Shown here: positions 1 to 64,000 of the stretch, piece after piece | Layout of the letters: each line of letters opens with the position of its first letter | Position numbering within the stretch: the stretch's first letter is position 1 | From: a virus | Virus record (IMG/VR): IMGVR_UViG_3300044716_000973 | Location: 9,120-73,119 of that record | Direction: 5' to 3' (one strand) | Length of the DNA stretch: 64,000 bases | The notes under the pieces: model-generated | Databases searched by the model: none | What the model was told of the DNA's origin: nothing | What the model saw: only the letters and a program-made list of their open reading frames with translations | Made by a program: the position numbers and the translations under genes

Positions 1-1
1 G

Positions 2-580
2 TTGTCTATAGAGACTGATATCATATTCGATCATCTAGGCCTGATTAATATTGGGTTTGCCAGTATCGATCATGACGAATTTAAAAAGGCCGCTGAACTT
101 ATTCGGTTAACGAGTATTTCAAATTATCGTAATAACATCTATACGATTGGTAATGGTGCTTCTGCTGCAATTGCTCAGCATTGGGCATGTGATTATACCA
201 AGGGATGCAAGAAGGGTGGCATGAGACCACGAGTGATCTCGTTAGCTGCTAACATTCCTCTAATGACTGCCATCTCCAATGATATTAGTTATGATGATGT
301 ATATTCATTCCAACTCGAAGCACTTGGTCAAGAAGGCGATGTGCTTGTGGCCATCTCATCGAGTGGTAACTCTCCTAATGTTGTCAAGGCAATCGAGACT
401 GCAAAGAAGCTAAAAGTAAAAACTATTGCTTTGACAGGATTTTCACGCGACAATAAGTGTGCTCAGCTTGCAGACATTTCTCTCCATGTTGACATTCAAG
501 AGTACGAAGCCGCTGAAGATGTGCACCAAGCGATCATGCATATGATTGCAAAATATTTGCGCACAGAAATTAGTGGTTGA
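2..580 (+). CDS. gmhA: Phosphoheptose (sedoheptulose-7-P) isomerase, SIS domain; true start may lie outside the window
   Basis: GNGASAAIAQH, ISNDISYDDVYSFQL, GDVLVAISSSGNSPNVVKA and EDVHQAIMH motifs typical of GmhA. Confidence 0.85.
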   Translation: MSIETDIIFDHLGLINIGFASIDHDEFKKAAELIRLTSISNYRNNIYTIGNGASAAIAQHWACDYTKGCKKGGMRPRVISLAANIPLMTAISNDISYDDVYSFQLEALGQEGDVLVAISSSGNSPNVVKAIETAKKLKVKTIALTGFSRDNKCAQLADISLHVDIQEYEAAEDVHQAIMHMIAKYLRTEISG

Positions 581-605
581 CATTTTTTTGAAATTGATGT
601 AGATT
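577..605 (+). promoter_or_regulatory. Sigma70-type early promoter
   Basis: TTGACA (577-582), 17 nt, TAGATT (600-605); GAGG SD before ATG 631. Confidence 0.65.
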
Positions 606-630
606 TAATCTATAATCAAAGAGGAAAACT

Positions 631-1725
631 ATGGCTATCAGTATTAAGACCAAAGCTAAACCAAAGCAAAAGTCACGTGCAACGATCAAATCGATCGATG
701 ATAAGCACTATGGACCAGAACCAATTGTTGTTGGTAGCTTTACAGACGCTCTGAATTGGTACAACTACATGGGCAACGATGATGATGCTCGTGAATGGTT
801 CTTTGACTACATGAAAAAGAACTATACCAAGAGTGATATTGCTTTCATTCGAAAGCTTCCTAAGTGGAAGATCTCTAAGACTCTTGGTAGTGTTGCTCGT
901 ATTCTTTCGAATGGTAATGAACTACCAGAAAAGAATGTGGAATACTTTAAGAACAACGTACGTGATCTAATTCAAGCTGGCAAGCAGGTAGTAGACGAAG
1001 TCGAAGAAGCACCTAAGCCAGTTGTTGATATTCAAGCACGTGTTCGTGATAAGGCCAATATCATTATCACGAATCTTGAAGAAGAAATTGATCTTGTCAT
1101 GGATGGTAAAGACTTCTCCATGTACAACTTCTGTCAGGCCAAGGAACTTAATCCTCAAATCCTGAACATTGTTTCTGACTACTATCGTCCACAGTGGGAT
1201 GAGATTCGTTCAAACGACGAACAGGTCAAGGAAGCATTTGGCAAGCGTCAAAAGTTTTGGTTAAATTTTTGGAATAATTTCTTCGCTGACATCGAAAGAT
1301 ACCTAAATAATAAAAAGGTAGTAAAGGTTCGTAAGCCAAGAGAGAAGAAGGTCAAGTCGGCCGTTGATCTGGTCAAAAGCCTGAAGTACCAGAAGGAAGA
1401 ACCTTCACTGAAGATTGTGTCGGTACATCCGGCAGAAATTATTGGATGTCAACAGCTATGGGTGTACAACACCAAATATCGCAAACTGACTCAGTACCTA
1501 GCGGTGGGACCTGCGGGTATTCAAGTCAAGGGAACGACTCTTACTGGATGGGATGTCGAATCCAGTACGTCGAAGACTCTACGAAAGCCAGAAGAATCCC
1601 TGACGGGTCTCTTGTCGGTAGGCAAGGTTGGACTGAGGTCGTTTATGTCAAATATAAAGACAGCGGAAAGCAAGCCTAATGGTCGACTCAATCAAGAATG
1701 TATTCTGCTAAGGGTAGTTAAGTGA
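631..1725 (+). CDS. Hypothetical T4-like phage protein (364 aa)
   Basis: Long ORF with SD and promoter, basic protein, no recognised catalytic motif. Confidence 0.75.
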   Translation: MAISIKTKAKPKQKSRATIKSIDDKHYGPEPIVVGSFTDALNWYNYMGNDDDAREWFFDYMKKNYTKSDIAFIRKLPKWKISKTLGSVARILSNGNELPEKNVEYFKNNVRDLIQAGKQVVDEVEEAPKPVVDIQARVRDKANIIITNLEEEIDLVMDGKDFSMYNFCQAKELNPQILNIVSDYYRPQWDEIRSNDEQVKEAFGKRQKFWLNFWNNFFADIERYLNNKKVVKVRKPREKKVKSAVDLVKSLKYQKEEPSLKIVSVHPAEIIGCQQLWVYNTKYRKLTQYLAVGPAGIQVKGTTLTGWDVESSTSKTLRKPEESLTGLLSVGKVGLRSFMSNIKTAESKPNGRLNQECILLRVVK

Positions 1726-2075
1726 CAGATAACATCGTTCTCTTTCCTGGATTCAAACGTGAATCTCCTCCGCAATCAGTAGAAGAAATTGCAGATCAGG
1801 TTACGCAGAATCGTAAAGACCATGTTGATGGTGTACTGAATGACGTCATTCCAGATCTCATTCATATGTTCGGGTCTTATGGACTTGACATCAACTCGGA
1901 CGATTACATCAAAGATGTTGCTATGGTAATGGAATCCATCAAGGCGATGATTAGCAGACAATATCGCCTTGAACATCCTTTTCATTCTATGGTTGACAAT
2001 ATTTTTGATTTTAGTTATAATGAAGATAATACGGTTGCATACACATACAAATTTCCCAACAAGGATGAAGAGTAA
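1722..2075 (+). CDS. Hypothetical protein
   Basis: GTG start overlaps the upstream stop; operon-like packing. Confidence 0.7.
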   Translation: MTDNIVLFPGFKRESPPQSVEEIADQVTQNRKDHVDGVLNDVIPDLIHMFGSYGLDINSDDYIKDVAMVMESIKAMISRQYRLEHPFHSMVDNIFDFSYNEDNTVAYTYKFPNKDEE

Positions 2076-2081
2076 TATATT

Positions 2082-2933
2082 ATGATTATTGTTGATTTGT
2101 CTCAGGTGATGATTTCCAATCTGATGGTTCAGCTTGGTAACCATACAAACACCGAGCTTGAAGAAGATCTTCTTCGCCATATGATTCTCAATTCAATTCG
2201 TTCATATAACCAAAAGTTTAAGAACGAATACGGTGAGATGATTATTGCATGCGATGCTGGTAACAACTGGCGTCGTCAAATCTTTCCTTACTACAAAGCC
2301 AATCGCCGTAAGAACCGTGAGAAGTCTGAGCTCAACTGGACTCAGATCTTTGACACACTCGGCAAGGTTCGTGAGGAACTCAAGGAATACTTCCCTTATC
2401 GCGTTATTCAAATTGATGGTGCCGAGGCCGATGATGTCATTGGTACTCTAGTCGATAAGTTCGGCAACACTTCTGAAAAGATTCTGATCATGTCCGGTGA
2501 TAAGGACTTTGTTCAGCTGCAACGTTACATGAATGTCAAGCAATACGATCCTGTTCAGAAGAAGTGGCGTACCACTAACGATCCTGATCGCTTCATGAAG
2601 GAGCATATCATTCGTGGCGACGTTGGTGATGGTGTTCCTAACTTCCTTTCGGCTGACAACACGTTTGTAGTTGGCGCTCGTCAAAAGCCAATTAGCCAAA
2701 AGAAACTGGATGAATGGCTTAACCAAGATCCTCGCGACTTCTGCGATGAGAACATGCTTCGTGGTTACCTTCGTAATCAGCAGCTTGTTGATTTAAACTT
2801 CATTCCAGAAAATCTACGTGACCAAGTGCTTGTTGAGTATGAAGCTCAGGCAGGCAAGGGTCGTAGCAAGCTATTCAATTACTTCATTGAAAAGCGTCTC
2901 AAAAACCTCCTCGAAAGTATCAATGAGTTTTAA
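2082..2933 (+). CDS. rnh: T4-type RNase H (5'-3' exonuclease, FEN-like)
   Basis: MIIVDLSQ, WRRQIFPYYKANR, EADDVIG, SGDKDFVQL and GDVGDGVPN motifs. Confidence 0.93.
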   Translation: MIIVDLSQVMISNLMVQLGNHTNTELEEDLLRHMILNSIRSYNQKFKNEYGEMIIACDAGNNWRRQIFPYYKANRRKNREKSELNWTQIFDTLGKVREELKEYFPYRVIQIDGAEADDVIGTLVDKFGNTSEKILIMSGDKDFVQLQRYMNVKQYDPVQKKWRTTNDPDRFMKEHIIRGDVGDGVPNFLSADNTFVVGARQKPISQKKLDEWLNQDPRDFCDENMLRGYLRNQQLVDLNFIPENLRDQVLVEYEAQAGKGRSKLFNYFIEKRLKNLLESINEF

Positions 2934-2934
2934 T

Positions 2935-3360
2935 ATGCCAAGACAAACAATTGCACAAATTATAGAAACAGCATCAAAGATCGAAGTTATAGAAGATCGT
3001 GCTCAGTATCTTCGCGACAACGATTCATCAACTCTTCGTTATATTCTTGAACTGGCTCTTGTGCCAGGTGTCGAGTGGGAAATTCCTGAAGGAGCTCCTC
3101 CATTTAAACCATGTGAATACCTAGATGTAGAAGGTCGACTTCACCAAGAAGCTCGTACTCTCTACATGTACCTCAAAGGAAACCAACCAGGTCTTACACA
3201 ATTGAAACGTGAAATGCTTTTCATTGGTCTCCTTGAGTCCATTGATAAGCGTGATGCCAATCTATTGATTGCCGTCAAAGACAAGAAACTACCTCGTACT
3301 ATCTCCACCAAAGTTGTCAACCTCGCATTTCCAGGGTTAATCAATGAGCAAGTCAATTAA
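2935..3360 (+). CDS. Conserved hypothetical T4-like protein
   Basis: ATG 2935 directly after the rnh stop; IPEGAPPF and KREMLFIGLLESI resemble the ORF usually found after rnh in marine/freshwater T4-likes. Confidence 0.7.
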   Translation: MPRQTIAQIIETASKIEVIEDRAQYLRDNDSSTLRYILELALVPGVEWEIPEGAPPFKPCEYLDVEGRLHQEARTLYMYLKGNQPGLTQLKREMLFIGLLESIDKRDANLLIAVKDKKLPRTISTKVVNLAFPGLINEQVN

Positions 3361-3514
3361 GCGGAATAATAAGTACTATAGCCATGATGATGATCTTTAT
3401 GAAGACCACCACTACGAAACTCATGGCCAAAAGCTTTTAGAGAAACGAATTCGTTCAGCTCTTCGTTCTCGAACCAAAAGCGGTTTGTTTGATTTAATTG
3501 AAGAAGATTATTAA
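3344..3514 (+). CDS. Small hypothetical protein (56 aa, MSKSIKRNNK...EEDY), not in the ORF track
   Basis: Fills the gap exactly; its TAA overlaps the next ATG (TAATG). Confidence 0.65.
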   Translation: MSKSIKRNNKYYSHDDDLYEDHHYETHGQKLLEKRIRSALRSRTKSGLFDLIEEDY

Positions 3515-3813
3515 TGCCAATCTATGAGTTTAGGGACAAAGAAACCGGGGAAACCTGGGAAGAGTTCCTTTCTATGTCTGCACGAGAAGAATACCTTGCA
3601 GAAAATCCACACGCAGAACTAGTCATTGGTGCTCCTGCTTTCATTTCTGGAATTGCAGGTGTTACTCATAAAAACGACGATGGCTTTAAAGATCTGTTAA
3701 ATAGGATTGGAACAGCAAATCCGGCTTCTCCTCTCGGACAGCAACATGGAGACAAGAGCATTAAAGCCACTAAGATTCGCGACGCCGTTAATAAAGCTAA
3801 AAACAAAAAATAA
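3514..3813 (+). CDS. FmdB-like small regulatory protein, Cys-less T4-like variant
   Basis: MPIYEFRDKETGE N-terminus; position just before phoH. Confidence 0.65.
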   Translation: MPIYEFRDKETGETWEEFLSMSAREEYLAENPHAELVIGAPAFISGIAGVTHKNDDGFKDLLNRIGTANPASPLGQQHGDKSIKATKIRDAVNKAKNKK

Positions 3814-3822
3814 GGATGATTC

Positions 3823-4578
3823 GTGACTGAAGCAAGACTTACCAAAAGACAAAAGAGAATTCTACGTCAAAACGGAGAACAAGATCTGCTGAACAACAAA
3901 CCGAGTTTCAACTCTCCAAACTTTAATCTAAAACGAGTTCATCCACTTACAGACAACCAAAAGAAAACGTTTGATGCATTCCATAGTGGTAAACATCTAA
4001 TGCTTCATGGCATGGCTGGTACTGGTAAGACTTTTCTTTCAATGTATCTGGCAATTAAAGATTTGATTGGTGGAACAAGCGAACAAGAAAAGATCTACGT
4101 AATCCGTTCTGTTGTTCCGACTCGTGATATGGGATTCCTACCAGGATCTCAGAAAGAAAAGATGAAGGTCTATGAAGCTCCGTACTATGCAATCTGCAGC
4201 GAGCTCTTTGAACGTGGAGATGCTTACGACATTCTAAAACAAAAGAATGCCATTGAGTTTATGAGTACCTCATTTGTTCGTGGTACTACATTGAACAACT
4301 GTTATGTGATCGTTGATGAGATCAATAACATGACGTTCCATGAACTTGATTCTGTTATCACACGTATCGGTAAGAACTGCCGAGTGATTTTTTGTGGAGA
4401 CTTCCGTCAGTCTGACTTATCTCGTGAACAAGAGCGTAATGGCTTAAAAGAGTTCATAAAAGTGATTGACAGATTATCCGATTTTGATTATATTGATTTC
4501 TTAGAGGCCGATATTGTGCGCTCTAAACTTGTGAAGGAATACATAATTGCACGCCAAAAGCTTGGACTACAACCGTAA
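3823..4578 (+). CDS. phoH: PhoH-family ATPase
   Basis: GMAGTGKT Walker A, RSVVPTRDMGFLPG, RGTTL, IVDE and GDFRQSDL. Confidence 0.93.
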   Translation: MTEARLTKRQKRILRQNGEQDLLNNKPSFNSPNFNLKRVHPLTDNQKKTFDAFHSGKHLMLHGMAGTGKTFLSMYLAIKDLIGGTSEQEKIYVIRSVVPTRDMGFLPGSQKEKMKVYEAPYYAICSELFERGDAYDILKQKNAIEFMSTSFVRGTTLNNCYVIVDEINNMTFHELDSVITRIGKNCRVIFCGDFRQSDLSREQERNGLKEFIKVIDRLSDFDYIDFLEADIVRSKLVKEYIIARQKLGLQP

Positions 4579-5245
4579 ACATTTCGAATTTGATCTGCTC
4601 GAGTTTGCAAATCTAAATCGTATTGATGGTGAAACTGCTCGTTTGTACGAGACTCCTACCGGTCAAAGGTATCCATCGGTCACTACCGTTCTCGGTAAGA
4701 TGTCTGATAAGACTGCGCTCAACGAATGGCGCAAGAGAGTCGGTGATGAGGAAGCCAATAGGGTTTCTGCGCGAGCCGCATCTCGTGGGACGTCTATCCA
4801 TAACATGTGTGAGAAGTACATTCTTGATCAAGAATTTGATACTTCGTTGCCACATAACATGGTAATTTTCCGCCAGATTAAAGGAATCCTTGACGAAAAG
4901 GTTGATATGATTCGTGCCACTGAATGCACGCTCTTCAGCCATCATCTCAAGATTGCTGGTACCTGTGACTTGATTGCAGACTACGATGGTAGGCTTTCCA
5001 TTATCGATTATAAGACATCCACTAAGCGTAAGCGTAAGGACTGGATTGAAGGTTACTTCTTACAGTGTAGCCTCTATGCCTACATGCTCTGGGAAATGAC
5101 TGGAATTGCAATCAAAGACATCGTGATTATAATCGGTGTTGATGATGAAATCGATGCTCAAGTCTTTGTTGAACGGCCTTCCAATTATATCGAAAAGGCT
5201 GCTGATCTTGTTCGTAGCTATCACCAATTATATGGAAACAAATGA
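4547..5245 (+). CDS. PD-(D/E)XK exonuclease (T4-like exonuclease A type); start uncertain, TTG 4547 or 4562
   Basis: YPSVTTVL, RGTSIH, AGTCDLIA, IIDYKTS and YFLQCSLYA motifs. Confidence 0.85.
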   Translation: MHAKSLDYNRKHFEFDLLEFANLNRIDGETARLYETPTGQRYPSVTTVLGKMSDKTALNEWRKRVGDEEANRVSARAASRGTSIHNMCEKYILDQEFDTSLPHNMVIFRQIKGILDEKVDMIRATECTLFSHHLKIAGTCDLIADYDGRLSIIDYKTSTKRKRKDWIEGYFLQCSLYAYMLWEMTGIAIKDIVIIIGVDDEIDAQVFVERPSNYIEKAADLVRSYHQLYGNK

Positions 5246-5808
5246 TGAATCAATTATGGCAATATTGGAGAGCTGCAGTTTCTGAACAGCAAATCTCGCA
5301 TATCATGGAAACCGGAAATCTTCAACCAACAACGGTCGCCGGAATAGGCTTTGACGGATCTACTAAGAATCTTGAATATCGATCAAGCGAAATTAGATGG
5401 ATTCCAACTTCAACCAGTCCAGACATTACCAACATGCTATGGTACTATGCACAGGTTGCAAATCGTAATGCGTTTGGATTTGATATCACCTATCTAAATG
5501 ATATTCAATACACCACATATAATGCTACAGAAAATGGCAAGTACGATTGGCATCACGATGCGTTTTGGGCTAACCCTACGACATTTGATCGTAAGATTTC
5601 TATAGTAATTCAACTCACAGATCCTAGTGAATATGAAGGTGGTGACTTTGAAATTGATCCGCAATATCCACAGCTGCCAAAAGAAGAGATTAGAGAAAAA
5701 GGATCTGTTCTAGTATTCCCATCTTTTATCCCTCATCGAGTTACTCCTGTAACAAAAGGTGTTCGCCGTTCCTTGGTATCCTGGATTGAAGGACCAAAGT
5801 TTAGATAA
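5242..5808 (+). CDS. 2OG-Fe(II) oxygenase (prolyl-hydroxylase/PKHD-like)
   Basis: WHHD (HxD), YEGGDF, FPSFIPHRVTPVTKGVRRSLVSW. Confidence 0.88.
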   Translation: MMNQLWQYWRAAVSEQQISHIMETGNLQPTTVAGIGFDGSTKNLEYRSSEIRWIPTSTSPDITNMLWYYAQVANRNAFGFDITYLNDIQYTTYNATENGKYDWHHDAFWANPTTFDRKISIVIQLTDPSEYEGGDFEIDPQYPQLPKEEIREKGSVLVFPSFIPHRVTPVTKGVRRSLVSWIEGPKFR

Positions 5809-5830
5809 ACCATTCATAGTATTGAAAAAT

Positions 5831-5866
5831 AAAAATGCACTCTGGGTTTCTGGAGTGCATTTTTTT
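5831..5866 (+). terminator. Rho-independent terminator, potentially bidirectional
   Basis: AAAAATGCACTC-loop-GAGTGCATTTTTTT. Confidence 0.8.
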
Positions 5867-5867
5867 A

Positions 5868-5912
5868 TGTACATTATTATGAAAATATACTATACTAATA
5901 ATATAAGGAATG
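5868..5912 (+). promoter_or_regulatory. Early promoter cassette, copy 1
   Basis: TGTACA-17-TATACT; 5882-5912 is identical to 6611-6641. Confidence 0.7.
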
Positions 5913-5924
5913 AAGGAAAAAATT

Positions 5925-6215
5925 ATGACTGCTCCTAAGACTGTTCTCATCGGTGATCGGGTTCGTTATGAATCGGCTGCAGGTACCATTCGTGGTGAAG
6001 TTGTCAAGATCATGAAGGACTGGAATGCAGCTGGTAATTTGATCGACTGGATTTACATTGAGTACTACAACGAAAAGTCGCCTTCGAAGTATTCCATCGT
6101 TCGTCTTGCCGATACGGCTCTGGCAATGATGAAGTTTAAAGTTATTTTTCGCGACTGCATTAACTATGATGCTCTCGCTACTCGCTATGCACATGAACGT
6201 ATGATGGAGGTTTGA
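5925..6215 (+). CDS. Hypothetical early protein
   Basis: AAGGA SD before ATG 5925 (the track starts it at 5910). Confidence 0.7.
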   Translation: MTAPKTVLIGDRVRYESAAGTIRGEVVKIMKDWNAAGNLIDWIYIEYYNEKSPSKYSIVRLADTALAMMKFKVIFRDCINYDALATRYAHERMMEV

Positions 6216-6424
6216 TTATGACTCGTTTGTATGAATATATTCTTGCTCAGGATGATCCGTATGATTTTATCTATGAAGCTCTCGGTGGAACTCATGGTAC
6301 TGAAACCATGAAGACTTGCACTGAAATGTATAGTGATATCTCTGCAGATCATATGCTGCACCCTGATGATGACTTTGAAAAGATCATCGAGATCATGGTT
6401 AACCACATGGAAGAAGATGTATGA
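6212..6424 (+). CDS. Small acidic hypothetical protein
   Basis: GGAG SD, overlapping packing; ATG at 6218 is a possible start. Confidence 0.65.
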   Translation: MIMTRLYEYILAQDDPYDFIYEALGGTHGTETMKTCTEMYSDISADHMLHPDDDFEKIIEIMVNHMEEDV

Positions 6425-6600
6425 GCAATTCTGCTACCATTGAATACTTTGGAATGCCAACCGTTGAACAGGCCATTGCAAATTACTTTGCAAAGCATGG
6501 AGTCACTGAGGATGTTCGTGACTATTTGATGGTCCTTGAAGTCGAAAAGCCTGATGATTTTTTTCAGTTAGTATGTGATTTTATTGAAAAAAAAGGTTGA
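6421..6600 (+). CDS. Small hypothetical protein (59 aa, MSNSATIEYF...IEKKG), not in the ORF track
   Basis: ATGA overlap with the upstream gene; open to TGA 6598-6600. Confidence 0.65.
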   Translation: MSNSATIEYFGMPTVEQAIANYFAKHGVTEDVRDYLMVLEVEKPDDFFQLVCDFIEKKG

Positions 6601-6641
6601 CATTTTTATCAAAATATACTATACTAATAATATAAGGAATG
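6597..6641 (+). promoter_or_regulatory. Early promoter cassette, copy 2
   Basis: TTGACA (6597-6602), 17 nt, TATACT (6620-6625). Confidence 0.8.
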
Positions 6642-6650
6642 GAGATTGTT

Positions 6651-6797
6651 ATGCATTATGTTCTTATGATTGCCGGTTTGATTACAATGTGTGTACCTGA
6701 AGAAGCGGGTTTTCTTCGCATGGCATTGCAGGCTGGTCTCGGTCTCAGCATGTTCGGCTTCGGTACGCTGATTGCTCTTAATGAAAATAATGCATAA
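6651..6797 (+). CDS. Small membrane protein (48 aa, MHYVLMIAGL...NENNA), not in the ORF track
   Basis: GGAG SD, own promoter, two hydrophobic segments. Confidence 0.6.
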   Translation: MHYVLMIAGLITMCVPEEAGFLRMALQAGLGLSMFGFGTLIALNENNA

Positions 6798-6802
6798 TGT
6801 TG

Positions 6803-6831
6803 TTGACATTATTTTGAAAATAGACTATATT
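6803..6831 (+). promoter_or_regulatory. Sigma70-type early promoter
   Basis: TTGACA (6803-6808), 17 nt, TATATT (6826-6831). Confidence 0.75.
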
Positions 6832-6858
6832 TAATTATCAATTGGAAAGGTTTTTGTT

Positions 6859-7806
6859 ATGGCACATATGATTGAATTTATGGATGGCAAGGCTTCGATG
6901 GCTTATGCTGGTGAAACTCCTTGGCACGGTCTTGGTACTGAAGTTCCTGCCGATATTACTCCTGCTGATATGCTCAAGGCTGCCGGTCTTGATTGGCGAG
7001 TGACTCCGGTTCCTGCCTTTGCTGAAATTGCTGGTAAGCAGGTTTCAGTTGGCCACTCTGCTCTGGTTCGTGATGTTGACAATAAGATCTTGGACGTTAT
7101 CACTGACGACTGGATTCCGAATCAGAACGAATCTGCTTTCGAATTCTTCAATGATTTCGTTGCAGCCGGTGAAATGGAAATGCATACTGCTGGTTCGCTT
7201 CGTGACGGCCAGCTGGTCTGGGCTCTTGCCAAGGTCAAGGAAAGCTTCGAGCTTTTCAAGGGTGATACAGTAGAGTCCTACCTCCTCTTCACCAATCCTC
7301 ACAAATATGGCTGGTCAATCGATGTCCGGTTTACTCCAATTCGCGTTGTTTGCAACAACACTCTGACTCTCTCGCTCAATACTCAGTCGAGCAAGATTGT
7401 AAAGGTTAGCCATCGTCGCGAGTTTGACGGTGATCTGGTCAAGGAAACTCTTGGTGTTGCCAAGGAAAAGCTTGCCAAGTACAAAGAAATGGCTGCTTAT
7501 CTCGGCTCCAAGCGTTTCACCGACGAGTCGATTGTAGATTACTTCACTCGTGTCTTCCCGGTCTCCGGTTCCAAGAAGGAAATCAGCAAGAATGCTGGTA
7601 TCGCTCTGGAAATCATGGACCAGCAACCTGGTGCAGAATTTGCTGAAGGTAGCTGGTGGCAGGCATTCAACGCTGTCACTTTCATGACCGATCACATGAT
7701 TGGTCGTAATTCTGACAATCGTTTGACTTCGGCTTGGTATGGTGCTAATAAGAACCTTAAGACCAAGGCCTTGGAAACCGCTGTTGAATTTGCAGACGCA
7801 GCATGA
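6859..7806 (+). CDS. DUF932-family phage/plasmid protein
   Basis: ETPWHGLG, AGLDWRV, TAGSLRDG, TPIRVVCNNTL and GSWWQAFNAVT motifs. Confidence 0.85.
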   Translation: MAHMIEFMDGKASMAYAGETPWHGLGTEVPADITPADMLKAAGLDWRVTPVPAFAEIAGKQVSVGHSALVRDVDNKILDVITDDWIPNQNESAFEFFNDFVAAGEMEMHTAGSLRDGQLVWALAKVKESFELFKGDTVESYLLFTNPHKYGWSIDVRFTPIRVVCNNTLTLSLNTQSSKIVKVSHRREFDGDLVKETLGVAKEKLAKYKEMAAYLGSKRFTDESIVDYFTRVFPVSGSKKEISKNAGIALEIMDQQPGAEFAEGSWWQAFNAVTFMTDHMIGRNSDNRLTSAWYGANKNLKTKALETAVEFADAA

Positions 7807-8036
7807 TTGTAACTTACCTGCCATGGCTAATGTCATGCCTTACTATTTGGATGACGTTGCTGGCAGGTAACAATCACCCACGTGCATGGGCAGTTGGACT
7901 CGGCAATCAAGTCCTTTGGATTACATGGATTATTGCCAGCGAAACGTGGGGATTGATTCCGATGAGCATTGCGCTTGGAATCGTTTATGCCCGCAATCAC
8001 TTTAAATGGAATACTGTGGAGGAAAAGAATGATTGA
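7803..8036 (+). CDS. Small membrane protein (PnuC-like short hydrophobic family, tentative)
   Basis: Three hydrophobic Trp-rich segments; ATGA overlap. Confidence 0.6.
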   Translation: MIVTYLPWLMSCLTIWMTLLAGNNHPRAWAVGLGNQVLWITWIIASETWGLIPMSIALGIVYARNHFKWNTVEEKND

Positions 8037-8364
8037 AGTGAAGAGTAGGTCCCCAGAATCTTGGGGACCTCTTGCCAAGGTTGGTGATAGAGAGTTCAAT
8101 CGTATTATTAACAACCGCAAAGGCAATACGAAGGATCTAATCAAGAAGGCCAAGAAGCTCAAGACCTATAAGGTTCGGTTCAAGAAAGTTTGGGAATCAG
8201 ATTACTTTGAGATCCTGGCAGAGAATGACTATTCAGTTGGCAGTGTTGCTCGAGCTTATTTCAAAGCAAATGAAAGCAAGATCGGGTTCAAGGAACCACC
8301 CCGCAGTAAGTGGGCGGATGGTTATGCTGGTTATGATACATTGAGTTATGTAAAGGTGAAATGA
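8029..8364 (+). CDS. Basic hypothetical protein
   Basis: GGAGG SD before ATG 8029. Confidence 0.65.
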   Translation: MIEVKSRSPESWGPLAKVGDREFNRIINNRKGNTKDLIKKAKKLKTYKVRFKKVWESDYFEILAENDYSVGSVARAYFKANESKIGFKEPPRSKWADGYAGYDTLSYVKVK

Positions 8365-8365
8365 T

Positions 8366-8608
8366 ATGTTTTGGTTGTGGTTAATTGTTGCTATTTTGCT
8401 CATTGCAGTTGGCTCGTATGTTCTCGGTAGGATTGATGTAGATTACGATGATGCGGTTGGTCTATTTTGGGCTATCTTTTTCGGATCTCTGTTCTGGCCG
8501 GCTGTACTACTAGCGGTAATGATTGTTGGTCCGTTCTACGGGTTCTACTGGCTTGGTAATCGTAAACGTGAGAAGCTCATGGAGAAAGAATCTACTACGA
8601 ATAAATAA
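8366..8608 (+). CDS. Two-TM membrane protein
   Basis: Two long hydrophobic stretches and a basic tail. Confidence 0.7.
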   Translation: MFWLWLIVAILLIAVGSYVLGRIDVDYDDAVGLFWAIFFGSLFWPAVLLAVMIVGPFYGFYWLGNRKREKLMEKESTTNK

Positions 8609-8612
8609 GTTT

Positions 8613-8795
8613 ATGGTAGAAGAAAATGGTACTTACTTTGTAGGAATGTCTTTAGAAACCGAGGATGATGAAATCATCTTTCCGGTAAGATTTCATACAA
8701 AGAATTACAAAGAAGCTCTCATACTTACTCGCTGTATCACATCAGGTGACCCTCGAAAGCGAGTTATGTTTGCTGATATTGATGAGGAGTTCTAA
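8613..8795 (+). CDS. Small hypothetical protein
   Basis: ATG 8613 right after the upstream stop. Confidence 0.55.
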   Translation: MVEENGTYFVGMSLETEDDEIIFPVRFHTKNYKEALILTRCITSGDPRKRVMFADIDEEF

Positions 8796-8796
8796 T

Positions 8797-9123
8797 ATGA
8801 AAAAGCTTATTGCATCTGTTCTTGCTGCTAGCATGCTAATTACCACTCCGGCTTTTGCCGAACACCGCAAACGAGACAGAGACTATAGCCAACAGGAACG
8901 CCGTAAAGGTGGTTGTGGCTGGCTTTGTGGAGCAATCATTGGCGGTGTTGTTGTAGGTGCTCTTTCCTCTGATCGTAGAGAACGCAGAGAACGAGAACAA
9001 GAATACGATAACCGTTACTACCCACCAGATTATCGTTATGATAGACGCTACTGCGTTCGCGAACAGATTACCGAATGGTATCGTGGTGAACGTTATGTCT
9101 ATTGGGAAACCCGTTGTAACTAA
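8797..9123 (+). CDS. Exported protein with glycine-zipper segment
   Basis: Signal peptide MKKLIASVLAASMLITTPAFA, GAIIGGVVVGAL, Arg/Tyr-rich C-terminus with a Cys pair; GAGGAG SD. Confidence 0.7.
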   Translation: MKKLIASVLAASMLITTPAFAEHRKRDRDYSQQERRKGGCGWLCGAIIGGVVVGALSSDRRERREREQEYDNRYYPPDYRYDRRYCVREQITEWYRGERYVYWETRCN

Positions 9124-9132
9124 GGAAAATAT

Positions 9133-9573
9133 ATGAAGAAGTTTATTGCACTAGCGCTTATCGCCCTAGCCACCACTCCAGCTATTGCTCAGAAGACACC
9201 AGTTGGTGTTACCTATGACACCACTATTGTCCGTGCCATTGATGGTGATACAATTGTTGTTACCGCGCCATATCTTCCAGCGCCACTGAAGCCTGAGCTG
9301 GGTGTTCGTATCTTTGGTGTCGACACTCCAGAGAAAAGCTTCCGCGCTAAATGTGAAAGCGAAAAGAAGCGTGGTGAGCAAGCTTCTGTCTTTACAAAAG
9401 ACGTAATTGCTGCGACAAAGAAGCACCAGGTTGTTCTATACGATTGGGACAAGTTTGGTGGCCGTATTCTTGGCGATATCTTGCTTGATGGTATGAGCCT
9501 TCGTGATCTGCTTATCAAGAATGGTTTTGCTCGTGAATATTATGGCGACGCAAAGCAATCTTGGTGCAATTAA
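9133..9573 (+). CDS. SNase/thermonuclease-family nuclease with signal peptide
   Basis: RAIDGDTI, VRIFGVDTPE, DKFGGRILG and LIKNGFAREY; signal peptide ending PAIA. Confidence 0.88.
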   Translation: MKKFIALALIALATTPAIAQKTPVGVTYDTTIVRAIDGDTIVVTAPYLPAPLKPELGVRIFGVDTPEKSFRAKCESEKKRGEQASVFTKDVIAATKKHQVVLYDWDKFGGRILGDILLDGMSLRDLLIKNGFAREYYGDAKQSWCN

Positions 9574-9576
9574 TGG

Positions 9577-9607
9577 TTGACATTTAAATCAATCTAGTAT
9601 ATAAATA
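9577..9607 (+). promoter_or_regulatory. Composite sigma70 and T4-late promoter of the tmRNA
   Basis: TTGACA (9577-9582), 17 nt, TATAAATA (9600-9607). Confidence 0.8.
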
Positions 9608-9611
9608 GAAT

Positions 9612-9966
9612 ATCAGTTGTTGACAATCAACAATAAAGGTTCCGAGGACGCGGGGGCAGTACCCGCCACCTCCACCATAGACACTCTGGGCCGAATACAC
9701 ACCGGCTAATAAAAGTTTCGATTACTATTGCTGAAATCCGGGCAATAGAATAGGCAGAGTTTGGAATCGCAGGTACTCTCTAGCCAGAGTGTCTATGATG
9801 GGGGTGAACTAGGATCGACTGGGATGGAATAGGGCGGTTCGAGACTGATTGATTGGCAAAGTGCCACTAAACGTAAATGCAAACGATAACAACGCATATG
9901 AAGGTCTTGCACTAGCTGCATGATTTTTCGGGGGATGGGTTCCACCTAGCAACAGAACGGGCCCAC
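9612..9966 (+). ncRNA. ssrA: Circularly permuted two-piece tmRNA (alphaproteobacterial type): acceptor piece ending CCA 9677, intervening segment 9678-9799, coding piece from 9800; outer ends approximate
   Basis: T-arm GCGGG-GGCAGTA-CCCGC, then CACCTCC-A-CCA pairing with GGGGGTG (9800-9806) with a G3.U70 pair; GGATCGAC after the 5' strand; tag ORF 9879-9923 encodes ANDNNAYEGLALAA*. Confidence 0.95.
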
Positions 9967-10002
9967 ACATACCACGAGTTGTTCTAGAAACACCACGAGT
10001 GG

Positions 10003-10033
10003 TTGACATTTATAGATCTATGGTGTATAAATA
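10003..10033 (+). promoter_or_regulatory. Composite sigma70 and T4-late promoter
   Basis: TTGACA (10003-10008), 17 nt, TATAAATA (10026-10033). Confidence 0.8.
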
Positions 10034-10039
10034 AAATAT

Positions 10040-10295
10040 CGCAACGGAGGTTGGAACCTCCATTGACTCTTACAAAGCTTCAAGTCTTAGGGCTATAGAA
10101 AGCGGAATTATCTAACATCTCAGATGCACAATAATTCCACCGACGAAACCATAATGATTTTGCATTTCCAGTAAGAGGGAAATGGATGGAAGATACCTTC
10201 GTTATTTCTTTTTGTATCTTCTCATAGCGACAGAAAAACTATAGGCTGAGATGCCTGCAAAGTAGTCTCTGTTTGCCAAAGTCATTTAAGATTAG
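10040..10295 (+). ncRNA. Candidate structured RNA or long 5' leader of the cell-wall hydrolase gene
   Basis: No credible + strand ORF; four perfect 6-8 bp hairpins plus two 7-8 bp loop-to-distal complementarities. Confidence 0.55.
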
Positions 10296-10304
10296 AGGAT
10301 ACAA

Positions 10305-10883
10305 ATGAAACTTTTCGAAAATAGAAAAGATTTCCCGTACCTGCGCTGGGCTGAAGGATTCTGCCTTGGTCTTGCTCTTGCTGCAGGTGCAGCAGTTGCA
10401 ATGCCAACTAAGGAACCAGAAGTCAAGATTGTTAAGGTGCCTGAAGTCAAGGTAATCGAAAAAGAAGTTATCGTAAAAAAGCCAGTTTATCTGAGCGCTA
10501 ACGATAAAAAACAAATCCAATGCATGGCCGAGAATACCTACTTCGAAGCAGGCCATGAACCCTACAAAGGTAGGATTGCGGTTAACAATGTTGTGTTAAA
10601 CCGCGTCAAAGATGATAGATTCCCAAAAACACCATGCGGAGTAATTAACCAAAAAGCTCGAGGCGTATGCCAATTTTCATGGAAGTGTGAGGGAGGAAAG
10701 CGAATTCGTGACGGTGTAGCTTTCGCAAAAGCAAAAGAAATCGCCGAACACGTGTACCTAGGAAATTACGGTGACGTAACTAAAGGTGCAAAGTTCTACC
10801 ACGCCGACTACGTAAGTCCTCGTTGGGGTAGAGTCTTTGATCGTACAACTAAGATTGGTGCACATATTTTTTATAGAGGATGA
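10305..10883 (+). CDS. Cell-wall hydrolase, SleB/Hydrolase_2 family, with N-terminal hydrophobic anchor
   Basis: CMAENTYFEAGHEP, AVNNVVLNRV, FPKTPCGVINQ, CQFSW, FYHADYVSPRW and IGAHIFY. Confidence 0.9.
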   Translation: MKLFENRKDFPYLRWAEGFCLGLALAAGAAVAMPTKEPEVKIVKVPEVKVIEKEVIVKKPVYLSANDKKQIQCMAENTYFEAGHEPYKGRIAVNNVVLNRVKDDRFPKTPCGVINQKARGVCQFSWKCEGGKRIRDGVAFAKAKEIAEHVYLGNYGDVTKGAKFYHADYVSPRWGRVFDRTTKIGAHIFYRG

Positions 10884-10889
10884 TTTATT

Positions 10890-11135
10890 ATGGTGGACGA
10901 CGTTATCTTTCAAAAGACTATGTCTAATGAAAAGTTTATTAAAGAGATTGAAAATCTTGTGAAGACGTATAATTTAGATTACATGGATGCCGTCGTCCAC
11001 CTTTGTGAAAAGAATAATATTGAAATTGAGGCTGCTGCTTCAATTATCAAGAATAATATTAAAATCAAATCAAAACTTCAGTCTGCTGCTGAAGATCTTA
11101 ACTATCTTCCTAAGACAGCCCGACTGCCAGTATGA
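10890..11135 (+). CDS. gp33: Late-transcription coactivator gp33
   Basis: EIENLV...YMDAVVHLCEKNNIEIE...LNYLPKTARLPV; position before gp59 and gp32. Confidence 0.85.
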   Translation: MVDDVIFQKTMSNEKFIKEIENLVKTYNLDYMDAVVHLCEKNNIEIEAAASIIKNNIKIKSKLQSAAEDLNYLPKTARLPV

Positions 11136-11710
11136 CGCCGTTCGAGTCTTATAAGACTTTCCTTGCGGTCAAAAGCCACTTTACCAGTGATAGTTATGAT
11201 TACATTAAGTACAATGGTAAAGTGAATGCAAGTTCTACGAGCTTCGAGACTCGTAAAGATAAGTACCAATTTTACAAACTCTCTAAACATAAGAACCCAC
11301 TTCAGTATCTGGTTGCCAACTTTGTTGATGGTGACTTGAAATGGATTGGCGATTTGTTTGATGATAAGTCTGAAAAGCTCTATGCTGACTGGCTCAAGCG
11401 ACAACAATCTCTTTCGTATATTTTTGAGCAAGACCTAAATAAACTGTTGACAGATTTTGACGATAATGTTATTGTAAAGAATGGGCAACACCCATATTTA
11501 CTTAAACAATACTTACGTAGAGAAATCTCGATTGAGACTATTATTATTCTAAATGATATTCTTGGTTTCTTTGGCCACTGGAATAAGAAGATTGAAGATG
11601 GTGTTCTCTGGCCGAACATATATAAAAAGCTAAGTAAGTATAAACCATTCTTTCATTATGACATGTTTAAGTGTCGTAAAATACTGAAAGACAAATTTGC
11701 AGGTGATTGA
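11132..11710 (+). CDS. gp59: Helicase loader gp59
   Basis: YKTFLAVKSHFTSDSYDYIKYNGK, RKDKYQFYKLS and ISIETIIIL. Confidence 0.88.
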   Translation: MTPFESYKTFLAVKSHFTSDSYDYIKYNGKVNASSTSFETRKDKYQFYKLSKHKNPLQYLVANFVDGDLKWIGDLFDDKSEKLYADWLKRQQSLSYIFEQDLNKLLTDFDDNVIVKNGQHPYLLKQYLRREISIETIIILNDILGFFGHWNKKIEDGVLWPNIYKKLSKYKPFFHYDMFKCRKILKDKFAGD

Positions 11711-12591
11711 TGTCTGAATATTTTCGTTACTCTACTGAGCCGGCTAATCCGGCAATGACTGCTCAAGCTCCTCTAGCTTCTTCCAAAGAAACATTTGAAA
11801 AGATGATGGCTGCCAAGCAAGTAAATGATGGCAACTATTGGAATGTGATGTGTGAAGTGTTTGCTGAGGATTTTGAGAATCTTCCTAAAGAACGCTTTAA
11901 GGTCTGGGCATCTGTGATGTCAGTTCCTTTTATGACTCGAGCTCGATTCTTCGATTACTTTGCTGCAGTCCTTCCAGCTGCGAAAGAAGATCGTCGAATT
12001 CGTTACGCACTCGAAGATCCCGATGTAGGGATTACCGAACAAGATCGTGGTATCTATAATCTGTTCGAAGACTTTACAACCTCAATGAATCGTATCCAAC
12101 ATATGGCTCACCTTGTTTTGAACAAGTGGACTCCAGAAGATCTGGCAAAGCTGGATACGATTGTAGAACTTGGCGGCGGCATTGGCGACATGGCTGATAT
12201 CGTCTACAAGCTCGGCTTCAAAGGCAAGTACGTAATTTACGATTTTGCTGAAGTCGGTGCAGTTCAGAAGTGGTATCACGATCAGTTAGGACATACCAAC
12301 ATCGTACATACTTCTGATGTGAATGATCTGTTTGATGCAGATCTTATGATTGGTACTTGGTCATTCACCGAGATGCCAGTCGACCTTCGTAATGATATCA
12401 TGTCAAAGATCGGCCAAACAAAAAATTGGCTAATTGCATATTCTAATGAGATCTTTGGTATCGATAATGATAAATACATACGAGAGGAATTTGTCCCACG
12501 TTTTACCAACCATGATATCGAATATTCTGATATTCCATTCATGCCTTGGGATGGCGGGGCTAAATATCTCTCAATTAAATATAACGACTAA
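11710..12591 (+). CDS. SAM-dependent methyltransferase, putative sugar O-methyltransferase type
   Basis: IVELGGGIGDMA SAM-binding motif, YVIYDF and WSFTEMP. Confidence 0.65.
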   Translation: MSEYFRYSTEPANPAMTAQAPLASSKETFEKMMAAKQVNDGNYWNVMCEVFAEDFENLPKERFKVWASVMSVPFMTRARFFDYFAAVLPAAKEDRRIRYALEDPDVGITEQDRGIYNLFEDFTTSMNRIQHMAHLVLNKWTPEDLAKLDTIVELGGGIGDMADIVYKLGFKGKYVIYDFAEVGAVQKWYHDQLGHTNIVHTSDVNDLFDADLMIGTWSFTEMPVDLRNDIMSKIGQTKNWLIAYSNEIFGIDNDKYIREEFVPRFTNHDIEYSDIPFMPWDGGAKYLSIKYND

Positions 12592-12626
12592 TATAACGTA
12601 CACAACGACATACAAGGAGAATAATT

Positions 12627-13532
12627 ATGTCTTTCGCTGATCTCAAGCGCTCGTCTGCTACCTCATTTGAAAAGCTCACCAAGGAGCTTCAGAAGCAGAC
12701 CACTACCTTCGACCGTTCCGACGATGACAAGTATTGGAAGCCTACATTGGACAAGGCTGAAAATGGCTACGCTGTTATTCGTTTCCTTCCTGCACCGGGC
12801 GGTGAAGATCTTCCTTTTGTTCGTATCTGGGACCATGGCTTTAAAGGCCCAACCGGTCTTTGGTATATCGAGAAGTCGCTGACGACTCTTGGTAAGCCAG
12901 ATCCTGTTTCTGAGCACAACTCTGTTCTCTGGAATACTGGTCTGGAATCGGACAAGGAAAAGGCACGTGACCAGAAGCGTCGCCTGTCTTACATCTCAAA
13001 CATCTACGTTGTTAGCGATCCTGGTAATCGTGACAACGAAGGTAAGGTCTTCCTGTACAAGTATGGCAAGAAGATCTTTGACAAGTTGAACGACCTGATG
13101 AACCCTCAATTTCAGGACGAACAACCAGTAAATCCGTTCGATCTTTGGACGGGTGCTAACTTCAAGCTCAAGATTCGTAAGGTTGAGGGTTACCGCAACT
13201 ACGATAAGTCTGAATTCGACTCTCCCGCACCACTGCTCGATGATGACGCTGAACTTGAAGCGGTATACAAGCAGGAGCATTCGCTCCAGGATCTTGTAGA
13301 TCCAAAGCACTTTAAGTCTTATGATGAGCTAAAGACTCGTCTCAACAATGTTCTGGGTCTTAATGCCGCTCCGGCAAAGATTCGTGGTGTTGAACTTGAC
13401 GAGGAAGAGTACAAGGCTCCGGCCCCAGTCTTCCAGGCAGCTGCTGCTCCAGCCGCTCCTGTTGCTTCGGCAGGCGTCGATGATGACGACGAGGATCTGG
13501 CTTTCTTCAAGCGACTTGCTGACGAAGATTGA
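12627..13532 (+). CDS. gp32: Single-stranded DNA-binding protein gp32
   Basis: NGYAVIRFLPAP, WYIEKSLTTLG, GKVFLYKYGKKIFDK, GANFKLKI, NYDKSEF and acidic tail. Confidence 0.95.
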   Translation: MSFADLKRSSATSFEKLTKELQKQTTTFDRSDDDKYWKPTLDKAENGYAVIRFLPAPGGEDLPFVRIWDHGFKGPTGLWYIEKSLTTLGKPDPVSEHNSVLWNTGLESDKEKARDQKRRLSYISNIYVVSDPGNRDNEGKVFLYKYGKKIFDKLNDLMNPQFQDEQPVNPFDLWTGANFKLKIRKVEGYRNYDKSEFDSPAPLLDDDAELEAVYKQEHSLQDLVDPKHFKSYDELKTRLNNVLGLNAAPAKIRGVELDEEEYKAPAPVFQAAAAPAAPVASAGVDDDDEDLAFFKRLADED

Positions 13533-13539
13533 TCGGTGG

Positions 13540-13570
13540 GAAAGGGGGCCTTCGGGTCCCCTTTCTTTTT
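13540..13570 (+). terminator. Terminator with C(UUCG)G tetraloop between convergent genes
   Basis: GAAAGGGGGCC-TTCG-GGTCCCCTTTC-TTTTT. Confidence 0.9.
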
Positions 13571-15197
13571 ATGCCGCTTTCATTGGTGTATTGGTTTCTT
13601 TATAACCAAATCGGCTAAGGTAGTATTGAACACTATTTCTATCAACCATGGTTGGTAAATTTTCAACTACTGATGAACCAGCCGCACTAATATTTGGTGG
13701 TGATACTACAGGAGGCGGTGTAGGTTTACTTGCATCGTCTTTTATTTTAGCAATTGCCGCAGTTTGCGTAGCAGCTTCATTTGATATCATTTGTGCAAAA
13801 TTTGGTGCAGCAGTTGTTAAGCTTCGTGCCATGCCCGGACCAACAACTTTTCCACCAACAGTTCCGATAAACTCTGCTATATTTGTAAAAGTATCATCAA
13901 CTTTTCTTTTTGCAGTTCCTATTACATTCTCTACCATCGATTGCTGTTGACTACCTTCTCCTTGTTCTGGAGAAAGTCCTGGTCCTTTAAATTCAAAATG
14001 TCCGCCGTGACTACCCGCGTATTTTAGTTCGGCCCAACCATATTTGTGCCCATGTTTTTTTATCCATGCATTTGATTCTCCATGGATATCCATTGCAATG
14101 CCAGATAAATGAAGGGAAGCTGCTGCTGGCTTATAACCCTTTTTTTTCATTTCTTCTTGATATGCACGGGTTCTTTTGCTGCTAGTAACGTCGCTAGGTT
14201 TTACTACACCATTCGAATCTATCATCATTTTATAAAAAGCTTCGGCGCCTTCTTTACTAAACACAACAGGTCGACCCTGCTGGTCATTACCGCCTGCTAT
14301 TCCCCAACCTTCACCAGTATTTGGGTGATTGACTTTGATTATTTTGCTTGCTGGTTTTTGTTGTTTAGCAGCATTTGGATCTGGCTTTCCACCGGCCCAT
14401 GTAGGTGCGTTGCGTTCCCACCAAGATCTGTCATCTTTTACAGTCAGTGTTTTCTGTGATTCTTTTGCCGGTGGTGTAGCCGGAGTTATTGGGGTGCGAG
14501 TGCCTGCTTCTGCTTGTTCACGTAAAGAAGGTGTTGGCTGTTCTGGAGCTGGTGGAACAGGTGTAGCATCTGTCTTTGGTGGAGGTGGAGAATATACTGG
14601 AGCAGCTTCTGCTTGTTCGCGCAACGGTGCACCAGGTTTTACAGGAGAACTGCTTTCTGAACTACTATCAGGAGTTTCTTCTGGAACATCGTCTGGGAAA
14701 AAACCATTAAAAAAATCTGTAATTTGTGTTACTGTATCAGAAATAAAAGTTGCGGTCTTTAGTGTAAAGTCTACCATTCCTGTAATGAAGTTCATTACTG
14801 GATCATATGCTAACAAACCAAGACCAAGAAGACCGAGCATGCCAAGGCCGCTGCCTGTTGACGGCGATTGAACTCTCTTGGCGTCCTTATTTTGTTCTAA
14901 TTGATTTTGGCGTTCTATTCTGTCTTCTTGAGCATCTAACTTGCTATTTTGATACGCAATCTTTTGATTGTTAAGCTTTTGCTTAAAAAGATTGTCCATT
15001 ATAGAAAGTTGATCTAAAGCGGCTATAAGCTTTTTAGAATTTAATTCTGGTTTTTTGTCAGGAACGGCGTTATCATTTGCAACGGCTTTATTTGCGTTTT
15101 TAATATCACTTTCGTTCAATAGAACAGAACCAACAATACCAAAAGACTTGGCAGTATTGGTTGTATCAATAGCGGTAATAAGAACTTTTAATGCCAT
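13569..15197 (-). CDS. Tape-measure/hub-associated virion protein with M15-type (D-Ala-D-Ala peptidase-like) domain
   Basis: N-terminal coiled coil, TM-like segment, Pro-rich linker, SLHLSGIAMDI...GHKYGW...GHFEF zinc-peptidase motifs; position after gp51. Confidence 0.65.
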   Translation of the reverse strand: MALKVLITAIDTTNTAKSFGIVGSVLLNESDIKNANKAVANDNAVPDKKPELNSKKLIAALDQLSIMDNLFKQKLNNQKIAYQNSKLDAQEDRIERQNQLEQNKDAKRVQSPSTGSGLGMLGLLGLGLLAYDPVMNFITGMVDFTLKTATFISDTVTQITDFFNGFFPDDVPEETPDSSSESSSPVKPGAPLREQAEAAPVYSPPPPKTDATPVPPAPEQPTPSLREQAEAGTRTPITPATPPAKESQKTLTVKDDRSWWERNAPTWAGGKPDPNAAKQQKPASKIIKVNHPNTGEGWGIAGGNDQQGRPVVFSKEGAEAFYKMMIDSNGVVKPSDVTSSKRTRAYQEEMKKKGYKPAAASLHLSGIAMDIHGESNAWIKKHGHKYGWAELKYAGSHGGHFEFKGPGLSPEQGEGSQQQSMVENVIGTAKRKVDDTFTNIAEFIGTVGGKVVGPGMARSLTTAAPNFAQMISNEAATQTAAIAKIKDDASKPTPPPVVSPPNISAAGSSVVENLPTMVDRNSVQYYLSRFGYKETNTPMKAA

Positions 15198-17026
15198 TAC
15201 GCAGCCAACTTATAATGAGCAAGATACTTTTCGATTCCATCACTACCAGGATAGTTTGGATTTATAACAGAGATAGATCCGGTTGGTGATGCTGACTTTA
15301 ATGTTTGTGCAGCAGATGGTATGTTTGTAGCAGTAGACGCGGTTTTCTTTTCACCCATTGCAATTTGGTTTTGAATCTTATTTGATTCTTCTGAAATAAG
15401 TTTTGCAAAATCTGGTCCGGTTGTAGTAAGATTTCTCGAAACACCAGGACCCACAATCTTGCCACCAATATGTCCAATAAAGTCAGCAATTGTTGTTAGC
15501 ACTTTATCAGCGCCGGTTGCAATGTCTTCCATTTGAAACCCGCCTGAAGAAGAAGCTGGACCGGCTCCAGGCGCATAGTATCCTTCTTGCTTAGCAATGG
15601 ATTCCATCAATTTTGTTTTTTCACCCTGATTTAAATCAGTATATTTCTTATTAGGATCTATGCCAGCCGTTCCAATAACTTTTGATGCGTGCGTAGGATC
15701 TTCTGCCCACTGTCCTAGTGTTTGCCCAATTGGTCCACTTGAATATTTGTCACGACTTAATTGAGCATCCAAAGCAGCAAATCCCGCGGCAGCCGTAGGA
15801 AACACTGCAACAGGAGGACCGTTTGTAGACGGAGAAGATCCTACTGCGCCTAGAGATATTGCAAGCGGACCATACATTATATTCCCAGGATTGTTTGTAC
15901 GCGCGGCTATAGTTCCTCCACGGCGTTCTGTAGTTCCATCAGAATATGTTACCGTGGTATATCCTCGACCGCCGTCAACTACACCGGTGATAGTCTTGTC
16001 TTGAGATGTAGTGTTTGGTTGTGTTGCTGACGGAGCAGTACCATCAACTTTTTCTCCACCTTTTAATTCTTTAGCCATTGCATCTGGCGTATATGCACTA
16101 GGATCTGCTTCTATTCTTTTTCTGGCTGCCTCAGAAGTACCACCTCTGTTATTAGGTCCATATGCCTCTAAAATATCTTTATATTTTGAAGGTAGATTAG
16201 CTGCCTTATATGTTTTGCCATCTGGAAGAATATATCCTTCAGTCATACCCTGTTCATTAAGAACGGCTTTCATGCCGTATTGTTCTAAACCTTTGCGTGA
16301 TTTATCTGCGTCATTATACGTATCTTTCATGAATTTGTCCATTCCCCATAATATAAGGAGCGAACTTCCTAAAGCGGCTAACGCTGGTCCGGCCGCAATA
16401 GCATTAACTAAACCTACCAGACTTCTAATATTTTTTAAGAAAGAGAGACCACGTAACCATTTCCAAGCAGTAGAAAATGCTTTAATGGCTGCTTTAAAAC
16501 CTTTGAATAATGCACTTAATCCGAGTTTAGCAAAGTTAGTAGCAAATCCTCCTAACACGCCTAGAAGAGTCGAAAGGATTCCTCCTTTTGATTGTTTTTC
16601 ATTATCATTTGCTGCGCCGTATCTTTTTCCAAGATCATTGAATATACTATTCTGTTCGATCTTAGCTTCTCTTGCGGCAAGGGCATTTTCTTCGTAGACT
16701 TTTCTATCAAAGTCAATTTGCTTTTTCAGTGTTCCATTAATTGAAACCAGATACTTAACAACGTCTGACAGAAGCTTTTCAGTATTATCTGACTTTGCTT
16801 TGTACGAGCTTTTGGCGTTTGCTGCTGGTAAAGATCCACTGCCAGCAATACGCTGTTGGCCAGCACTTGCAGCCATTCCAAAGCTGGCATAGATTATATT
16901 TGAAGTTTGCTTTTTTGTTGACTGGTCTTTTGAAGAGAGTATAGTAGAGACTCCAGCCGCGATACCGCTAACTGCTTTTTCTCCGCCTGAAATAACACCT
17001 TTTACAGCGTCTAACAATCCCGCCAT
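15197..17026 (-). CDS. Tape-measure/hub-associated virion protein with lysozyme-like (RxNNPGNI) domain
   Basis: Coiled coil and amphipathic/TM region, RTNNPGNI...AVFPTAAAGFAA...IAKQEG; C-terminal region paralogous to 13569-15197. Confidence 0.6.
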   Translation of the reverse strand: MAGLLDAVKGVISGGEKAVSGIAAGVSTILSSKDQSTKKQTSNIIYASFGMAASAGQQRIAGSGSLPAANAKSSYKAKSDNTEKLLSDVVKYLVSINGTLKKQIDFDRKVYEENALAAREAKIEQNSIFNDLGKRYGAANDNEKQSKGGILSTLLGVLGGFATNFAKLGLSALFKGFKAAIKAFSTAWKWLRGLSFLKNIRSLVGLVNAIAAGPALAALGSSLLILWGMDKFMKDTYNDADKSRKGLEQYGMKAVLNEQGMTEGYILPDGKTYKAANLPSKYKDILEAYGPNNRGGTSEAARKRIEADPSAYTPDAMAKELKGGEKVDGTAPSATQPNTTSQDKTITGVVDGGRGYTTVTYSDGTTERRGGTIAARTNNPGNIMYGPLAISLGAVGSSPSTNGPPVAVFPTAAAGFAALDAQLSRDKYSSGPIGQTLGQWAEDPTHASKVIGTAGIDPNKKYTDLNQGEKTKLMESIAKQEGYYAPGAGPASSSGGFQMEDIATGADKVLTTIADFIGHIGGKIVGPGVSRNLTTTGPDFAKLISEESNKIQNQIAMGEKKTASTATNIPSAAQTLKSASPTGSISVINPNYPGSDGIEKYLAHYKLAA

Positions 17027-17208
17027 TATTTCTTTCTACTCTCTATTTCTTGTTTCTGCTTTTCTAAAAATTCCATTAACATATCAACATATAGATCTCT
17101 TTCATATGGAATTAAGCTTTCAATCTCTGTAATAGAATATTTGTGATGCTGAGCCAAAGAGAATACCATTGAATAGTATCTTGCTAAGTCTGTATGACTC
17201 AGCCCCAC
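17026..17208 (-). CDS. gp51: Baseplate hub assembly protein gp51 (short form)
   Basis: FSLAQHHKYSITEIESLIPYERDLYV; directly after gp26. Confidence 0.8.
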   Translation of the reverse strand: MGLSHTDLARYYSMVFSLAQHHKYSITEIESLIPYERDLYVDMLMEFLEKQKQEIESRKK

Positions 17209-17906
17209 ATAAAAAAATCTTTGAGATTTGTTAACTCAATTTCCCTATCATTACCAAGAGAATTTTTGTACTTAATAGTATGTTGAAGCTTTGGAATACT
17301 TTCAAAGAAACCTCTGATCTTTTCAAATGTCGAAACGTCTAAGTTATCTAAAAACTCAGAGATTTCTTTTTCAGAATAATCAGTTGCTGGATACACACTA
17401 TCTGCGTCGTAAATAACATCAATACAATTTACAATAAAGAACGTCATGAGTTCTACTTCACTATTGATATCACCCATCTTATCTGTAATATCAGCAGTAG
17501 GATATCTCATCATCATTCCTACATCATCTGTAATTTCAATCTTTGAATTTGCTTGCTCTGGTATATTTACTTCGATTTCATCCAGATTGAGTTCAAAGTC
17601 ATAAATCTTTTCATCTTCTGTATCTTTATATGATAGCTTAATGATGTTATTTACAGACTTGGCTCTGAGTTTTAAGAACAAATATTCTAGATCGAAAATA
17701 GCTAGAGTGTCAATGTTCACTTCACTCTGAATACAGTTTCCAAGGATTTGTTTAATTGCTCTAATAATTTCTGCATCATTTCCACTCTGTTGAGCAATAA
17801 GCAGGATTTTTTCTTCTTTCACTAGGAACGGCCGAAATACAATTTTCTGCTGCGAAGATGGAATCACAACATCAAAAAGCGGCTGATCAATTTTTGGCAA
17901 AGTCAT
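17199..17906 (-). CDS. gp26: Baseplate hub subunit gp26
   Basis: MTLPKID, FRPFLVKEEKILLIA, FDLEYLFLKLRAKSV and L..FF C-terminus. Confidence 0.9.
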   Translation of the reverse strand: MTLPKIDQPLFDVVIPSSQQKIVFRPFLVKEEKILLIAQQSGNDAEIIRAIKQILGNCIQSEVNIDTLAIFDLEYLFLKLRAKSVNNIIKLSYKDTEDEKIYDFELNLDEIEVNIPEQANSKIEITDDVGMMMRYPTADITDKMGDINSEVELMTFFIVNCIDVIYDADSVYPATDYSEKEISEFLDNLDVSTFEKIRGFFESIPKLQHTIKYKNSLGNDREIELTNLKDFFMWG

Positions 17907-17921
17907 TTTATAAAGTCTCCA

Positions 17922-18947
17922 TTAAGGTGCAGGCGGACCGATTCTGGTCCCACTAAGATTTTTCGTGGTATTTGTTCCTACCGAGTCATTTCCACTTATA
18001 GGTTTCGGCGGATTATTATTTGTAGCGTTTGGCGAAGAAGCACCGACAGAACTTTGTGGATTTTTCCCAGGACGTCGGCTATAATCTTTCTTGCTTTTCT
18101 TTTTGTTTTCTTTTTCGGCTGCTGCAGCTTTTGCATCGGCCGCAACTTGCGCATCGACTGCTTCTTCGAGCTTTCCGTTCAAAGCACGAGGCGTAAGTGT
18201 TTGCATATTAGTAAATGCAAATGTTACGGTCAGTTTCTGTACTTCGTTTTCCTGTGCATATGCCAAATTTTGAGATTGAATATTCATAGGAAAAACATCA
18301 TAAAGAATATATTCTGTTACAGTATATAGTTCTCTATCATATACGTGTATTCTAACAAGAGGACATGTATATTCATCTTTGTAACCAACTTCATAACCAA
18401 GGTAATCATTTAATCCAGGACGTGCATTGAGTTCTAACCCATCTCGTTCGGTAAAGAACATTTGACTGTTGCCTTTGGTTTCATAAAATACAATTGTATT
18501 CATCCACTGATAAAAGAATTCAATTAGTTCAGATCTTTTATCAACCAACCAAGTAAGAGTCAAATCATTAAATTGCATTCCATATGGCACTTTTTCTACA
18601 GGACCATAACCGTATCTTCTAACATTTTCTTCTTCTAAAACTTGTACAGTTGGTAACACTGCTGATTCACAACGAAGAATTAATTTATCTGAATTATTTT
18701 TTACAAATTCTGTGAGTGGAACGTTTGCTTCAAATCCAAGTCTAAACGGAGCAAATGTTACCAAATAACTGTGTGTTGGTAACATGTCATTTTTATTAAT
18801 TTCAGCTTTAAAACTGTTAATATCAAATCTTCGCGTTTTTCTGGCAGTAACAATGATCTCATCATACGATTCTGTAATAGTAAACGGATCAGTTCTTAAT
18901 GGCGCCGGTGGCGTTTTTGCTTCTTCATTTGATGGTGCTTCAGACAT
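17922..18947 (-). CDS. Tail-tube-fold protein, gp54-like baseplate/tail tube initiator, with N- and C-terminal extensions
   Basis: LRCESAVLP, YGYGPVEKVPYG, FFYQWMNTI, YKDEY, DVFPMNI and KLTVTFAF. Confidence 0.7.
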   Translation of the reverse strand: MSEAPSNEEAKTPPAPLRTDPFTITESYDEIIVTARKTRRFDINSFKAEINKNDMLPTHSYLVTFAPFRLGFEANVPLTEFVKNNSDKLILRCESAVLPTVQVLEEENVRRYGYGPVEKVPYGMQFNDLTLTWLVDKRSELIEFFYQWMNTIVFYETKGNSQMFFTERDGLELNARPGLNDYLGYEVGYKDEYTCPLVRIHVYDRELYTVTEYILYDVFPMNIQSQNLAYAQENEVQKLTVTFAFTNMQTLTPRALNGKLEEAVDAQVAADAKAAAAEKENKKKSKKDYSRRPGKNPQSSVGASSPNATNNNPPKPISGNDSVGTNTTKNLSGTRIGPPAP

Positions 18948-19546
18948 TACTTTCTAATCCCTAGCATTCTCTTCGAATCGTTCCATACCTGAGTCTTTGA
19001 CTGCTTGGTAAAACGTTCGGTTGGTAAAAAGAGAGCAATGTCCCATTCAGAAGGGTACACATACATAAAGCGAGAACGTACATGCTCGTTAAGATAATGC
19101 TTCACACAAGGAGAGAAGAATCTCATCTTTGCAATACTTGTAAGAAGCTGATAGTTAAGTTTGATTTTTGTTGACTCGTCATAGCGAGTGTTGTTGGCAT
19201 AGTCATATAGACCATCCATTAACTTGGCTCTAAGTTGTGGTGGAAGATAGTGAAGGTTAAGACCATAGAATCCACCAGGTACTTTACGAAATGGAAAGAC
19301 CAGAGGGAATCTATCGTAGTAAGGAAGTTCATCCTTCCACTTTGGATCGTAGTTGAACATGTACATCGAACCAACGATTGGTGAAGTTGTTAGACGCGCC
19401 GAGTCACCTCTCATCAGTGTACGTTCATTTACATTACGCATTGCACCGGCTGTTTCACGAAACCAATCACGTGCACCTTGAGTACGCGCTGGAATCTGTC
19501 CAGAACGAACACCTTGTGTAATGATTGTATCAAATATAGTTGCCAC
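18947..19546 (-). CDS. gp2: DNA end protector gp2
   Basis: GSMYMFNYDPKWKDELPYYDRFPL, GLNLHYLPP and CVKHYL. Confidence 0.92.
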   Translation of the reverse strand: MATIFDTIITQGVRSGQIPARTQGARDWFRETAGAMRNVNERTLMRGDSARLTTSPIVGSMYMFNYDPKWKDELPYYDRFPLVFPFRKVPGGFYGLNLHYLPPQLRAKLMDGLYDYANNTRYDESTKIKLNYQLLTSIAKMRFFSPCVKHYLNEHVRSRFMYVYPSEWDIALFLPTERFTKQSKTQVWNDSKRMLGIRK

Positions 19547-19986
19547 TAGAATTTTAGTCCCAAATGATCTTCTGTTAATATTTCGAAATCCCAGCCACGA
19601 TCTTTACAGAACGATGTAGCTGCTTTCCACTTGGCTTCATTTACGCCCCACGTCATCACTTCATTAATGTAACGTTTGTTTGGCTTATTTATTACAGCTG
19701 GCGGCCGTGTCTGTGCTTTCGGTTTAATCTCAATCAGTGCAGACTTTGTCTTGCCATCAGGCATCTTCTTCTTGATATAGAAGTCGACAAAGTAACGATG
19801 CATCCGATTATCAATCGGAGAACGATACGGAATCACATGTTCTTCACTGGACCATTCGACAATACTCGGATCTTTGTCTAATCGAGACATGTAAACGAGC
19901 TCCCACCTTGAACGATACACTATGTTCGTGGGATCACCTCTGTATTTCGAAGGATTCAATGGTTTGAAAAAACCTTTATAAGCCAT
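19546..19986 (-). CDS. gp4: Head completion nuclease gp4 (start MAYKG at 19986)
   Basis: NPSKYRGDPTNIVYRSRWE, WSSEE, HRYFVDF, IEIKP and NEAKWKAA. Confidence 0.92.
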   Translation of the reverse strand: MAYKGFFKPLNPSKYRGDPTNIVYRSRWELVYMSRLDKDPSIVEWSSEEHVIPYRSPIDNRMHRYFVDFYIKKKMPDGKTKSALIEIKPKAQTRPPAVINKPNKRYINEVMTWGVNEAKWKAATSFCKDRGWDFEILTEDHLGLKF

Positions 19987-19991
19987 AGTTC

Positions 19992-20003
19992 TATTTATAA
20001 ATA
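19992..20003. promoter_or_regulatory. Overlapping divergent late promoters
   Basis: Palindrome TATTTATAAATA reads TATAAATA on both strands, between gp4 (-) and gp48 (+). Confidence 0.85.
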
Positions 20004-20031
20004 AAGAAAGAACTTTCAAAGAAGAGAACAC

Positions 20032-21282
20032 ATGGCTATTATCAAGCTTAATAACGACGGATTGAGAAAAAGTAAAGGCATTGCAAGCCGACTTATTGAC
20101 AACGTCGTAAATAAAGTAGAACGAAAGCTCGAAAACGCAGTTGAAGATGCTTTTGGAAAAGCACTAAAGAAGATTGGACTGTCTGACAATATTGCGGGAC
20201 AGCTTTCTGCTCGCTTTGGTGATGCGTTCTCTGTAGGTCAAGCTGATAGATTCTTTGGTACATCGACTTCTGAACAGAATAGAGTTTCTTCAAAGGATTG
20301 CGTAGATAATATATTAAATCGCCAAGCAGAAACTGTCGTAGATGCTCAACAGTCAATTACTAGCAAAGTTCAGTCAGATCCAGGATTGCTTCAATTCCCG
20401 CCTGACGTTGGCCCGTATTACATGCTTATGAAGTTTACAGAGTATGCTCGACCAAGCCCACAATCAGTAGCTACTCGCAAAGGCCTTAAAAACTTTATTC
20501 TTCCAGTTCCAAGAGAACTCAAAGAGCAATTTTCAAATAACATCGATCCAAAGGGTGTAGGTGTTGTAACCGGCGGCCTTGCAGATATTGGTACAGACGT
20601 TCTTCGAAGCGGAGGAAAAGATGGCGCTGGTGCTGAAGCTGGTAACCAATTAAAAGCAATTGCATATGCGGCTGCAGTTCAAACAATAGGAGACTTTGGA
20701 GATAGTCTTGCTCAATTTGGTGGCGCAGTTCCAAACCCGCATCTTCAAGCAATTTTTGGTGGTGTTCAAATGAGAACACACAGTTTTCAGTGGACATTTT
20801 CTCCAAGAAATGCGATTGAAAGCAGACAACTTCAACAAATCATATATGAACTTAAGAAATATTCATTGCCAGCATTTAGTAATCTCGGTACGGCATCTCT
20901 TCAATATCCACCATTAGTTGATATTGAATTGTATCCATGGAAAAAACTTGGTGAAGATTTAATTATTTTTAAGCCATGTTTAATCCAAAGTATTTCTGTA
21001 AACTACTCTCCACAAGGACTGCCATCATTTTTTAAGGGCACCAAACAACCAACATTCATTCAAATTTCAATTGACTTTATGGAAACTGAAATTCAGACTG
21101 CATATGATTATAGCACAAAGAAAGATGATAGATCTGATACTGCATCTGAAATATACAAGGAAGTAGCTGGATTTGCAACAAAAGAATTTCCAGAAATTTC
21201 TAATGTCGCAAGTAAAGCCGGTGGTTATATTAGTGGATTAGTGGATACCGCCGCGGCTGCTGCAGAAAAGGCTAATCGATAA
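20032..21282 (+). CDS. gp48: Baseplate tail-tube cap gp48-like
   Basis: NPHLQAIFGGVQMRTHSFQWTFSPRN..ES, LQYPPLV, PCLIQSISVNYSP and IDFMETEI. Confidence 0.8.
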   Translation: MAIIKLNNDGLRKSKGIASRLIDNVVNKVERKLENAVEDAFGKALKKIGLSDNIAGQLSARFGDAFSVGQADRFFGTSTSEQNRVSSKDCVDNILNRQAETVVDAQQSITSKVQSDPGLLQFPPDVGPYYMLMKFTEYARPSPQSVATRKGLKNFILPVPRELKEQFSNNIDPKGVGVVTGGLADIGTDVLRSGGKDGAGAEAGNQLKAIAYAAAVQTIGDFGDSLAQFGGAVPNPHLQAIFGGVQMRTHSFQWTFSPRNAIESRQLQQIIYELKKYSLPAFSNLGTASLQYPPLVDIELYPWKKLGEDLIIFKPCLIQSISVNYSPQGLPSFFKGTKQPTFIQISIDFMETEIQTAYDYSTKKDDRSDTASEIYKEVAGFATKEFPEISNVASKAGGYISGLVDTAAAAAEKANR

Positions 21283-22112
21283 TGTCTAGATATTTTTCAA
21301 GATTCCCTCTTGTAGATTATAATGGTACTCCTGCCAAAAACATTTTGGCACGGGTTGACTTCAGTGAAGAGACAAAGAGAGATATCTATTCTAACTTTGA
21401 TTACGTTATTCAAGATGATTTGATTCGCCCAGACTTTCTTTCATATACGTATTATGATTCATCACAATATGACTGGATGATCTATCTTTCTAATAATATT
21501 ATAGATCCTTATCATGACTATTATTTGAGCACAGACGATTTCAAAAAATATATCATTGGAAAGTATGGCACCGTTGAATCGGCAAGAGAGAAGATTCTAT
21601 TTTATAGAAACGATTGGACATCAGACGAAAGTGTGATTACAGAATCGATTTACAACTCTCTTGATCCCGCAATTAAGAAATATTGGAAACCAACGTTAAA
21701 TGCAAACAACCAAATCTCTGGATACGAACGTGCAAAAGAAGATTGGGTTGTAAGTACAAATAAAATTTTGGAATTGGTTTTAACTGCTAATGTTACAGCA
21801 TTTGATGTTGGAGATATTATATCTCAAACGGCTACGGGCGCTTATGCTACGATTGTTGCAAAAGACACTGTTAGAAACTCGGTTATTGTGCAACATGTTG
21901 AAGACGACTTTGAGGTAAATGTAAGCCAAGGTCTGTTAGAGGTAAATGTTCTTAAGGTGAATATTCCAAACACAGAAACTAGTTTCTGGAGTAAGGTAAC
22001 TGCTTATGATGATGAGCAAGAAAAGAATGAACTAAAAAGATATGTAAATCTTATTAAGAAGTCTTATCTTCCAGAAGTAGAAAAACTGTTTGTAGAGTTA
22101 CTTAACCCATGA
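21282..22112 (+). CDS. gp53: Baseplate wedge gp53
   Basis: YFSRFPLVDY, RPDFLSYTYYDSSQYDWMIYLSNNIIDP and NELKRYVNLIK. Confidence 0.85.
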   Translation: MSRYFSRFPLVDYNGTPAKNILARVDFSEETKRDIYSNFDYVIQDDLIRPDFLSYTYYDSSQYDWMIYLSNNIIDPYHDYYLSTDDFKKYIIGKYGTVESAREKILFYRNDWTSDESVITESIYNSLDPAIKKYWKPTLNANNQISGYERAKEDWVVSTNKILELVLTANVTAFDVGDIISQTATGAYATIVAKDTVRNSVIVQHVEDDFEVNVSQGLLEVNVLKVNIPNTETSFWSKVTAYDDEQEKNELKRYVNLIKKSYLPEVEKLFVELLNP

Positions 22113-23386
22113 GTTCAAATGTAACGATGAGAGAGGGTAAGTTTAAACTTAGTACGTTTGAGCTTACTACACCAATTGATTGTAGAACTTTAAAACTGGC
22201 GCCATACTGTGCTAGAGCTGACATTTACGAAAGTGTCTTAGAACCAACTGTTGTTGCTGAATTTATTATTGTTGATAAAGTTGGTATGTTCAATCGCTTC
22301 AATTTTCTTGAACAGCGTATTAATATTGACTTTACCACATACGAAGACAATAAAAGCGCAAACGTAAAATATACACTATATCCTATTGAAGTTGATCCGG
22401 CAGAAACACTACCAGACGATAAAGGGATTACATATAAAATTACGTGCGTTTCTCGTGAAGCAATTAAATCTACACAGATTAAAAACATTCCTTTGGTAAG
22501 AAAAAAGATCGAAAGTGAAACTATTATTAATGCTCTTTTGCAGCTAGTGGAAACTGATAAGAATTACTTCTTTGAAAAAACCCTAGGTTTGCAGGCATGC
22601 AACTTCACTGAACTTACTCCATTCGAGGCGATCGATCAGATCAGACTTAAGTCAATGTCTGCTCAATATAGTGGTCACTGCTTCCTGTTTTATGAAAACA
22701 GTAAAGGGTATCATTTTAAAACCTTTGAAAGTTTGATTGATGAAGGAAAGAAGAAGATTGGTGATAAGTATTATACTCAAGTTGCTCTAGCAGATGTCTC
22801 GGTAACTGGTTCTCGTTGGAGAAACATCCTTGGATTAAAAGCGATCCAGACAGGTAATCAGAACGTTACCAGAATGCTTGGTGGTAAAGTTCTAATTAAA
22901 AGAAAGAATGTTATCACTGGTCAAATTGATCCGTACACCATTGACTCTTCGAAAATAGAGTTTGTTTCTTTGAATAAAGGTTCTATTAGCCAGAACCTAA
23001 CGTCACAGAAAGAGCTTTCAAAGGACGAAGGCAGAATTGAAATCACGTATTTCGATCCATCTGTTGAAACAGCAGACCAAGCAGAAGCAAAAGTATTAAG
23101 ACCATATTATCTTTCTTTTCTTTTTAATACGGTTGCTCATATTACAGTATATGGCGACACCACAGTTACAATTGGTGACGTAATTACATGCGATATTCCA
23201 GAGCATACTGGTCTTACTCTTGGTGAAGAAAGACCATACGTTGAAAGCAATGAAATTCTTGCCGGTAATTATTTGATAACTAAGTGCCGACATATTCTTT
23301 CTTTCAATGAAGGTGCTGAATATATGCAAGCACTCGAAATTGTAAAAGATGGTTACGGTGGTACTCCGCCTAGACCAACGAAATAG
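22109..23386 (+). CDS. Baseplate hub protein (gp27-like, tentative)
   Basis: Between gp53 and gp5; DIYESV, FLFYENSKGYHFKTFESL, GDTTVTIGDVI and AGNYLITKCRH. Confidence 0.6.
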   Translation: MSSNVTMREGKFKLSTFELTTPIDCRTLKLAPYCARADIYESVLEPTVVAEFIIVDKVGMFNRFNFLEQRINIDFTTYEDNKSANVKYTLYPIEVDPAETLPDDKGITYKITCVSREAIKSTQIKNIPLVRKKIESETIINALLQLVETDKNYFFEKTLGLQACNFTELTPFEAIDQIRLKSMSAQYSGHCFLFYENSKGYHFKTFESLIDEGKKKIGDKYYTQVALADVSVTGSRWRNILGLKAIQTGNQNVTRMLGGKVLIKRKNVITGQIDPYTIDSSKIEFVSLNKGSISQNLTSQKELSKDEGRIEITYFDPSVETADQAEAKVLRPYYLSFLFNTVAHITVYGDTTVTIGDVITCDIPEHTGLTLGEERPYVESNEILAGNYLITKCRHILSFNEGAEYMQALEIVKDGYGGTPPRPTK

Positions 23387-23394
23387 GAGATATT

Positions 23395-24090
23395 ATGAAT
23401 ATTCAAAAGTGGTTTGAAGGCGAAATTGTTGATGTTGACGATCCAGAAAAGCTAGGTCGCGTCAAAGTAAGAGAAACGCTCGGTCATAGCAACAGAGTAG
23501 ACCCAGAAGATCTCTTTTGGTCTCACGTTCTTATGCCACCAACAGGTGCAAATGCAAAAGGAACTGGTGTTTCTCCAGTCGGCTTAACAGAAGATTCTAA
23601 AGTAATTGGATTTAGAATTAATGAAACTCTTTCTTATGTAATAGGATCTGTTGCTTATGTTCCTAACGATGCAGATCATTCCGTTTCGAGACAGGCTCGT
23701 GGCGTTGGGCCTGTAAAGAAAGATTATATTGAAGAGCTCGGTGAAAAGAAGACCGAGTATGATGCAAAATATCCACACAACAAAACAATTACTACATCCT
23801 CAGGACATGTACTCGAACTTGATGATACACCTAAGGCTGAACGTATCCATGTATACCATACATCTGGTTCGTACGTAGAGATCTTTCCAGATGGATCGAT
23901 CATTACTAAATCTATGGAAGATTCTGTAAGTGTAACTATGAAAGATCACGCTATCAGTGTTGTAAAGGGTGATCTTCAGATTGTTGCCAATGAAGGTATG
24001 ATTGAAATTACGTCTGATAAAGACATCAATCTTGTTTCAAAGTCTGGAGTAGTAAACATCCGAGGTGCCGTAATTGGGCTGAATGGATAA
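23395..24090 (+). CDS. gp5: Short gp5 spike (OB fold and beta-helix, no lysozyme domain)
   Basis: DDPEKLGRVKVR, YPHNKTITTSSGHVLELDDTPKAERIHVYHTSGSYVEI and an I.LN C-terminus. Confidence 0.85.
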   Translation: MNIQKWFEGEIVDVDDPEKLGRVKVRETLGHSNRVDPEDLFWSHVLMPPTGANAKGTGVSPVGLTEDSKVIGFRINETLSYVIGSVAYVPNDADHSVSRQARGVGPVKKDYIEELGEKKTEYDAKYPHNKTITTSSGHVLELDDTPKAERIHVYHTSGSYVEIFPDGSIITKSMEDSVSVTMKDHAISVVKGDLQIVANEGMIEITSDKDINLVSKSGVVNIRGAVIGLNG

Positions 24091-25361
24091 TGACAATTGT
24101 TGTTGATCTGCCAAAGATTCCAAAGTTACAATGCTCACCCGATGGTAAATTGAGCCAGAAAGACTTAGATGCTTATTTTAAAAACATTGGTAGAACCATA
24201 GGTCGACTTGAATTATCTGTTGTTGGCTTAGATTTAGATGATGAATGTTCATTAGCAGTTATTGCTGCTATTGTTGCAATTGATGCTGCAACAAAGCCAC
24301 TTGAAGAGATAACAACAACACCATTAGATAAGTTGAAATCAAAAGAACTTGAGTTTCGTTATCGAGCTCGTGAACTTGGTAAAGACATTGAAGAATACTT
24401 TCAAAAGAAAGTTACTGAAATATTACTTGATCTAATTGAATTGTTAGGAATACCGAATCCATTTGAAGTGCCAATTCCATTTCTTGGTACAGCAACACTC
24501 TTAGATGATAAAGGTAATCCATACAAATACGATCCAGTGATTGTGGATTTGTTTACAAAAGAAGGCCAAAGAAAAGTAAAGCTTGCTGCCAAGGAAGACA
24601 TTGAAAAAGTAAACAAGTTCCTTGGTATCGAATCGACATATAATGGTGATCTAGGAATCAAATCACCAGACCTTGAAGCTGAAGAAACTTGGCACAAAAT
24701 AAAGAATTGGTTCAACAATCTTATTAATGACTTTATTGGATCTGTAGCTAATGCAATTGCAAAAGCAGTGAAAGCCATTCCAATCATTGGTAAGCCAATT
24801 TATGATTTGATTACAGCTGCAACAGATCCTACTATTACTGTTGAACAGGCTTTCGATAAACTGGTTGCTGAATACAAAGCCAAGATTAAGAAAGCCAAAG
24901 AAGATGTTTTGTCAGGTAAAGCAGTTGAAGACCTCGGCCAAAAAATCTTAGATGAAGCTATCGAAAAGATTCTAGGAATTCAAATTCCTCTTATTGGCAC
25001 CGTAGGTGATCTAATAGATGTCAATCCTGATGATCGTGATATTGTGATTAAAGAAGGTATTTTTCATGAGATTGAAGATAAGGTAAAAGAACTGATTGCT
25101 AAGGCTCGTAGATTCTTCAAGGGTGGATTGATCGTTAAGATTAATGATATTATTGCAAAGGCACCTGGTTATATCCTACAGCAGTTTCCTATTGTTGGTA
25201 AGATCTTCAAGATTATTAAAAGAGTTGCTGACATTCTTTCGGGCAAGAATCCTTTGACAGAATGTGAAGTACTCAATATACTCTTACCACCAATCTTTAG
25301 CTTTGGCAGTTTAATTGAGAACTTGCTTCCAAAGTGCGTAGAAGTCAGATACTTAGAATAA
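24090..25361 (+). CDS. Hypothetical helical protein between gp5 and gp25
   Basis: 423-aa ORF coupled to the gp5 stop; Ile/Leu/Lys-rich with repeated IPIIG-like turns. Confidence 0.7.
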   Translation: MTIVVDLPKIPKLQCSPDGKLSQKDLDAYFKNIGRTIGRLELSVVGLDLDDECSLAVIAAIVAIDAATKPLEEITTTPLDKLKSKELEFRYRARELGKDIEEYFQKKVTEILLDLIELLGIPNPFEVPIPFLGTATLLDDKGNPYKYDPVIVDLFTKEGQRKVKLAAKEDIEKVNKFLGIESTYNGDLGIKSPDLEAEETWHKIKNWFNNLINDFIGSVANAIAKAVKAIPIIGKPIYDLITAATDPTITVEQAFDKLVAEYKAKIKKAKEDVLSGKAVEDLGQKILDEAIEKILGIQIPLIGTVGDLIDVNPDDRDIVIKEGIFHEIEDKVKELIAKARRFFKGGLIVKINDIIAKAPGYILQQFPIVGKIFKIIKRVADILSGKNPLTECEVLNILLPPIFSFGSLIENLLPKCVEVRYLE

Positions 25362-25382
25362 ATAAAACTAAAAGAGAAATAG

Positions 25383-25820
25383 ATGGTAGATACTGCACGT
25401 ATTGATAGAATTACACGCACAGATAAAGCTTCTGACAAGAAGCCGTATTATAGTGACTTCTATACAAACTTTAACGCGCATCCACAAAACAAGCGTTTGG
25501 TAAAGTATACTAATGAAAACTCTGTAAAGAGATCTGTACGTAATTTGATTCTTACAGAGCCAGGAGAAAGACTTTTTCAACCGGAAATCGGATGCAAAAT
25601 CAGACGTTTACTCTTTGAAAACATGTCTGACATTACTGCAATTCAATTAAAAAATGCTATTGAAGAAACAATATCATTATATGAAAAGCGTGCAAGAGTA
25701 ATCACTGTCGAAGTTGTTCCAAACGAAGACCTTTATAACTACGACGTATACATTATTTTTGAAGTAATAAATAGTATTACTCCTGTTGCCCTCAACATAA
25801 CTTTAGACAGAGCACGATAA
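25383..25820 (+). CDS. gp25: Baseplate wedge gp25
   Basis: NENSVKRSVRNLILTEPGERLFQPEIGC...LLFE. Confidence 0.92.
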   Translation: MVDTARIDRITRTDKASDKKPYYSDFYTNFNAHPQNKRLVKYTNENSVKRSVRNLILTEPGERLFQPEIGCKIRRLLFENMSDITAIQLKNAIEETISLYEKRARVITVEVVPNEDLYNYDVYIIFEVINSITPVALNITLDRAR

Positions 25821-27616
25821 TGGCTGCCAATTCAAGTATTACTTTATCACAACTTGATTTTAACGAGTATAAAAACTCGCTCAAAATGTATCTTACTGAA
25901 CAAGATGAGTTCAAGGATTATGATTTTGAGGGTAGTAACTTATCCGTTCTGCTCGATGTTCTTGCCTATAATACCTACCAAAACGCATTCTATCTGAATA
26001 TGATTGGTAGTGAAATGTTCTTAGACTCTGCTAGGTTACGTGATAGCGTAGTTTCGCACGCCAAAGAATTAAATTATCTTCCAAGATCGTTTACATCTGC
26101 AATTGCTAAAATTCAATTGAAAATTACTCCAACAGATTCAAACAAAAACTCGATTGTTATTCCAAAGGGTACTGCGTTTATTTCTCGTGTTGATGATTTC
26201 ACTTATACGTTCAGCACAAGCGAAAACGTAGTTATTACAAATAAAGTAAATGGTTCTTTCCAAAGTGATACTATCACGATTTATGAAGGCAACTACCTGA
26301 GTGATACTTCAGTTATTAATTACAGCAGCCCGCTCATCTATAGAATTAGTAATAGAAACGTAGATATTTCAAGTGTTACAGTAACTATACTTGAAGACAA
26401 TGGTTCAGTCACTCAGGAATATACAAGAGCAACTTCGCTATTTGGACACGATGAAAACTCAAAAGTCTTTTTCTTGCAACCAGCCATTGGTGACTCTTAT
26501 GAAGTAGTATTTGGAGATGGTGTTGTTGGTCGTAAACCAAAAAACAATTCAATTGTAATTATTGAATACCGAGTATCAAATGGTGAGCTTCCAAACGGTG
26601 CATTTAGATTTATCAATGCAGCACGTATTGACAGTGAATCAGATATTATTATTACAACAGTTAGTGCTGCAGCCGATGGTGCAGTTGCTGAAGATTTGAA
26701 CTCAATTAAGTTTAATGCTCCAAGAGCTTTTACAACTCAAGAACGTGCAGTCACGGCTGAAGATTATGAGAATCTATTGAAGGCCAACTATCCAGAGATT
26801 AATGCTGTCATAGCATACGGTGGTGAGGATGCAACTCCTCCACAATATGGTCGTATCTTTGTTTCCGTTGATCTGACAGATGTTGATGGTCTACCAAAGA
26901 TTAAGGAAGACGAATATAAGAGATTCCTTCGTTCACGCTCTTCGGTTGCAATGGAACCACTCTTCATTACTCCAGATTATACCTATCTTAAAATTGATAG
27001 TACTGTTCGTTATAACATCAACAGAACAGGTCTAAATCCTGAAGATCTTCGTACTTATGCAATTGATGCTATTCTAAACTATGCATCAACAAATCTAAAT
27101 AGCTTTGCCAAAACATTTAGATACTCTAAGCTTGTTCAAGCAATTGATGCAACAGACGCCAGCATTATTAGTAATGAAACAGATATCAATCTAGTAAAAT
27201 ATCTTACTCCACAAATCGGTACTGCTTTAAACTTAACAATAGATTTTAAGTGTCCGCTAACTCATGAAATTCCTCTATTAGGTGATGAGCATCCTATTAT
27301 TGACGTACATGGTGTAACATCAACCGCGTTTACATATAATGGAATTCAAAACTGTGTTCTAGAAGATAACGGTGATGGCATTATGAGAATTGTAACTCCT
27401 ACTGGAGCAAACCATAAGAAGATTATCGATATTGGAACTGTTGATTACGACACAGGCGTTGTCAGACTGAATAACTTTAATATTCAAAACTATGTAGGTA
27501 CATCACTGAAGATCTATGCTGAGCCAAGATCACGCGATATTACTGCCATCCAGAATGTGATATTAAATATCATTGAATCAGACGTGAACATCACAATCGA
27601 ACAGATCAGAGAATAA
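25820..27616 (+). CDS. gp6: Baseplate wedge gp6
   Basis: LDFNEYKNSL, DYDFEGSNLSVLLDVLAYNT, FLDSARLRDSVVSHAK, FGDGVVG and QERAVTAEDY. Confidence 0.95.
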   Translation: MAANSSITLSQLDFNEYKNSLKMYLTEQDEFKDYDFEGSNLSVLLDVLAYNTYQNAFYLNMIGSEMFLDSARLRDSVVSHAKELNYLPRSFTSAIAKIQLKITPTDSNKNSIVIPKGTAFISRVDDFTYTFSTSENVVITNKVNGSFQSDTITIYEGNYLSDTSVINYSSPLIYRISNRNVDISSVTVTILEDNGSVTQEYTRATSLFGHDENSKVFFLQPAIGDSYEVVFGDGVVGRKPKNNSIVIIEYRVSNGELPNGAFRFINAARIDSESDIIITTVSAAADGAVAEDLNSIKFNAPRAFTTQERAVTAEDYENLLKANYPEINAVIAYGGEDATPPQYGRIFVSVDLTDVDGLPKIKEDEYKRFLRSRSSVAMEPLFITPDYTYLKIDSTVRYNINRTGLNPEDLRTYAIDAILNYASTNLNSFAKTFRYSKLVQAIDATDASIISNETDINLVKYLTPQIGTALNLTIDFKCPLTHEIPLLGDEHPIIDVHGVTSTAFTYNGIQNCVLEDNGDGIMRIVTPTGANHKKIIDIGTVDYDTGVVRLNNFNIQNYVGTSLKIYAEPRSRDITAIQNVILNIIESDVNITIEQIRE

Positions 27617-30600
27617 TGAAGAAAATAGAAGCAATAATTTCTCCATTTGTTGAGAACCAGTTTCCTTCTTTCTATCAGGAAGAGGGTCCACAGTTCATTG
27701 CTTTTGCCAAAGCATATTTTGAGTGGATGGAGAACAGCGGTTCTTATACGGCGGCCAACGGTGATATTGTAACCCCTTATATTGATTCATCTGCAAACAT
27801 TAGCTATACATCTAATAGCTCAAATAAAGCAATAGGTCCTGCTGCTCTTTACCAAGCACGTAAACTTCCAGACTATCGTGATATTGATACAACTGTAGAT
27901 GAGTTTATTCTACAGTTCAAAGAAAAGTATCTGAAGAACATTCAGTTTGATACTGCCACAAACAAAGAACTTCTAATTAAGAACTCGCTCGACCTGTATC
28001 GTTCAAAGGGTACTGAGCGTTCTATTGACTTGTTCTTCAAATTGGTATATGGTACAGCTGCTGAAGTACGTTATCCAGCTGATAACATTCTTCGTGTTTC
28101 TGATGGTATTTGGGAAAGACCAGAATATCTAGAAGTTACACACAAGCGCTTTAACGTTGACTATGTCGGTAAGCAAATCATTGGTGCTATTTCTGGTGCC
28201 AAAGCATTCGTAGAAAAGTTCATTCGTCGTCGTACCTCGGTTGGATACGTAGATATTCTTTATATCTCTGGACGCCAAGGCGAGTTTACCAATGGTGAAT
28301 TGCTTGGTCTAAATGTCAATAACAATCCAGTTTATGACAGAACAAAGAGAGCTAAGCTCATTGGTTCTGTTAAGCGTGTAATTCTACAAGATCGTAGCCG
28401 CGATTTTAAAGTTGGTGATATTGTTACATTCACCGGAACTTCAAACGGTCTCGGTGGTTTAGCTCGAGTTGAGTCTGTCAGTGAAGCAACTGGTATCGTA
28501 GACTTTATCTTTATCGATGGTGGATATGGATACACACTCAATTCAGAATCAATTATCTCTGAAAAAGTAATCACACTTGATAGCGTTGTAGTAAATACAA
28601 ACAGCGACCAATACTTCCGTCTGTTCGAACAGGCAGTTGAACCAATTGTGAATGCCACGTTTACAGGTGCGACTGCAAATCTAACGATTGGCCAAACACT
28701 ATCTCGTTACGCATCAAATGGCCAAGTGTCCGGTTCTGGTAAGATTGTCGATATAGATCAGACCGGTTCAAATGGCACGATTATGATTTCACACGTCAAT
28801 GGCGTGTTTACAAATACAGCAACATACTTTACACCCGGCAATGTCATTTCATTCCATGCCAACACCGTTGAAGATAGAACAATTGGTGGTAAGGTAATGG
28901 GTATACCACAAGTGTACACATTAACTTTAAGAAATCAAAATGGTACGCTTGCTGTAAATCAATCTGTTCTATATAAAAATACATCTGCTATTGTAGGCAG
29001 AGGAACTATTCAGAGTATTACTGCAGATGGTACTGGTAATACCGTTGTAATCAATAATACGCGCGGAGCATTTCCAATTGGAGAAAGATTAGAAGTATCT
29101 ACGGATTCTTCTATCTCTGCTAATGTGACTGCAGTAAGTCTTACTGTTGGTGTATATGATATTAGAAAGTTCATTAGTACACTAAAATATTCTACAGCGA
29201 ATAATAGTGAACTTTTACATAGCAATAGAATCTATCGCTATGACAGTGCCGGAAAGAAGATCGCTGAGGGTCTTCTTCTTACTGTCTCTCATGATGCTGG
29301 TACTTCATCTGGTAATCTTACCTTTGTTCCAATCAAAGGTTACTTTACTGAAACTGATACATTCTATACTGGTGCAAACACAGGTCGTGCTACTGTTGTT
29401 ACATACACAGTAGCAAATGCCGGTGGTGACTATATTGCTTCTGAGCATGCAAGACTCTTTACACAAACAACTAACACCACAGCGATTCCACTTACAACAA
29501 GTTTTGGTTCCGGTGCACAGTTTAATGTTGGAACTCTTGGTGATACAGAAGACATCTTCATTGGTACAGATCTGATCTCTGCAAATGGTGTAGGAACACT
29601 TGATTACGATCGTGTAACTCTAACAGTCGGATCAAGTTCTGCGTTTGCTGTTGGTGATCGTGTTTATCAAGAAGTAAACAAAATTGCATTTAATGCAAGT
29701 AGCTCTGTAAATGCTACAACTGGAAAAATTACTCTTCCAAGTGCTAGCACACTATTCAACATTGGCGATATTGTACGATATCAAGTTGCTGCTGGAAATA
29801 CTGCACTAAACGGTTTGTATAATGGTGATTACTACTATGTTGCAGCTACTACGGCAACAGACGTAATTCTTTCTCATCCATATCGTAAGTTTGACCAAAT
29901 CAATTCCACAAACTTCTCTACATTTGCTAATAACAAAGTGGATGAAGCGGGACATTACTTATATAAGTTAGCACATGGAACTGTTTTTGAAAAATCAACA
30001 GGCGTATTAAGAACTAAAGATAACCACAATTACTTTTCTGTTACTGGCGGAACTGCAGATGTAAGCACACCTGCAAATAGTAATATTATTAAGTACGGTG
30101 CAACATCCACAAATACTACTATTGATACTGTAGCAGTTTACACTACACTTAATCAAGCAAATCAAGTATATTCTGCTTTACCAATTGCCGGTGCTGCATT
30201 CGGATTTCCAAAGAATCCTCAAGGTGATTCTAAGAATAAGATCTTTACATGTCTGACGTTTGATAAATTCACACTCGGTTCTATTGGAGCACTTTCAGGC
30301 ATCGACCCTGGAGCTGGTTACAATGTCGATCCGTATGTTCTTGCTTATCAACCATATATTTCAGCATTTGGTCGTAGAGATTTTATTATTAATATTTCCG
30401 GTGCAACTGGTGTATATGCAGTTGGAGAAAGAGTAAATCAAACTCTTGCAGATTTAAGGTACTACGATCTAAAAGTAGATAATGGTGCTTACAGTGATAC
30501 GTTTGATGAAAAGGTTGTAACAGTAAATGTTGACGACGAAATCCAGAGTGGAAATGATTTCATTCTGTATGTTTCAAATTCTTCTACATTCAATACAACA

Positions 30601-32715
30601 GATGATGTAAATTCAAATACAGATTTTATTTCTATTACAAATGCAAATGGTACATATCCAGTAAATACATATGTTCGCTATTATACTAATAATGGAAACA
30701 CGGCATTATCTTCTCTTGCTAACAATGCGTTCTATTATGTTGCAATGTCTAACTCGTCTGGCATTACGCTAGCGACTAGTCAGGGTGGTGCAAATATTAA
30801 CCTGACTCAGGCTTCGAATGTTGCGACCTTCAACTCAAACACAAACGTTCAAAATAGCAATGATTTTATTACTATTGCAACTGCAAATACATTGTTTGCA
30901 AATGGCCAACAGGTAAGATACATTACTGGTGCCGGTAATACTGCAGTAACCGGTTTAACAAACAATGCTCTGTATTATGTAAGATACGCAAACACAACTG
31001 GTCTTGCTCTGTCTGAGACTGCTGGCGGCGCGAACGTAAATATTACTGCTCTGGATCCAGGTGGTGCCGGTCATTTCCTAAGATATTTTAATCCAGCTGC
31101 TAATGGACATAACATTGTCAAGTATGCAAATGAGTTTGCAAACAATCAAAGAGTAATATATCGTACGCCTGCAGCAAACACGGTTATCGATGGTCTGGCA
31201 AATAACACTGCATACTATATTGTCAGTGCAAACACGGTTGGATTCAAACTGTCGGATGCACGTGGCGGAACAGTCAAGGCGATCAACGCTGCTTCGGCCT
31301 CACTGGAATCACATACATTCTCTACAATTCCTGGATTCCTACCTGGTGATCGTGTGTATCAAAGCACGACTCCGGTAATGAATGCCAGTGTACAATCAAT
31401 CTTCTCAAATACAACTGGCGATTATGTTCGTGTATCTGGTAATACATCAACAATCAATGTAACATCATCAAATACACTGCTTTCATATTCAAATCCGTAT
31501 GTTAGTGCAAATGTATCTACTGCAAGCTTGTATCAAATTACATCTACTGCAAAGGGTATTGTCAAGTCAGCCAATACCACTGCAGTTCGCGTAAAGAGAC
31601 TCAGTTTTGAAAATACATTTAGACCGGGTTCACCTCCAAGTGTTTCACTTCTGCTTGGTGAATTTTCTGGTGCAGAAGCTCAAATCACAGGAGTTACTGA
31701 AGATTTAGACCTTATCTATCCGATTGGTTTAAATGCTCAGATTGAAGCTAACGTTATTACAGCAAATGGCCAAATTACATCTCTGCAGGTTGTAGACTCT
31801 GGTGTTGGTTATTCGAATAGTGATGTTCTACAATACACTTCAGCAGATGGTGCACGTTCAGGGTCTATTAAAATTGTTGTTGATGGTCATGGCATCGGTG
31901 AAGGATATTATAGAAGTTCAAAAGGCTTCCTATCTGAAGACATGTACATTCATGACGGTGACTACTATCAAGAATACTCGTACGAGATTCTGTCGAAGAT
32001 CTCTGTTGATCGTTATGCCGACATGTTCAAGAAGGTTATGCATACTGCTGGTACTAAGTTCTTTGGTTCGGCACTGGTTGTCGAGGAAGATTCTATTACA
32101 GTTGAACTCTCTGAGATTGCAACCGGTCAAGAAGTGAAGTTCAACTCAGCTAGTGATGTAAGCACGGCAAATGAAACAATTGATACGGACATTACGCCAA
32201 ATCCATTTGCAAATGGCGATATTGTAAGATACACAACCGCGTCTGGTAATGTAGCACTGGAAGGAACATTTGGTGGGTTTGCTTTTACAGCCACCGGTGG
32301 TACTTTCATATCTAGATCAAATATTAACACCAGCAATTCTACCGCTTTTATCTATCCTATAGTAATAGATGATTATGTAAGATACTTAAATGCCGGCGGT
32401 GGTGATCCTGTAGGCGGGTTAATAGACGGAAATTATTACTATGTTGTATTTGCAAACACTAGCGGTTTTAGATTATCATCTACTATTAGAGGAACTCCTA
32501 TAACAGTTACTCCACCTAGTGGATTTGCGGGTGCCCACGTTGTTAATCGATTTAATATTTCCAATGGGGCCAGTTTCTTTGTTGCTGGAACAAGCGGAAG
32601 TACTATTAAACTATCCAGGTTTAGTAACGGTGCGTCTGTGATAAATATAACAGCTAATACAACACCTGATGTAGATACATCCGGCCATTACTTGACAAAG
32701 ATCATCGAGGAATAA
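27616..32715 (+). CDS. gp7: Baseplate wedge gp7-like protein with inserted repeat domains
   Basis: FIAFAKAYFEWME, LYRSKGTERSIDLFFKLVYG and DGDYYQEYSYEI...HTAGTKFFG; between gp6 and gp8. Confidence 0.75.
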   Translation: MKKIEAIISPFVENQFPSFYQEEGPQFIAFAKAYFEWMENSGSYTAANGDIVTPYIDSSANISYTSNSSNKAIGPAALYQARKLPDYRDIDTTVDEFILQFKEKYLKNIQFDTATNKELLIKNSLDLYRSKGTERSIDLFFKLVYGTAAEVRYPADNILRVSDGIWERPEYLEVTHKRFNVDYVGKQIIGAISGAKAFVEKFIRRRTSVGYVDILYISGRQGEFTNGELLGLNVNNNPVYDRTKRAKLIGSVKRVILQDRSRDFKVGDIVTFTGTSNGLGGLARVESVSEATGIVDFIFIDGGYGYTLNSESIISEKVITLDSVVVNTNSDQYFRLFEQAVEPIVNATFTGATANLTIGQTLSRYASNGQVSGSGKIVDIDQTGSNGTIMISHVNGVFTNTATYFTPGNVISFHANTVEDRTIGGKVMGIPQVYTLTLRNQNGTLAVNQSVLYKNTSAIVGRGTIQSITADGTGNTVVINNTRGAFPIGERLEVSTDSSISANVTAVSLTVGVYDIRKFISTLKYSTANNSELLHSNRIYRYDSAGKKIAEGLLLTVSHDAGTSSGNLTFVPIKGYFTETDTFYTGANTGRATVVTYTVANAGGDYIASEHARLFTQTTNTTAIPLTTSFGSGAQFNVGTLGDTEDIFIGTDLISANGVGTLDYDRVTLTVGSSSAFAVGDRVYQEVNKIAFNASSSVNATTGKITLPSASTLFNIGDIVRYQVAAGNTALNGLYNGDYYYVAATTATDVILSHPYRKFDQINSTNFSTFANNKVDEAGHYLYKLAHGTVFEKSTGVLRTKDNHNYFSVTGGTADVSTPANSNIIKYGATSTNTTIDTVAVYTTLNQANQVYSALPIAGAAFGFPKNPQGDSKNKIFTCLTFDKFTLGSIGALSGIDPGAGYNVDPYVLAYQPYISAFGRRDFIINISGATGVYAVGERVNQTLADLRYYDLKVDNGAYSDTFDEKVVTVNVDDEIQSGNDFILYVSNSSTFNTTDDVNSNTDFISITNANGTYPVNTYVRYYTNNGNTALSSLANNAFYYVAMSNSSGITLATSQGGANINLTQASNVATFNSNTNVQNSNDFITIATANTLFANGQQVRYITGAGNTAVTGLTNNALYYVRYANTTGLALSETAGGANVNITALDPGGAGHFLRYFNPAANGHNIVKYANEFANNQRVIYRTPAANTVIDGLANNTAYYIVSANTVGFKLSDARGGTVKAINAASASLESHTFSTIPGFLPGDRVYQSTTPVMNASVQSIFSNTTGDYVRVSGNTSTINVTSSNTLLSYSNPYVSANVSTASLYQITSTAKGIVKSANTTAVRVKRLSFENTFRPGSPPSVSLLLGEFSGAEAQITGVTEDLDLIYPIGLNAQIEANVITANGQITSLQVVDSGVGYSNSDVLQYTSADGARSGSIKIVVDGHGIGEGYYRSSKGFLSEDMYIHDGDYYQEYSYEILSKISVDRYADMFKKVMHTAGTKFFGSALVVEEDSITVELSEIATGQEVKFNSASDVSTANETIDTDITPNPFANGDIVRYTTASGNVALEGTFGGFAFTATGGTFISRSNINTSNSTAFIYPIVIDDYVRYLNAGGGDPVGGLIDGNYYYVVFANTSGFRLSSTIRGTPITVTPPSGFAGAHVVNRFNISNGASFFVAGTSGSTIKLSRFSNGASVINITANTTPDVDTSGHYLTKIIEE

Positions 32716-35121
32716 ATGTCAGTTACTCAAAAACTTGTAACAACCAATTTTAATGTAGAAAGTGCCGCAAGTTTTGTGAGCTCTTTTGCAAACAATGATT
32801 ACTTTGTCTTTGCCGGCAAGCATACTCCGTATCCTGGAAGTGATGCTGTTCTAACCACGCCAAACAATAGCATCAAGTCTACAAACATTGATGTTTATAA
32901 CGATATGATCTTTGCTAAGAGGATTACTTCTAGCGATGTAGCTCATGTTATTCCTAAGTATCTTTGGTCTTCTGGTACTTACTACGATAAGTACGATCAT
33001 ACTGATGGTAATTTAGATACAAAGAAATTCTATACGGTTGTAGATGCCGGTACAGAATTTAATGTTTTCAAATGTTTATTCAATGCTAGTAATAGTACAG
33101 TACAAGTAAGTTCTACTGACGCTCCATCTGTAAAATCATTAGAACCATATCCTACTGGTGATGAATATATTTGGAAGTACATGTATAGTATTACCAAAGC
33201 AGAGTATGAAAAGTTTGCTACAACAAACTATATTCCAGTCATTGCAAATACAACAGTAGAAGCTGCGGCCGTTCCTGGCACTATTGAAGTAGTTGATATT
33301 ATTACACGCGGCAAGGGTTATGATAACTATATTAATAATGGCATTTTTAGAACTACTGACATCAGTGTTGGTGGTAATGATGAAATCTACGGTGCACCAG
33401 ATACTGCTGAAGCAGAAGATGATTATTACGCAGGTTGTGTAATTAAGATTACTGAGTCTTCAGCCGGTGCTGCAAATCAATATCGTCGTATTGTAGATTA
33501 TCGTGGCCAAGGTGGCCAAAAAATCTTTATTCTAGATTCACCATTTAATCCTGCTCCTGCAGCCGGCGATGAATATGAAGTTTATCCGTATGTTTACATA
33601 TGGGGAGATGGAAGTGAAACAACAGCTGCCGAAGGTAGAGCTATTATTGACAGCGCAAGTTCTAATTCAATTGTAGAAATTGAAATGCTTGCCGTTGGCG
33701 CAGGCTATCGCTATGGCGAAGCATATGCAGGAAAAACTACAAACAGTATTCCAGTTACAGTTGATAGCGTGTTTATTGATCTTCCAGCTTCTGTATCAGG
33801 TAGCGCTGGCTTTACTGCGGCAACATTGCAGCCAATTATTTCGCCTATAAATGGTCATGGATCAGATCCAACTACCGAGCTGGGTGGCAAAAGAGTTTGC
33901 ATTAGTACTAAGTTTACAAACAGCGAAGGTTCAACTATTCCAGTCGAGAACGATTTCCGTCAAGTAGGTATTATTAAGAATCCTTTATACACAAACGTAG
34001 ATATTATTCTTAAAACTGCAAATACACTTGGTACTGGATTTAGTATTGGTGAAACAGTTCATCAATTTAAGCAATTTAAGCTTCATGGAAATGTTTCAGT
34101 TACATCTGGTAGTACTACGATTAAGAAAACAAATCAAGGTCGTATTTCTACTGCTGTTAGTATTATTAATGGTGGTGAAAGCTATTCATCAGACGTAGCC
34201 GTGACTGTAACTAATCCTCTTTCTGGTGGAAATGGTCTTGCCGTATCTGTTAACTTAACAGGTGGAGTAATTACTAGCGTTGATGTGTCTAACCAAGGTA
34301 ATAACTATATTGAATTGCCTACTTTGCAAGTAACTGCTACCACTGGAACCAACGGTCAGTTGGCTGCAGCATTTGCTAATCCACAAACACCTACGTTTAA
34401 AGATAACTTTGTTGCTGGTGATTATGTTCTAGTTACAAGTGGAACCAATCTTTTTCTTTCAAAAGTGGCAGGCGTTCCTCAGGATTACCAAATTACTACA
34501 ACAACAAATTCGACATTCACTGGAGATAACTGTGAAGTTTCAGCACTTGTTCTTCAAGCTTCTGGAAAAGTTTCATCTGTAAGTGCTGGAAGAATTACTC
34601 TTTCAAATGTTGCGGGCGTATTCACAGAAAATTCTAGAGTTATTGGTCTTACTTCTAACACGATCAGCGTTATTCAAACAACCGCTGGCGCCTCTCCATC
34701 GCTTCCAATTGAAGTAAATGATAAAGCGGCTGGAGGATTTAATACTGCTGTTCAACTTACAAGACTAACTGGTACCTTCCCGACTGGTGGAACAAGTTTC
34801 CTTGAAGATGAAGTTATTGAACAAACTAGCTTAATACCATATGCTAAACCACGTGGTGCTTTCCACCATATCGAACTTACAGATGGGTCTGATAATGATA
34901 TCATGTTTATTAGTAATAAGTTTGGTATTTACAATTTAGATCCAGGTGGTGTAAGACCTATTAGAGGCGTAACTACTCTTGCTTCGCTCAATAATCTGAC
35001 TAATAAATATCCTGGAGACTTTGTTGTCGGCAGTGGCCAGGTTCTATATCTTGAAAATCTAGACCCGATTACTCGAAGCGGCAACAAATCAGAAATTATA
35101 AAGATAATCTTGGAGTTTTAA
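32716..35121 (+). CDS. gp8: Baseplate wedge gp8-like protein (extended)
   Basis: MIFAKRI, NVFKCLFN, YIWKYMYSI, NDFRQVGIIKNP and SGQVLYLENLDPITR...EIIKIILEF. Confidence 0.85.
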   Translation: MSVTQKLVTTNFNVESAASFVSSFANNDYFVFAGKHTPYPGSDAVLTTPNNSIKSTNIDVYNDMIFAKRITSSDVAHVIPKYLWSSGTYYDKYDHTDGNLDTKKFYTVVDAGTEFNVFKCLFNASNSTVQVSSTDAPSVKSLEPYPTGDEYIWKYMYSITKAEYEKFATTNYIPVIANTTVEAAAVPGTIEVVDIITRGKGYDNYINNGIFRTTDISVGGNDEIYGAPDTAEAEDDYYAGCVIKITESSAGAANQYRRIVDYRGQGGQKIFILDSPFNPAPAAGDEYEVYPYVYIWGDGSETTAAEGRAIIDSASSNSIVEIEMLAVGAGYRYGEAYAGKTTNSIPVTVDSVFIDLPASVSGSAGFTAATLQPIISPINGHGSDPTTELGGKRVCISTKFTNSEGSTIPVENDFRQVGIIKNPLYTNVDIILKTANTLGTGFSIGETVHQFKQFKLHGNVSVTSGSTTIKKTNQGRISTAVSIINGGESYSSDVAVTVTNPLSGGNGLAVSVNLTGGVITSVDVSNQGNNYIELPTLQVTATTGTNGQLAAAFANPQTPTFKDNFVAGDYVLVTSGTNLFLSKVAGVPQDYQITTTTNSTFTGDNCEVSALVLQASGKVSSVSAGRITLSNVAGVFTENSRVIGLTSNTISVIQTTAGASPSLPIEVNDKAAGGFNTAVQLTRLTGTFPTGGTSFLEDEVIEQTSLIPYAKPRGAFHHIELTDGSDNDIMFISNKFGIYNLDPGGVRPIRGVTTLASLNNLTNKYPGDFVVGSGQVLYLENLDPITRSGNKSEIIKIILEF

Positions 35122-35125
35122 TTAA

Positions 35126-38100
35126 ATGGCTCTGCAAACAGACCTAAACGTATTTCCATATTACGACGACTACGATCCGACAAAGAACTTTTATCGTGTT
35201 CTTTTCCGTCCAGGCGTAGCTGTTCAGGCACGTGAGCTGAATCAACTCCAGAGTATTCTGCAAAACCAAGTTGAGAAGTTTGGCGATAACATCTTTAAGC
35301 GTGGTACAATCATTGAAGGTTGTAACATTATTCGCCACGATGTTCTTCCTTATGTAAAGATTAAAGACACAGAAGCCGATGGAACACCTATTTCTGTTAC
35401 TGCTTTTGAAGGCATGTCTGTACGTAACAGTTCAAACGTAGCTGGACATATTGTGAAGACCGTTGCTGGATTCGAATCACGTTCTCCAGATCTAAATACT
35501 CTTTATGTAAAATACAATTCATCTGGTTCAGATTCGAATACATTTACATTTGCTGCAGGTCAAACTCTTACTGTATATAGCCCACTCTATCCAATCTTTA
35601 AGACACGAGTAAATAACGGTTCAACGTTGTTTAGTAATACTGATGGTGTAGTAGTTGTTTCAGCTCTTGCTGTACAAAACTCAACCGGTGGTAAAACATT
35701 CGCACCCGGTTCATTTTCAGCAGGCCATACAATTCAAAACGGTGTAGCCAATCTTGTTATTATATCAACAGATGCTACTACAAATACAGAAGCTCTTATT
35801 CTAAAAGTTAGACCGTATGCAAACAATCTTGCTGACGGTACTGCTAATACTACATTATGGCGTGTTGGTGTTGGTGAAACCATTCGCAACACAACTGCGC
35901 CATTTGCTACTGCAAACGTTGTAGCACTAATTGGTACAGGTGCAGCTGGATCTCTAGTAACAGATGCTTCACGTAAAATCACTTCGATCTCTGTTACCAG
36001 TCAGGGTACAGGATATTATGTACCACCACACGTAACAGTAATGAAGCAATCTACATCAGCTCTGTCTGCGACAGAAATTGGTGATCTAGATGTTGAAGCT
36101 CTTAACTACATGGCAACAATTACTGTTGCAAACACAGCACAAATTCCAATTGGTACTGGTTACGGTGTAACTGTTGATGAAGGTACTATTTACCAGAAGG
36201 GATTCTTCTCCAGAGTATCTCCACAGCTAGCAGTTGTAAGTAAGTATTCCAACACGAACTTTGATAAGTCAGTTGGATTCTATACTGCAGAGGATATTAT
36301 TGATAGCAATGAAGATACATCACTTCTTGATAACGCTACTGGCACTTATAACTACGCAGCTCCTGGTGCTGATCGTCTTAAGCTAACTCCAGAACTTCGC
36401 GTTCTTGATAAGGAAGTTGCAGATGCAAATACTGACTTCCTTCCAATCATCGAGTTTGCTGATGGTCGTCCATATAAGAAGAACCTAACAACTGTATATA
36501 ATGTAATTGGCAACGAGATTGCTAAAAGAACATATGAAGAATCTGGTAACTATGTTCTAGATCAGTTCATTGTAAATGTAAGCGATTCTAAGACTTTCTC
36601 TGAAACAGAGACTTCATTTAAAATGGCAGTTGATCCGGGTAAAGCTTATATCAATGGCTTCAGAGTTGAAACAGGTGAATATAGCACAAGCATTGCTAAG
36701 GGTGTTGCAACATCAAATAATCCTGCCGCAAGAATTCGTCTTGGATACGGCAACTATGTTCGTGTAAAAGAACTTGGCGGAAACTTTTCTTTCAATGAAG
36801 GTGCCAAAGTTGATCTTCAAGGATCTGCTGCTACGTACATTACAACCGGTGTACCAGCCGGTAGTGCAATTGCTGCTCCAGGAACAAAGCTCGGAGAAGC
36901 AAGAATTCGTTCTATCACACTTGAAACAGGTGAAGTTGGATCGCCGAATGCTGTATATAGACTCTATCTTTTTGATGTTGTCATGGAAGCCGGCAAAAAC
37001 TTTGGTCTTGTTCGCTCAATATATTACGGTGGAACAAACAAGGGTATTGCTGACGTAGTACTAAGTGATAGTGGTGCAGCTATTCTAGAAGATTCGGCTG
37101 GTACTTCTCTACTATATAGTTCTGTTCCTGCTATGCAAACAGCAGAAAGAATTACATACACATATAGAACCATTAATAGTGAAGAAGAAGCACTTACAAA
37201 CGGCGAAATCACATTAAATCTTGGGTCGGGTGAAACTTTCCCGTATACTGGAGTTCTTGGCGATTCAGCAAAGAAAGAACTGCTAGTTATTCCTAAAGGA
37301 AACTATCAGGCACAAGCAAACGCATCAGGAACAATTTCTATTGGTGCCGGTGCTGACACCGCAAATCTTCAAGTTGCTGGTGCAGGTGGTACTAACTTCT
37401 TAAATGTGTTTAGTGCTGGCGACTTTGTTAAGTTCTTGAACAGCTCGGGCGGTAATGAAGTTATTAGACAAGTTGCTCAGGTAACTGGTGCGTCTTCAAT
37501 GATTCTTACTTCGGGTCCTGGTCAAACATATTCTGGCGGTTCAGTAAAGCTTTACTATCCAGCCAATGTTCCAATTTCGCTAACTAGCAAAATAACTCGC
37601 ACAGCAACTGTTACATCGCCAAGCACTATGGTTATTGCTCTAGCAAATACCATTGCTAATGCGAGTACCGGAAGTTCTACATCTGCTGACATGATGGTTG
37701 TCTATAATGCAACTAGAAATAATATTGCATCAGCAGTAAAAGTCGTAACTCGCTCAATTTATACACGTGCTGTTTGTTCAAATAATGCTGGTGGTACTCG
37801 TGGCCCTTGGGCACTTGGTGTTTCTGATGCTTTCCGTCTAAGAAAAGTATATGTAGCAAATGGCCAGTCAAGAGCTCTGAACTTCAATGCTAATACTGGC
37901 ATCATAAACTCTGGTACTCAAACTGCGTTTATTCAGATATCCAACAACCCATTTGCAAATGGTGATTCGGTAGTCTACGCTGATAGTACAACAACAGTTA
38001 CCAACCTTACAGATGCTGAAACATACTATGCCGTATACGCTAATACAAGCGGTATGGCTCTTGCTTCTGCTCGTGGTGGAGCAAATATCCAACTAGGAGC

Positions 38101-40450
38101 AACTACAACATCAGAAAACCACACACTTACAGGCCAACCAGTATTCTTTACTGGAAATACCTATGGTGTATCTGATGTTACGAACGACTTCTACATTGAT
38201 ATTAATCAAAAGGAAGACTATCTAGATACTTCTTATCTATATAGAAAACCTCGTGCAGCTGAACTTGTATCGAATGATATTCTACTTGTACAGTATGATG
38301 TGTTTACCGGCGGTGAGGCAGGTGTTAAAACTATCAGTTCTTATACAGTCGATGACTCATTAGACTTTGCAGCGCTATCTGCTTCTGAAAGTGTGCACAC
38401 AATGGAAATCCCAGAAGTTCTGGGAACCAGCGGCAAGTACTATGATCTGCGTGATCAGTATGACTTCCGTCCACGCTCTGCAAATACAATTAAACTGGTT
38501 ACAGACATTTCTAATGTGCCAGCTGGAGCAAATGCTCTATCTATTATTAATCCATCTGAACCAAGTTCTTCAAATCGATTCATAGCAGGTGAAAAATATT
38601 TCCCTGTGCCAGATACAGATCTAACTGCTAACATTGTATATTGTCTAGGCAGATCAGATCGTGTTGTTGTAGATAGCAACGGAGACTTTGTTGTTCGTGC
38701 TGGTAAGAATGGCGCACAGGATGAAATTCCACCAGAGCCACAAAACAGCATTACACTGCAAATTCTTAAGATTCCACCTTATCCTTCTCTGCCAGAATCA
38801 AAATCTGCAGACATGGCTAAGATTATTGATACTAAGGTTGCTAACGAATCATTCGGAAGAAGAGTTAAGAACTATACCGTAACTCAACTTATTAGTGCAA
38901 CTGATCGTTCACGTATCCAAGTCAAGGGATACAAGATGACTGATATCGCTTCTCTTGAGAATCGTATCAAAACTCTTGAATACTACGTATCATTTACGTT
39001 GGCTGAAGCTCTTGCAAAAGCAAGATATATTCCTTCGTCACTTGACTCACTAAACGATCGCTTCCGCTTCGGTTTCTTTGTAGATCCATTTACAGATTAT
39101 AACTATTCTGATCTTGGAAATCCTGAGTACTATGGTACAATTAAGGAAGATCAACTTGGTCCTAAGCTAACCGAACTGAATCTTGAATTCAAACCAGAAG
39201 ACAATTCAACTGGTATTGTAACTCTTCCATACAATGAATTCACAATCGTGGCTCAAAATGATGCTACCGATGGTGCTGTGATTACATCTGGACCAGTTGA
39301 AGTTCTAGTAGTTACTCAGAAAACTGAAGTTGCTATTCAGTCTCAGCGTAGTACAGCTCGCAGCGACAACGGCTCGGTATATGAAGAATTCTTCTATACA
39401 TTCAGCAGTCTAACAGGACCTGTTGAATTCTATGTTAATAGCCGTGATAATAACATAGCTCTTGAAGTATTCCAGTCAACAACTTCTGGTGGTACTTATG
39501 TTACGACATATACATCAGCAGCTGCCGAAACAATTACAAATGCTGATATCTCTACCAAGGGTCTTAGCATTCTAAACGATGGCAGAAAGATCGAAAACCC
39601 AGGTTCTATAACACGTAAGTCTTATGGACCAGTTGGTGGTTTCGTTGAAGATAAGTTTAAGCTTCTTTGGACACACAATCCAAACGATGGTATTTACTAT
39701 AAGCTTCGTGTTTATAAGGGTAAGAACCATGGTGGCCAAGGAAAATCTGGAACTTATGGATTTAAGCTTTATTATCCGTCGGATGTGGTAACTACTGAAA
39801 CACGTATCGTTCCAAATCCTGCGAACTTTGATTACACTGGTGTTGTTCATACAATTTCACCAGCTGAATTCACAATCACTCTGTCAACAAACTATATGAA
39901 TGATATCTTTGGCTCGGTTGCAATTGGTGAGTTTATCTCTGATGCACAGAAATTCTCAATTTCTATTACGGGTCTGAAGCCAAATACATATCACAAGTTT
40001 ATGTTTGAAGGCGAAGATCAGACATCGAAGTGCGCACAGTCAAGAACGTCGACCACAAATACAACCGGTCTTCTGGCAGATATGAATGGTACTCTAAACT
40101 TTGATTTCTACTATGATGCAGGAATCAACGAAGCTACTACTGATCTTGAGCAACAGAATAAGCTTGCTGCATCGAAAGCTGGTGTGAAGGTATTTACAGT
40201 TCAGTCGTACGATGGTAACTCGAAGACAACAGGATCTATTGGTGTTAAATACTACACAGGCCTACCATTTGGATTCGATCAACCAATCACACTGAATACA
40301 TCACAAACTGCTACACAAGCTGCTACATCAGATAGAGCAACTACATCAGCAATTCCTGCTGGATTTAGTTCACAATCAATTCATGACGCTATTGATAACA
40401 ATAACGTTCGTATTTTTGATTGGGATACTGTGAATGAGCGTCTTCGCTAA
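35126..40450 (+). CDS. Large virion structural protein, DUF4815/VrlC-like N-terminal part
   Basis: LNVFPYYDDYD...VLFRPGVAVQARELNQLQSILQNQ, APGADRLK, RTYEESGNY, PGKAYINGFRV and LENRIKTLEYY. Confidence 0.8.
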   Translation: MALQTDLNVFPYYDDYDPTKNFYRVLFRPGVAVQARELNQLQSILQNQVEKFGDNIFKRGTIIEGCNIIRHDVLPYVKIKDTEADGTPISVTAFEGMSVRNSSNVAGHIVKTVAGFESRSPDLNTLYVKYNSSGSDSNTFTFAAGQTLTVYSPLYPIFKTRVNNGSTLFSNTDGVVVVSALAVQNSTGGKTFAPGSFSAGHTIQNGVANLVIISTDATTNTEALILKVRPYANNLADGTANTTLWRVGVGETIRNTTAPFATANVVALIGTGAAGSLVTDASRKITSISVTSQGTGYYVPPHVTVMKQSTSALSATEIGDLDVEALNYMATITVANTAQIPIGTGYGVTVDEGTIYQKGFFSRVSPQLAVVSKYSNTNFDKSVGFYTAEDIIDSNEDTSLLDNATGTYNYAAPGADRLKLTPELRVLDKEVADANTDFLPIIEFADGRPYKKNLTTVYNVIGNEIAKRTYEESGNYVLDQFIVNVSDSKTFSETETSFKMAVDPGKAYINGFRVETGEYSTSIAKGVATSNNPAARIRLGYGNYVRVKELGGNFSFNEGAKVDLQGSAATYITTGVPAGSAIAAPGTKLGEARIRSITLETGEVGSPNAVYRLYLFDVVMEAGKNFGLVRSIYYGGTNKGIADVVLSDSGAAILEDSAGTSLLYSSVPAMQTAERITYTYRTINSEEEALTNGEITLNLGSGETFPYTGVLGDSAKKELLVIPKGNYQAQANASGTISIGAGADTANLQVAGAGGTNFLNVFSAGDFVKFLNSSGGNEVIRQVAQVTGASSMILTSGPGQTYSGGSVKLYYPANVPISLTSKITRTATVTSPSTMVIALANTIANASTGSSTSADMMVVYNATRNNIASAVKVVTRSIYTRAVCSNNAGGTRGPWALGVSDAFRLRKVYVANGQSRALNFNANTGIINSGTQTAFIQISNNPFANGDSVVYADSTTTVTNLTDAETYYAVYANTSGMALASARGGANIQLGATTTSENHTLTGQPVFFTGNTYGVSDVTNDFYIDINQKEDYLDTSYLYRKPRAAELVSNDILLVQYDVFTGGEAGVKTISSYTVDDSLDFAALSASESVHTMEIPEVLGTSGKYYDLRDQYDFRPRSANTIKLVTDISNVPAGANALSIINPSEPSSSNRFIAGEKYFPVPDTDLTANIVYCLGRSDRVVVDSNGDFVVRAGKNGAQDEIPPEPQNSITLQILKIPPYPSLPESKSADMAKIIDTKVANESFGRRVKNYTVTQLISATDRSRIQVKGYKMTDIASLENRIKTLEYYVSFTLAEALAKARYIPSSLDSLNDRFRFGFFVDPFTDYNYSDLGNPEYYGTIKEDQLGPKLTELNLEFKPEDNSTGIVTLPYNEFTIVAQNDATDGAVITSGPVEVLVVTQKTEVAIQSQRSTARSDNGSVYEEFFYTFSSLTGPVEFYVNSRDNNIALEVFQSTTSGGTYVTTYTSAAAETITNADISTKGLSILNDGRKIENPGSITRKSYGPVGGFVEDKFKLLWTHNPNDGIYYKLRVYKGKNHGGQGKSGTYGFKLYYPSDVVTTETRIVPNPANFDYTGVVHTISPAEFTITLSTNYMNDIFGSVAIGEFISDAQKFSISITGLKPNTYHKFMFEGEDQTSKCAQSRTSTTNTTGLLADMNGTLNFDFYYDAGINEATTDLEQQNKLAASKAGVKVFTVQSYDGNSKTTGSIGVKYYTGLPFGFDQPITLNTSQTATQAATSDRATTSAIPAGFSSQSIHDAIDNNNVRIFDWDTVNERLR

Positions 40451-40481
40451 GAATAAATAAAGAAAAGATTAAGAGGAATTA

Positions 40482-42590
40482 ATGTCGACATTTGACTACA
40501 TCCAAACATTCTATGTAAATCCTGATACGGTTGCTAGCGCTTCTGAAATCATGTTGACTTCCGTAGATCTATTCTTTAAGGCTAAGCCTGCGCAAAATGC
40601 AAACGTGAGTGGTGCTTTTAAACCAGGCATCAACGTTTGGATTTGCGAAGTAGAAAACGGAGATCCTAATCCGAATCGCGTGCTTGTGAATTCGGTAAAA
40701 TCAATCGACTATGATTCTGTTAACATTAGTAATGATGCACAGACACCAACGGTTGTTGGATTTTCAAATCCAGTTTTAATTAAATCTGCACGGTTCTATG
40801 GCATTGTTATTAAGTATAACGATCCAGCATATGACATCTGGACCAATGTTCAGGGAGATAGACTGGTAGGAGCAGGCGGTGTAACTAATACTGCTTCACC
40901 AGGTTCACAGTCACGCTTTGATGGTTTCCTTTATAAGGCAACTAATTCAAGTAGCTATGACAAGTTTAGTAATAAAGATCTTAAGTTCAGTGTAAAGGTT
41001 GCACAATTTAATTCTGATAATATTACTATTCCACTTGTGAATAAAGACTATGAGTTCTTTACAATTGATCGAACAACAGTTGGAGCTATTGCAAGCGGCG
41101 AATATGTTTATCAAAACATTGCAGATGCTGCTGATATTACAGTTAACGTTTCTTCAACAAGCAATACAATTGTAAGAGCATCTGGAACTGGAGTATTCTC
41201 CAACTATAGCATCAATGATAAAATTGTAGTTACTAACGGTTCAGTAAGAAATGTTCTTACAATTACAAACGTTATTGATGCTACTACTATGACTGTTGAT
41301 AAATTCCCAAGCTTTACTGCTACTGGAATTGGACTTAAAGTTCCACCAGTCGGTGTTGCATATTATGTCGACTACACCAAGAATAAGATTTATCTTGTTG
41401 ATTCTAATGCCGCAAATAGTGATTTTAAGTTTGTCACTGGTACAAGAATTATTGCAGAAAGATCTGGTGCTTCGGCAAACGTAGCTTCAATTGATAAATT
41501 CAAAGTTGATAACTTTCAACCGAAGTTCCTGATTGGTAATCCTACAACATCTGACTACTCGATGGTGTATGCAATTGCTAACTCTACAGATTACATACCT
41601 GCAACGACAGACAATCTTGAGCTTTTGAAGTTTAATAATCCTCCAAGAGAATCATACATTCTTTCACGATCACTTGAAGTAATCAACTCGAATCTGTTCG
41701 GTACCGAAAGAAAGTCAGCAGTTGTTAACGTAAGCTTTAATGTTGCGGTTGCTGAAGCAAATAGATTCTCTGTTCCTTATCTAAAGACGAACGAGCTTGA
41801 TTTCTTCTTCTATCAAAATGATATCAATAATACCATTACTGCAACACGTGGCAGTATTACGAATTATGATACAGAAGTTGATCGCAACGGTCTTGCTAAA
41901 ACCAAGTACATCTCTAAGAAGATCTCATTTGGTGAAGGTAAGTATGCTGAAGACGTTGTAGTTTATCTGGCTGGTTATCGTCCATCTGGTACTCAGATTA
42001 AAGCTTATGCCAAGTTGCATAATTCTGCTGATAAAGATGCATTTGATGACAAAGCATGGACTCCGCTAGAGCTAAAGAATAATACTGATAGATACAGCAC
42101 AGAAGATCCAAAGGATATCTGGGAATACACTTATGGTCTTCCACAATATCCTGAAGTTCATGCTAGTTTATCTGGCAACTTCTTGACAACAAGCAGCAGT
42201 AACAATATCGTTACAACAGCTGATGTATCTTCAACTCTTGCAACTGGCGATCTAATCAGAATATACAGTATTCTTACTCCACAGAATCATGAAGTGTTTC
42301 CAGTAGCTACTGTAACGGCGCCGGCATCTCCAGGTGCAACCGGCTCCATCACCGTCTTTAAACCAATTACAAATGCTAATATTGTAGGTGATGTTGGTAT
42401 TGAGAAGCTAAAATACAAGAACGTTGCTTGGAATAATATTGCCAACGATAACGTTGCTCGCTATGTAACTTCTTCTTATACAGAGTTTGATACGTATAAC
42501 ACAATGCAGATTAAGATTGTTCTTCTTTCTGAGAACACTCACGTTGTTCCGAAGGTAGAGCAAATCCAAGTGATTGGAGTCTCTGCATAA
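40482..42590 (+). CDS. Virion structural protein, VrlC-like C-terminal part
   Basis: QTFYV...LTSVDLFFKAKP, DLKF, KYISKKI and QIKIVLLS...VPKV. Confidence 0.65.
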   Translation: MSTFDYIQTFYVNPDTVASASEIMLTSVDLFFKAKPAQNANVSGAFKPGINVWICEVENGDPNPNRVLVNSVKSIDYDSVNISNDAQTPTVVGFSNPVLIKSARFYGIVIKYNDPAYDIWTNVQGDRLVGAGGVTNTASPGSQSRFDGFLYKATNSSSYDKFSNKDLKFSVKVAQFNSDNITIPLVNKDYEFFTIDRTTVGAIASGEYVYQNIADAADITVNVSSTSNTIVRASGTGVFSNYSINDKIVVTNGSVRNVLTITNVIDATTMTVDKFPSFTATGIGLKVPPVGVAYYVDYTKNKIYLVDSNAANSDFKFVTGTRIIAERSGASANVASIDKFKVDNFQPKFLIGNPTTSDYSMVYAIANSTDYIPATTDNLELLKFNNPPRESYILSRSLEVINSNLFGTERKSAVVNVSFNVAVAEANRFSVPYLKTNELDFFFYQNDINNTITATRGSITNYDTEVDRNGLAKTKYISKKISFGEGKYAEDVVVYLAGYRPSGTQIKAYAKLHNSADKDAFDDKAWTPLELKNNTDRYSTEDPKDIWEYTYGLPQYPEVHASLSGNFLTTSSSNNIVTTADVSSTLATGDLIRIYSILTPQNHEVFPVATVTAPASPGATGSITVFKPITNANIVGDVGIEKLKYKNVAWNNIANDNVARYVTSSYTEFDTYNTMQIKIVLLSENTHVVPKVEQIQVIGVSA

Positions 42591-42799
42591 TGTTAGTTGA
42601 TACAAATCATCCAGGGTATGTAAAAGATACTGACTCTGGCGTTATCATAAATAACAATGAAGAAGAATATAAGAAGTTCTTAGCTGCAAGAGAAGCAAGC
42701 AAAAGAAACAACAGTTTGTGCAAGAGAATGACTGATGTTGAAAATGAATTACGTGATATCAAGTCTTTGCTCGTGCAGTTAGTACACAGGAATAATTAA
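42590..42799 (+). CDS. Small conserved hypothetical protein
   Basis: KDTDSGVIINNN plus a coiled coil; coupled on both sides (TAATG). Confidence 0.7.
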   Translation: MLVDTNHPGYVKDTDSGVIINNNEEEYKKFLAAREASKRNNSLCKRMTDVENELRDIKSLLVQLVHRNN

Positions 42800-45111
42800 T
42801 GTCAAGACAAGTAGCTAACGTTGATATCATTACTGATAGCTTTGAAGTTTGGTTGCTCCAGACTAACGAGCTGCTGAATTCTTTTTCGACCGAAATTATT
42901 ACTGCAAACACTACTGTTGCTAACACCGGTAATAATACTATTGCTCGTACCGCTCAGCTTTGGGGTACATTCGGTTCGAATAACGTTGTAGTTACTACGG
43001 CGCTTCGTGGTGGTAATGTTAATGGTCTTTCTGCTAACCTTGTCATCACTACTAATGCTACAGCTTACGTTGCTGCAGACGCCGGTATTCGTGTTCTTGC
43101 CGGAAACAGCACCTCGAACAGCTACCTGAATCCAGTTGGTGTTTACCTTGGCTTAGGATCTGCTAATTCCTTTGTAAACAGTAGTCTGATTATAACACAA
43201 TCTAGCAGTACTGTCAACACGAATATTACACCAACACGCATTCAAGTTGCAGATGCTACAACCACAGCAAACATGACTGCGAACGCTTTTAGTACTGGTC
43301 TGTTTGTTGCCAATACTACTATGGTAGCCATTGGTGCAAATGTCTTTGCAAATGCTACAACGATAGTTGTTGCCAACAGTTCATTCGACAGTAAGTTTGG
43401 TAACGGTTCTTGGTCTGGTATTGCTAATCTAGTAATTACACCAACCAACTACCTGATAATTTCTGGTGCTGCTAATGTAACATCAAATGCTAACTTTGCA
43501 AATACGATTGTTGTAACTGGTAATGCTACATTATCCAATACACTAGCTGTAACAGGCAACGTTACATTATCGAACACTCTAGCCATAACTGGCAATGCTA
43601 CTTTGTCAAACACTATTGCTGTGACAGGTAATGCTACATTCTCAAATGCCGTTGCTATCACAGGTAATGCTACATTCTCAAACACAATTGCTGTTACTGG
43701 CAATGCCACATTATCCAACACACTAACAGTAGTTGGTCTAGCAAATGCTTCTGGCAATGTAAATACAACAACAGTGAATGCAAACGTTTCGATGAATGTC
43801 GGCGCTAACGTAAATCTTTCAAATACAAGAATTACGGTAGGTACCGGTAGTGTTAATACATTCATTACAGCCACTGCAATCGAAACCGATGGTACATTAA
43901 CAGTTGCTGATGCTGCTACATTATCTAATACATTGGCGGTTACTAATACTACAACACTATCAAATACACTAACTGTTGCCGGTCTTGCATCACTAAATGC
44001 TGCACTAAATACCACAACTGCAAATGCTTCTGTCGCTGTGAATGTTGGCGCCAATGTCAATCTTACATTAGATAGATTTAATGTTGGCAATAATAGTGTT
44101 AATACATTCATTACAGCCACTGCGATCGAGACAGACGGCACACTTACCGTTTTTGGTGCTACTGCATTATCTAACACACTTGGTGTAACCGGTCTAACCA
44201 CTCTTTCTGGTAACCTAAACACTACAACAGCAAATGCTTCGGTTGGAATCAATGTTGGTGCTAACGTAAATCTTTCAAATACAAGAATTACAGTCGGTAC
44301 TAGTTCTGAGAATACGTTCATTACAGCTACCGGTATTGAAACTGATGGTACTCTATCGGTTGCTAATACTACAACACTATCAAATACGTTGAGTGTAACT
44401 GGTGCAGCTACATTCTCAAACACTATTAGTGTAACAAATACCGCTACGTTCTCAAATACGATTACGGTTACCGGCGCAGCCAGCTTTGGAAACACAATTG
44501 CTGTAACTAATTCTGCTACACTATCAAATACACTGGGTGTAACCGGATTAAGTACTCTTTCTGGTGGCATGAATACCACGACAGCAAATGCATCAGTTGC
44601 AATGAATGTTGGTGCCAATGTTAATCTTACATTAACAAGAATTACAGTAGGTACCGGCAGTGTTAATACATTCATTACATCCACTGCAATTGAAACTGAT
44701 GGAACCCTTGGTGTTCTTGGTGCAACAACACTATCAAACACTGTTACAATTGGTGGAACTACTACATTCAAATCAGATTATGTAGTTGATGTATCTGCAA
44801 ATGGTGATATTGGAAACGTAATTGGACCAGTGCTAATCTATACATTCACTAAAGCAACATATTCATCGGCCAAGTTTGAAGTTCAAGTAAAGAAAGGTAG
44901 TAACACCCAGCTTTCTGAACTTGTGCTTGCTCATAATGGTACCACCGATGCATATGTGACTGTCTATGGTACAGTTGCTTCAAATGGTGCCGCATCTCCT
45001 CTTGGAACATTTGTAGCAAATACTGGTTCTTCAGATACCAATGTGAATTTATATCTTCAACAAACCGTTGCAAATTCCGCGGTTAAAGTTATAGCTCATC
45101 TAATTAAGTAA
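42799..45111 (+). CDS. Fibre-like structural protein with Asn/Thr-rich beta repeats
   Basis: [12 protein letters not shown]-terminus, 12-aa and about 70-aa repeats, C-terminal YSSAKFEVQ...SELVLAHNG domain. Confidence 0.75.
43501..43716 (+). repeat. Six tandem 36-nt (12-aa) units, NT[IL]AVTGNAT[LF]S
   Basis: Direct reading of the translation; synonymously diverged DNA. Confidence 0.85.
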
Positions 45112-45118
45112 GGTTGAC

Positions 45119-46420
45119 ATGGCAAACACTAATTTTAAAGTAGATAATGGATTATTAGTAAACGGTGATTCTACATTTACTTCAAATGTAGAAATTACAC
45201 AGCACATGAGAATTCGTCAGACTCTCGCAGTCAACGGTTCGCTAGAGGTTGTAGGAAACCTTACATTTAGTAATACAGAGATCAGCGGTGAGTTGATCCC
45301 GAATGCAAATGGTGTCCTACTTGGTAATACAACGAGAACATTCACGGTATCTGCCGACAATCTAAGTCTTTCAAACTCTATTATTAATGCCAACGGAACA
45401 ACAATTAATATTCGTGCCGGTGATGGTATTATTGCAAACGCAACAGGTTTGATTGTAAACGCTACTTCTATCTCTAATGGTATTTTGAACATTGGTCAAG
45501 GTGGCACAAATGGATCAACACGTGCCGCTGCCATAAACAATCTTCTTCCAGCTCAAGGCAGTGCAACCGGGTTCTTCCTAAGAACAGATGGTACCAACGT
45601 ATCATGGATAAGCGGCATTGGACCACAGGGTGCTACTGGGGCTCAAGGTCCGACTGGCGCCCAAGGACCGGTTGGCGCACAGGGACCAATTGGCTTTACA
45701 GGATCACAAGGTGCTACTGGAGCTCAAGGAGCTCAGGGCCCATCTGGTGCTACAGTTCAAGGTCCGGCTGGCGCTACTGTTCAGGGTCCAGTAGGATTTA
45801 CAGGATCACAAGGTATCACTGGAGCACAAGGACCTTCTGGGGCTACTGTACAAGGTCCTCCCGGTGTTACTGTTCAGGGTCCAGTAGGATTTGTCGGATC
45901 TACCGGACCAATGGGTCCAATGGGACCAACAGGTCCTCAAGGCTCTACAGGACCAATGGGTCCAATCGGACCAATGGGACCAACAGGTCCTCAAGGTGCA
46001 ATAGGTCCTATGGGTCCAATAGGTCCACAAGGTCCAGCAGGCGCAACAGTTCAAGGTCCTCCTGGTGCTACGGTTCAAGGACCGACTGGACCACAAGGAC
46101 CTTCTGGTTCTACCGTGCAAGGACCAGCCGGACCTCCAGGACCTCCAGGATCTACTGTTCAGGGTCCCGCAGGACCTCCAGGCGCTACTGTTCAAGGTCC
46201 AGCTGGACCTCCTGGTGCTACTGTGCAAGGACCTGCTGGTCCTCCTGGTGCTACTGTACAAGGACCTGCTGGACCTCCAGGACCTCCAGGAAGTAATGCG
46301 ACAGCGGGCGCGCCACTTCTGCGTCACGTAACATCAGGTTATACTGGCGGTGGACAGGTGTTTGTGCAGGGTCCACAACCATCAGCATCAGCAACTGGCG
46401 ATATCTGGATTCAAATCTAA
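45119..46420 (+). CDS. Collagen-like fibre protein
   Basis: Gly-X-Y tract at about 45619-46290 with recurrent GATVQGP interruptions; ends GDIWIQI. Confidence 0.85.
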
Positions 46421-46986
46421 TGGCAATGCACTATTGGAACGGATCATCATGGGCAATAGTTAATAACTCAAATACTGGTGATCTTACGTATGAAGATGCT
46501 GGCGCGGTTTTTCGTATTTGGAATGGTTCAGAATGGTTATATACAACCAACGCTAAAGTTTATAATGGAAGTACTTGGAAGGGGTTTGTCGACCAGGTTC
46601 AATTAAGTAACGATGGTGCGTCAAATGTTACTTATGGCGGTGGGGCTGAAGCTTATTGGGCTATATACTCTTCGGGATCTGTGATTTATAGCCAAGATAA
46701 TTCTTATTGGGATTATCCATGGATTGTAAACCCAGCTAATTCAAATCAGTACCAGATTTATGTAGATTTTCAGAGCGGGGAACCTTTAGAAAATACAAGC
46801 GATCCTCTAAATCAATGGTTAGATCTTAGCACTACTCGTGTTTGGAGAGTTTTTGCGAATGAGTTTAATTCGTCAGCTTTTGCAATTCTTAATGCAGAAA
46901 TTCGTCATAAAACAACTCAAGTATCAGTTGCAACTAATCAATTTACCTTATACGCAACAACAACAGGAATCCCGGTTCCTCAATAA
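46420..46986 (+). CDS. Hypothetical protein, probable fibre tip or partner
   Basis: Three [WY]NGS.W repeats at the N-terminus; coupled to the collagen gene. Confidence 0.6.
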   Translation: MAMHYWNGSSWAIVNNSNTGDLTYEDAGAVFRIWNGSEWLYTTNAKVYNGSTWKGFVDQVQLSNDGASNVTYGGGAEAYWAIYSSGSVIYSQDNSYWDYPWIVNPANSNQYQIYVDFQSGEPLENTSDPLNQWLDLSTTRVWRVFANEFNSSAFAILNAEIRHKTTQVSVATNQFTLYATTTGIPVPQ

Positions 46987-46997
46987 GAGAATAACAA

Positions 46998-47327
46998 ATG
47001 GCAATTAAGGCAAATTTACAAATCGACCAAGGCGCTGATTTCAGTACAGAAATCGACGTGCTTGATGATGCCGGAGAAGTAGTAGATCTAACTGGTTATT
47101 CCGGTGCAGCACAGATGCGCAAGCACTATACTTCTTCTACGTCAACAGCTTTTAATGTTGCCATTAATGCTTCTGGTGGTAGTGTTACGTTGTCAATGAA
47201 TGCTGCAACATCTGCCAACGTAACAGCTGGTAGATATGTTTATGACTGTGAACTGACAAGTTCTGGCAATACAGTCTCTCGTCTGGTTGAAGGTATTGTA
47301 ACAGTTACTCCTCAAGTTACGAGGTAA
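46998..47327 (+). CDS. Small virion structural protein
   Basis: NLQIDQGADF, DLTGYSGAAQMRKHY, AGRYVYD and RLVEGIVTVTPQVTR. Confidence 0.7.
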   Translation: MAIKANLQIDQGADFSTEIDVLDDAGEVVDLTGYSGAAQMRKHYTSSTSTAFNVAINASGGSVTLSMNAATSANVTAGRYVYDCELTSSGNTVSRLVEGIVTVTPQVTR

Positions 47328-47329
47328 TC

Positions 47330-47590
47330 ATGGCTCTCAAAGCTAGAATTGTACAGAATTCTCAGATGGTTGCAAGAGTTACCACATCAGGTGACTCTCT
47401 TGCATCATCTAAACCAGTAACTCTTAAGAATCAAATTAACGAAATTCGTAGCATTGAAGATTTTGGCGATGTTGACGAGGTGAATGTAACATCCGGTGCT
47501 ACTTTAGTGTATAATTCCACAAGTGATAAATATGAAGTAAGACCGCTCGAAATCGGAGACCTCGGTAATATCGACGGAGGCACATTTTAA
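47330..47590 (+). CDS. Small structural protein ending DGGTF
   Basis: GAGG SD; GATLVYNSTSDKYE. Confidence 0.65.
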   Translation: MALKARIVQNSQMVARVTTSGDSLASSKPVTLKNQINEIRSIEDFGDVDEVNVTSGATLVYNSTSDKYEVRPLEIGDLGNIDGGTF

Positions 47591-47608
47591 ACTTGTTGAG
47601 GAACAATA

Positions 47609-49030
47609 ATGGCTAACCAAATTCAGATCAAAAGATCTTTAAATACTGCCACTCCTCCGTCATTAGCTAATGGTGAACTGGCTTTTACTGCAAACGGCGA
47701 TCATCTCTTTATCGGGTCGAACGGCGCGTCTATCACCATTGGTGGTAAATTTAATCCTGGTGTTCTCACCGCAAATCAAGCTCTTGTTGCCAATGGCACT
47801 GGATATCTTGATGCAGTAAAAGCAGATGCTCTTACTGTGCGTACGATTACTGCAAATGGTACAGCAACTCCTGGTGCTGGATATCTTCTTTCTGTAGATT
47901 CTGGTGGTAATACCTACTGGCTAGATCAGGGTGCAGTTTCAATTAACGTTGCTGCAGTGTATGCGTGGACAAACACACATACATTCTCTATTAGTACCTC
48001 CAGCTCAAACACATCTACCGGTGCAGTTGTAATCACTGGCGGTTTAGGTGTTGGTGGCAAAATCCATACTAACGATTTTTCTGTTGGTAACTCTACAGTT
48101 AATTCTAGTCTGAGTGCTACAACACTTACTGTTGCAAACGTTTCTGCGTCTTTTGCAGTCAATGCCGCAGTCATTTCTGCCGGCAGTGGTGCTTTTATTG
48201 CCAATGCAAGTCAAATAACGCTTGCTGGCGGCGTAGGCATCTCTGCCAACGGTGGAATAGGCTCGGCTGGACAGGTTCTTCACTCTAATGGTTCTTCTGT
48301 ATACTGGTCAAACACAGTAGCAGATATTACTGCAGTAACCGCAGGTGATGGTCTTACCGGTGGTGGAACAACTGGCGACGTTACTCTAAACGTTGTTGGT
48401 TCGAACAGTATTAGCGTTGCTGCTGACTCGATCAGTGTTCCAACTGGTTCTACACTTACAGTCAACTCGACTGGTGTGCATGTTAATAATGCTCTGTCGA
48501 TTTCAGATCTTGTTCTTTCTGGCAACCTAACAGTTTCCGGTACGCTTACCACGATTGATACAAACAACCTTACAATTGAAGATCCTATGATTAAGGTTGC
48601 TAACGGCAACGGTACAGATACCGTCGACGTTGGTTTCTATGGTATGTTCACAAATGGCGGAACCCGTTATACCGGTCTTGTTCGTGATGCAACAGACGGT
48701 GTTTATAAGCTCTTTACCGGTCTTGAATCTGAACCAACAACAACTGTTAATACGGCGGGTGTTGGCTATGGTCTTGCAGCACTGGAAACTTATCTTTATT
48801 CCGGCGCTCTTGTATCACTTGGCAATACCTTTAGCATCACTGCAAATAGTGTTATTCCAGTACATATTTCTGCTAACACACTTAAGCTATCGACTTTGAC
48901 ATCAGGTGGCATTCTTGTTGGTAACTCAACAAATGGTATGACTAACCTCGCAGTTGGTACAGACGGATACGTGTTACAGTCAAACGGCACATCTGTTGTT
49001 TATGGTACACTTGATGGAGGCACGTTCTAA
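47609..49030 (+). CDS. Tail fibre-like protein ending DGGTF
   Basis: IQIKRS...LANGELA N-terminus, GAVVITGGLGVGG and GNLTVSGT...RDATDG modules shared with the 51925 fibre. Confidence 0.75.
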   Translation: MANQIQIKRSLNTATPPSLANGELAFTANGDHLFIGSNGASITIGGKFNPGVLTANQALVANGTGYLDAVKADALTVRTITANGTATPGAGYLLSVDSGGNTYWLDQGAVSINVAAVYAWTNTHTFSISTSSSNTSTGAVVITGGLGVGGKIHTNDFSVGNSTVNSSLSATTLTVANVSASFAVNAAVISAGSGAFIANASQITLAGGVGISANGGIGSAGQVLHSNGSSVYWSNTVADITAVTAGDGLTGGGTTGDVTLNVVGSNSISVAADSISVPTGSTLTVNSTGVHVNNALSISDLVLSGNLTVSGTLTTIDTNNLTIEDPMIKVANGNGTDTVDVGFYGMFTNGGTRYTGLVRDATDGVYKLFTGLESEPTTTVNTAGVGYGLAALETYLYSGALVSLGNTFSITANSVIPVHISANTLKLSTLTSGGILVGNSTNGMTNLAVGTDGYVLQSNGTSVVYGTLDGGTF

Positions 49031-49033
49031 TTT

Positions 49034-49237
49034 ATGGAAGCCGAATTTGTTAATGAGTATATCAATCGCCTGACTGTAAATTTACACGATTCCGTAAGTA
49101 AGAATGTTTTACATGAAGCAAGGCTGGCGCTGCTCGAAAAGAGTTACGCCAGCCTTCAAGTAGAACATCAACAGGCTCTTCTCGAACTCGAGAAGTTAAA
49201 GAAGAAAACTAAACCTTCGGAATCTCTACAACCATAG
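49034..49237 (+). CDS. Small coiled-coil protein (possible fibre chaperone)
   Basis: Heptad pattern; 3' end overlaps the convergent glycosyltransferase gene by 29 nt. Confidence 0.6.
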   Translation: MEAEFVNEYINRLTVNLHDSVSKNVLHEARLALLEKSYASLQVEHQQALLELEKLKKKTKPSESLQP

Positions 49238-49808
49238 TTGTAGAGCCAATGTGACCACAACGAATTGATGGGTCACACCATAACCTAAAGCCTTTAGTAA
49301 TTGCTTTTTTGCAAAAATCAGTGTCTTCGCTGATCGTATTGCTGTGATCGAGAGCAGGATGATATTCGAACTGTGGATAACCTACGCCTGCTAATACTTC
49401 TTTCTTGACAAGCACACAGCCAAAGCCACAACCACCAATGCCAACTAGATTCCAGTCCTTTGCATAGAGGTCTTCAGTTGTCATACGTGTACCAAACGGT
49501 TCGTAGATTTCAAGCATTTGTAGTTCGAGTCTTTGACGATACACACCAGAAACCAGATCTTTATCGTGAGCAAGAAGCTTCTTTAATGTATCCGGTGGAA
49601 ACGTAATGTCATGATCGACTGAGAACAAATAATCAAATCCGCGTACAACCCAGTCTGCAATCAGGTTACGAACCTGATCCACTCGGTATCCATAGAAGTA
49701 TTGAAAGGTTGTTTCATATCCTTCAGGAACTTCCAGGTCATAGATGGATTTGAATGTATCTGCTTCAATATAACGAGCAGTTGGTATGGCAATTAAGATT
49801 TTTTTCAT
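49209..49808 (-). CDS. GT-A fold glycosyltransferase (GT2-like)
   Basis: ILIAIPT, RNLIA, YLFSVDHDI (DxD), GCGFGCVLVKKEV, SEDTDFC and CGHIG. Confidence 0.8.
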   Translation of the reverse strand: MKKILIAIPTARYIEADTFKSIYDLEVPEGYETTFQYFYGYRVDQVRNLIADWVVRGFDYLFSVDHDITFPPDTLKKLLAHDKDLVSGVYRQRLELQMLEIYEPFGTRMTTEDLYAKDWNLVGIGGCGFGCVLVKKEVLAGVGYPQFEYHPALDHSNTISEDTDFCKKAITKGFRLWCDPSIRCGHIGSTTMVVEIPKV

Positions 49809-51844
49809 AACGGTCTCAGATCAATCTGTCCTGGAAAGAATGGCGAATTATTCAATACTTTTGCAGCGGTCTTGTTCTGTTCTTCTGCATGTACTTTGTA
49901 GTCGTTGATTGGATTCAAATCATTATAGTTAACTACAATATCTGTTACGCATACAACCTTGTTCGGATCTGCTCGTTCAATTAGATAATAGAACAATGAA
50001 GTATCACCACCTGCTCTTGGCCATTTTCCATCAATCTGTAAATCTTCTTTCGTCAAGTTTTTAACTAGCGAAGATTTAAACGTACGCAGATGCGTGTACG
50101 GCATGTTCCAATTAAATCTGTACGAACGATAGAATTTGTTTGCCTTAATTTCAGGTGGATATTCCTGAGCAATCAATGGAATGTTATCGGCCATAGACCA
50201 ACATGATCCGTATGTAAACTCTGCACCTTCATGATAGAGGTTATTGTACATGTGAAAGATAGTCGGATCGTTGACAAGTGAATCATCACCATCAAGAAGC
50301 ATGATATACTGTTCTGTTATCAATTGCTTGATCGTATCATAGTGATTTGCAACAGCGCCAAGATTCTCTTCATTTTGTAAAACAGTAAAGTGCCAACGTT
50401 GCGATGGTGTAAGCGAGTTGATGGTTTCCTTGGCGACCTTCACTGTATTATCTGTTGAGTAATCATCAATAATATACATGTGATAGTCAGTATAGTCTTG
50501 TGCGGCTACAGATCGAATACACCTTTCGATGTATGCTTCAGCATTATATACAGGTGTAATAATAGCTATAGATTTTTCATCTGAGATCTTAACTGGTTGG
50601 AGTTCCTCTGCATTCAAGAACCGACGGTTGAATACTTTACGAACCTTATGGTTAATCTTTGTAACCTTACGATACTCATCAACAGGTAAGTATTCACCAA
50701 GTTTCTTATACAGATGTTGCTTCCATTGAAGAGCAACCGTATCCCAAGTACAAATATCTTTCACCTGGTTGCAAGCATACATCTTCTGCTGGCGCAGATA
50801 AGGATTATTATATGCTTCTACGACTTTGTCAACAAATAAATTCACCTGATGTTCTTGGTTCAGCCAGTGCATTGCCCAGTTTGGTTCAACAGGATACTTA
50901 ATCTTCCATGATGCTAGATCGATTGCTGTCTCTTCGAGGGCACCAAACTGACATGTAATGAGTGGCACATTATGAGCCAATGCTTCAAGAGTTGAGATAC
51001 CGAATGTCTCTGGAAAACCTACAGGGTAAATCATATAGGAAGCTTTGCGTAGGATATCAGAGATCTCTTGCTGAGTAATTACTCCGGTGAACTCAATGCT
51101 GTGCCCATGATGCAGCATAAGTTCAGTCCAGTCCTTCTGCTGCTGGTCTGGTTCTGCCGCTTCACGGAACTTATAGTAGCCACCGACGATCTTAAGTTTT
51201 GCATCTGGAATACGGCGCTTCACCTCTGGCCAGATCTGTTTGACAAGAGGTATCATTCCCTTGGTCACAGATGCATTGAAGACAAAAAGGTTCGGATCTT
51301 TCTCACGAATATCAATCCAACCTGGATTCATATTGCCAATACCGTTACGAGTCAGGAAGATGTGATTCTTTAGAACATCATAGTTACGACGGAATCCATG
51401 ATCGCAATGAGTGACATAACCTGTATGCCAGTCAGAGAGTGTAAAGATCTCTTGGAGCTTGCCAATGTTAATGAGATACTCGATCTGATCGTCGCCCTCA
51501 CAGAAGGTATCATGCATCCAAAGACAAACGTGTTTAGAATTGGCTATAATTGGCCAGTCTTCTGCAATGGGTTTTACGGACCGAGATACGATACAGACAT
51601 CATATGTTTTACGGTTTGACTTGGGTCCATCGCCAGCTACAGGGCGATAATTAACACCATTATACAATCCCCCGCGCGAGTCATCCGAAACACAATCATT
51701 AAAGACTGTAACATCAAAGCCTATTTTGGCAAGTTCTTCTGACATGCGAATCACGGCCGATTCAGATCCTCCAAGTCCTCTCTTTGAGAGAGTGGATCCG
51801 TCATAGGTCAGGCCGAGTGTATCTATAAAAGCAATCTTCATCAT
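49805..51844 (-). CDS. Two-domain glycosyltransferase: GT-B (GT4-like) fused to GT-A (GT2-like)
   Basis: GLGGSESAV, WMHD and ETFGISTLEALA; then IITPVYNAEAYIERCIRSV, IIDDYSTD, LLDGDD and HLRTF. Confidence 0.88.
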   Translation of the reverse strand: MMKIAFIDTLGLTYDGSTLSKRGLGGSESAVIRMSEELAKIGFDVTVFNDCVSDDSRGGLYNGVNYRPVAGDGPKSNRKTYDVCIVSRSVKPIAEDWPIIANSKHVCLWMHDTFCEGDDQIEYLINIGKLQEIFTLSDWHTGYVTHCDHGFRRNYDVLKNHIFLTRNGIGNMNPGWIDIREKDPNLFVFNASVTKGMIPLVKQIWPEVKRRIPDAKLKIVGGYYKFREAAEPDQQQKDWTELMLHHGHSIEFTGVITQQEISDILRKASYMIYPVGFPETFGISTLEALAHNVPLITCQFGALEETAIDLASWKIKYPVEPNWAMHWLNQEHQVNLFVDKVVEAYNNPYLRQQKMYACNQVKDICTWDTVALQWKQHLYKKLGEYLPVDEYRKVTKINHKVRKVFNRRFLNAEELQPVKISDEKSIAIITPVYNAEAYIERCIRSVAAQDYTDYHMYIIDDYSTDNTVKVAKETINSLTPSQRWHFTVLQNEENLGAVANHYDTIKQLITEQYIMLLDGDDSLVNDPTIFHMYNNLYHEGAEFTYGSCWSMADNIPLIAQEYPPEIKANKFYRSYRFNWNMPYTHLRTFKSSLVKNLTKEDLQIDGKWPRAGGDTSLFYYLIERADPNKVVCVTDIVVNYNDLNPINDYKVHAEEQNKTAAKVLNNSPFFPGQIDLRPL

Positions 51845-51850
51845 AGTTCC

Positions 51851-51879
51851 ATTATAAATAAAAACAATAATACTGTCAA
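51851..51879 (-). promoter_or_regulatory. Perfect consensus sigma70 promoter for the glycosyltransferase operon, probably leaderless
   Basis: Minus strand TTGACA (51879-51874), 17 nt, TATAAT (51856-51851), 6 nt, ATG (51844). Confidence 0.85.
51853..51860 (+). promoter_or_regulatory. T4-type late promoter for the giant fibre gene
   Basis: TATAAATA ending 64 nt upstream of ATG 51925 (GGGGAG SD). Confidence 0.8.
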
Positions 51880-51924
51880 CTAAATAGTTGGCTTACAAGA
51901 TATATATCTGCTTTGGGGAGCCAT

Positions 51925-54900
51925 ATGGCAAACAATAAGATTCAATTTAAGCGTACGACTATTTCTGGCCGTACACCAAACACCACGAACTCTGGCAACA
52001 CATCTTATATTGATGCTGGCGAGTTTGCAGTTAATCTTACTGACCATAAAGTCTACTCCTCAAACGGATCTGTTGCATTTGAAGTTGGTGCAAATCTAGC
52101 CTCGTTGAATGTTGGTGGTAATGTTACAATTGGTGGTAACCTGAGTGTAACTGGTACAACAATCAGTATCTCAGGCAATAACCTGTCTATTACTGACAAT
52201 ATGCTTTATATGAACCAAGGCATTCTTGCTACGGTTACGAATGCTACTGGTAATGGCTCTACTGTTACGTTTGTTGCAAACAACAACTTCTCTGCAGGAT
52301 GGGACGTATTTGTTTCTGGCATTTCGCCAAGTTCTTTTAACGGAACTTACAACAATATTCTATTTGCTAATGCTACTCACTTTACTGTTTCAAATACAAA
52401 CGTAGATTCATACAGTTCAGGTGGTTCTGCTCGTGGTAAGACCGACTCGAATCCTGATATTGGTTTCTCGGCAGGATATAACGACGGAACATATCATCAT
52501 ACCGGATTCTTTCGTGATGCAACTGATGGTCGATACAAAGTCTTTGATAGCTATCTTCCAGAGCCAGACACTTCACCATTCATTGATACAGCAAATGCTA
52601 GCTTTAAGATTGCCGATTTCCAGGCAAATACTCTTTATGCAAATTCAATTTATGCCAATGGATCTCTAGGTACTGCAGGCCAAGCGCTTGTTTCAGACGG
52701 AACTTCAGTATACTGGTCAAACAATCCAGGTTATACTGGTTCGACAGGAGCTACTGGAGCACAAGGTGCTCAGGGTGCACAAGGACCAGCAGGAGCTCAG
52801 GGACCAACCGGCGCACAAGGTCCTACTGGAGCACAAGGCGCTCAGGGTGCACAAGGTGCTATAGGTTTTACCGGTTCTGCTTCTACAGTCGCTGGTCCAA
52901 CAGGTCCACAAGGAATAACTGGTCCACAAGGTGCAACTGGACCACAAGGACCTCAGGGCGTTATTGGTTTCACTGGTTCTGCTCTTATGGGAGCAATCAA
53001 CTATGTTCAAAACACAGCTCCAAAAGCTTTTGCAAATACAACTGATTCATTCCCAAAAGCACTTGTATCTGTCACTATCACAACCAGTGGTGCACCGGTA
53101 CAAATTGGTGCATACGGAGATGCAGAAAACAAATCAGTTGGTGGATGGGGCAAATTGCAACTCTATCGCGGATCAACACCTATTAGTGGTAACGTTCACT
53201 ATGAAGGATCAGCCGGAAGCGAAAACAGTCCATTTGCATTTACACATATCGACAATCCTGCCGCTGGAACGTATACCTATTATCTCTATTGTACAGAAAT
53301 AGCCGGTGGTAATACACATTTTGGTGAAACATCTGGTCCTGTTCTGAATGCTATCGAACTTCAGAACGTTAAAGGTGCACAAGGACCTACAGGCACACAA
53401 GGTCCTACTGGTCCACAGGGTGCAACTGGTCCTCAAGGTGTGCAGGGTGTAACTGGTGATCAAGGTCCTACAGGTACTCAAGGACCTACCGGACCACAGG
53501 GAGCAATTGGCTTCACTGGATCTGCTGGTAATACTGGTGCACAGGGCCCACAAGGAGCTACTGGTGCTCAAGGACCTCAAGGACTTACTGGCCCACAAGG
53601 AGCAACTGGTGATCAAGGTCCTCAGGGAGCGACTGGACCACAAGGTGCTCAAGGACTTACTGGCCCACAAGGTGCCACTGGTCCTCAAGGAGCACAAGGA
53701 GTTACCGGTGCTCAAGGTGCGCAGGGTCCTGCGGGAGCACAAGGTCCACAGGGCGCAACAGGTCCACAGGGTGTAATAGGACCAATGGGACCAACCGGAC
53801 CGCAAGGTGCTACTGGTCCACAAGGAGCTACAGGTCCACAGGGAGCGATTGGCTTCACTGGATCTGCTGGTATTCCTGGTGCACAGGGACCTCAAGGTGC
53901 TACTGGTCCACAAGGACCTACTGGTCCACAGGGTGCTCAAGGTCCAATTGGTTATACCGGATCGTGGGGTGGAACTGCTCAAGCTAATGTGAATATGAAT
54001 GGTTATAGCATTACAAATGCTAATACCATTGTTGCAACAAGCACATCAATTATGGGAGCGCACCGCAAATATTATCTTGGAGCATTGGGTGCTGCTGGTA
54101 CACAAGCTAGACGCCATGAAATTGCCAGACTTTATATTGATTTTAATGACTGGCATGGGGCTGGTACTACATTTGTAGAAATCCACAATAACTACTATTA
54201 CGGCGGTGATTATCAGCGCTGGTCAATTTCCTATGATTATAATAACGTACACTGTTATCTTATAGCAGGTGCATCTCCTCGCGGAAGACATGCACAGGTT
54301 GCTTGCAGTTCTCCAGTTCAAGTGTCTGGTGATTTTTATTATATTTCTGTTTATGTTGATGTGATGTATTACACTACATACCAAACTTATATTGAAACCA
54401 GCTGGCCAGAAGTTACTTCTCATGGTGCACATGGCGGTAACATACTTGTATATCAATCACCATCTGCAACAAACATTTCTGATTTTACAGCTCCTACAAT
54501 TGTTTACACAAACAATTCTTTGCAAAGTGGGGCAGATGTTCGTGCGCCTGTTTTCTATGATAGCGATGACACTGCTTATTACTCTAATATGGCGGGTGGT
54601 TCAAATCTTTATACTACAAAATTCAACACTGCAACTAACGGAGCAGCTGGACGTACAGTAGTTATTAAAGACGCGACACAAAGCGAGATACTTTTTGGAA
54701 ATTATCCAGGAGGTTGGACATCTGCGCTTCAAATTCAAAACAATGATAACTCTGACTTTGTTTGGATTAGTCCGTTAGATGTTAACAACAATGCTAGAAT
54801 TAGAACTGGTGGCTGTGGCCTTGATTTCTATACAGATGGTACCAACGATACCGGAACGTATTCGTTATTTGTTGGAAGCGGCTATGCAACAGGGCAAGTA

Positions 54901-57900
54901 TCTCTTCGTGCACCTGTTTTCTATGATTCGAATGATACTGGTTACTATGCAGATCCTACAGGTTACTCTCAGCTGTGGAGTGTAGCTATTAGAGGAGATC
55001 AAAGTGCTCAAGGAACGGGTAACCAATTATTCTTATGGGATAGTGGTAACACTACCACGTCTGCCATTGGATTTAAAAATGTTGGCGGTGTTTGGGCAAC
55101 GCACGGCGCAGCAACCGCAAGTTATAACACATACTTTACAATGGATACGTCTGGCCGAGCATGGATATTCCGTCGCGCTACCGTAGGTGGAAACGATTTT
55201 ACTGGGGTGAATGTTGCATCTATCACGAATACTGGTATCGCGCAGTTTGATGGCTCTACCCGTTCTCCTGTCTTCTATGATAGTGATGATACCACGTATT
55301 ACTTTGATGGTGCAAGTACAAGTAGATTAAATCAAGCTCGATTCCAAAACCGAATATCAGTCGGTGATGGTTCTGGAACACCATTCCTCAATGGAGGATC
55401 ACCAGGCGTATGGCTCAGTTTTAACGGTGGATCTGATATATTCATGGGTTCTGAAAACAGCGGTTCTGCTGGTTTCTATTTGGGCGCTTGGAGATTTACA
55501 GTAAATAGTAGTGGATCTGCAACAGCTAGCGCTGACTTCCGTGCTCCTATCTTCTACGATACAGACGACACGAATCGATACGTTAATCCGAATGGCACTT
55601 CGCAGTTAGTAACAGTTGAAACTCGCGCTGGTAGCGGATTCAGGTCCTTTATTGATGGGTCGTCGAGTATTGCAAGCAGCATTTACTTTGCTAATGCTGG
55701 TAATACTCGTGCAATGAATTGGCAACTTGACGAGAATAACGATGCTGCTCTATGGGGATACGATGGTACCTCATGGGGTAAGAAAATTACCATTGGCCAA
55801 AACAGAACAATCGAACAGGGTAATAACTTTGCTCACCCTGAAATCGAGTGGTCTGCTGCTGGATCCTCAACTGGCGAAGTAATATTCTACTTGCCTGGTA
55901 CTACGGCGAACTATGGTATGGTTCACATGGTATTTGATATCTACGAATACACTGGACAATACACCGCAACTGTAATCATTGGCGGTCACAACTGGAGCAG
56001 CTCGTGGTATAATACAGGTTGTAATATTATTGGTTATACAAACAAGTCTATTCGTCTTGGTGTAAAAAACGATGGTACGAACAACCGATTCTGTGTTGTA
56101 TTTGGTGGTACAACTTCATCCTGGAGTTACGGAACGATTCGTCTTCGTAAGATTCATAATGGATCGTTTTATGATGGTGTAATGAATCTTGCTGGCAACT
56201 GGTCTGTGTTCCAAACCACGACAGAAACATTTGTTAATATTAGTGGCGATCTCAGAAACACCTATGCGCCGGTGAACTTAGAAGTAGGAAACATTGGCTA
56301 CGCTTATGCTAGTTTCCGCGCTCCTATCTTCTACGATAGCGACAATACATCCTATTACACCGACCCTAATAGTCTTTCCAACCTAGTAACCATTTACGCC
56401 ACAAAAGGCGGTGCAAATAATACTGCAGCTATCCAAGTTCGTGGAGGTAATGCAGGATATCCACGTATACAGACTTATGGTCTCGATGCCGATGGTGCCG
56501 CATGGATGGGTCTTGGTACGGACATGGGTGGTGGCCCTTATGAGCACTCGGTTTATTTTCCCAACGGTGCTAGCGGTAACGGGCGTCTATCAATCGGCGA
56601 CTATAACGGCTCGACATACAACCCGCGCCTCTGGGTATTTACAACGTATACACAGATCAACAACTCAACCCGCTCACCGCTTTTCTATGATAGCGATAAC
56701 ACTGGATATTATACCGATCCTGCTAGTACGTCTATCTTGGTCAATATGTCACTTGGTGGTGGTCAGACAGTAAACGGCCAATCACACTTCCAGTGGGAAG
56801 GTGCGACATACAGAAACCCAGGCGATCACACTCCTGGTCTGTTAGTTCGTGCAGATAATGCTACAGCTGGTATCAACGGATCGCGTCCTGCAATTTCATT
56901 GTATAATGAAAACGGTGGCGATGAAACAACAGTAGCTATGGCATTCGTTTCTCGCGAAGCGCAAGGCAGTGGCAATGCTGTTAACTTGGCTGGTATTGTT
57001 GCCAAAAAACAAATTGCTGGTGACAGTGGAAACTGGACCCAAGGCTCGTTAACATTTTACACTCGCTACGGCGGTACGCGAAATGATGCCATTTACATAG
57101 ATCAATCTGGCTATGTTACCATTGGCGGAAACGAAAATCAAAACGCCTACAATGCTGTAACTGGTCGTCGTCTAATGTTTGGTAGTGCTGATAGTGATGC
57201 TCAAGGTAACTACTACATTGGGACAAACCTGGAAGACTATGGTGGTAATTATAATAAGCTAGACTTACGCTGGCATACGGGTATACGTATGGGCGCGCAA
57301 GCTAATTATGGTGGTATTCGTTTCTATGATTCGGAAGATTTGGGAACAGAGATATTTGCTGTCGGCAAATCTGGCAATTTTGCCCAAGCAGCCAATAGTT
57401 TAAGAGCTCCTATTTTCTATGATAGCAGCGATACTGCTTTCTATACCGATCCTGCTAGCACATCCCAGATTGTGAAGCTACGCGTCATCAGCGCAGGTAA
57501 TCAGGCTGGTGGTAATATTAAGATGGGGCAGGCTGGAGAAGGAGCTAATAAGTGGTCTTATCTAACTGGATCACACTATAACGATACGTCTGAGAGCGAA
57601 GGCGTATCGATGATTGGCTTGTATGCTTCGTCAACCGAAAACCAAGTTGTTATTGGTGGATCCATTTACGAAGCCAATCCTGCTACGACAATTAATTTCT
57701 ATACTCATAATGCTATCACACATGGCACTGGAGGATCGCTGCGACTGAGCATTGGTAATGACGGCGCAGTGGTCGCTCAGGTTGATATGCGCGCACCTAT
57801 CTTCTATGATAGTAACAACACCGGCTATTACGTAAATCCAAATGGCAGTTCATATCTCTACAGCCTCTCCCTATCGGGCAGTGCATACTTCCAGCCAAAT

Positions 57901-59415
57901 TCATGGATACAATTCAATGGATCCTATGGACTTTACTGGCCAAATACAAATGATGCGCATATACATGGCAACGATCTTTCTAGCTATGGATCTGTTGCTA
58001 TTCGTGGGTCCCGAAACGGTTGGCGCGGGATACATTTCTATGAGGGTGGAAATACTCCTCACCTAATGTTTACAGGCGCCAATGGAGGTTTCTATTTTGA
58101 GACTGGTGGGCGTTGGGCAGCTTACTATAGTTATGCTGATAACTGCTGGGGCTTTGGTACATCGTCTACTTCGGCTTCCTATAATATCTATTGTCCTACT
58201 GGAATATATTCAGGTGGACGTGTTGATGGTACTATCTTCTATGATAGCAACAACACCGGCTACTACATGGATCCCACCGGAACATCGTATTGGGCTACTT
58301 CACAACAAAACGGATTTCATTATTTTAACCAAAACTACGGTCATGGTATTGTAGGACTGTACTCCTCTACACGCTTCCAGTGTGTATATGCAATGGGCGA
58401 TGCCTATAAGGGTAACGCAGACGGAACAAGTCTTTCTGGGGCATATGGACTCTGGTGGTCTTATCCATCAGCAGGCGGTCCAGCGGCATCGCTGTCTTCA
58501 CACGGTCTGATGTGTATTGTGAATGGAACAAACGTAGCTCAGTTAGATTCAAGTACAAGAGCAAACGGAGACATGCGTGCTCCTATCTTCTACGATCTCA
58601 ACGATACCGGTTATTATACTAATCCAAACGGCACGTCCATTCTATATAATATGGAACTTATCAATCTACGTTGTGGTTTTGATAGATCTTGGGATAACTA
58701 TCCTGGTATTGCTGTAAGAAATACAACTGATCAGGGTCCTCAAGGAGACTTCCGTATCCATGGATTGGGCGGATCTAGCGGCGGCGACTTTAACGTCAGA
58801 CTTCTTGTAGACGGAACAATTCAGTCATTGTCAGACGTCCGCGGACCTATCTTCTACGATAGTGATAATACTTCATTTTATTTTAACACTGATGCCTCGG
58901 TTAGTACGATCTATTCATACAACTGGTTCCGTTCGTATAACGCCACAGGCTGGTATAACGAGACATACGCTGGTGGCGTATGGATGAACGACACCACTTG
59001 GGTACGTATCTATAACTCTAAGGCGTTCTTGGTAGATAACCAGATCGCAGCCACTGGTAACGTTACGGCTTACTACTCTGACGAACGTCTAAAGACTAAG
59101 ACAGGCAACCTTGACAATGCACTTACTAAGGTTAAATCTCTTAGTGGCTTTACATACATAGAAAATGATTTAGCCCGTTCACTGGGTTATAAGAACGAAA
59201 AGCAGCAAGTTGGTGTATCTGCTCAACAAGTGAAAGCAGTACTTCCAGAAGCAGTTGCTCTTGCTCCTGTGGATTATGAAACACTTGAAGATGGAACAAT
59301 TGTTTCTAAGTCGGGTGAAGATTACCTGACTGTAGACTACTCAAGACTGGTTCCACTTCTTATCGAAGCAATCAAGGAACTGACTGCAAAGGTAGAAGAG
59401 CTAGAAGCTAGATGA
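51925..59415 (+). CDS. Giant modular tail fibre (about 2496 aa): collagen tracts, 11 RAPIFYD-type joints, C-terminal peptidase S74 intramolecular chaperone
   Basis: Gly-X-Y at about 52729-52980 and 53374-53970; YSDERLK...GVSAQQV...LPEAV...[17 protein letters not shown]. Confidence 0.9.
54535..58890 (+). repeat. Dispersed protein repeat R[AS]P[IV]FYDSxxTxYYxxP, 11 copies
   Basis: Copies near 54541, 54907, 55261, 55540, 56316, 56671, 57403, 57790, 58225, 58576 and 58840. Confidence 0.9.
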
Positions 59416-60644
59416 CAAATATAGTATACACCTCAACAAATACTTCTTTACAGGCAATTGATACTTTCAATCTGCCAACAGAGAAAATTATTCACTATGA
59501 TGTTTATGTAACAGTTGGAAATACTACTCATCTCTCGACACTCGATATCAGTCATGATGGAATCCAAACATCTGAGTACCAGTATTCTATGGCGAAGAAT
59601 GGAATCACTCCACTTGAGTTTGTAGTATCTATTGCAAACAATGTAGGAGTTGTCAGTGTTACACCTGCCGCAATTCCAACAACTTTTAGTATTGAAAGAA
59701 TACCGATTACTTGTAATCTCTATTCTGAGAATACATTGAGTGGTAGAAACATCAAGACTGTAGAAGGTCTTGGCATTTACTTTGATGGTGCTAATAACAT
59801 TACTGTTCGTCAGTCAAATAATAATGTATTCACTTATGCGAATGCCTATGTGACTTCGGGTGTAATGGGTCCAATCAAAACAAAATCAAATCTATTATCA
59901 GACTGGACTGTTGCAAACGGAAGTATTCAAACAACTGATGGTAGTTATTTAGTTGCTGTTTCTTCTGGTCAGAAAGATAATAGCCTGACTCAGACCATTC
60001 CTGTTTCAGTTGGCAAAAGATATATTCTATCTGGTAGTGCATACTATACAACAGATCAAAACTATTCATTACAATCAGAAGACAGAGATTCTGGACCATC
60101 AAGAATTGAAGTTGGTAGTAACTTTGGTGATAATGATTTTGGTGGTTACATTGCCACTACATCTGAAACTGCATTCTCGGTTGTCTTTGCTCCTACTTCA
60201 GATACAGTTCATGTCTCTGCTGGCTTTGGTGATATTAATAATAGAATCTTTATCAAAGATTTTGATTTAAAAGAATACGTGCCTTTCCATACATATAATC
60301 AAGACGAAGGTTCCATATATATCAAGTGGAATGCAGTTGTTGCCGGAAATACCGTACTCAGCTTAAACTCAAGTAATGCAAACAATCGAGTTTACGTAGA
60401 CGGGTCAAATAATATCTTCATAAATACTGTTAATTGTGGCCCACAACAAGTAACAAATAAAGTTGTTTTAAATTACAGTGCAAATGGAATTGTAGCAAGT
60501 CGTAATGGCAATGCAGTAGTAACGTCTATTGATACTTTTAATAAGTATATTGCCAATGCGGTTTTTGTTTCGGTTCCTCATGAATTTGCTTATATGTCAA
60601 ATACCATCTCTAACACTATGTTGGTAACGTTATCGAATGTCTAA
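59412..60644 (+). CDS. Hypothetical structural protein, possibly with a carbohydrate-binding-like domain
   Basis: ATGA overlap; N-terminal IDTF...SHDG segment resembles the C-terminal domain of 42799-45111. Confidence 0.65.
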
Positions 60645-63600
60645 AGATACGATTCACTTATTTAATAACCTGTCAGTAAAAGGTCTGGTAGCCAATGGCT
60701 TTATCGGATCAACTGGTCAGGCACTACTTTCGAATGGAACAGGAGTTTACTGGGGATCTGGTGCTGGATTCACCGGATCGAAAGGTGACAAAGGTGAAGA
60801 TGGTATCTTTGGTGGTGCTGCTTTTGACTATACTTATAGCACAAATACAGATCTTTCTGATCCTGGTGATGGTGTTCTTAAGTTTAATAGTACAAACCTA
60901 TCAACTGCTACAACTCTTATCATTCATGATAATGATGATAACAATGTTTCTATCAACAACTTCTTGCAAACGATTGATGATTCTACTTCAGCAATCAAAG
61001 GCCACTTCACTGTAACTGAGAAAGCAAACACTGCCAACTTCTCTCAGTTCTCAATTACCGGCAATCACGTTGATGGCATAACCAGCTTTCAGGTTCCTGT
61101 AGCATATCTTGCTGGTGCAACATCACTTTCAAATGGCCTTGATATTATTATCACCTTTGCAAGAACCGGTGATCGTGGTGATACAGGATTTACGGGTTCA
61201 CGAGGAGCACAGGGTCCGCAAGGAGCTACTGGTGCTCAAGGAGCAATGGGACCACAAGGAGCTACTGGTGCTCAAGGAGCTACTGGTGCTCAAGGTGCTA
61301 CCGGAGCTCAAGGTGCAATTGGATACACTGGTTCACAGGGTGATATAGGTTATACTGGATCTGCATCTACAGTTGCTGGTCCTCTTGGATATACTGGCAG
61401 CCAAGGAGATACAGGACCTCAAGGAGCAGGATTTACTGGTTCTCAAGGTATTACAGGTGCACAAGGACCAATAGGTACTCAAGGACCGACTGGTCCGCAA
61501 GGTGAAATTGGCCCGCAAGGACCACAGGGTGTAATTGGTGCACAAGGACCGTCTGGTATTACAGTTCAAGGTCCTCCTGGTGCTACTGTACAAGGTCCGA
61601 CTGGTGCAATGGGTCCAACAGGTGCTCAAGGTCCGACTGGTGCAATGGGTCCAACGGGCGCAATGGGACCAACTGGGCCAATGGGTCCAACTGGACCGCA
61701 AGGTGAAATTGGCCCACAAGGTGTTACTGGTGCTCAAGGTCCGACCGGCTCACAAGGAGCTCAAGGACCAGTAGGATTTACTGGATCTGCTGGACCTGCT
61801 GGTGCTACAGTTCAAGGACCGGCCGGCCCTCCTGGTGCTACGGTTCAGGGTCCAACTGGAGCACAGGGACCGGCAGGACCTCCAGGTTCTACTGTTCAGG
61901 GACCAACTGGTCCACAAGGTCCTGCAGGTCCAGCCGCGCTTCCACAAAATCCTACTGGAACCACATACGGAGATGGTGTAAGTAGTGTACCACCATATTT
62001 GTTGTCACAGGCTGTAGGTGACAATGATGGTTGGAGATTGTACGGAGAATCTCCTGCTACGAACCAAGTTCGTATGGTATTTGAGCTTGTTGATGATATT
62101 GAAGATTATCTAACTGATCAGTGGGTTTTTAGAAATAAAAGAACTTATACTGACTATGTTGCCAGAAACGAATTTAATATTTCTGGTGCCGGTGATTCTT
62201 ATTCAAGAACATCTAGCCGAGCACCTATATTCTATAATATTCCCGACACTGCCTATTACATAGATCCTAACGGTACATCAAACCTAGCTGGAGTAGATAT
62301 AAACCTAATCGCGCGAATTATTACCGGGAGTGTAGGCACAGGCAATACAACTAACGGGTTAGTTTTCGATGGTAATTATACTAACGGTCAATATAGACAC
62401 CGTTTTCGTAAGTTTGATGATGGTGGAGGAATTCCTCTCTATCTTGATTACGCTGCTGGTACAGCGAACTCTTATACGGCACTAATGAAGTTTGGGCCAA
62501 ATACTGCTGATGGATCTTATCTCACTGTTTATGGAATAGTGGCAAGCAACGCAGATATGCGCGCCCCTATCTTTCGTGATAGTGATAGCACTGGTTATTA
62601 TGTTGATCCTGCCAGCGATTCCACGCTTGCTAATGTGGTTCTTGCTAGCACCGTTGACTCTGCATTGTATTATGATACCGCGCTTGAAATACGCGAACGC
62701 TCGTACGCTGGTGCACAGACCACCTCATATAACAACGCCCCTCGACTTAGCTTTCATTGGGGTGGAAGAGTAGCGTCCCAGTTAGTCTTGGACAGCGCTA
62801 ACGTACTTAACTTGATGAATGGCGATTGTACAGGATGGACCACATTTAGAGCTGGTGATATTATCGGTAACATTCTAACGGATAGAGAAGACTCAGCCTT
62901 CTTTGTTAATCCTAATGGATCCAGCGTCCTAAGCAGTCTGACCGTAGGCGGCTCCGCAGTTATGAGAGGTGTTGGAGCTCCTAGCACTGACAATACTAAC
63001 TGGAATACTCTAGGCAATGCTGTCAATACTATCAATGAAATATATCAAAATCATTTTAATATTGGTGGAACGGGCAACTCTAACTTCCCTACAACTGCTG
63101 CATACAAATATGGAACACTGATTAATTTCAGTGCTAATGCTAATGCGCGCGCTCAAATGTATATTTCTCATGCAGGGAACGATTTAATCTTCCGTGGCGG
63201 CTGGACTGATTCTAGCTGGCAGACGTGGAATAGAGTACTTACGGATATAAATTACAATAGCTACGCTCCGACTCTAACAGGCACCGGCGCATCTGGAAAC
63301 TGGGGTATTAATGTTACCGGCACTGCTGGATCGATTTCGGGATTCAACAATCCAACAACAGCTCCGACTGGAAGCACCATTGCATATCGCGATGCTGCTG
63401 GTGATATTGCGGCTCGTGAAATCATTCTAAGTTCGGGCCTTTCTGAACAGACTCCTACAGTATTGACGTCAATGTACCCTACAACCAATCAGTTGGTTCG
63501 TACAACACCTGGTGCTGTTGCAGTTGCTATTCGCGGTGCTGCTTCGGGTAACTGGAGTATCAATGTTTCAGGGACCGCTCAATATGGAAATTATTTAAAC

Positions 63601-64000
63601 TCGACTAGAGACACTCCATCTGATTCCTTACAATATTGGCAGGCTTCAGGTCTTGGCACAAATGAGGCACCATCAGGGGATTGGCACAACACAATAAGAA
63701 TGGGCCACGGATCTCCGTTATCTTATTATAGTAACACACTTGCAATTCGTATGACTGGTACTGGTGTAGGTGACATATACACTCAGACTATTATGGGCGG
63801 TACCGCGCAAGGCTGGAAAAAACATTGGAATGATGGAAATGACGGCGCTGGTTCTGGTCTAGATGCTGATTTGCTTGATGGTTTTCAGGCATCAAATGGA
63901 GTTGGTGCAAATACAATTGTAACACGACAGGAAAACGGTTATACTTTCCTGAACTATATTAATAGTAATACTGGCAATAATGAAAATCCGACTATTGGGC
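60637..64000 (+). CDS. Second large tail fibre (over 1120 aa), truncated by the window end and absent from the ORF track
   Basis: ATG 60637 ([11 protein letters not shown]...), no in-frame stop seen by eye to 64000; ANGFIGSTGQALLSNGTGVYW, collagen at about 61168-61935, RAPIF joints at 62218 and 62560, DGAGSGLDADLLDG near 63841. Confidence 0.88.
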   Translation, partial: MSKDTIHLFNNLSVKGLVANGFIGSTGQALLSNGTGVYWGSGAGFTGSKGDKGEDGIFGGAAFDYTYSTNTDLSDPGDGVLKFNSTNLSTATTLIIHDNDDNNVSINNFLQTIDDSTSAIKGHFTVTEKANTANFSQFSITGNHVDGITSFQVPVAYLAGATSLSNGLDIIITFARTGDRGDTGFTGSRGAQGPQGATGAQGAMGPQGATGAQGATGAQGATGAQGAIGYTGSQGDIGYTGSASTVAGPLGYTGSQGDTGPQGAGFTGSQGITGAQGPIGTQGPTGPQGEIGPQGPQGVIGAQGPSGITVQGPPGATVQGPTGAMGPTGAQGPTGAMGPTGAMGPTGPMGPTGPQGEIGPQGVTGAQGPTGSQGAQGPVGFTGSAGPAGATVQGPAGPPGATVQGPTGAQGPAGPPGSTVQGPTGPQGPAGPAALPQNPTGTTYGDGVSSVPPYLLSQAVGDNDGWRLYGESPATNQVRMVFELVDDIEDYLTDQWVFRNKRTYTDYVARNEFNISGAGDSYSRTSSRAPIFYNIPDTAYYIDPNGTSNLAGVDINLIARIITGSVGTGNTTNGLVFDGNYTNGQYRHRFRKFDDGGGIPLYLDYAAGTANSYTALMKFGPNTADGSYLTVYGIVASNADMRAPIFRDSDSTGYYVDPASDSTLANVVLASTVDSALYYDTALEIRERSYAGAQTTSYNNAPRLSFHWGGRVASQLVLDSANVLNLMNGDCTGWTTFRAGDIIGNILTDREDSAFFVNPNGSSVLSSLTVGGSAVMRGVGAPSTDNTNWNTLGNAVNTINEIYQNHFNIGGTGNSNFPTTAAYKYGTLINFSANANARAQMYISHAGNDLIFRGGWTDSSWQTWNRVLTDINYNSYAPTLTGTGASGNWGINVTGTAGSISGFNNPTTAPTGSTIAYRDAAGDIAAREIILSSGLSEQTPTVLTSMYPTTNQLVRTTPGAVAVAIRGAASGNWSINVSGTAQYGNYLNSTRDTPSDSLQYWQASGLGTNEAPSGDWHNTIRMGHGSPLSYYSNTLAIRMTGTGVGDIYTQTIMGGTAQGWKKHWNDGNDGAGSGLDADLLDGFQASNGVGANTIVTRQENGYTFLNYINSNTGNNENPTIG

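Follow-up and report, generated by a model that had tools for sequence, protein, structure and literature searches.

Which role is played by the non-coding stretch that precedes a cell-wall hydrolase gene in an uncultured, freshwater, T4-like phage (IMG/VR record IMGVR_UViG_3300044716_000973)? The window analysed here comprises 64,000 nucleotides of this record, and a first-pass annotation of it had proposed a new ncRNA, ribozyme or switch-like leader at this position. The RNA is indeed new to Rfam 15 and forms the leader of the hydrolase gene in every instance examined; nothing found points to a ribozyme. On balance, and with modest confidence, we favour a reading in which positions 10040–10304 are the ~265-nt 5' untranslated leader of a late mRNA for a membrane-anchored peptidoglycan hydrolase and would act, according to the pairing models, as a riboswitch-like, cis-acting translational switch gating translation of this mRNA.

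Genomic context and novelty of the leader RNA

The features that frame the RNA are the following.

10026–10033, + strand: T4-type late promoter box TATAAATA; 53 of 71 homologues have it unchanged, the others differ by one or two bases
10294–10307, + strand: hydrolase translation initiation region; Shine-Dalgarno AGAGGA at 10294–10299, spacer, ATG at 10305–10307
10305–10883, + strand: cell-wall hydrolase gene, 192 aa; Gly/Ala-rich N-terminal membrane segment and Pfam Hydrolase_2 domain (PF07486, 86.5 bits)

Cultured-phage relatives of the catalytic domain are annotated as endolysin or cell wall hydrolase (41–46% identity over 62–67% of the query), and the membrane-anchored hydrolase is likely an endolysin. 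The leader RNA was found in phage contigs only and before this one gene only; in every instance a T4-type late promoter precedes it and a membrane-anchored Hydrolase_2 gene follows. The hydrolase ORF follows at a fixed distance after all 62 unique full-length copies found by pattern, and the RNA ends at the ORF start in 79 of 79 loci found through the protein and in 13 of 13 divergent loci as well. The AGAG of the Shine-Dalgarno is invariant (57/57). An upstream ORF in place of an RNA was rejected: the two internal AUGs give 9 to 36 or more codons, their frames swap between lineages, and no conserved uORF peptide was found in the leader.

The Rfam scan proposed with the first-pass annotation matched no family: in Rfam 15 (4227 families), 10040–10304 gave no match at the gathering score or at E ≤ 10, and tmRNA models at 9579–9967 were the only matches within 9400–10500. 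Chance matches of miRNA type occurred only beyond 10306, outside the leader. The leader is thus a new RNA family relative to Rfam 15. No description of it was found in literature searches, its motif had no match in 185,579 prokaryotic species (one genome each), and blastn of 9500–10900 against 50,697 phage records returned no match; there are no cultured close relatives among these records. The genome record carries a single copy.

The structured RNA is kept in every relative examined. Around 120 of its positions are invariant, many of them within joining strands and loops, and the leader is more conserved than the gene downstream of it, with a mean pairwise identity of 81.4% for the leader versus 73.6% for the ORF nucleotides (1540 pairs). 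In contig L003 (the same contig as L157 and L229) the gene is present and the leader is reduced to its 3' 190 nt; unless the contig is a chimera, the 5' domain can be dispensed with. A self-cleaving ribozyme or a group I/II intron was rejected, as there was no Rfam match at E ≤ 10 and the flanks are not split coding exons.

A conserved fold supported by covariation

The first-pass annotation had suggested dinucleotide shuffles as a control, and the + strand of 10036–10304 folds better than most of them (−74.3 kcal/mol versus −56.5 ± 4.9, z = −3.62), with 2 of 200 shuffles folding as well. Because the minus strand reaches z = −4.14, folding energy alone does not pick the strand. The G.U pairs favour the + strand, on which 93.7% of cells pair versus 88.6% when the alignment is read on the other strand.

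Covariation, which had likewise been named as a check, is strong. Among 71 distinct homologous sequences from IMG/VR, 93.7% of 4590 cells pair, versus 42.6–51.9% with partners slid by 1–3 columns; both-sided changes occur at 30 of 65 pairs, and none of 500 shuffles reached any of five covariation measures. Clade signal dominated a de novo search for covarying columns, which was informative for P2 and P6 only. The structured RNA is real and under selection, and covariation is present in nearly every helix. The following elements make up the fold.

10046–10061, + strand: P1, near-5'-terminal hairpin; GGAGG (10046–10050) with CCTCC (10057–10061), variable loop
10067–10073, + strand: 5' strand of pseudoknot PK1, CTCTTAC, pairing with the P4 loop (10171–10177)
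10083–10089, + strand: 5' strand of outer helix P0, AGTCTTA, pairing with 10287–10293 directly 5' of the Shine-Dalgarno
10102–10140, + strand: P2 hairpin, 8-position stem of 10102–10109 with 10133–10140
10110–10132, + strand: P2 tip insertion of the window's lineage, itself a small hairpin (10116–10119 with 10123–10126)
10153–10162, + strand: 5' strand of long-range helix P3, AATGATTTTG, pairing with CAAAGTCATT (10277–10286); closes a four-way junction with P4, P5 and P6
10163–10184, + strand: P4 hairpin, CATTTCC with GGAAATG; its loop AGTAAGAG carries the PK1 3' strand (10171–10177)
10189–10221, + strand: P5 hairpin, GAAGATAC with GTATCTTC
10227–10276, + strand: P6, long irregular hairpin; P6a 10227–10234 with 10268–10276 (one bulge), P6b 10239–10242 with 10262–10265, P6c 10244–10246 with 10253–10255
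10277–10293, + strand: 3' strands of P3 (10277–10286) and P0 (10287–10293), contiguous on one strand

The data show a fold composed of P1, P0, the variable arm P2, the P3-closed four-way junction (P4, P5, P6) and the pseudoknot between the 5' region and the P4 loop. All complementary segments listed in the first-pass annotation are present, and its four hairpins (P1, P2, P4, P5) were confirmed by covariation on the 71 homologues; three features are added here, namely the long-range helix that closes the junction, the outer helix that runs up to the Shine-Dalgarno, and an alternative pairing that is conserved.

P1, which lies only a few nucleotides from the predicted 5' end, pairs in 100% of cells, with three pairs varying on one side (G.U) and one on both. 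P2 shows both-sided change at six of eight pairs; its C.A mismatch (10103/10139) is invariant in 71 of 71 sequences within an otherwise freely covarying helix, and its tip measures 2–10 nt in 56 sequences and 23–39 nt in 15. All ten pairs of P3 are formed in every one of the 71 sequences, and six of them vary, on the 3' side only and always as U-A to U.G or G-C to G.U exchanges. P4 also pairs in 100% of cells, and two of its pairs changed on both sides, in 17 sequences. For P5 the figure is 99.4%, again with two pairs changed on both sides; being nearly invariant, P5 shows little covariation of its own. P3 and P5 each have an invariant sequence on at least one strand. Both-sided changes are frequent in P6 (7/8 pairs in P6a, 4/4 in P6b, 3/3 in P6c), which is capped by a conserved loop, TGAGAT (10247–10252), reading UGAGAU or UGAGAC in 53 of 71 sequences.

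On fixed columns, 76–82% of P0 cells pair (76% on 71 sequences); the aligner did not shift registers there, and P0 was therefore judged by per-sequence duplexes. These revealed compensated versions (GUCUUAG/UUGAGAC, GUCAAA/UUUGAC, AGUCAGA/UUUGACU and UUAAGAU). P0 changes register between lineages, moving onto the Shine-Dalgarno in L096, L172, L257 and L102, and is absent in two, L081 and L086, an observation that speaks against a switch.

Pseudoknot and alternative pairings

The first of two pseudoknots in the first-pass annotation, CTCTTAC with GTAAGAG, is proven by three compensatory haplotypes. PK1 pairs at 7 of 7 positions in 71 of 71 sequences, as CUCUUAC/GUAAGAG (50), CCAUUAC/GUAAUGG (11), CUCUUGC/GUAAGAG (9) or CCUUUAC/GUAAAGG (1), and in the CCAUUAC/GUAAUGG and CCUUUAC/GUAAAGG lineages both pseudoknot strands change together. 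The second, CATCTCAG with CTGAGATG, needs the 23-nt P2-tip insertion and is not a feature of the family; 5 of 15 P2-tip insertions carry a complement of at least 5 nt to the P6 loop.

Two further pairings from the first pass did not survive the comparison. Closure of a multiloop by the two CTATAG copies was rejected, since 10239–10242 pairs with 10262–10265 instead and the first copy owes its AT to an insertion in the window's lineage. A local stem of GAGAT (10248–10252) with GTCTC (10265–10269) was dismissed because the loop changes are uncompensated and GTCTC belongs to the covarying P6a/P6b strands. Pairing of GTCTC with a downstream GAGAC was also rejected, as GAGAC pairs with 10084–10089, and so was pairing of the P6 loop UGAGAU with GUCUUA (10084–10089), which is uncompensated in the GUCAAA or GUCAGA lineages (alignment by eye). 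Finally, CTCTTAC was discarded as an anti-Shine-Dalgarno with the P4 loop as decoy: the Shine-Dalgarno stays AAGAGG in the CCAUUAC/GUAAUGG and CCUUUAC/GUAAAGG lineages.

Late promoter and transcription

The first-pass annotation had given the RNA its own promoter. A promoter is conserved, and the conserved element is the late box TATAAATA, while the sigma-70-like −35 element of the window (TTGACA, 10003–10008, 17 nt upstream) was seen only among its close kin. TATAAATA is given as the T4 late promoter in the account of PMC3014915. From T4 spacing, the transcript is predicted to start at about 10039–10040. Across the window TATAAATA is not enriched (5 sites versus 4.5 expected), and the case for the promoter consequently rests on its conservation among homologues. 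A gene for the gp33 late-transcription coactivator lies near the leader at 10890–11132 (Pfam PF16805, 60.5 bits).

RNA-library contigs from three studies extend from the leader into the ORF. Contig X2 spans 10074–10361 with no differences, X6 covers 10172–10351 and X1 covers 10234–10451. Contigs of this kind cannot show start, strand or absence of DNA, and their bridging of leader and ORF is taken as a hint of transcription. In four runs there was no contig over 9964–10055 or 10470–10653, an absence that proves nothing.

These data bear on whether the RNA might be a stable ncRNA or ribozyme that has an independent function, perhaps tied to the upstream tmRNA gene, and is merely co-transcribed with the hydrolase. 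A tmRNA-like gene does lie upstream of the leader in 49 of the 52 loci with enough flank, and size and complexity of the fold resemble those of large ornate RNAs. However, the RNA invariably stops at the start codon, no terminator-like site was found on the + strand between it and the ORF, RNA-library contigs bridge the two, and no ribozyme family in Rfam is matched. We regard a stand-alone RNA as very improbable.

Predicted masking of the ribosome-binding site

How could the leader act on the gene that follows it? The 5' strand of P5 resembles a ribosome-binding region, and its 3' strand is a candidate anti-Shine-Dalgarno.

10211–10222, + strand: putative anti-Shine-Dalgarno segment TTTGTATCTTCT, which joins the 3' portion of the P5 loop to the 3' strand of P5 and one further base; complementary to 10294–10305

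In the window, 10211–10222 and 10294–10305 can form 12 contiguous pairs (−14.3 kcal/mol), which none of 300 shuffles equalled. Among 49 distinct combinations of anti-Shine-Dalgarno and initiation region, scored on ungapped sequence, 37 reach −10 kcal/mol or better. The masking helix beats 95% of shuffles in 34 of the 49 and 99% in 12, and it is no better than shuffles in 15. Chance alone will often make a pyrimidine-rich strand complementary to a purine-rich Shine-Dalgarno. In the most abundant clade the helix comprises only 8 bp plus a short distal stem. Single lineages show matching changes: in L102 a U-A pair of P5 became C-G, matching a U to C change in the initiation region; in L137 the P5 3' strand has A to G opposite C; and L278 has an exact repeat of the P5 5' strand GAAGAUAC in its initiation region. 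At column pair 217/321, 30 sequences have U-A and 25 have G-C. Both-sided covariation of the masking helix comes from few events, and sliding the columns by +2 gave almost as many such cells (24 versus 27).

In unconstrained minimum free energy (MFE) folds, 31 of 59 sequences have at least four of the six Shine-Dalgarno bases paired to the P5 3' strand; counting any partner, the number is 55 of 59. Mean energies are −64.5 kcal/mol with the consensus fold enforced (no credit for PK1 or P0) versus −69.1 kcal/mol for the masked state; these values are close enough for the two states to compete. The earlier idea of a switch-like leader timing a lytic enzyme would fit this conserved alternative pairing between the P5 3' strand and the ribosome-binding site.

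The frequent pairing of the Shine-Dalgarno in MFE folds (55/59) and the position of P1 close to the predicted 5' end could also be expected of a constitutive structural leader, which would not switch but protect the late mRNA by its 5' hairpin and compact fold or keep translation at a constant low level. Stabilisers and dampers need no ~120 invariant bases, pseudoknot or Shine-Dalgarno mimic, however, and the conserved 3' part of the P5 loop, complementary to the spacer, would be left unexplained. We consider such a leader unlikely.

Under the translational switch that we favour, the P5 3' strand would choose between two partners. In the on state it would pair with its own 5' strand, the look-alike of the ribosome-binding site, leaving the real Shine-Dalgarno free; in the off state it would pair with the real Shine-Dalgarno and the spacer up to the AUG. 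Anything that stabilised the junction and pseudoknot fold would hold P5 shut and thereby permit hydrolase synthesis. The stabiliser could be a ligand of low molecular weight or a protein produced in late infection.

Comparison with known regulatory RNAs

In T4, mRNA structure controls translation of the lysozyme gene e (McPheeters et al., 1986, described in PMC3014915). According to that description, gene e is similar to the present locus in that a T4-type phage gates a cell-wall-degrading enzyme at translation initiation and the TATAAATA late promoter is involved. Sequestration of the Shine-Dalgarno and/or AUG in an intramolecular helix is likewise predicted in silico here, by the 12-bp helix 10211–10222/10294–10305. 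In T4, as PMC3014915 outlines it, a simple hairpin blocks early read-through transcripts, and late promoters inside the hairpin yield late transcripts without the inhibitory strand. In contrast, the late promoter of the present family precedes the entire 265-nt leader, with ~180 nt between it and the anti-Shine-Dalgarno strand, so that late transcripts carry both this strand and the large conserved fold. This layout is common to all 71 homologues, in none of which the late promoter was found inside the inhibitory structure. The enzyme family also differs (Hydrolase_2 here, T4 lysozyme there).

Proteins might operate the leader instead. A phage or host protein could bind the folded RNA as a translational operator, as RegA and gp32 do on T4 mRNAs; P3 and P5, sequence-invariant on at least one strand, would suit sequence-specific recognition, and T4-type phages use protein translational repressors, as noted in PMC3014915. 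Nevertheless, 265 nt with a pseudoknot and a four-way junction far exceed known phage operators, and we think a protein operator rather unlikely, somewhat less so than a constitutive leader.

Candidate structured RNAs of IMG/VR phages were reported by Fremin, Bhatt & Kyrpides (2023; PMC10690425), with 8,495 IMG/VR candidates in supplementary tables. The data source is the same, and the main text likewise describes cis-regulatory structures directly upstream of T4-type genes, there gp20 and gp32. In that main text the word 'hydrolase' does not appear, and no motif is named ahead of a hydrolase or lysis gene; the supplementary candidate lists may contain the leader RNA.

The leader resembles translational riboswitches in its conserved, aptamer-like fold with a pseudoknot and multi-helix junction and in a closing helix by the Shine-Dalgarno; a mutually exclusive anti-Shine-Dalgarno pairing and two states of similar energy are predicted for it as well. 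Unlike translational riboswitches, it has no known ligand and no Rfam match, and it occurs in phage contigs only and before one gene only. The ydaO/c-di-AMP riboswitch (RF00379) is linked to cell-wall hydrolase genes and is, like the leader, a large pseudoknotted element before cell-wall-remodelling enzymes; the architecture differs, and the leader does not match the RF00379 model at E ≤ 10.

It is tempting to speculate that the leader is a metabolite-sensing riboswitch, with the junction, pseudoknot and conserved joining strands forming an aptamer that recognises a small molecule indicative of late infection or of the state of the host. This would be a specific form of the favoured translational switch, in which the ligand sets the choice between P5 and anti-Shine-Dalgarno pairing, and we hold it to be possible at most. 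The ~120 invariant positions, many of them in joining strands and loops, the complex pseudoknotted fold, the invariant C.A mismatch in the otherwise freely covarying P2, the two near-isoenergetic states and a closing helix that abuts or overlaps the Shine-Dalgarno all agree with it, and the covariation (30/65 pairs; 93.7% versus 43–52% slid) is that of a conserved structured aptamer. On the other hand, there is no candidate ligand, the single gene context involves a gene that is not metabolic, and no known aptamer class in Rfam is matched.

Possible implications for lysis timing

Burst size and phage fitness depend on when lysis occurs. Control of this timing is generally attributed to proteins, namely holins, antiholins and SAR endolysins, and in T4 to a simple hairpin of the early transcripts. 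That every member of a widespread freshwater phage group carries a large, invariant, pseudoknotted RNA ahead of its hydrolase suggests an extra checkpoint at the RNA level. Even without a ligand, the leader is a well-defined new RNA family with 71 distinct sequences and a proven pseudoknot, ready for Rfam, structure probing and cryo-EM. As a tentative proposal, it may represent a new class of phage riboswitch, whose 265-nt aptamer would sense a molecule of late infection or host exhaustion and then free the ribosome-binding site of the endolysin. If a ligand is bound, the leader would define a new class of riboswitch whose regulated function is unusual, and would also be a compact genetic part with which to control lysis; if the riboswitch reading is true, abundant uncultured freshwater T4-like phages would possess an RNA-based lysis clock.

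Genomic context and transcription of the hydrolase leader

The source virus is T4-like, and its IMG/VR record comprises 73,119 bases (estimated to be 43% complete). The non-coding gap 9574-10304 contains a tmRNA and the leader, and Pfam identified gp32 (140.9 bits), the late-transcription coactivator gp33 (60.5 bits) and also gp59 just 3' of the leader.

Features surrounding the leader (window coordinates)
9133-9573, immediately 5' of the tmRNA: staphylococcal-nuclease-like protein, 146 aa (PF00565, 40.5 bits), whose N-terminus resembles a signal peptide
9579-9967 (ARAGORN, 9585-10014): two-piece circularly permuted tmRNA (Rfam RF01849, 109 bits; ARAGORN tag ANDNNAYEGLALAA)
10040-10304, + strand: structured leader
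10305-10883, + strand: hydrolase, 192 aa (Hydrolase_2, 86.5 bits), with a Gly/Ala-rich N-terminal membrane segment; its ATG at 10305 marks the leader end
10890-13532: T4-like gene cluster 3' of the hydrolase, with gp33 late-transcription coactivator, gp59 helicase loader, a weak methyltransferase-like ORF and gp32

The catalytic domain of the hydrolase shares 41-46% identity with cultured-phage proteins annotated as endolysin or cell wall hydrolase. Of 52 related loci whose flank extends to 450 nt or more, 49 have a tmRNA-like gene upstream of the leader. Within the tmRNA intervening segment (9688-9785), one RNA-library contig (X1) skips 96 bases and has 43 other letters there; it probably comes from a relative whose intervening segment differs.

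Of the 71 sequences, 53 have TATAAATA 5' of the RNA, and the others carry one- or two-base variants. According to PMC3014915, this is the T4 late promoter consensus. Since TATAAATA is not enriched across the whole window (5 sites versus 4.5 expected), it is the conservation of the box and the presence of gp33 that carry the late-promoter argument. The tmRNA is preceded by a box of its own, at 9600-9607. In close kin only, TTGACA (10003 in the window) would add a sigma-70-type promoter sharing the -10 region. No terminator-like site was found on the + strand between promoter and ORF. Contigs bridging leader and ORF were recovered from RNA libraries of three studies (X2, 10074-10361, identical; X6, 10172-10351, identical; X1, 10234-10451). 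These are compatible with co-transcription but do not prove it, because RNA libraries can hold DNA and the contigs show no ends.

In the databases searched, the leader occurs only before one gene of T4-like phages

A protein-led IMG/VR search yielded 80 loci with a hydrolase identity of 74-100%, in which the 330 nt upstream of the hydrolase are conserved. A protein-blind search with the conserved RNA motif gave 108 stretches, and the hydrolase ORF followed at a fixed distance 3' of all 62 unique full-length copies. When the most divergent hydrolase served as query, the covariance model matched directly 5' of the ORF in 79/79 loci. A motif variant excluding the consensus P4 loop added 16 divergent members, and the hydrolase start coincided with the model end in all 13 divergent loci examined. 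There is one leader copy in the genome record. The motif was not found among 185,579 prokaryotic species (one genome each), and no DNA match was obtained among 50,697 phage records. From these search outcomes the family is, as far as seen in the databases searched, confined to uncultured freshwater or estuarine T4-like phages and to the hydrolase gene.

A covarying structure with a four-way junction

The first-pass annotation had described four hairpins, two candidate pseudoknots and two further pairings, and every complementary segment it named was found in the sequence. Its suspicion that the RNA is new agrees with a search of 10040-10304 against Rfam 15, in which no family matched at the gathering score or at E<=10. 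Compared with dinucleotide-shuffled controls, the + strand has the more stable fold (z = -3.62; 2/200 shuffles were equally good), and the same holds for the minus strand (z = -4.14). A coding function was ruled out, as the ORFs from the two internal AUGs are not conserved, varying from 9 to >36 codons with frames swapped between lineages. Mean pairwise nucleotide identity was 81.4% for the leader versus 73.6% for the ORF, and it was higher for the leader in 78% of 1540 pairs.

The structure was derived from covariation by eye, refined with two covariance models and counted on model-guided alignments. In these alignments of 71 distinct sequences, whose fitting to the model biases the figures towards the structure, standard pairs occupy 93.7% of 4590 cells versus 42.6-51.9% with the 3' partners slid by 1-3 columns, 30 of 65 pairs show both-sided changes (22.8 +/- 1.4 in shuffles) and 344 cells carry such changes (87.9 in shuffles). 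None of 500 shuffles attained any of five covariation measures. This is a strong signal across homologues, and both the slid controls and the large number of independent pair types speak for its being real despite the fitted alignment.

Helices of the leader (+ strand, window coordinates)
P1: 10046-50 with 10057-61
PK1 (pseudoknot): 10067-73 with 10171-77
P0: 10083-89 with 10287-93
P2: 10102-09 with 10133-40
P3: 10153-62 with 10277-86
P4: 10163-69 with 10178-84
P5: 10189-96 with 10214-21
P6a: 10227-34 with 10268-76
P6b: 10239-42 with 10262-65
P6c: 10244-46 with 10253-55, capped by loop TGAGAT

P3, P4, P5 and P6 meet in a four-way junction in which linker bases are almost absent, and P0 and P3 share one continuous 3' strand. 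Pairing of P3 is complete in 710/710 cells; none of its pairs shows both-sided changes, and its six variable positions alternate between Watson-Crick and wobble pairs. The 358 cells with G.U pairs speak for the + strand, on which 93.7% of cells are paired versus 88.6% on the other strand. A C.A mismatch in P2 (10103/10139) is invariant in 71/71 sequences although six of eight P2 pairs covary, hinting at a specific site of recognition or protonation. On the minus strand, P1 and the adjoining T-rich run (10042-10065) score as terminator-like, with no nearby minus-strand gene to use them.

In one IMG/VR contig (L003 = L157 = L229), the hydrolase is 100% identical to that of the window and the leader retains only its 3' ~190 nt. 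Unrelated sequence replaces everything 5' of the P3 strand, namely P1, the 5' strands of PK1 and P0, and P2. Either natural recombination removed the 5' domain or the assembly of this contig is chimeric.

Pseudoknots and rejected pairings

The first of the two proposed pseudoknots, PK1, proved correct: 7/7 pairs form in 71/71 sequences through compensatory or wobble strand versions (CUCUUAC/GUAAGAG, n=50; CCAUUAC/GUAAUGG, n=11; CCUUUAC/GUAAAGG, n=1; CUCUUGC/GUAAGAG with a G.U, n=9). The second (10116-23 with 10246-53) is present in the window but is not family-wide, as it requires a 23-nt insertion at the P2 tip. The P2 loop measures 2-10 nt in 56/71 sequences, where this pseudoknot is impossible. 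The tip (10110-10132) is an insertion hot spot of 23-39 nt in the other 15, some insertions being small palindromic hairpins; five of them (window, L166, L128, L149 and L272) contain 5-6 nt complementary to the P6 loop, and ten do not. Some lineages may use this pseudoknot as an optional tertiary contact. The previously suggested CTATAG closure and GAGAT/GTCTC stem were rejected, being incompatible with the covarying helices.

The outer helix P0

Per-sequence duplex prediction confirmed P0, in which the bases after an invariant TTCAAG pair with those just after P3. Compensated versions include GUCUUAG/UUGAGAC, GUCAAA/UUUGAC and AGUCAGA/UUUGACU, with UUAAGAU in the window. The register varies: it is shifted by three bases in L096, L172 and L257, covering UAAG of the Shine-Dalgarno sequence, and in L102 P0 covers the Shine-Dalgarno itself. 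The same prediction gave no P0 in L081 and L086.

A candidate switch at the ribosome-binding site

In each leader, the segment that pairs best with that leader's initiation region (Shine-Dalgarno, spacer and start codon) was sought. In the window and in many lineages this was the 3' strand of P5 with the last P5 loop bases (anti-SD). In the window, 10211-10222 and 10294-10305 form an uninterrupted 12-pair helix that begins at the Shine-Dalgarno and extends to the A of AUG (-14.3 kcal/mol; 0/300 shuffles as good). Of the 49 distinct combinations, 37 have energies of -10 kcal/mol or lower; the pairing beats 95% of shuffles in 34 and 99% in 12, and 15 are no better than shuffles. The P5 5' strand GGAAGAUAC is similar to the initiation region AGAGGAUAC, and the initiation region of L278 contains an exact copy of GAAGAUAC. 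Coordinated changes occur in L102 (P5 U-A to C-G, initiation-region partner U to C) and in L137 (P5 3' A to G facing an initiation-region C; 10 contiguous pairs). At the distal pair, one large group has U-A and the other G-C; this counts as one event, and sliding the columns by +2 yields nearly as many double-change cells as the true register.

In unconstrained MFE folds, the P5 3' strand pairs at least 4/6 Shine-Dalgarno bases in 31/59 sequences, and at least 4/6 are paired with some partner in 55/59. Mean energies were -69.1 kcal/mol for the masked state versus -64.5 kcal/mol for the covariation-supported fold, the latter without credit for PK1 or P0. By these predicted pairings and energies the two states can compete. 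In the proposed three-part switch, closed P5 would leave the ribosome site free, and opening of P5 would allow its 3' strand to mask it.

Discussion

The leader is a real, strongly constrained and previously uncatalogued RNA family. It may already be listed among the 8,495 candidate structured RNAs that Fremin et al. (2023; PMC10690425) predicted from IMG/VR; the main text of that paper does not mention a hydrolase. A full-text literature search found no description of the leader RNA. The closest known biological parallel is gene e, the T4 lysozyme gene, where, as described in PMC3014915, early transcripts fold into a hairpin that conceals the ribosome site and the late promoters are located within that hairpin. 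In contrast to that account, the late promoter here lies upstream of everything, and late transcripts therefore carry both the anti-SD and the large conserved fold; the leader thus lacks what defines the T4 mechanism. In its logic the leader is similar to a translational riboswitch, and it is possibly, though less likely than not, a new riboswitch class with a putative ligand. The most likely reading, held with moderate confidence, is that the leader is a cis-acting translational switch for the phage lysis enzyme.

What the first reader, a model, noticed from the sequence alone, without database searches (positions are those of the whole stretch)
18837..18863. TonB-box-like motif (DEIIVTARK) on the tail-tube initiator
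Seen: the gp54-like protein has a roughly 40-aa Pro/Glu-rich N-terminal extension ending DEIIVTARKTRR, just before the conserved domain starts (FDINSFK). Known: E[IV][IV]VTA[RQ][KR] after a disordered linker is the typical TonB box of TonB-dependent receptors in Caulobacter and sphingomonads; group B colicins use their own TonB box for import; gp54 sits at the tube end that enters the periplasm. Inference: the tail may engage host TonB directly for energised entry or inner-membrane docking. I know of no described case of a virion protein carrying its own TonB box.
Basis: partly seen in the sequence, partly recalled or inferred. Interest (0 to 1): 0.75.

Follow-up and report, generated by a model that had tools for sequence, protein, structure and literature searches.

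The report
TonB-box look-alike on phage tail tube
An uncultured T4-like phage carries, on a floppy arm of a ring protein at the far end of its tail tube, a ten-residue copy of the tag that bacterial outer-membrane importers use to dock the TonB energy motor, so the phage may grab that motor during DNA entry, although binding has not been shown.

Summary
DEIIVTARK is residues 29-37 of a 341-aa gp54-like tail-tube initiator (17922-18947, minus strand). It lies in a 40-aa arm that AlphaFold2 models with low confidence, and translation cannot start downstream of it.

I built a TonB-box model de novo from 49 receptor N-termini of four genomes with alphaproteobacterial-type tmRNA (consensus EEIVVTASRR).
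- The phage site scores 24.1 bits; real boxes have a leave-one-out median of 20.3.
- It is the top of 17,588 windows in the phage's proteins.
- One real receptor carries the identical 9-mer.

Such sites occur in 21 of 197 N-arms and 3 of 268 C-tails of gp54-like proteins (shuffles give about 0.1), never in the fold, and are scattered over the family tree.

A complex prediction with a TonB C-terminal domain gave weak support: 0.41, best control 0.00.

Against the TonB reading:
- The larger sister clade keeps a different strand (R-I-x-T-x-G) at the same place.
- T4 gp48 uses an N-terminal arm as a structural anchor.
- The host is unknown.

Best reading, about 50%: a TonB-box mimic exposed in the periplasm after contraction. 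The scan has noted like motifs on other phage DNA (58 notes). Binding is untested.

The parts
17922..18947 (-). gp54-like tail-tube initiator gene, 341 aa plus stop
   Evidence: ORF. phrog_45 'tail tube' E 1.9e-35. Pfam gp19 (22.5 bits, cut-off 28.2) and Phage_TTP_2 (20.1, cut-off 27) are both below threshold. Foldseek matches T4 and Klebsiella phage KP1 baseplate-tube chains at E about 3e-8.
18828..18947 (-). N-terminal arm, residues 1-40, modelled with low confidence; absent from cultured relatives
   Evidence: AlphaFold2 pLDDT is under 50 for residues 1-51. Cr30, phiM12, RHph_I1_18 and DLP_6 start 1-3 residues before the fold.
18834..18863 (-). TonB-box-like motif DEIIVTARKT, residues 29-38 (the finding covers 29-37)
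   Evidence: 24.1 bits against the de novo TonB-box model, top of 17,588 windows. The identical 9-mer occurs in receptor L072. Conserved in the near clade.
18885..18899 (-). LRTDP, residues 17-21: a second conserved patch of the arm, meaning unknown
   Evidence: 44% mean pairwise identity in the near clade, against 15-24% for the rest of the arm. Visible.
18183..18827 (-). tube-protein fold, residues 41-255
   Evidence: 80% mean pairwise identity in the near clade. Core pLDDT 70-86. Tube/Hcp fold matches.
17925..18182 (-). C-terminal tail, residues 256-341: a long helix followed by a Ser/Asn/Pro-rich end
   Evidence: Helix 259-286, and pLDDT under 50 from residue 286 on. No TonB-like site here in this phage.
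18947..19546 (-). gp2-like DNA end protector; its stop overlaps the gp54-like start
   Evidence: phrog_429 E 1.6e-58. Overlap read.
20032..21282 (+). gp48-like baseplate tail-tube cap, the ring next to gp54 in T4
   Evidence: PF11091 E 6.9e-8. phrog_230 E 1.3e-49. No TonB-like site.
17199..17906 (-). gp26-like baseplate hub subunit
   Evidence: PF12322 E 5.1e-58. phrog_150.
9579..9967 (+). phage-borne permuted tmRNA of alphaproteobacterial type; the only clue to the host class
   Evidence: Rfam RF01849, 109.1 bits, E 7.5e-29, full length. ARAGORN tag ANDNNAYEGLALAA.

Best explanation
The gp54-like tube initiator carries a short linear motif that mimics the TonB box of the host's own TonB-dependent outer-membrane receptors. 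By homology with T4 gp54, six copies sit on flexible N-terminal arms of a ring near the distal end of the tail tube. Shown here: the motif exists, must be translated, lies in a segment modelled with low confidence, is conserved in the near clade, is statistically indistinguishable from real alphaproteobacterial TonB boxes, and recurs in arms and tails of distant gp54-like proteins. Inferred: before firing, the arm is held in the inner baseplate, as the gp48 arm is in T4. Sheath contraction drives the tube end through the outer membrane and frees the arm in the periplasm. The motif then pairs as a beta-strand with the C-terminal domain of the inner-membrane-anchored TonB. This would tether or steer the tube tip to the inner membrane, and perhaps let the ExbBD-driven pull help open the tip for DNA delivery.
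For: (1) A model learnt de novo from 49 receptor N-termini of four genomes with alpha-type permuted tmRNA gave the consensus EEIVVTASRR. 43 of 49 sequences have a site above 8 bits, and the leave-one-out median is 20.3 bits. The phage site scores 24.1 bits, and receptor L072 reads DEIIVTARKR. (2) Specificity: it is the top of 17,588 windows in the window's proteins. In 43 related viral loci the only sites of 16 bits or more are 4 gp54 arms, with 0 elsewhere in 171,340 windows. (3) Recurrence: 21 of 197 N-arms and 3 of 268 C-tails of gp54-like proteins reach 15 bits; 300 shuffles gave means of 0.11 and 0.08 (maximum 1). There are 0 such sites in 51,961 windows of the fold. Seven of the 21 arms are in separate 50%-identity clusters (P0157, P0177, P0192, P0207, P0236, P0242, P0256). 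Related P0192 and P0189, in one unresolved four-row clade, carry the site on the N-arm and the C-tail respectively. (4) On a 141-row tree the label needs at least 7 changes across well-supported branches. (5) The arm is modelled with pLDDT under 50. (6) The phage carries an alpha-type tmRNA. (7) Complex prediction of arm 1-60 with TonB residues 118-218 from a tonB-exbB-exbD locus of genome G381 gave 0.41, with the best of 3 controls at 0.00. The tool's verdict is weak support. The mark was reached by 58 of 80 solved complexes and 2 of 110 mismatched pairs, but scores of 0.60 or under came from only 7 of those 80 and from both mismatches that passed. Partner pLDDT is at least 68 and the runs agree in at least 56% of contacts. 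Solved TonB-box complexes exist, so this pass may only reflect likeness.
Against: The sister 'wide' clade (44 of 60 rows of A1; 105 proteins, none reaching 15 bits) keeps R-I-x-T-x-G at the same aligned position: R in 38 of 44 rows, G in 40 of 44. Four wide-clade loci also carry ANDN-tag permuted tmRNAs, so a difference in host class does not explain the split. Those phages also show no TonB-like site elsewhere within up to 10 kb on each side of gp54, less where the contig ends. So a strand at this place has some function that needs no TonB-box likeness. Only 5 residues separate the core of the motif (A35) from the fold (F41), whereas the model sites start 13-18 residues before the Plug match in most receptors; this may be sterically tight. 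The distribution in distant clades is patchy. Within the near clade, 8 of 16 rows score under 15 bits. The host is unknown, so whether it has TonB is unknown. No binding data exist. A fibre repeat in the same phage ([10 protein letters not shown]) scores 19.0 bits, so the model is not free of false positives.
Confidence: 0.5

Rival explanations
1. A purely structural anchor strand. The N-arm of the tube initiator interlaces with the inner baseplate or the first sheath layer by beta-strand addition and holds the tube until firing. The likeness to a TonB box is then a by-product of being a hydrophobic strand flanked by charged residues.
For: [quoted passage not shown] A strand is conserved at the same aligned position in both clades, and the wide-clade form R-I-x-T-x-G does not resemble a TonB box. 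The motif is only 5 residues from the fold.
Against: It does not explain the identity with real boxes over 9-10 residues, including the acidic residue before and the basic residues after. It does not explain the motif on C-terminal tails in other lineages (P0166, P0189, P0261), nor the variable distance of 1-30 residues to the fold. The monomer AlphaFold2 model gives no docked strand. Cultured relatives work without any arm.
Confidence: 0.28
2. A real host-directed linear motif, but with another aim: it binds a different periplasmic beta-augmentation partner, or it binds TonB only to block TonB-dependent uptake or superinfection, not to help entry.
For: Enrichment in flexible arms and tails, and absence from the fold, show selection for a displayed peptide but do not name the partner. 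T4's spike tip contacts the inner-membrane-anchored chaperone PpiD (abstract of PMC7600766 in the listing), so tail tips do touch other periplasmic proteins.
Against: The match is to the TonB box specifically. Six copies per virion, inferred from the T4 ring, could hardly titrate a cell's TonB. No other partner is suggested by any result.
Confidence: 0.12
3. Chance resemblance with no function of its own.
For: The core is only 6-7 residues long, and a fibre repeat in the same phage reaches 19.0 bits.
Against: 21 observed arms against 0.11 expected. The motif is conserved across near-clade arms whose other parts diverge: 42% identity against 15-24%. There are 0 other hits in 171,340 windows of related loci.
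Confidence: 0.08

Closest known systems
TonB box of TonB-dependent outer-membrane receptors (the form found here: EEIVVTA/G-S/T-R/K-R)
   Same: The same ten-residue pattern, with an acidic residue before and basic residues after. It lies in an extended segment before a folded domain, and one receptor (L072) has the identical DEIIVTARK.
   Different: It sits on a virion tube protein, not on the plug of a beta-barrel. It is 5 residues rather than about 13-18 from the next folded domain. Binding is untested.
TonB boxes of group B colicins, pyocins and pesticin (bacteriocin piracy of TonB)
   Same: A foreign protein carries its own TonB box on a disordered N-terminal region to exploit the host motor. 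This is my recall, backed only by abstracts in the listing, for example PMC3390615 and 10.1101/2021.05.11.443673.
   Different: Bacteriocins thread the box through a receptor barrel. Here the box would arrive in the periplasm on a tube driven through the membrane, and the cargo is a genome.
N-terminal anchor loop of T4 gp48
   Same: An N-terminal arm on a tube-initiator ring protein that lies outside the tube fold and is released on contraction (passages).
   Different: It is on gp48, not gp54. No sequence likeness was tested. Its role is structural, with no host partner proposed.
T4 gp54 tail-tube initiator
   Same: The same fold class, and the same gene neighbourhood with gp48, gp26, gp2 and gp4.
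   Different: The profile match to T4 gp54 is weak (E 0.26-0.51). By my recall T4 gp54 has no N-terminal arm; the five cultured relatives checked here have none.
T4 central spike contact with PpiD
   Same: A precedent for a tail-tip part touching an inner-membrane-anchored periplasmic protein (abstract in the listing).
   Different: A different phage protein, a different host partner, and no linear motif.

Membership tests
T4 gp54-class tail-tube initiator | Tube-protein (gp19/Hcp) fold | tested here: met
   Foldseek finds T4 baseplate-tube and KP1 baseplate-cup chains at E 3e-8 to 1e-7, plus Hcp and gp19. phrog_45 E 1.9e-35. The Pfam gp19 model is below its cut-off (22.5 against 28.2).
T4 gp54-class tail-tube initiator | Encoded in the baseplate-hub module next to gp48 and gp26 | tested here: met
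   gp26-like, gp2, gp4, gp48, gp53, gp5-like and gp6 genes flank it.
T4 gp54-class tail-tube initiator | Forms the hexameric ring between gp48 and the first gp19 ring in the virion | not testable with these tools
   Needs a virion structure or proteomics.
TonB box | Sequence fits the box of receptors of the host group | tested here: met
   24.1 bits against a leave-one-out median of 20.3 for 43 real boxes. The identical 9-mer is in L072.
TonB box | Lies in an accessible, unfolded segment | tested here: inconclusive
   pLDDT is under 50 for residues 1-51 in a monomer model. Its state in the assembled baseplate is unknown, and it is only 5 residues from the fold.
TonB box | Binds the TonB C-terminal domain by strand addition | tested here: inconclusive
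   Complex prediction 0.41, best of 3 controls 0.00; the tool's verdict is weak support and it reports no contacts. This may reflect likeness to solved complexes.
TonB box | Function depends on TonB-ExbBD and the proton-motive force | not testable with these tools
   Uncultured phage, unknown host.
gp48-type structural anchor arm | N-terminal arm outside the tube fold, on a tube-initiator ring protein | tested here: met
   40-aa arm before the fold.
gp48-type structural anchor arm | Arm inserted between inner-baseplate proteins and the sheath before contraction | not testable with these tools
   Known for T4 gp48 only, from passages of the preprint.

The most novel reading that the evidence does not exclude
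TonB-gated genome delivery. After contraction, the six TonB-box arms on the tube tip capture TonB, and the proton-motive-force-driven pull of TonB-ExbBD on these arms mechanically opens the gp48/tape-measure gate or drags the tip to the inner membrane. The host's own nutrient-uptake motor would then power or license DNA ejection. The motif has been gained, lost and moved between arm and tail repeatedly as these phages change hosts.
Probability: 0.2. Interest if true: 0.9.

Novelty: new variant of a known kind. Interest (0 to 1): 0.72.

Why it matters
How contractile-tailed phages find and open the inner membrane after piercing the outer one is still poorly understood. A virion-borne TonB box would name a concrete host partner and an energy source for that step. 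It would extend TonB piracy, known from bacteriocins, to viruses. It would predict that resistance can map to tonB or exbBD without any TonB-dependent receptor being involved. It would also offer a sequence marker of host range for uncultured phages, since the box should follow the host's own receptor boxes. The hypothesis can be tested with peptides and purified TonB domains without culturing the phage.

Tried and rejected
Host identification failed.
- A back-translated pattern of the phage tmRNA tag found 5 loci in genome contigs. None is alphaproteobacterial by title, and I treated them as chance without examining them further.
- BLAST of the phage tmRNA against 401 genomes of one phylum matched 53, mostly over the conserved tRNA-like part only. 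No taxon names are given for these genomes.

Other steps that led nowhere:
- A first TonB-box model of width 11 from 29 receptors with weak pseudocounts was too sparse: the phage site scored 14.9 and a second window 13.9. I replaced it with the 49-receptor model.
- Motif searches of the window with a strict pattern (all stop-to-stop frames of 80 aa or more) and a loose pattern (the 30 largest proteins) found no second credible copy on gp48, the two tape-measure-slot proteins or other hub proteins.
- No TonB_C domain is encoded in the 73-kb record, which is 43% complete.
- The profile search of solved structures gave only weak hits to T4 gp19 and gp54 (E 0.07-0.5).
- Looking for a cultured model phage, tblastn with P0177, P0242 and P0236 found only relatives under 32% identity. 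All five cultured relatives checked lack both the arm and the motif, with best scores of 3.2 bits or less.
- I considered that the ACG-2014f alignment starting at query residue 30 meant a conserved motif in a cyanophage. It starts upstream of the annotated CDS, so I rejected this.
- I did not run an oligomer or baseplate-partner complex prediction, because the single job went to TonB.
- Supplements of the cited papers were not seen; they may hold gp54 arm details for T4.

Rows dropped:
- L057 (a 451-base contig end) was left out of the receptor set.
- For alignment A1 I gave 60 of the 120 listed proteins.
- For the tree I left out cluster members P0121-P0150, three of every four of P0018-P0120, and rows with an incomplete fold, leaving 141 rows.
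- The background amino-acid frequencies were typed from recall and are approximate.

Full report
**What is there.** The window is part of a 73,119-base virus record estimated 43% complete. The ORF 17922..18947 on the minus strand encodes 341 aa beginning MSEAPSNEEAKTPPAPLRTDPFTITESYDEIIVTARKTRRFDINSFK.

The start codon overlaps the stop of the upstream gp2-like gene (TAATG). No alternative start codon lies between it and the motif. The next Met, M55, is inside the conserved fold. Relatives at 81-83% identity share the N-terminus MSEAPSN. The motif is therefore translated.

**What the protein is.**
- PHROGs gives phrog_45 'tail tube' at E 1.9e-35.
- Pfam gp19 and Phage_TTP_2 match below their cut-offs.
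- A profile of the family hits T4 gp19 and gp54 only weakly (E 0.07-0.5).
- The AlphaFold2 model (mean pLDDT 59, core 70-86) matches baseplate-tube chains of T4 and Klebsiella phage KP1 at E about 3e-8, as well as Hcp and other tube proteins.
- The neighbours are gp26-like, gp2, gp4, gp48, gp53, a gp5-like lysozyme hub and gp6.

It is a gp54-class tube initiator of a T4-like phage that is distant from all cultured phages: 41 phage records match, all under 30% identity.

**The arm.** Residues 1-51 have pLDDT under 50 in the monomer model. Cultured relatives (Cr30, phiM12, RHph_I1_18, DLP_6) begin 1-3 residues before the fold and so have no arm.

The protein database returned 240 homologues, of which 120 were listed. 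Two groups appear.
- **Near clade** (P0001-P0016, 66-86% identity). A strand E/D-I-V/I-V-T-A/G-x-K/R sits just before the fold, while arm length runs from 29 to 175 aa. Column counts out of 16 are E/D 14, I 14, V/I 13, V 14, T 13, A/G 15, K/R 14. Mean pairwise identity is 42% in the motif, 44% in an upstream LRTDP patch, and 15-24% in the rest of the arm.
- **Wide clade** (44 of the 60 aligned rows). This clade has R-I-x-T-x-G at the same aligned place, with R in 38 of 44 rows and G in 40 of 44.

**Is it like a TonB box?** The phage carries a full-length alphaproteobacterial-type permuted tmRNA (RF01849, 109 bits; tag ANDNNAYEGLALAA). I sampled 401 genomes of one phylum with this tmRNA, and 53 matched. 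ARAGORN found permuted tmRNAs, six with ANDN tags and one with an ANKN tag, in 7 of 8 loci checked.

From five of these genomes I took Pfam Plug matches. Four of the five genomes had them, 60 matches in all. I read the 60 residues upstream of 49 of these matches. An expectation-maximisation search that never saw the phage sequence found one motif, EEIVVTASRR, starting 13-18 residues before the Plug match in most receptors. 43 of 49 sequences have a site above 8 bits, and leave-one-out scores have a median of 20.3 bits and a minimum of -3.5.

Receptor L072 reads DEIIVTARKR. The phage site scores 24.1 bits. It is the best of 17,588 windows in the 30 largest proteins and the best in the whole record. 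The runner-up, at 19.0 bits, is [10 protein letters not shown] in a repeat of the fibre protein 42799-45111. It lacks the basic tail and looks like a false positive.

**Recurrence.** A profile search of 1.84 billion representatives found 1,517 relatives at E 0.001 or better, of which I examined the best 150. I mapped the fold by an HMM on 283 of the 288 proteins held.
- 241 have a complete N side of the fold, and 197 of those have arms of 10 aa or more.
- 21 arms and 3 of 268 C-terminal tails reach 15 bits.
- None of 51,961 fold windows does.
- Shuffling each arm or tail 300 times gave means of 0.11 and 0.08, with a maximum of 1.

Fourteen of the 21 arms belong to the near clade and its cluster members and are not independent. 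Seven are separate 50%-identity clusters:
- P0177, EEIVVTANRR at residue 6
- P0242, DEIVVTANRI
- P0236, EEIVVTGQRM
- P0192
- P0157
- P0256
- P0207

The sites lie 1 to 30 residues before the fold. P0166 (DEIIVTGRRR), P0261 (a fragment) and P0189 carry the site on the C-terminal tail. P0189 and P0192 fall in one unresolved four-row clade.

On a FastTree of 141 rows the label needs 11 changes, at least 7 of them forced by well-supported branches. Within the distant clades the motif is patchy: close relatives often lack it. In 43 related viral loci the only sites of 16 bits or more are four gp54 arms of the P0012 type, with none elsewhere in 171,340 windows.

This is the behaviour of a short linear motif under selection in flexible segments. 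A strand fixed in one structural slot would not behave this way.

**Binding test.** Genome G381, whose receptor L072 carries the identical 9-mer, has a tonB-exbB-exbD locus. The complex of arm residues 1-60 (with alignment A1) and TonB residues 118-218 scored 0.41 (runs 0.36, 0.49, 0.41). The best of 3 controls scored 0.00.

The tool's verdict is weak support. The mark was reached by 58 of 80 solved complexes and 2 of 110 mismatched pairs, but scores of 0.60 or under came from only 7 of those 80 and from both mismatches that passed. Partner pLDDT is at least 68 and the runs agree in at least 56% of contacts. No contacts were reported. Because TonB-box complexes have been solved, the pass may only show likeness. 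This TonB is a stand-in; the real host is unknown.

**Against the TonB reading.**
- The wide clade keeps a different, conserved strand at the same position.
- Four wide-clade loci also carry ANDN-tag permuted tmRNAs.
- Those phages show no TonB-like site elsewhere near gp54.
- So some function of this strand does not need TonB-box likeness.
[quoted passage not shown] I read passages of preprint 10.64898/2026.03.06.709160 for this, not its figures or supplements.
- The motif core ends 5 residues before the fold.

**Reading.** The two roles can be combined. The arm may be held in the baseplate before firing and freed in the periplasm afterwards, where the near-clade form can pair with TonB. I put about 0.5 on a functional TonB-box mimic, 0.28 on a purely structural strand, 0.12 on another host-directed use, and 0.08 on chance.

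**Novelty.** TonB-box piracy is known from bacteriocins (my recall, plus abstracts). Four searches of the paper library listed no paper that describes a TonB box on a phage virion protein. I saw listings and abstract starts only, and subscription journals are not covered.

The scan itself holds 58 earlier notes in at least 56 genomes of TonB-box-like motifs on tail-tip proteins of uncultured phages, all with binding untested. These were leads that made me scan other tail proteins and distant relatives. They are not independent evidence.

Noticed in passing
window 9579-9967 (+); also L108, L110, L121, L125: A phage-borne permuted tmRNA of alphaproteobacterial type with tag ANDNNAYEGLALAA. Four related viral loci with wide-clade gp54 carry like tmRNAs; their tags are ANDNNAYGAYALAA, ANDNDSFADIRLAA (in two loci) and ANDNTAYEGLALAA.
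   Followed up: partly
window 13569-15197 (-) and 15197-17026 (-): Two large proteins sit where T4-like phages have the tape-measure/hub genes. Both have hydrophobic segments. One has an M15-peptidase-like HxxxxxxD...H pattern and the other a weak endolysin match (phrog_873). They share a similar C-terminal stretch (IADFIG..GGK.VGPG). They are probably ejected, wall-degrading proteins.
   Followed up: no
window 42799-45111 (+): The fibre protein has repeated NTI[AV]VTGNAT strands that score 11.5-19.0 bits in the TonB-box model. This looks like a false positive of the model, not a box.
   Followed up: partly
window 18885-18899 (-), residues 17-21: LRTDP followed by an aromatic or Leu is conserved in near-clade arms 8-12 residues before the TonB-like strand. 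The wide clade has P-x-L-E-x-x-V-N-Q there. The meaning is unknown.
   Followed up: no
N-arms of P0001-P0120: Motifs of the kind S/T-x-N/Q-E/A-E (SNEE, TNEE, PNAE) recur near the N-termini of the arms, sometimes in several copies. They may be helix N-caps.
   Followed up: no
P0192 and P0189; P0166 and P0261: In related lineages the TonB-like site sits on the N-arm in one protein and on the C-terminal tail in the other, as if the motif were portable.
   Followed up: partly
L030, L042, L052, L058 (receptors of genome G297): The receptors of this large genome show LP-x-I/V-x-V-T/D-A-P-like strands far upstream, not the EEIVVTA form, so TonB boxes differ between genomes with alpha-type tmRNA.
   Followed up: no
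window 18947: The stop codon of the gp2-like gene and the start codon of the gp54-like gene overlap by one base (TAATG), which suggests translational coupling.
   Followed up: no
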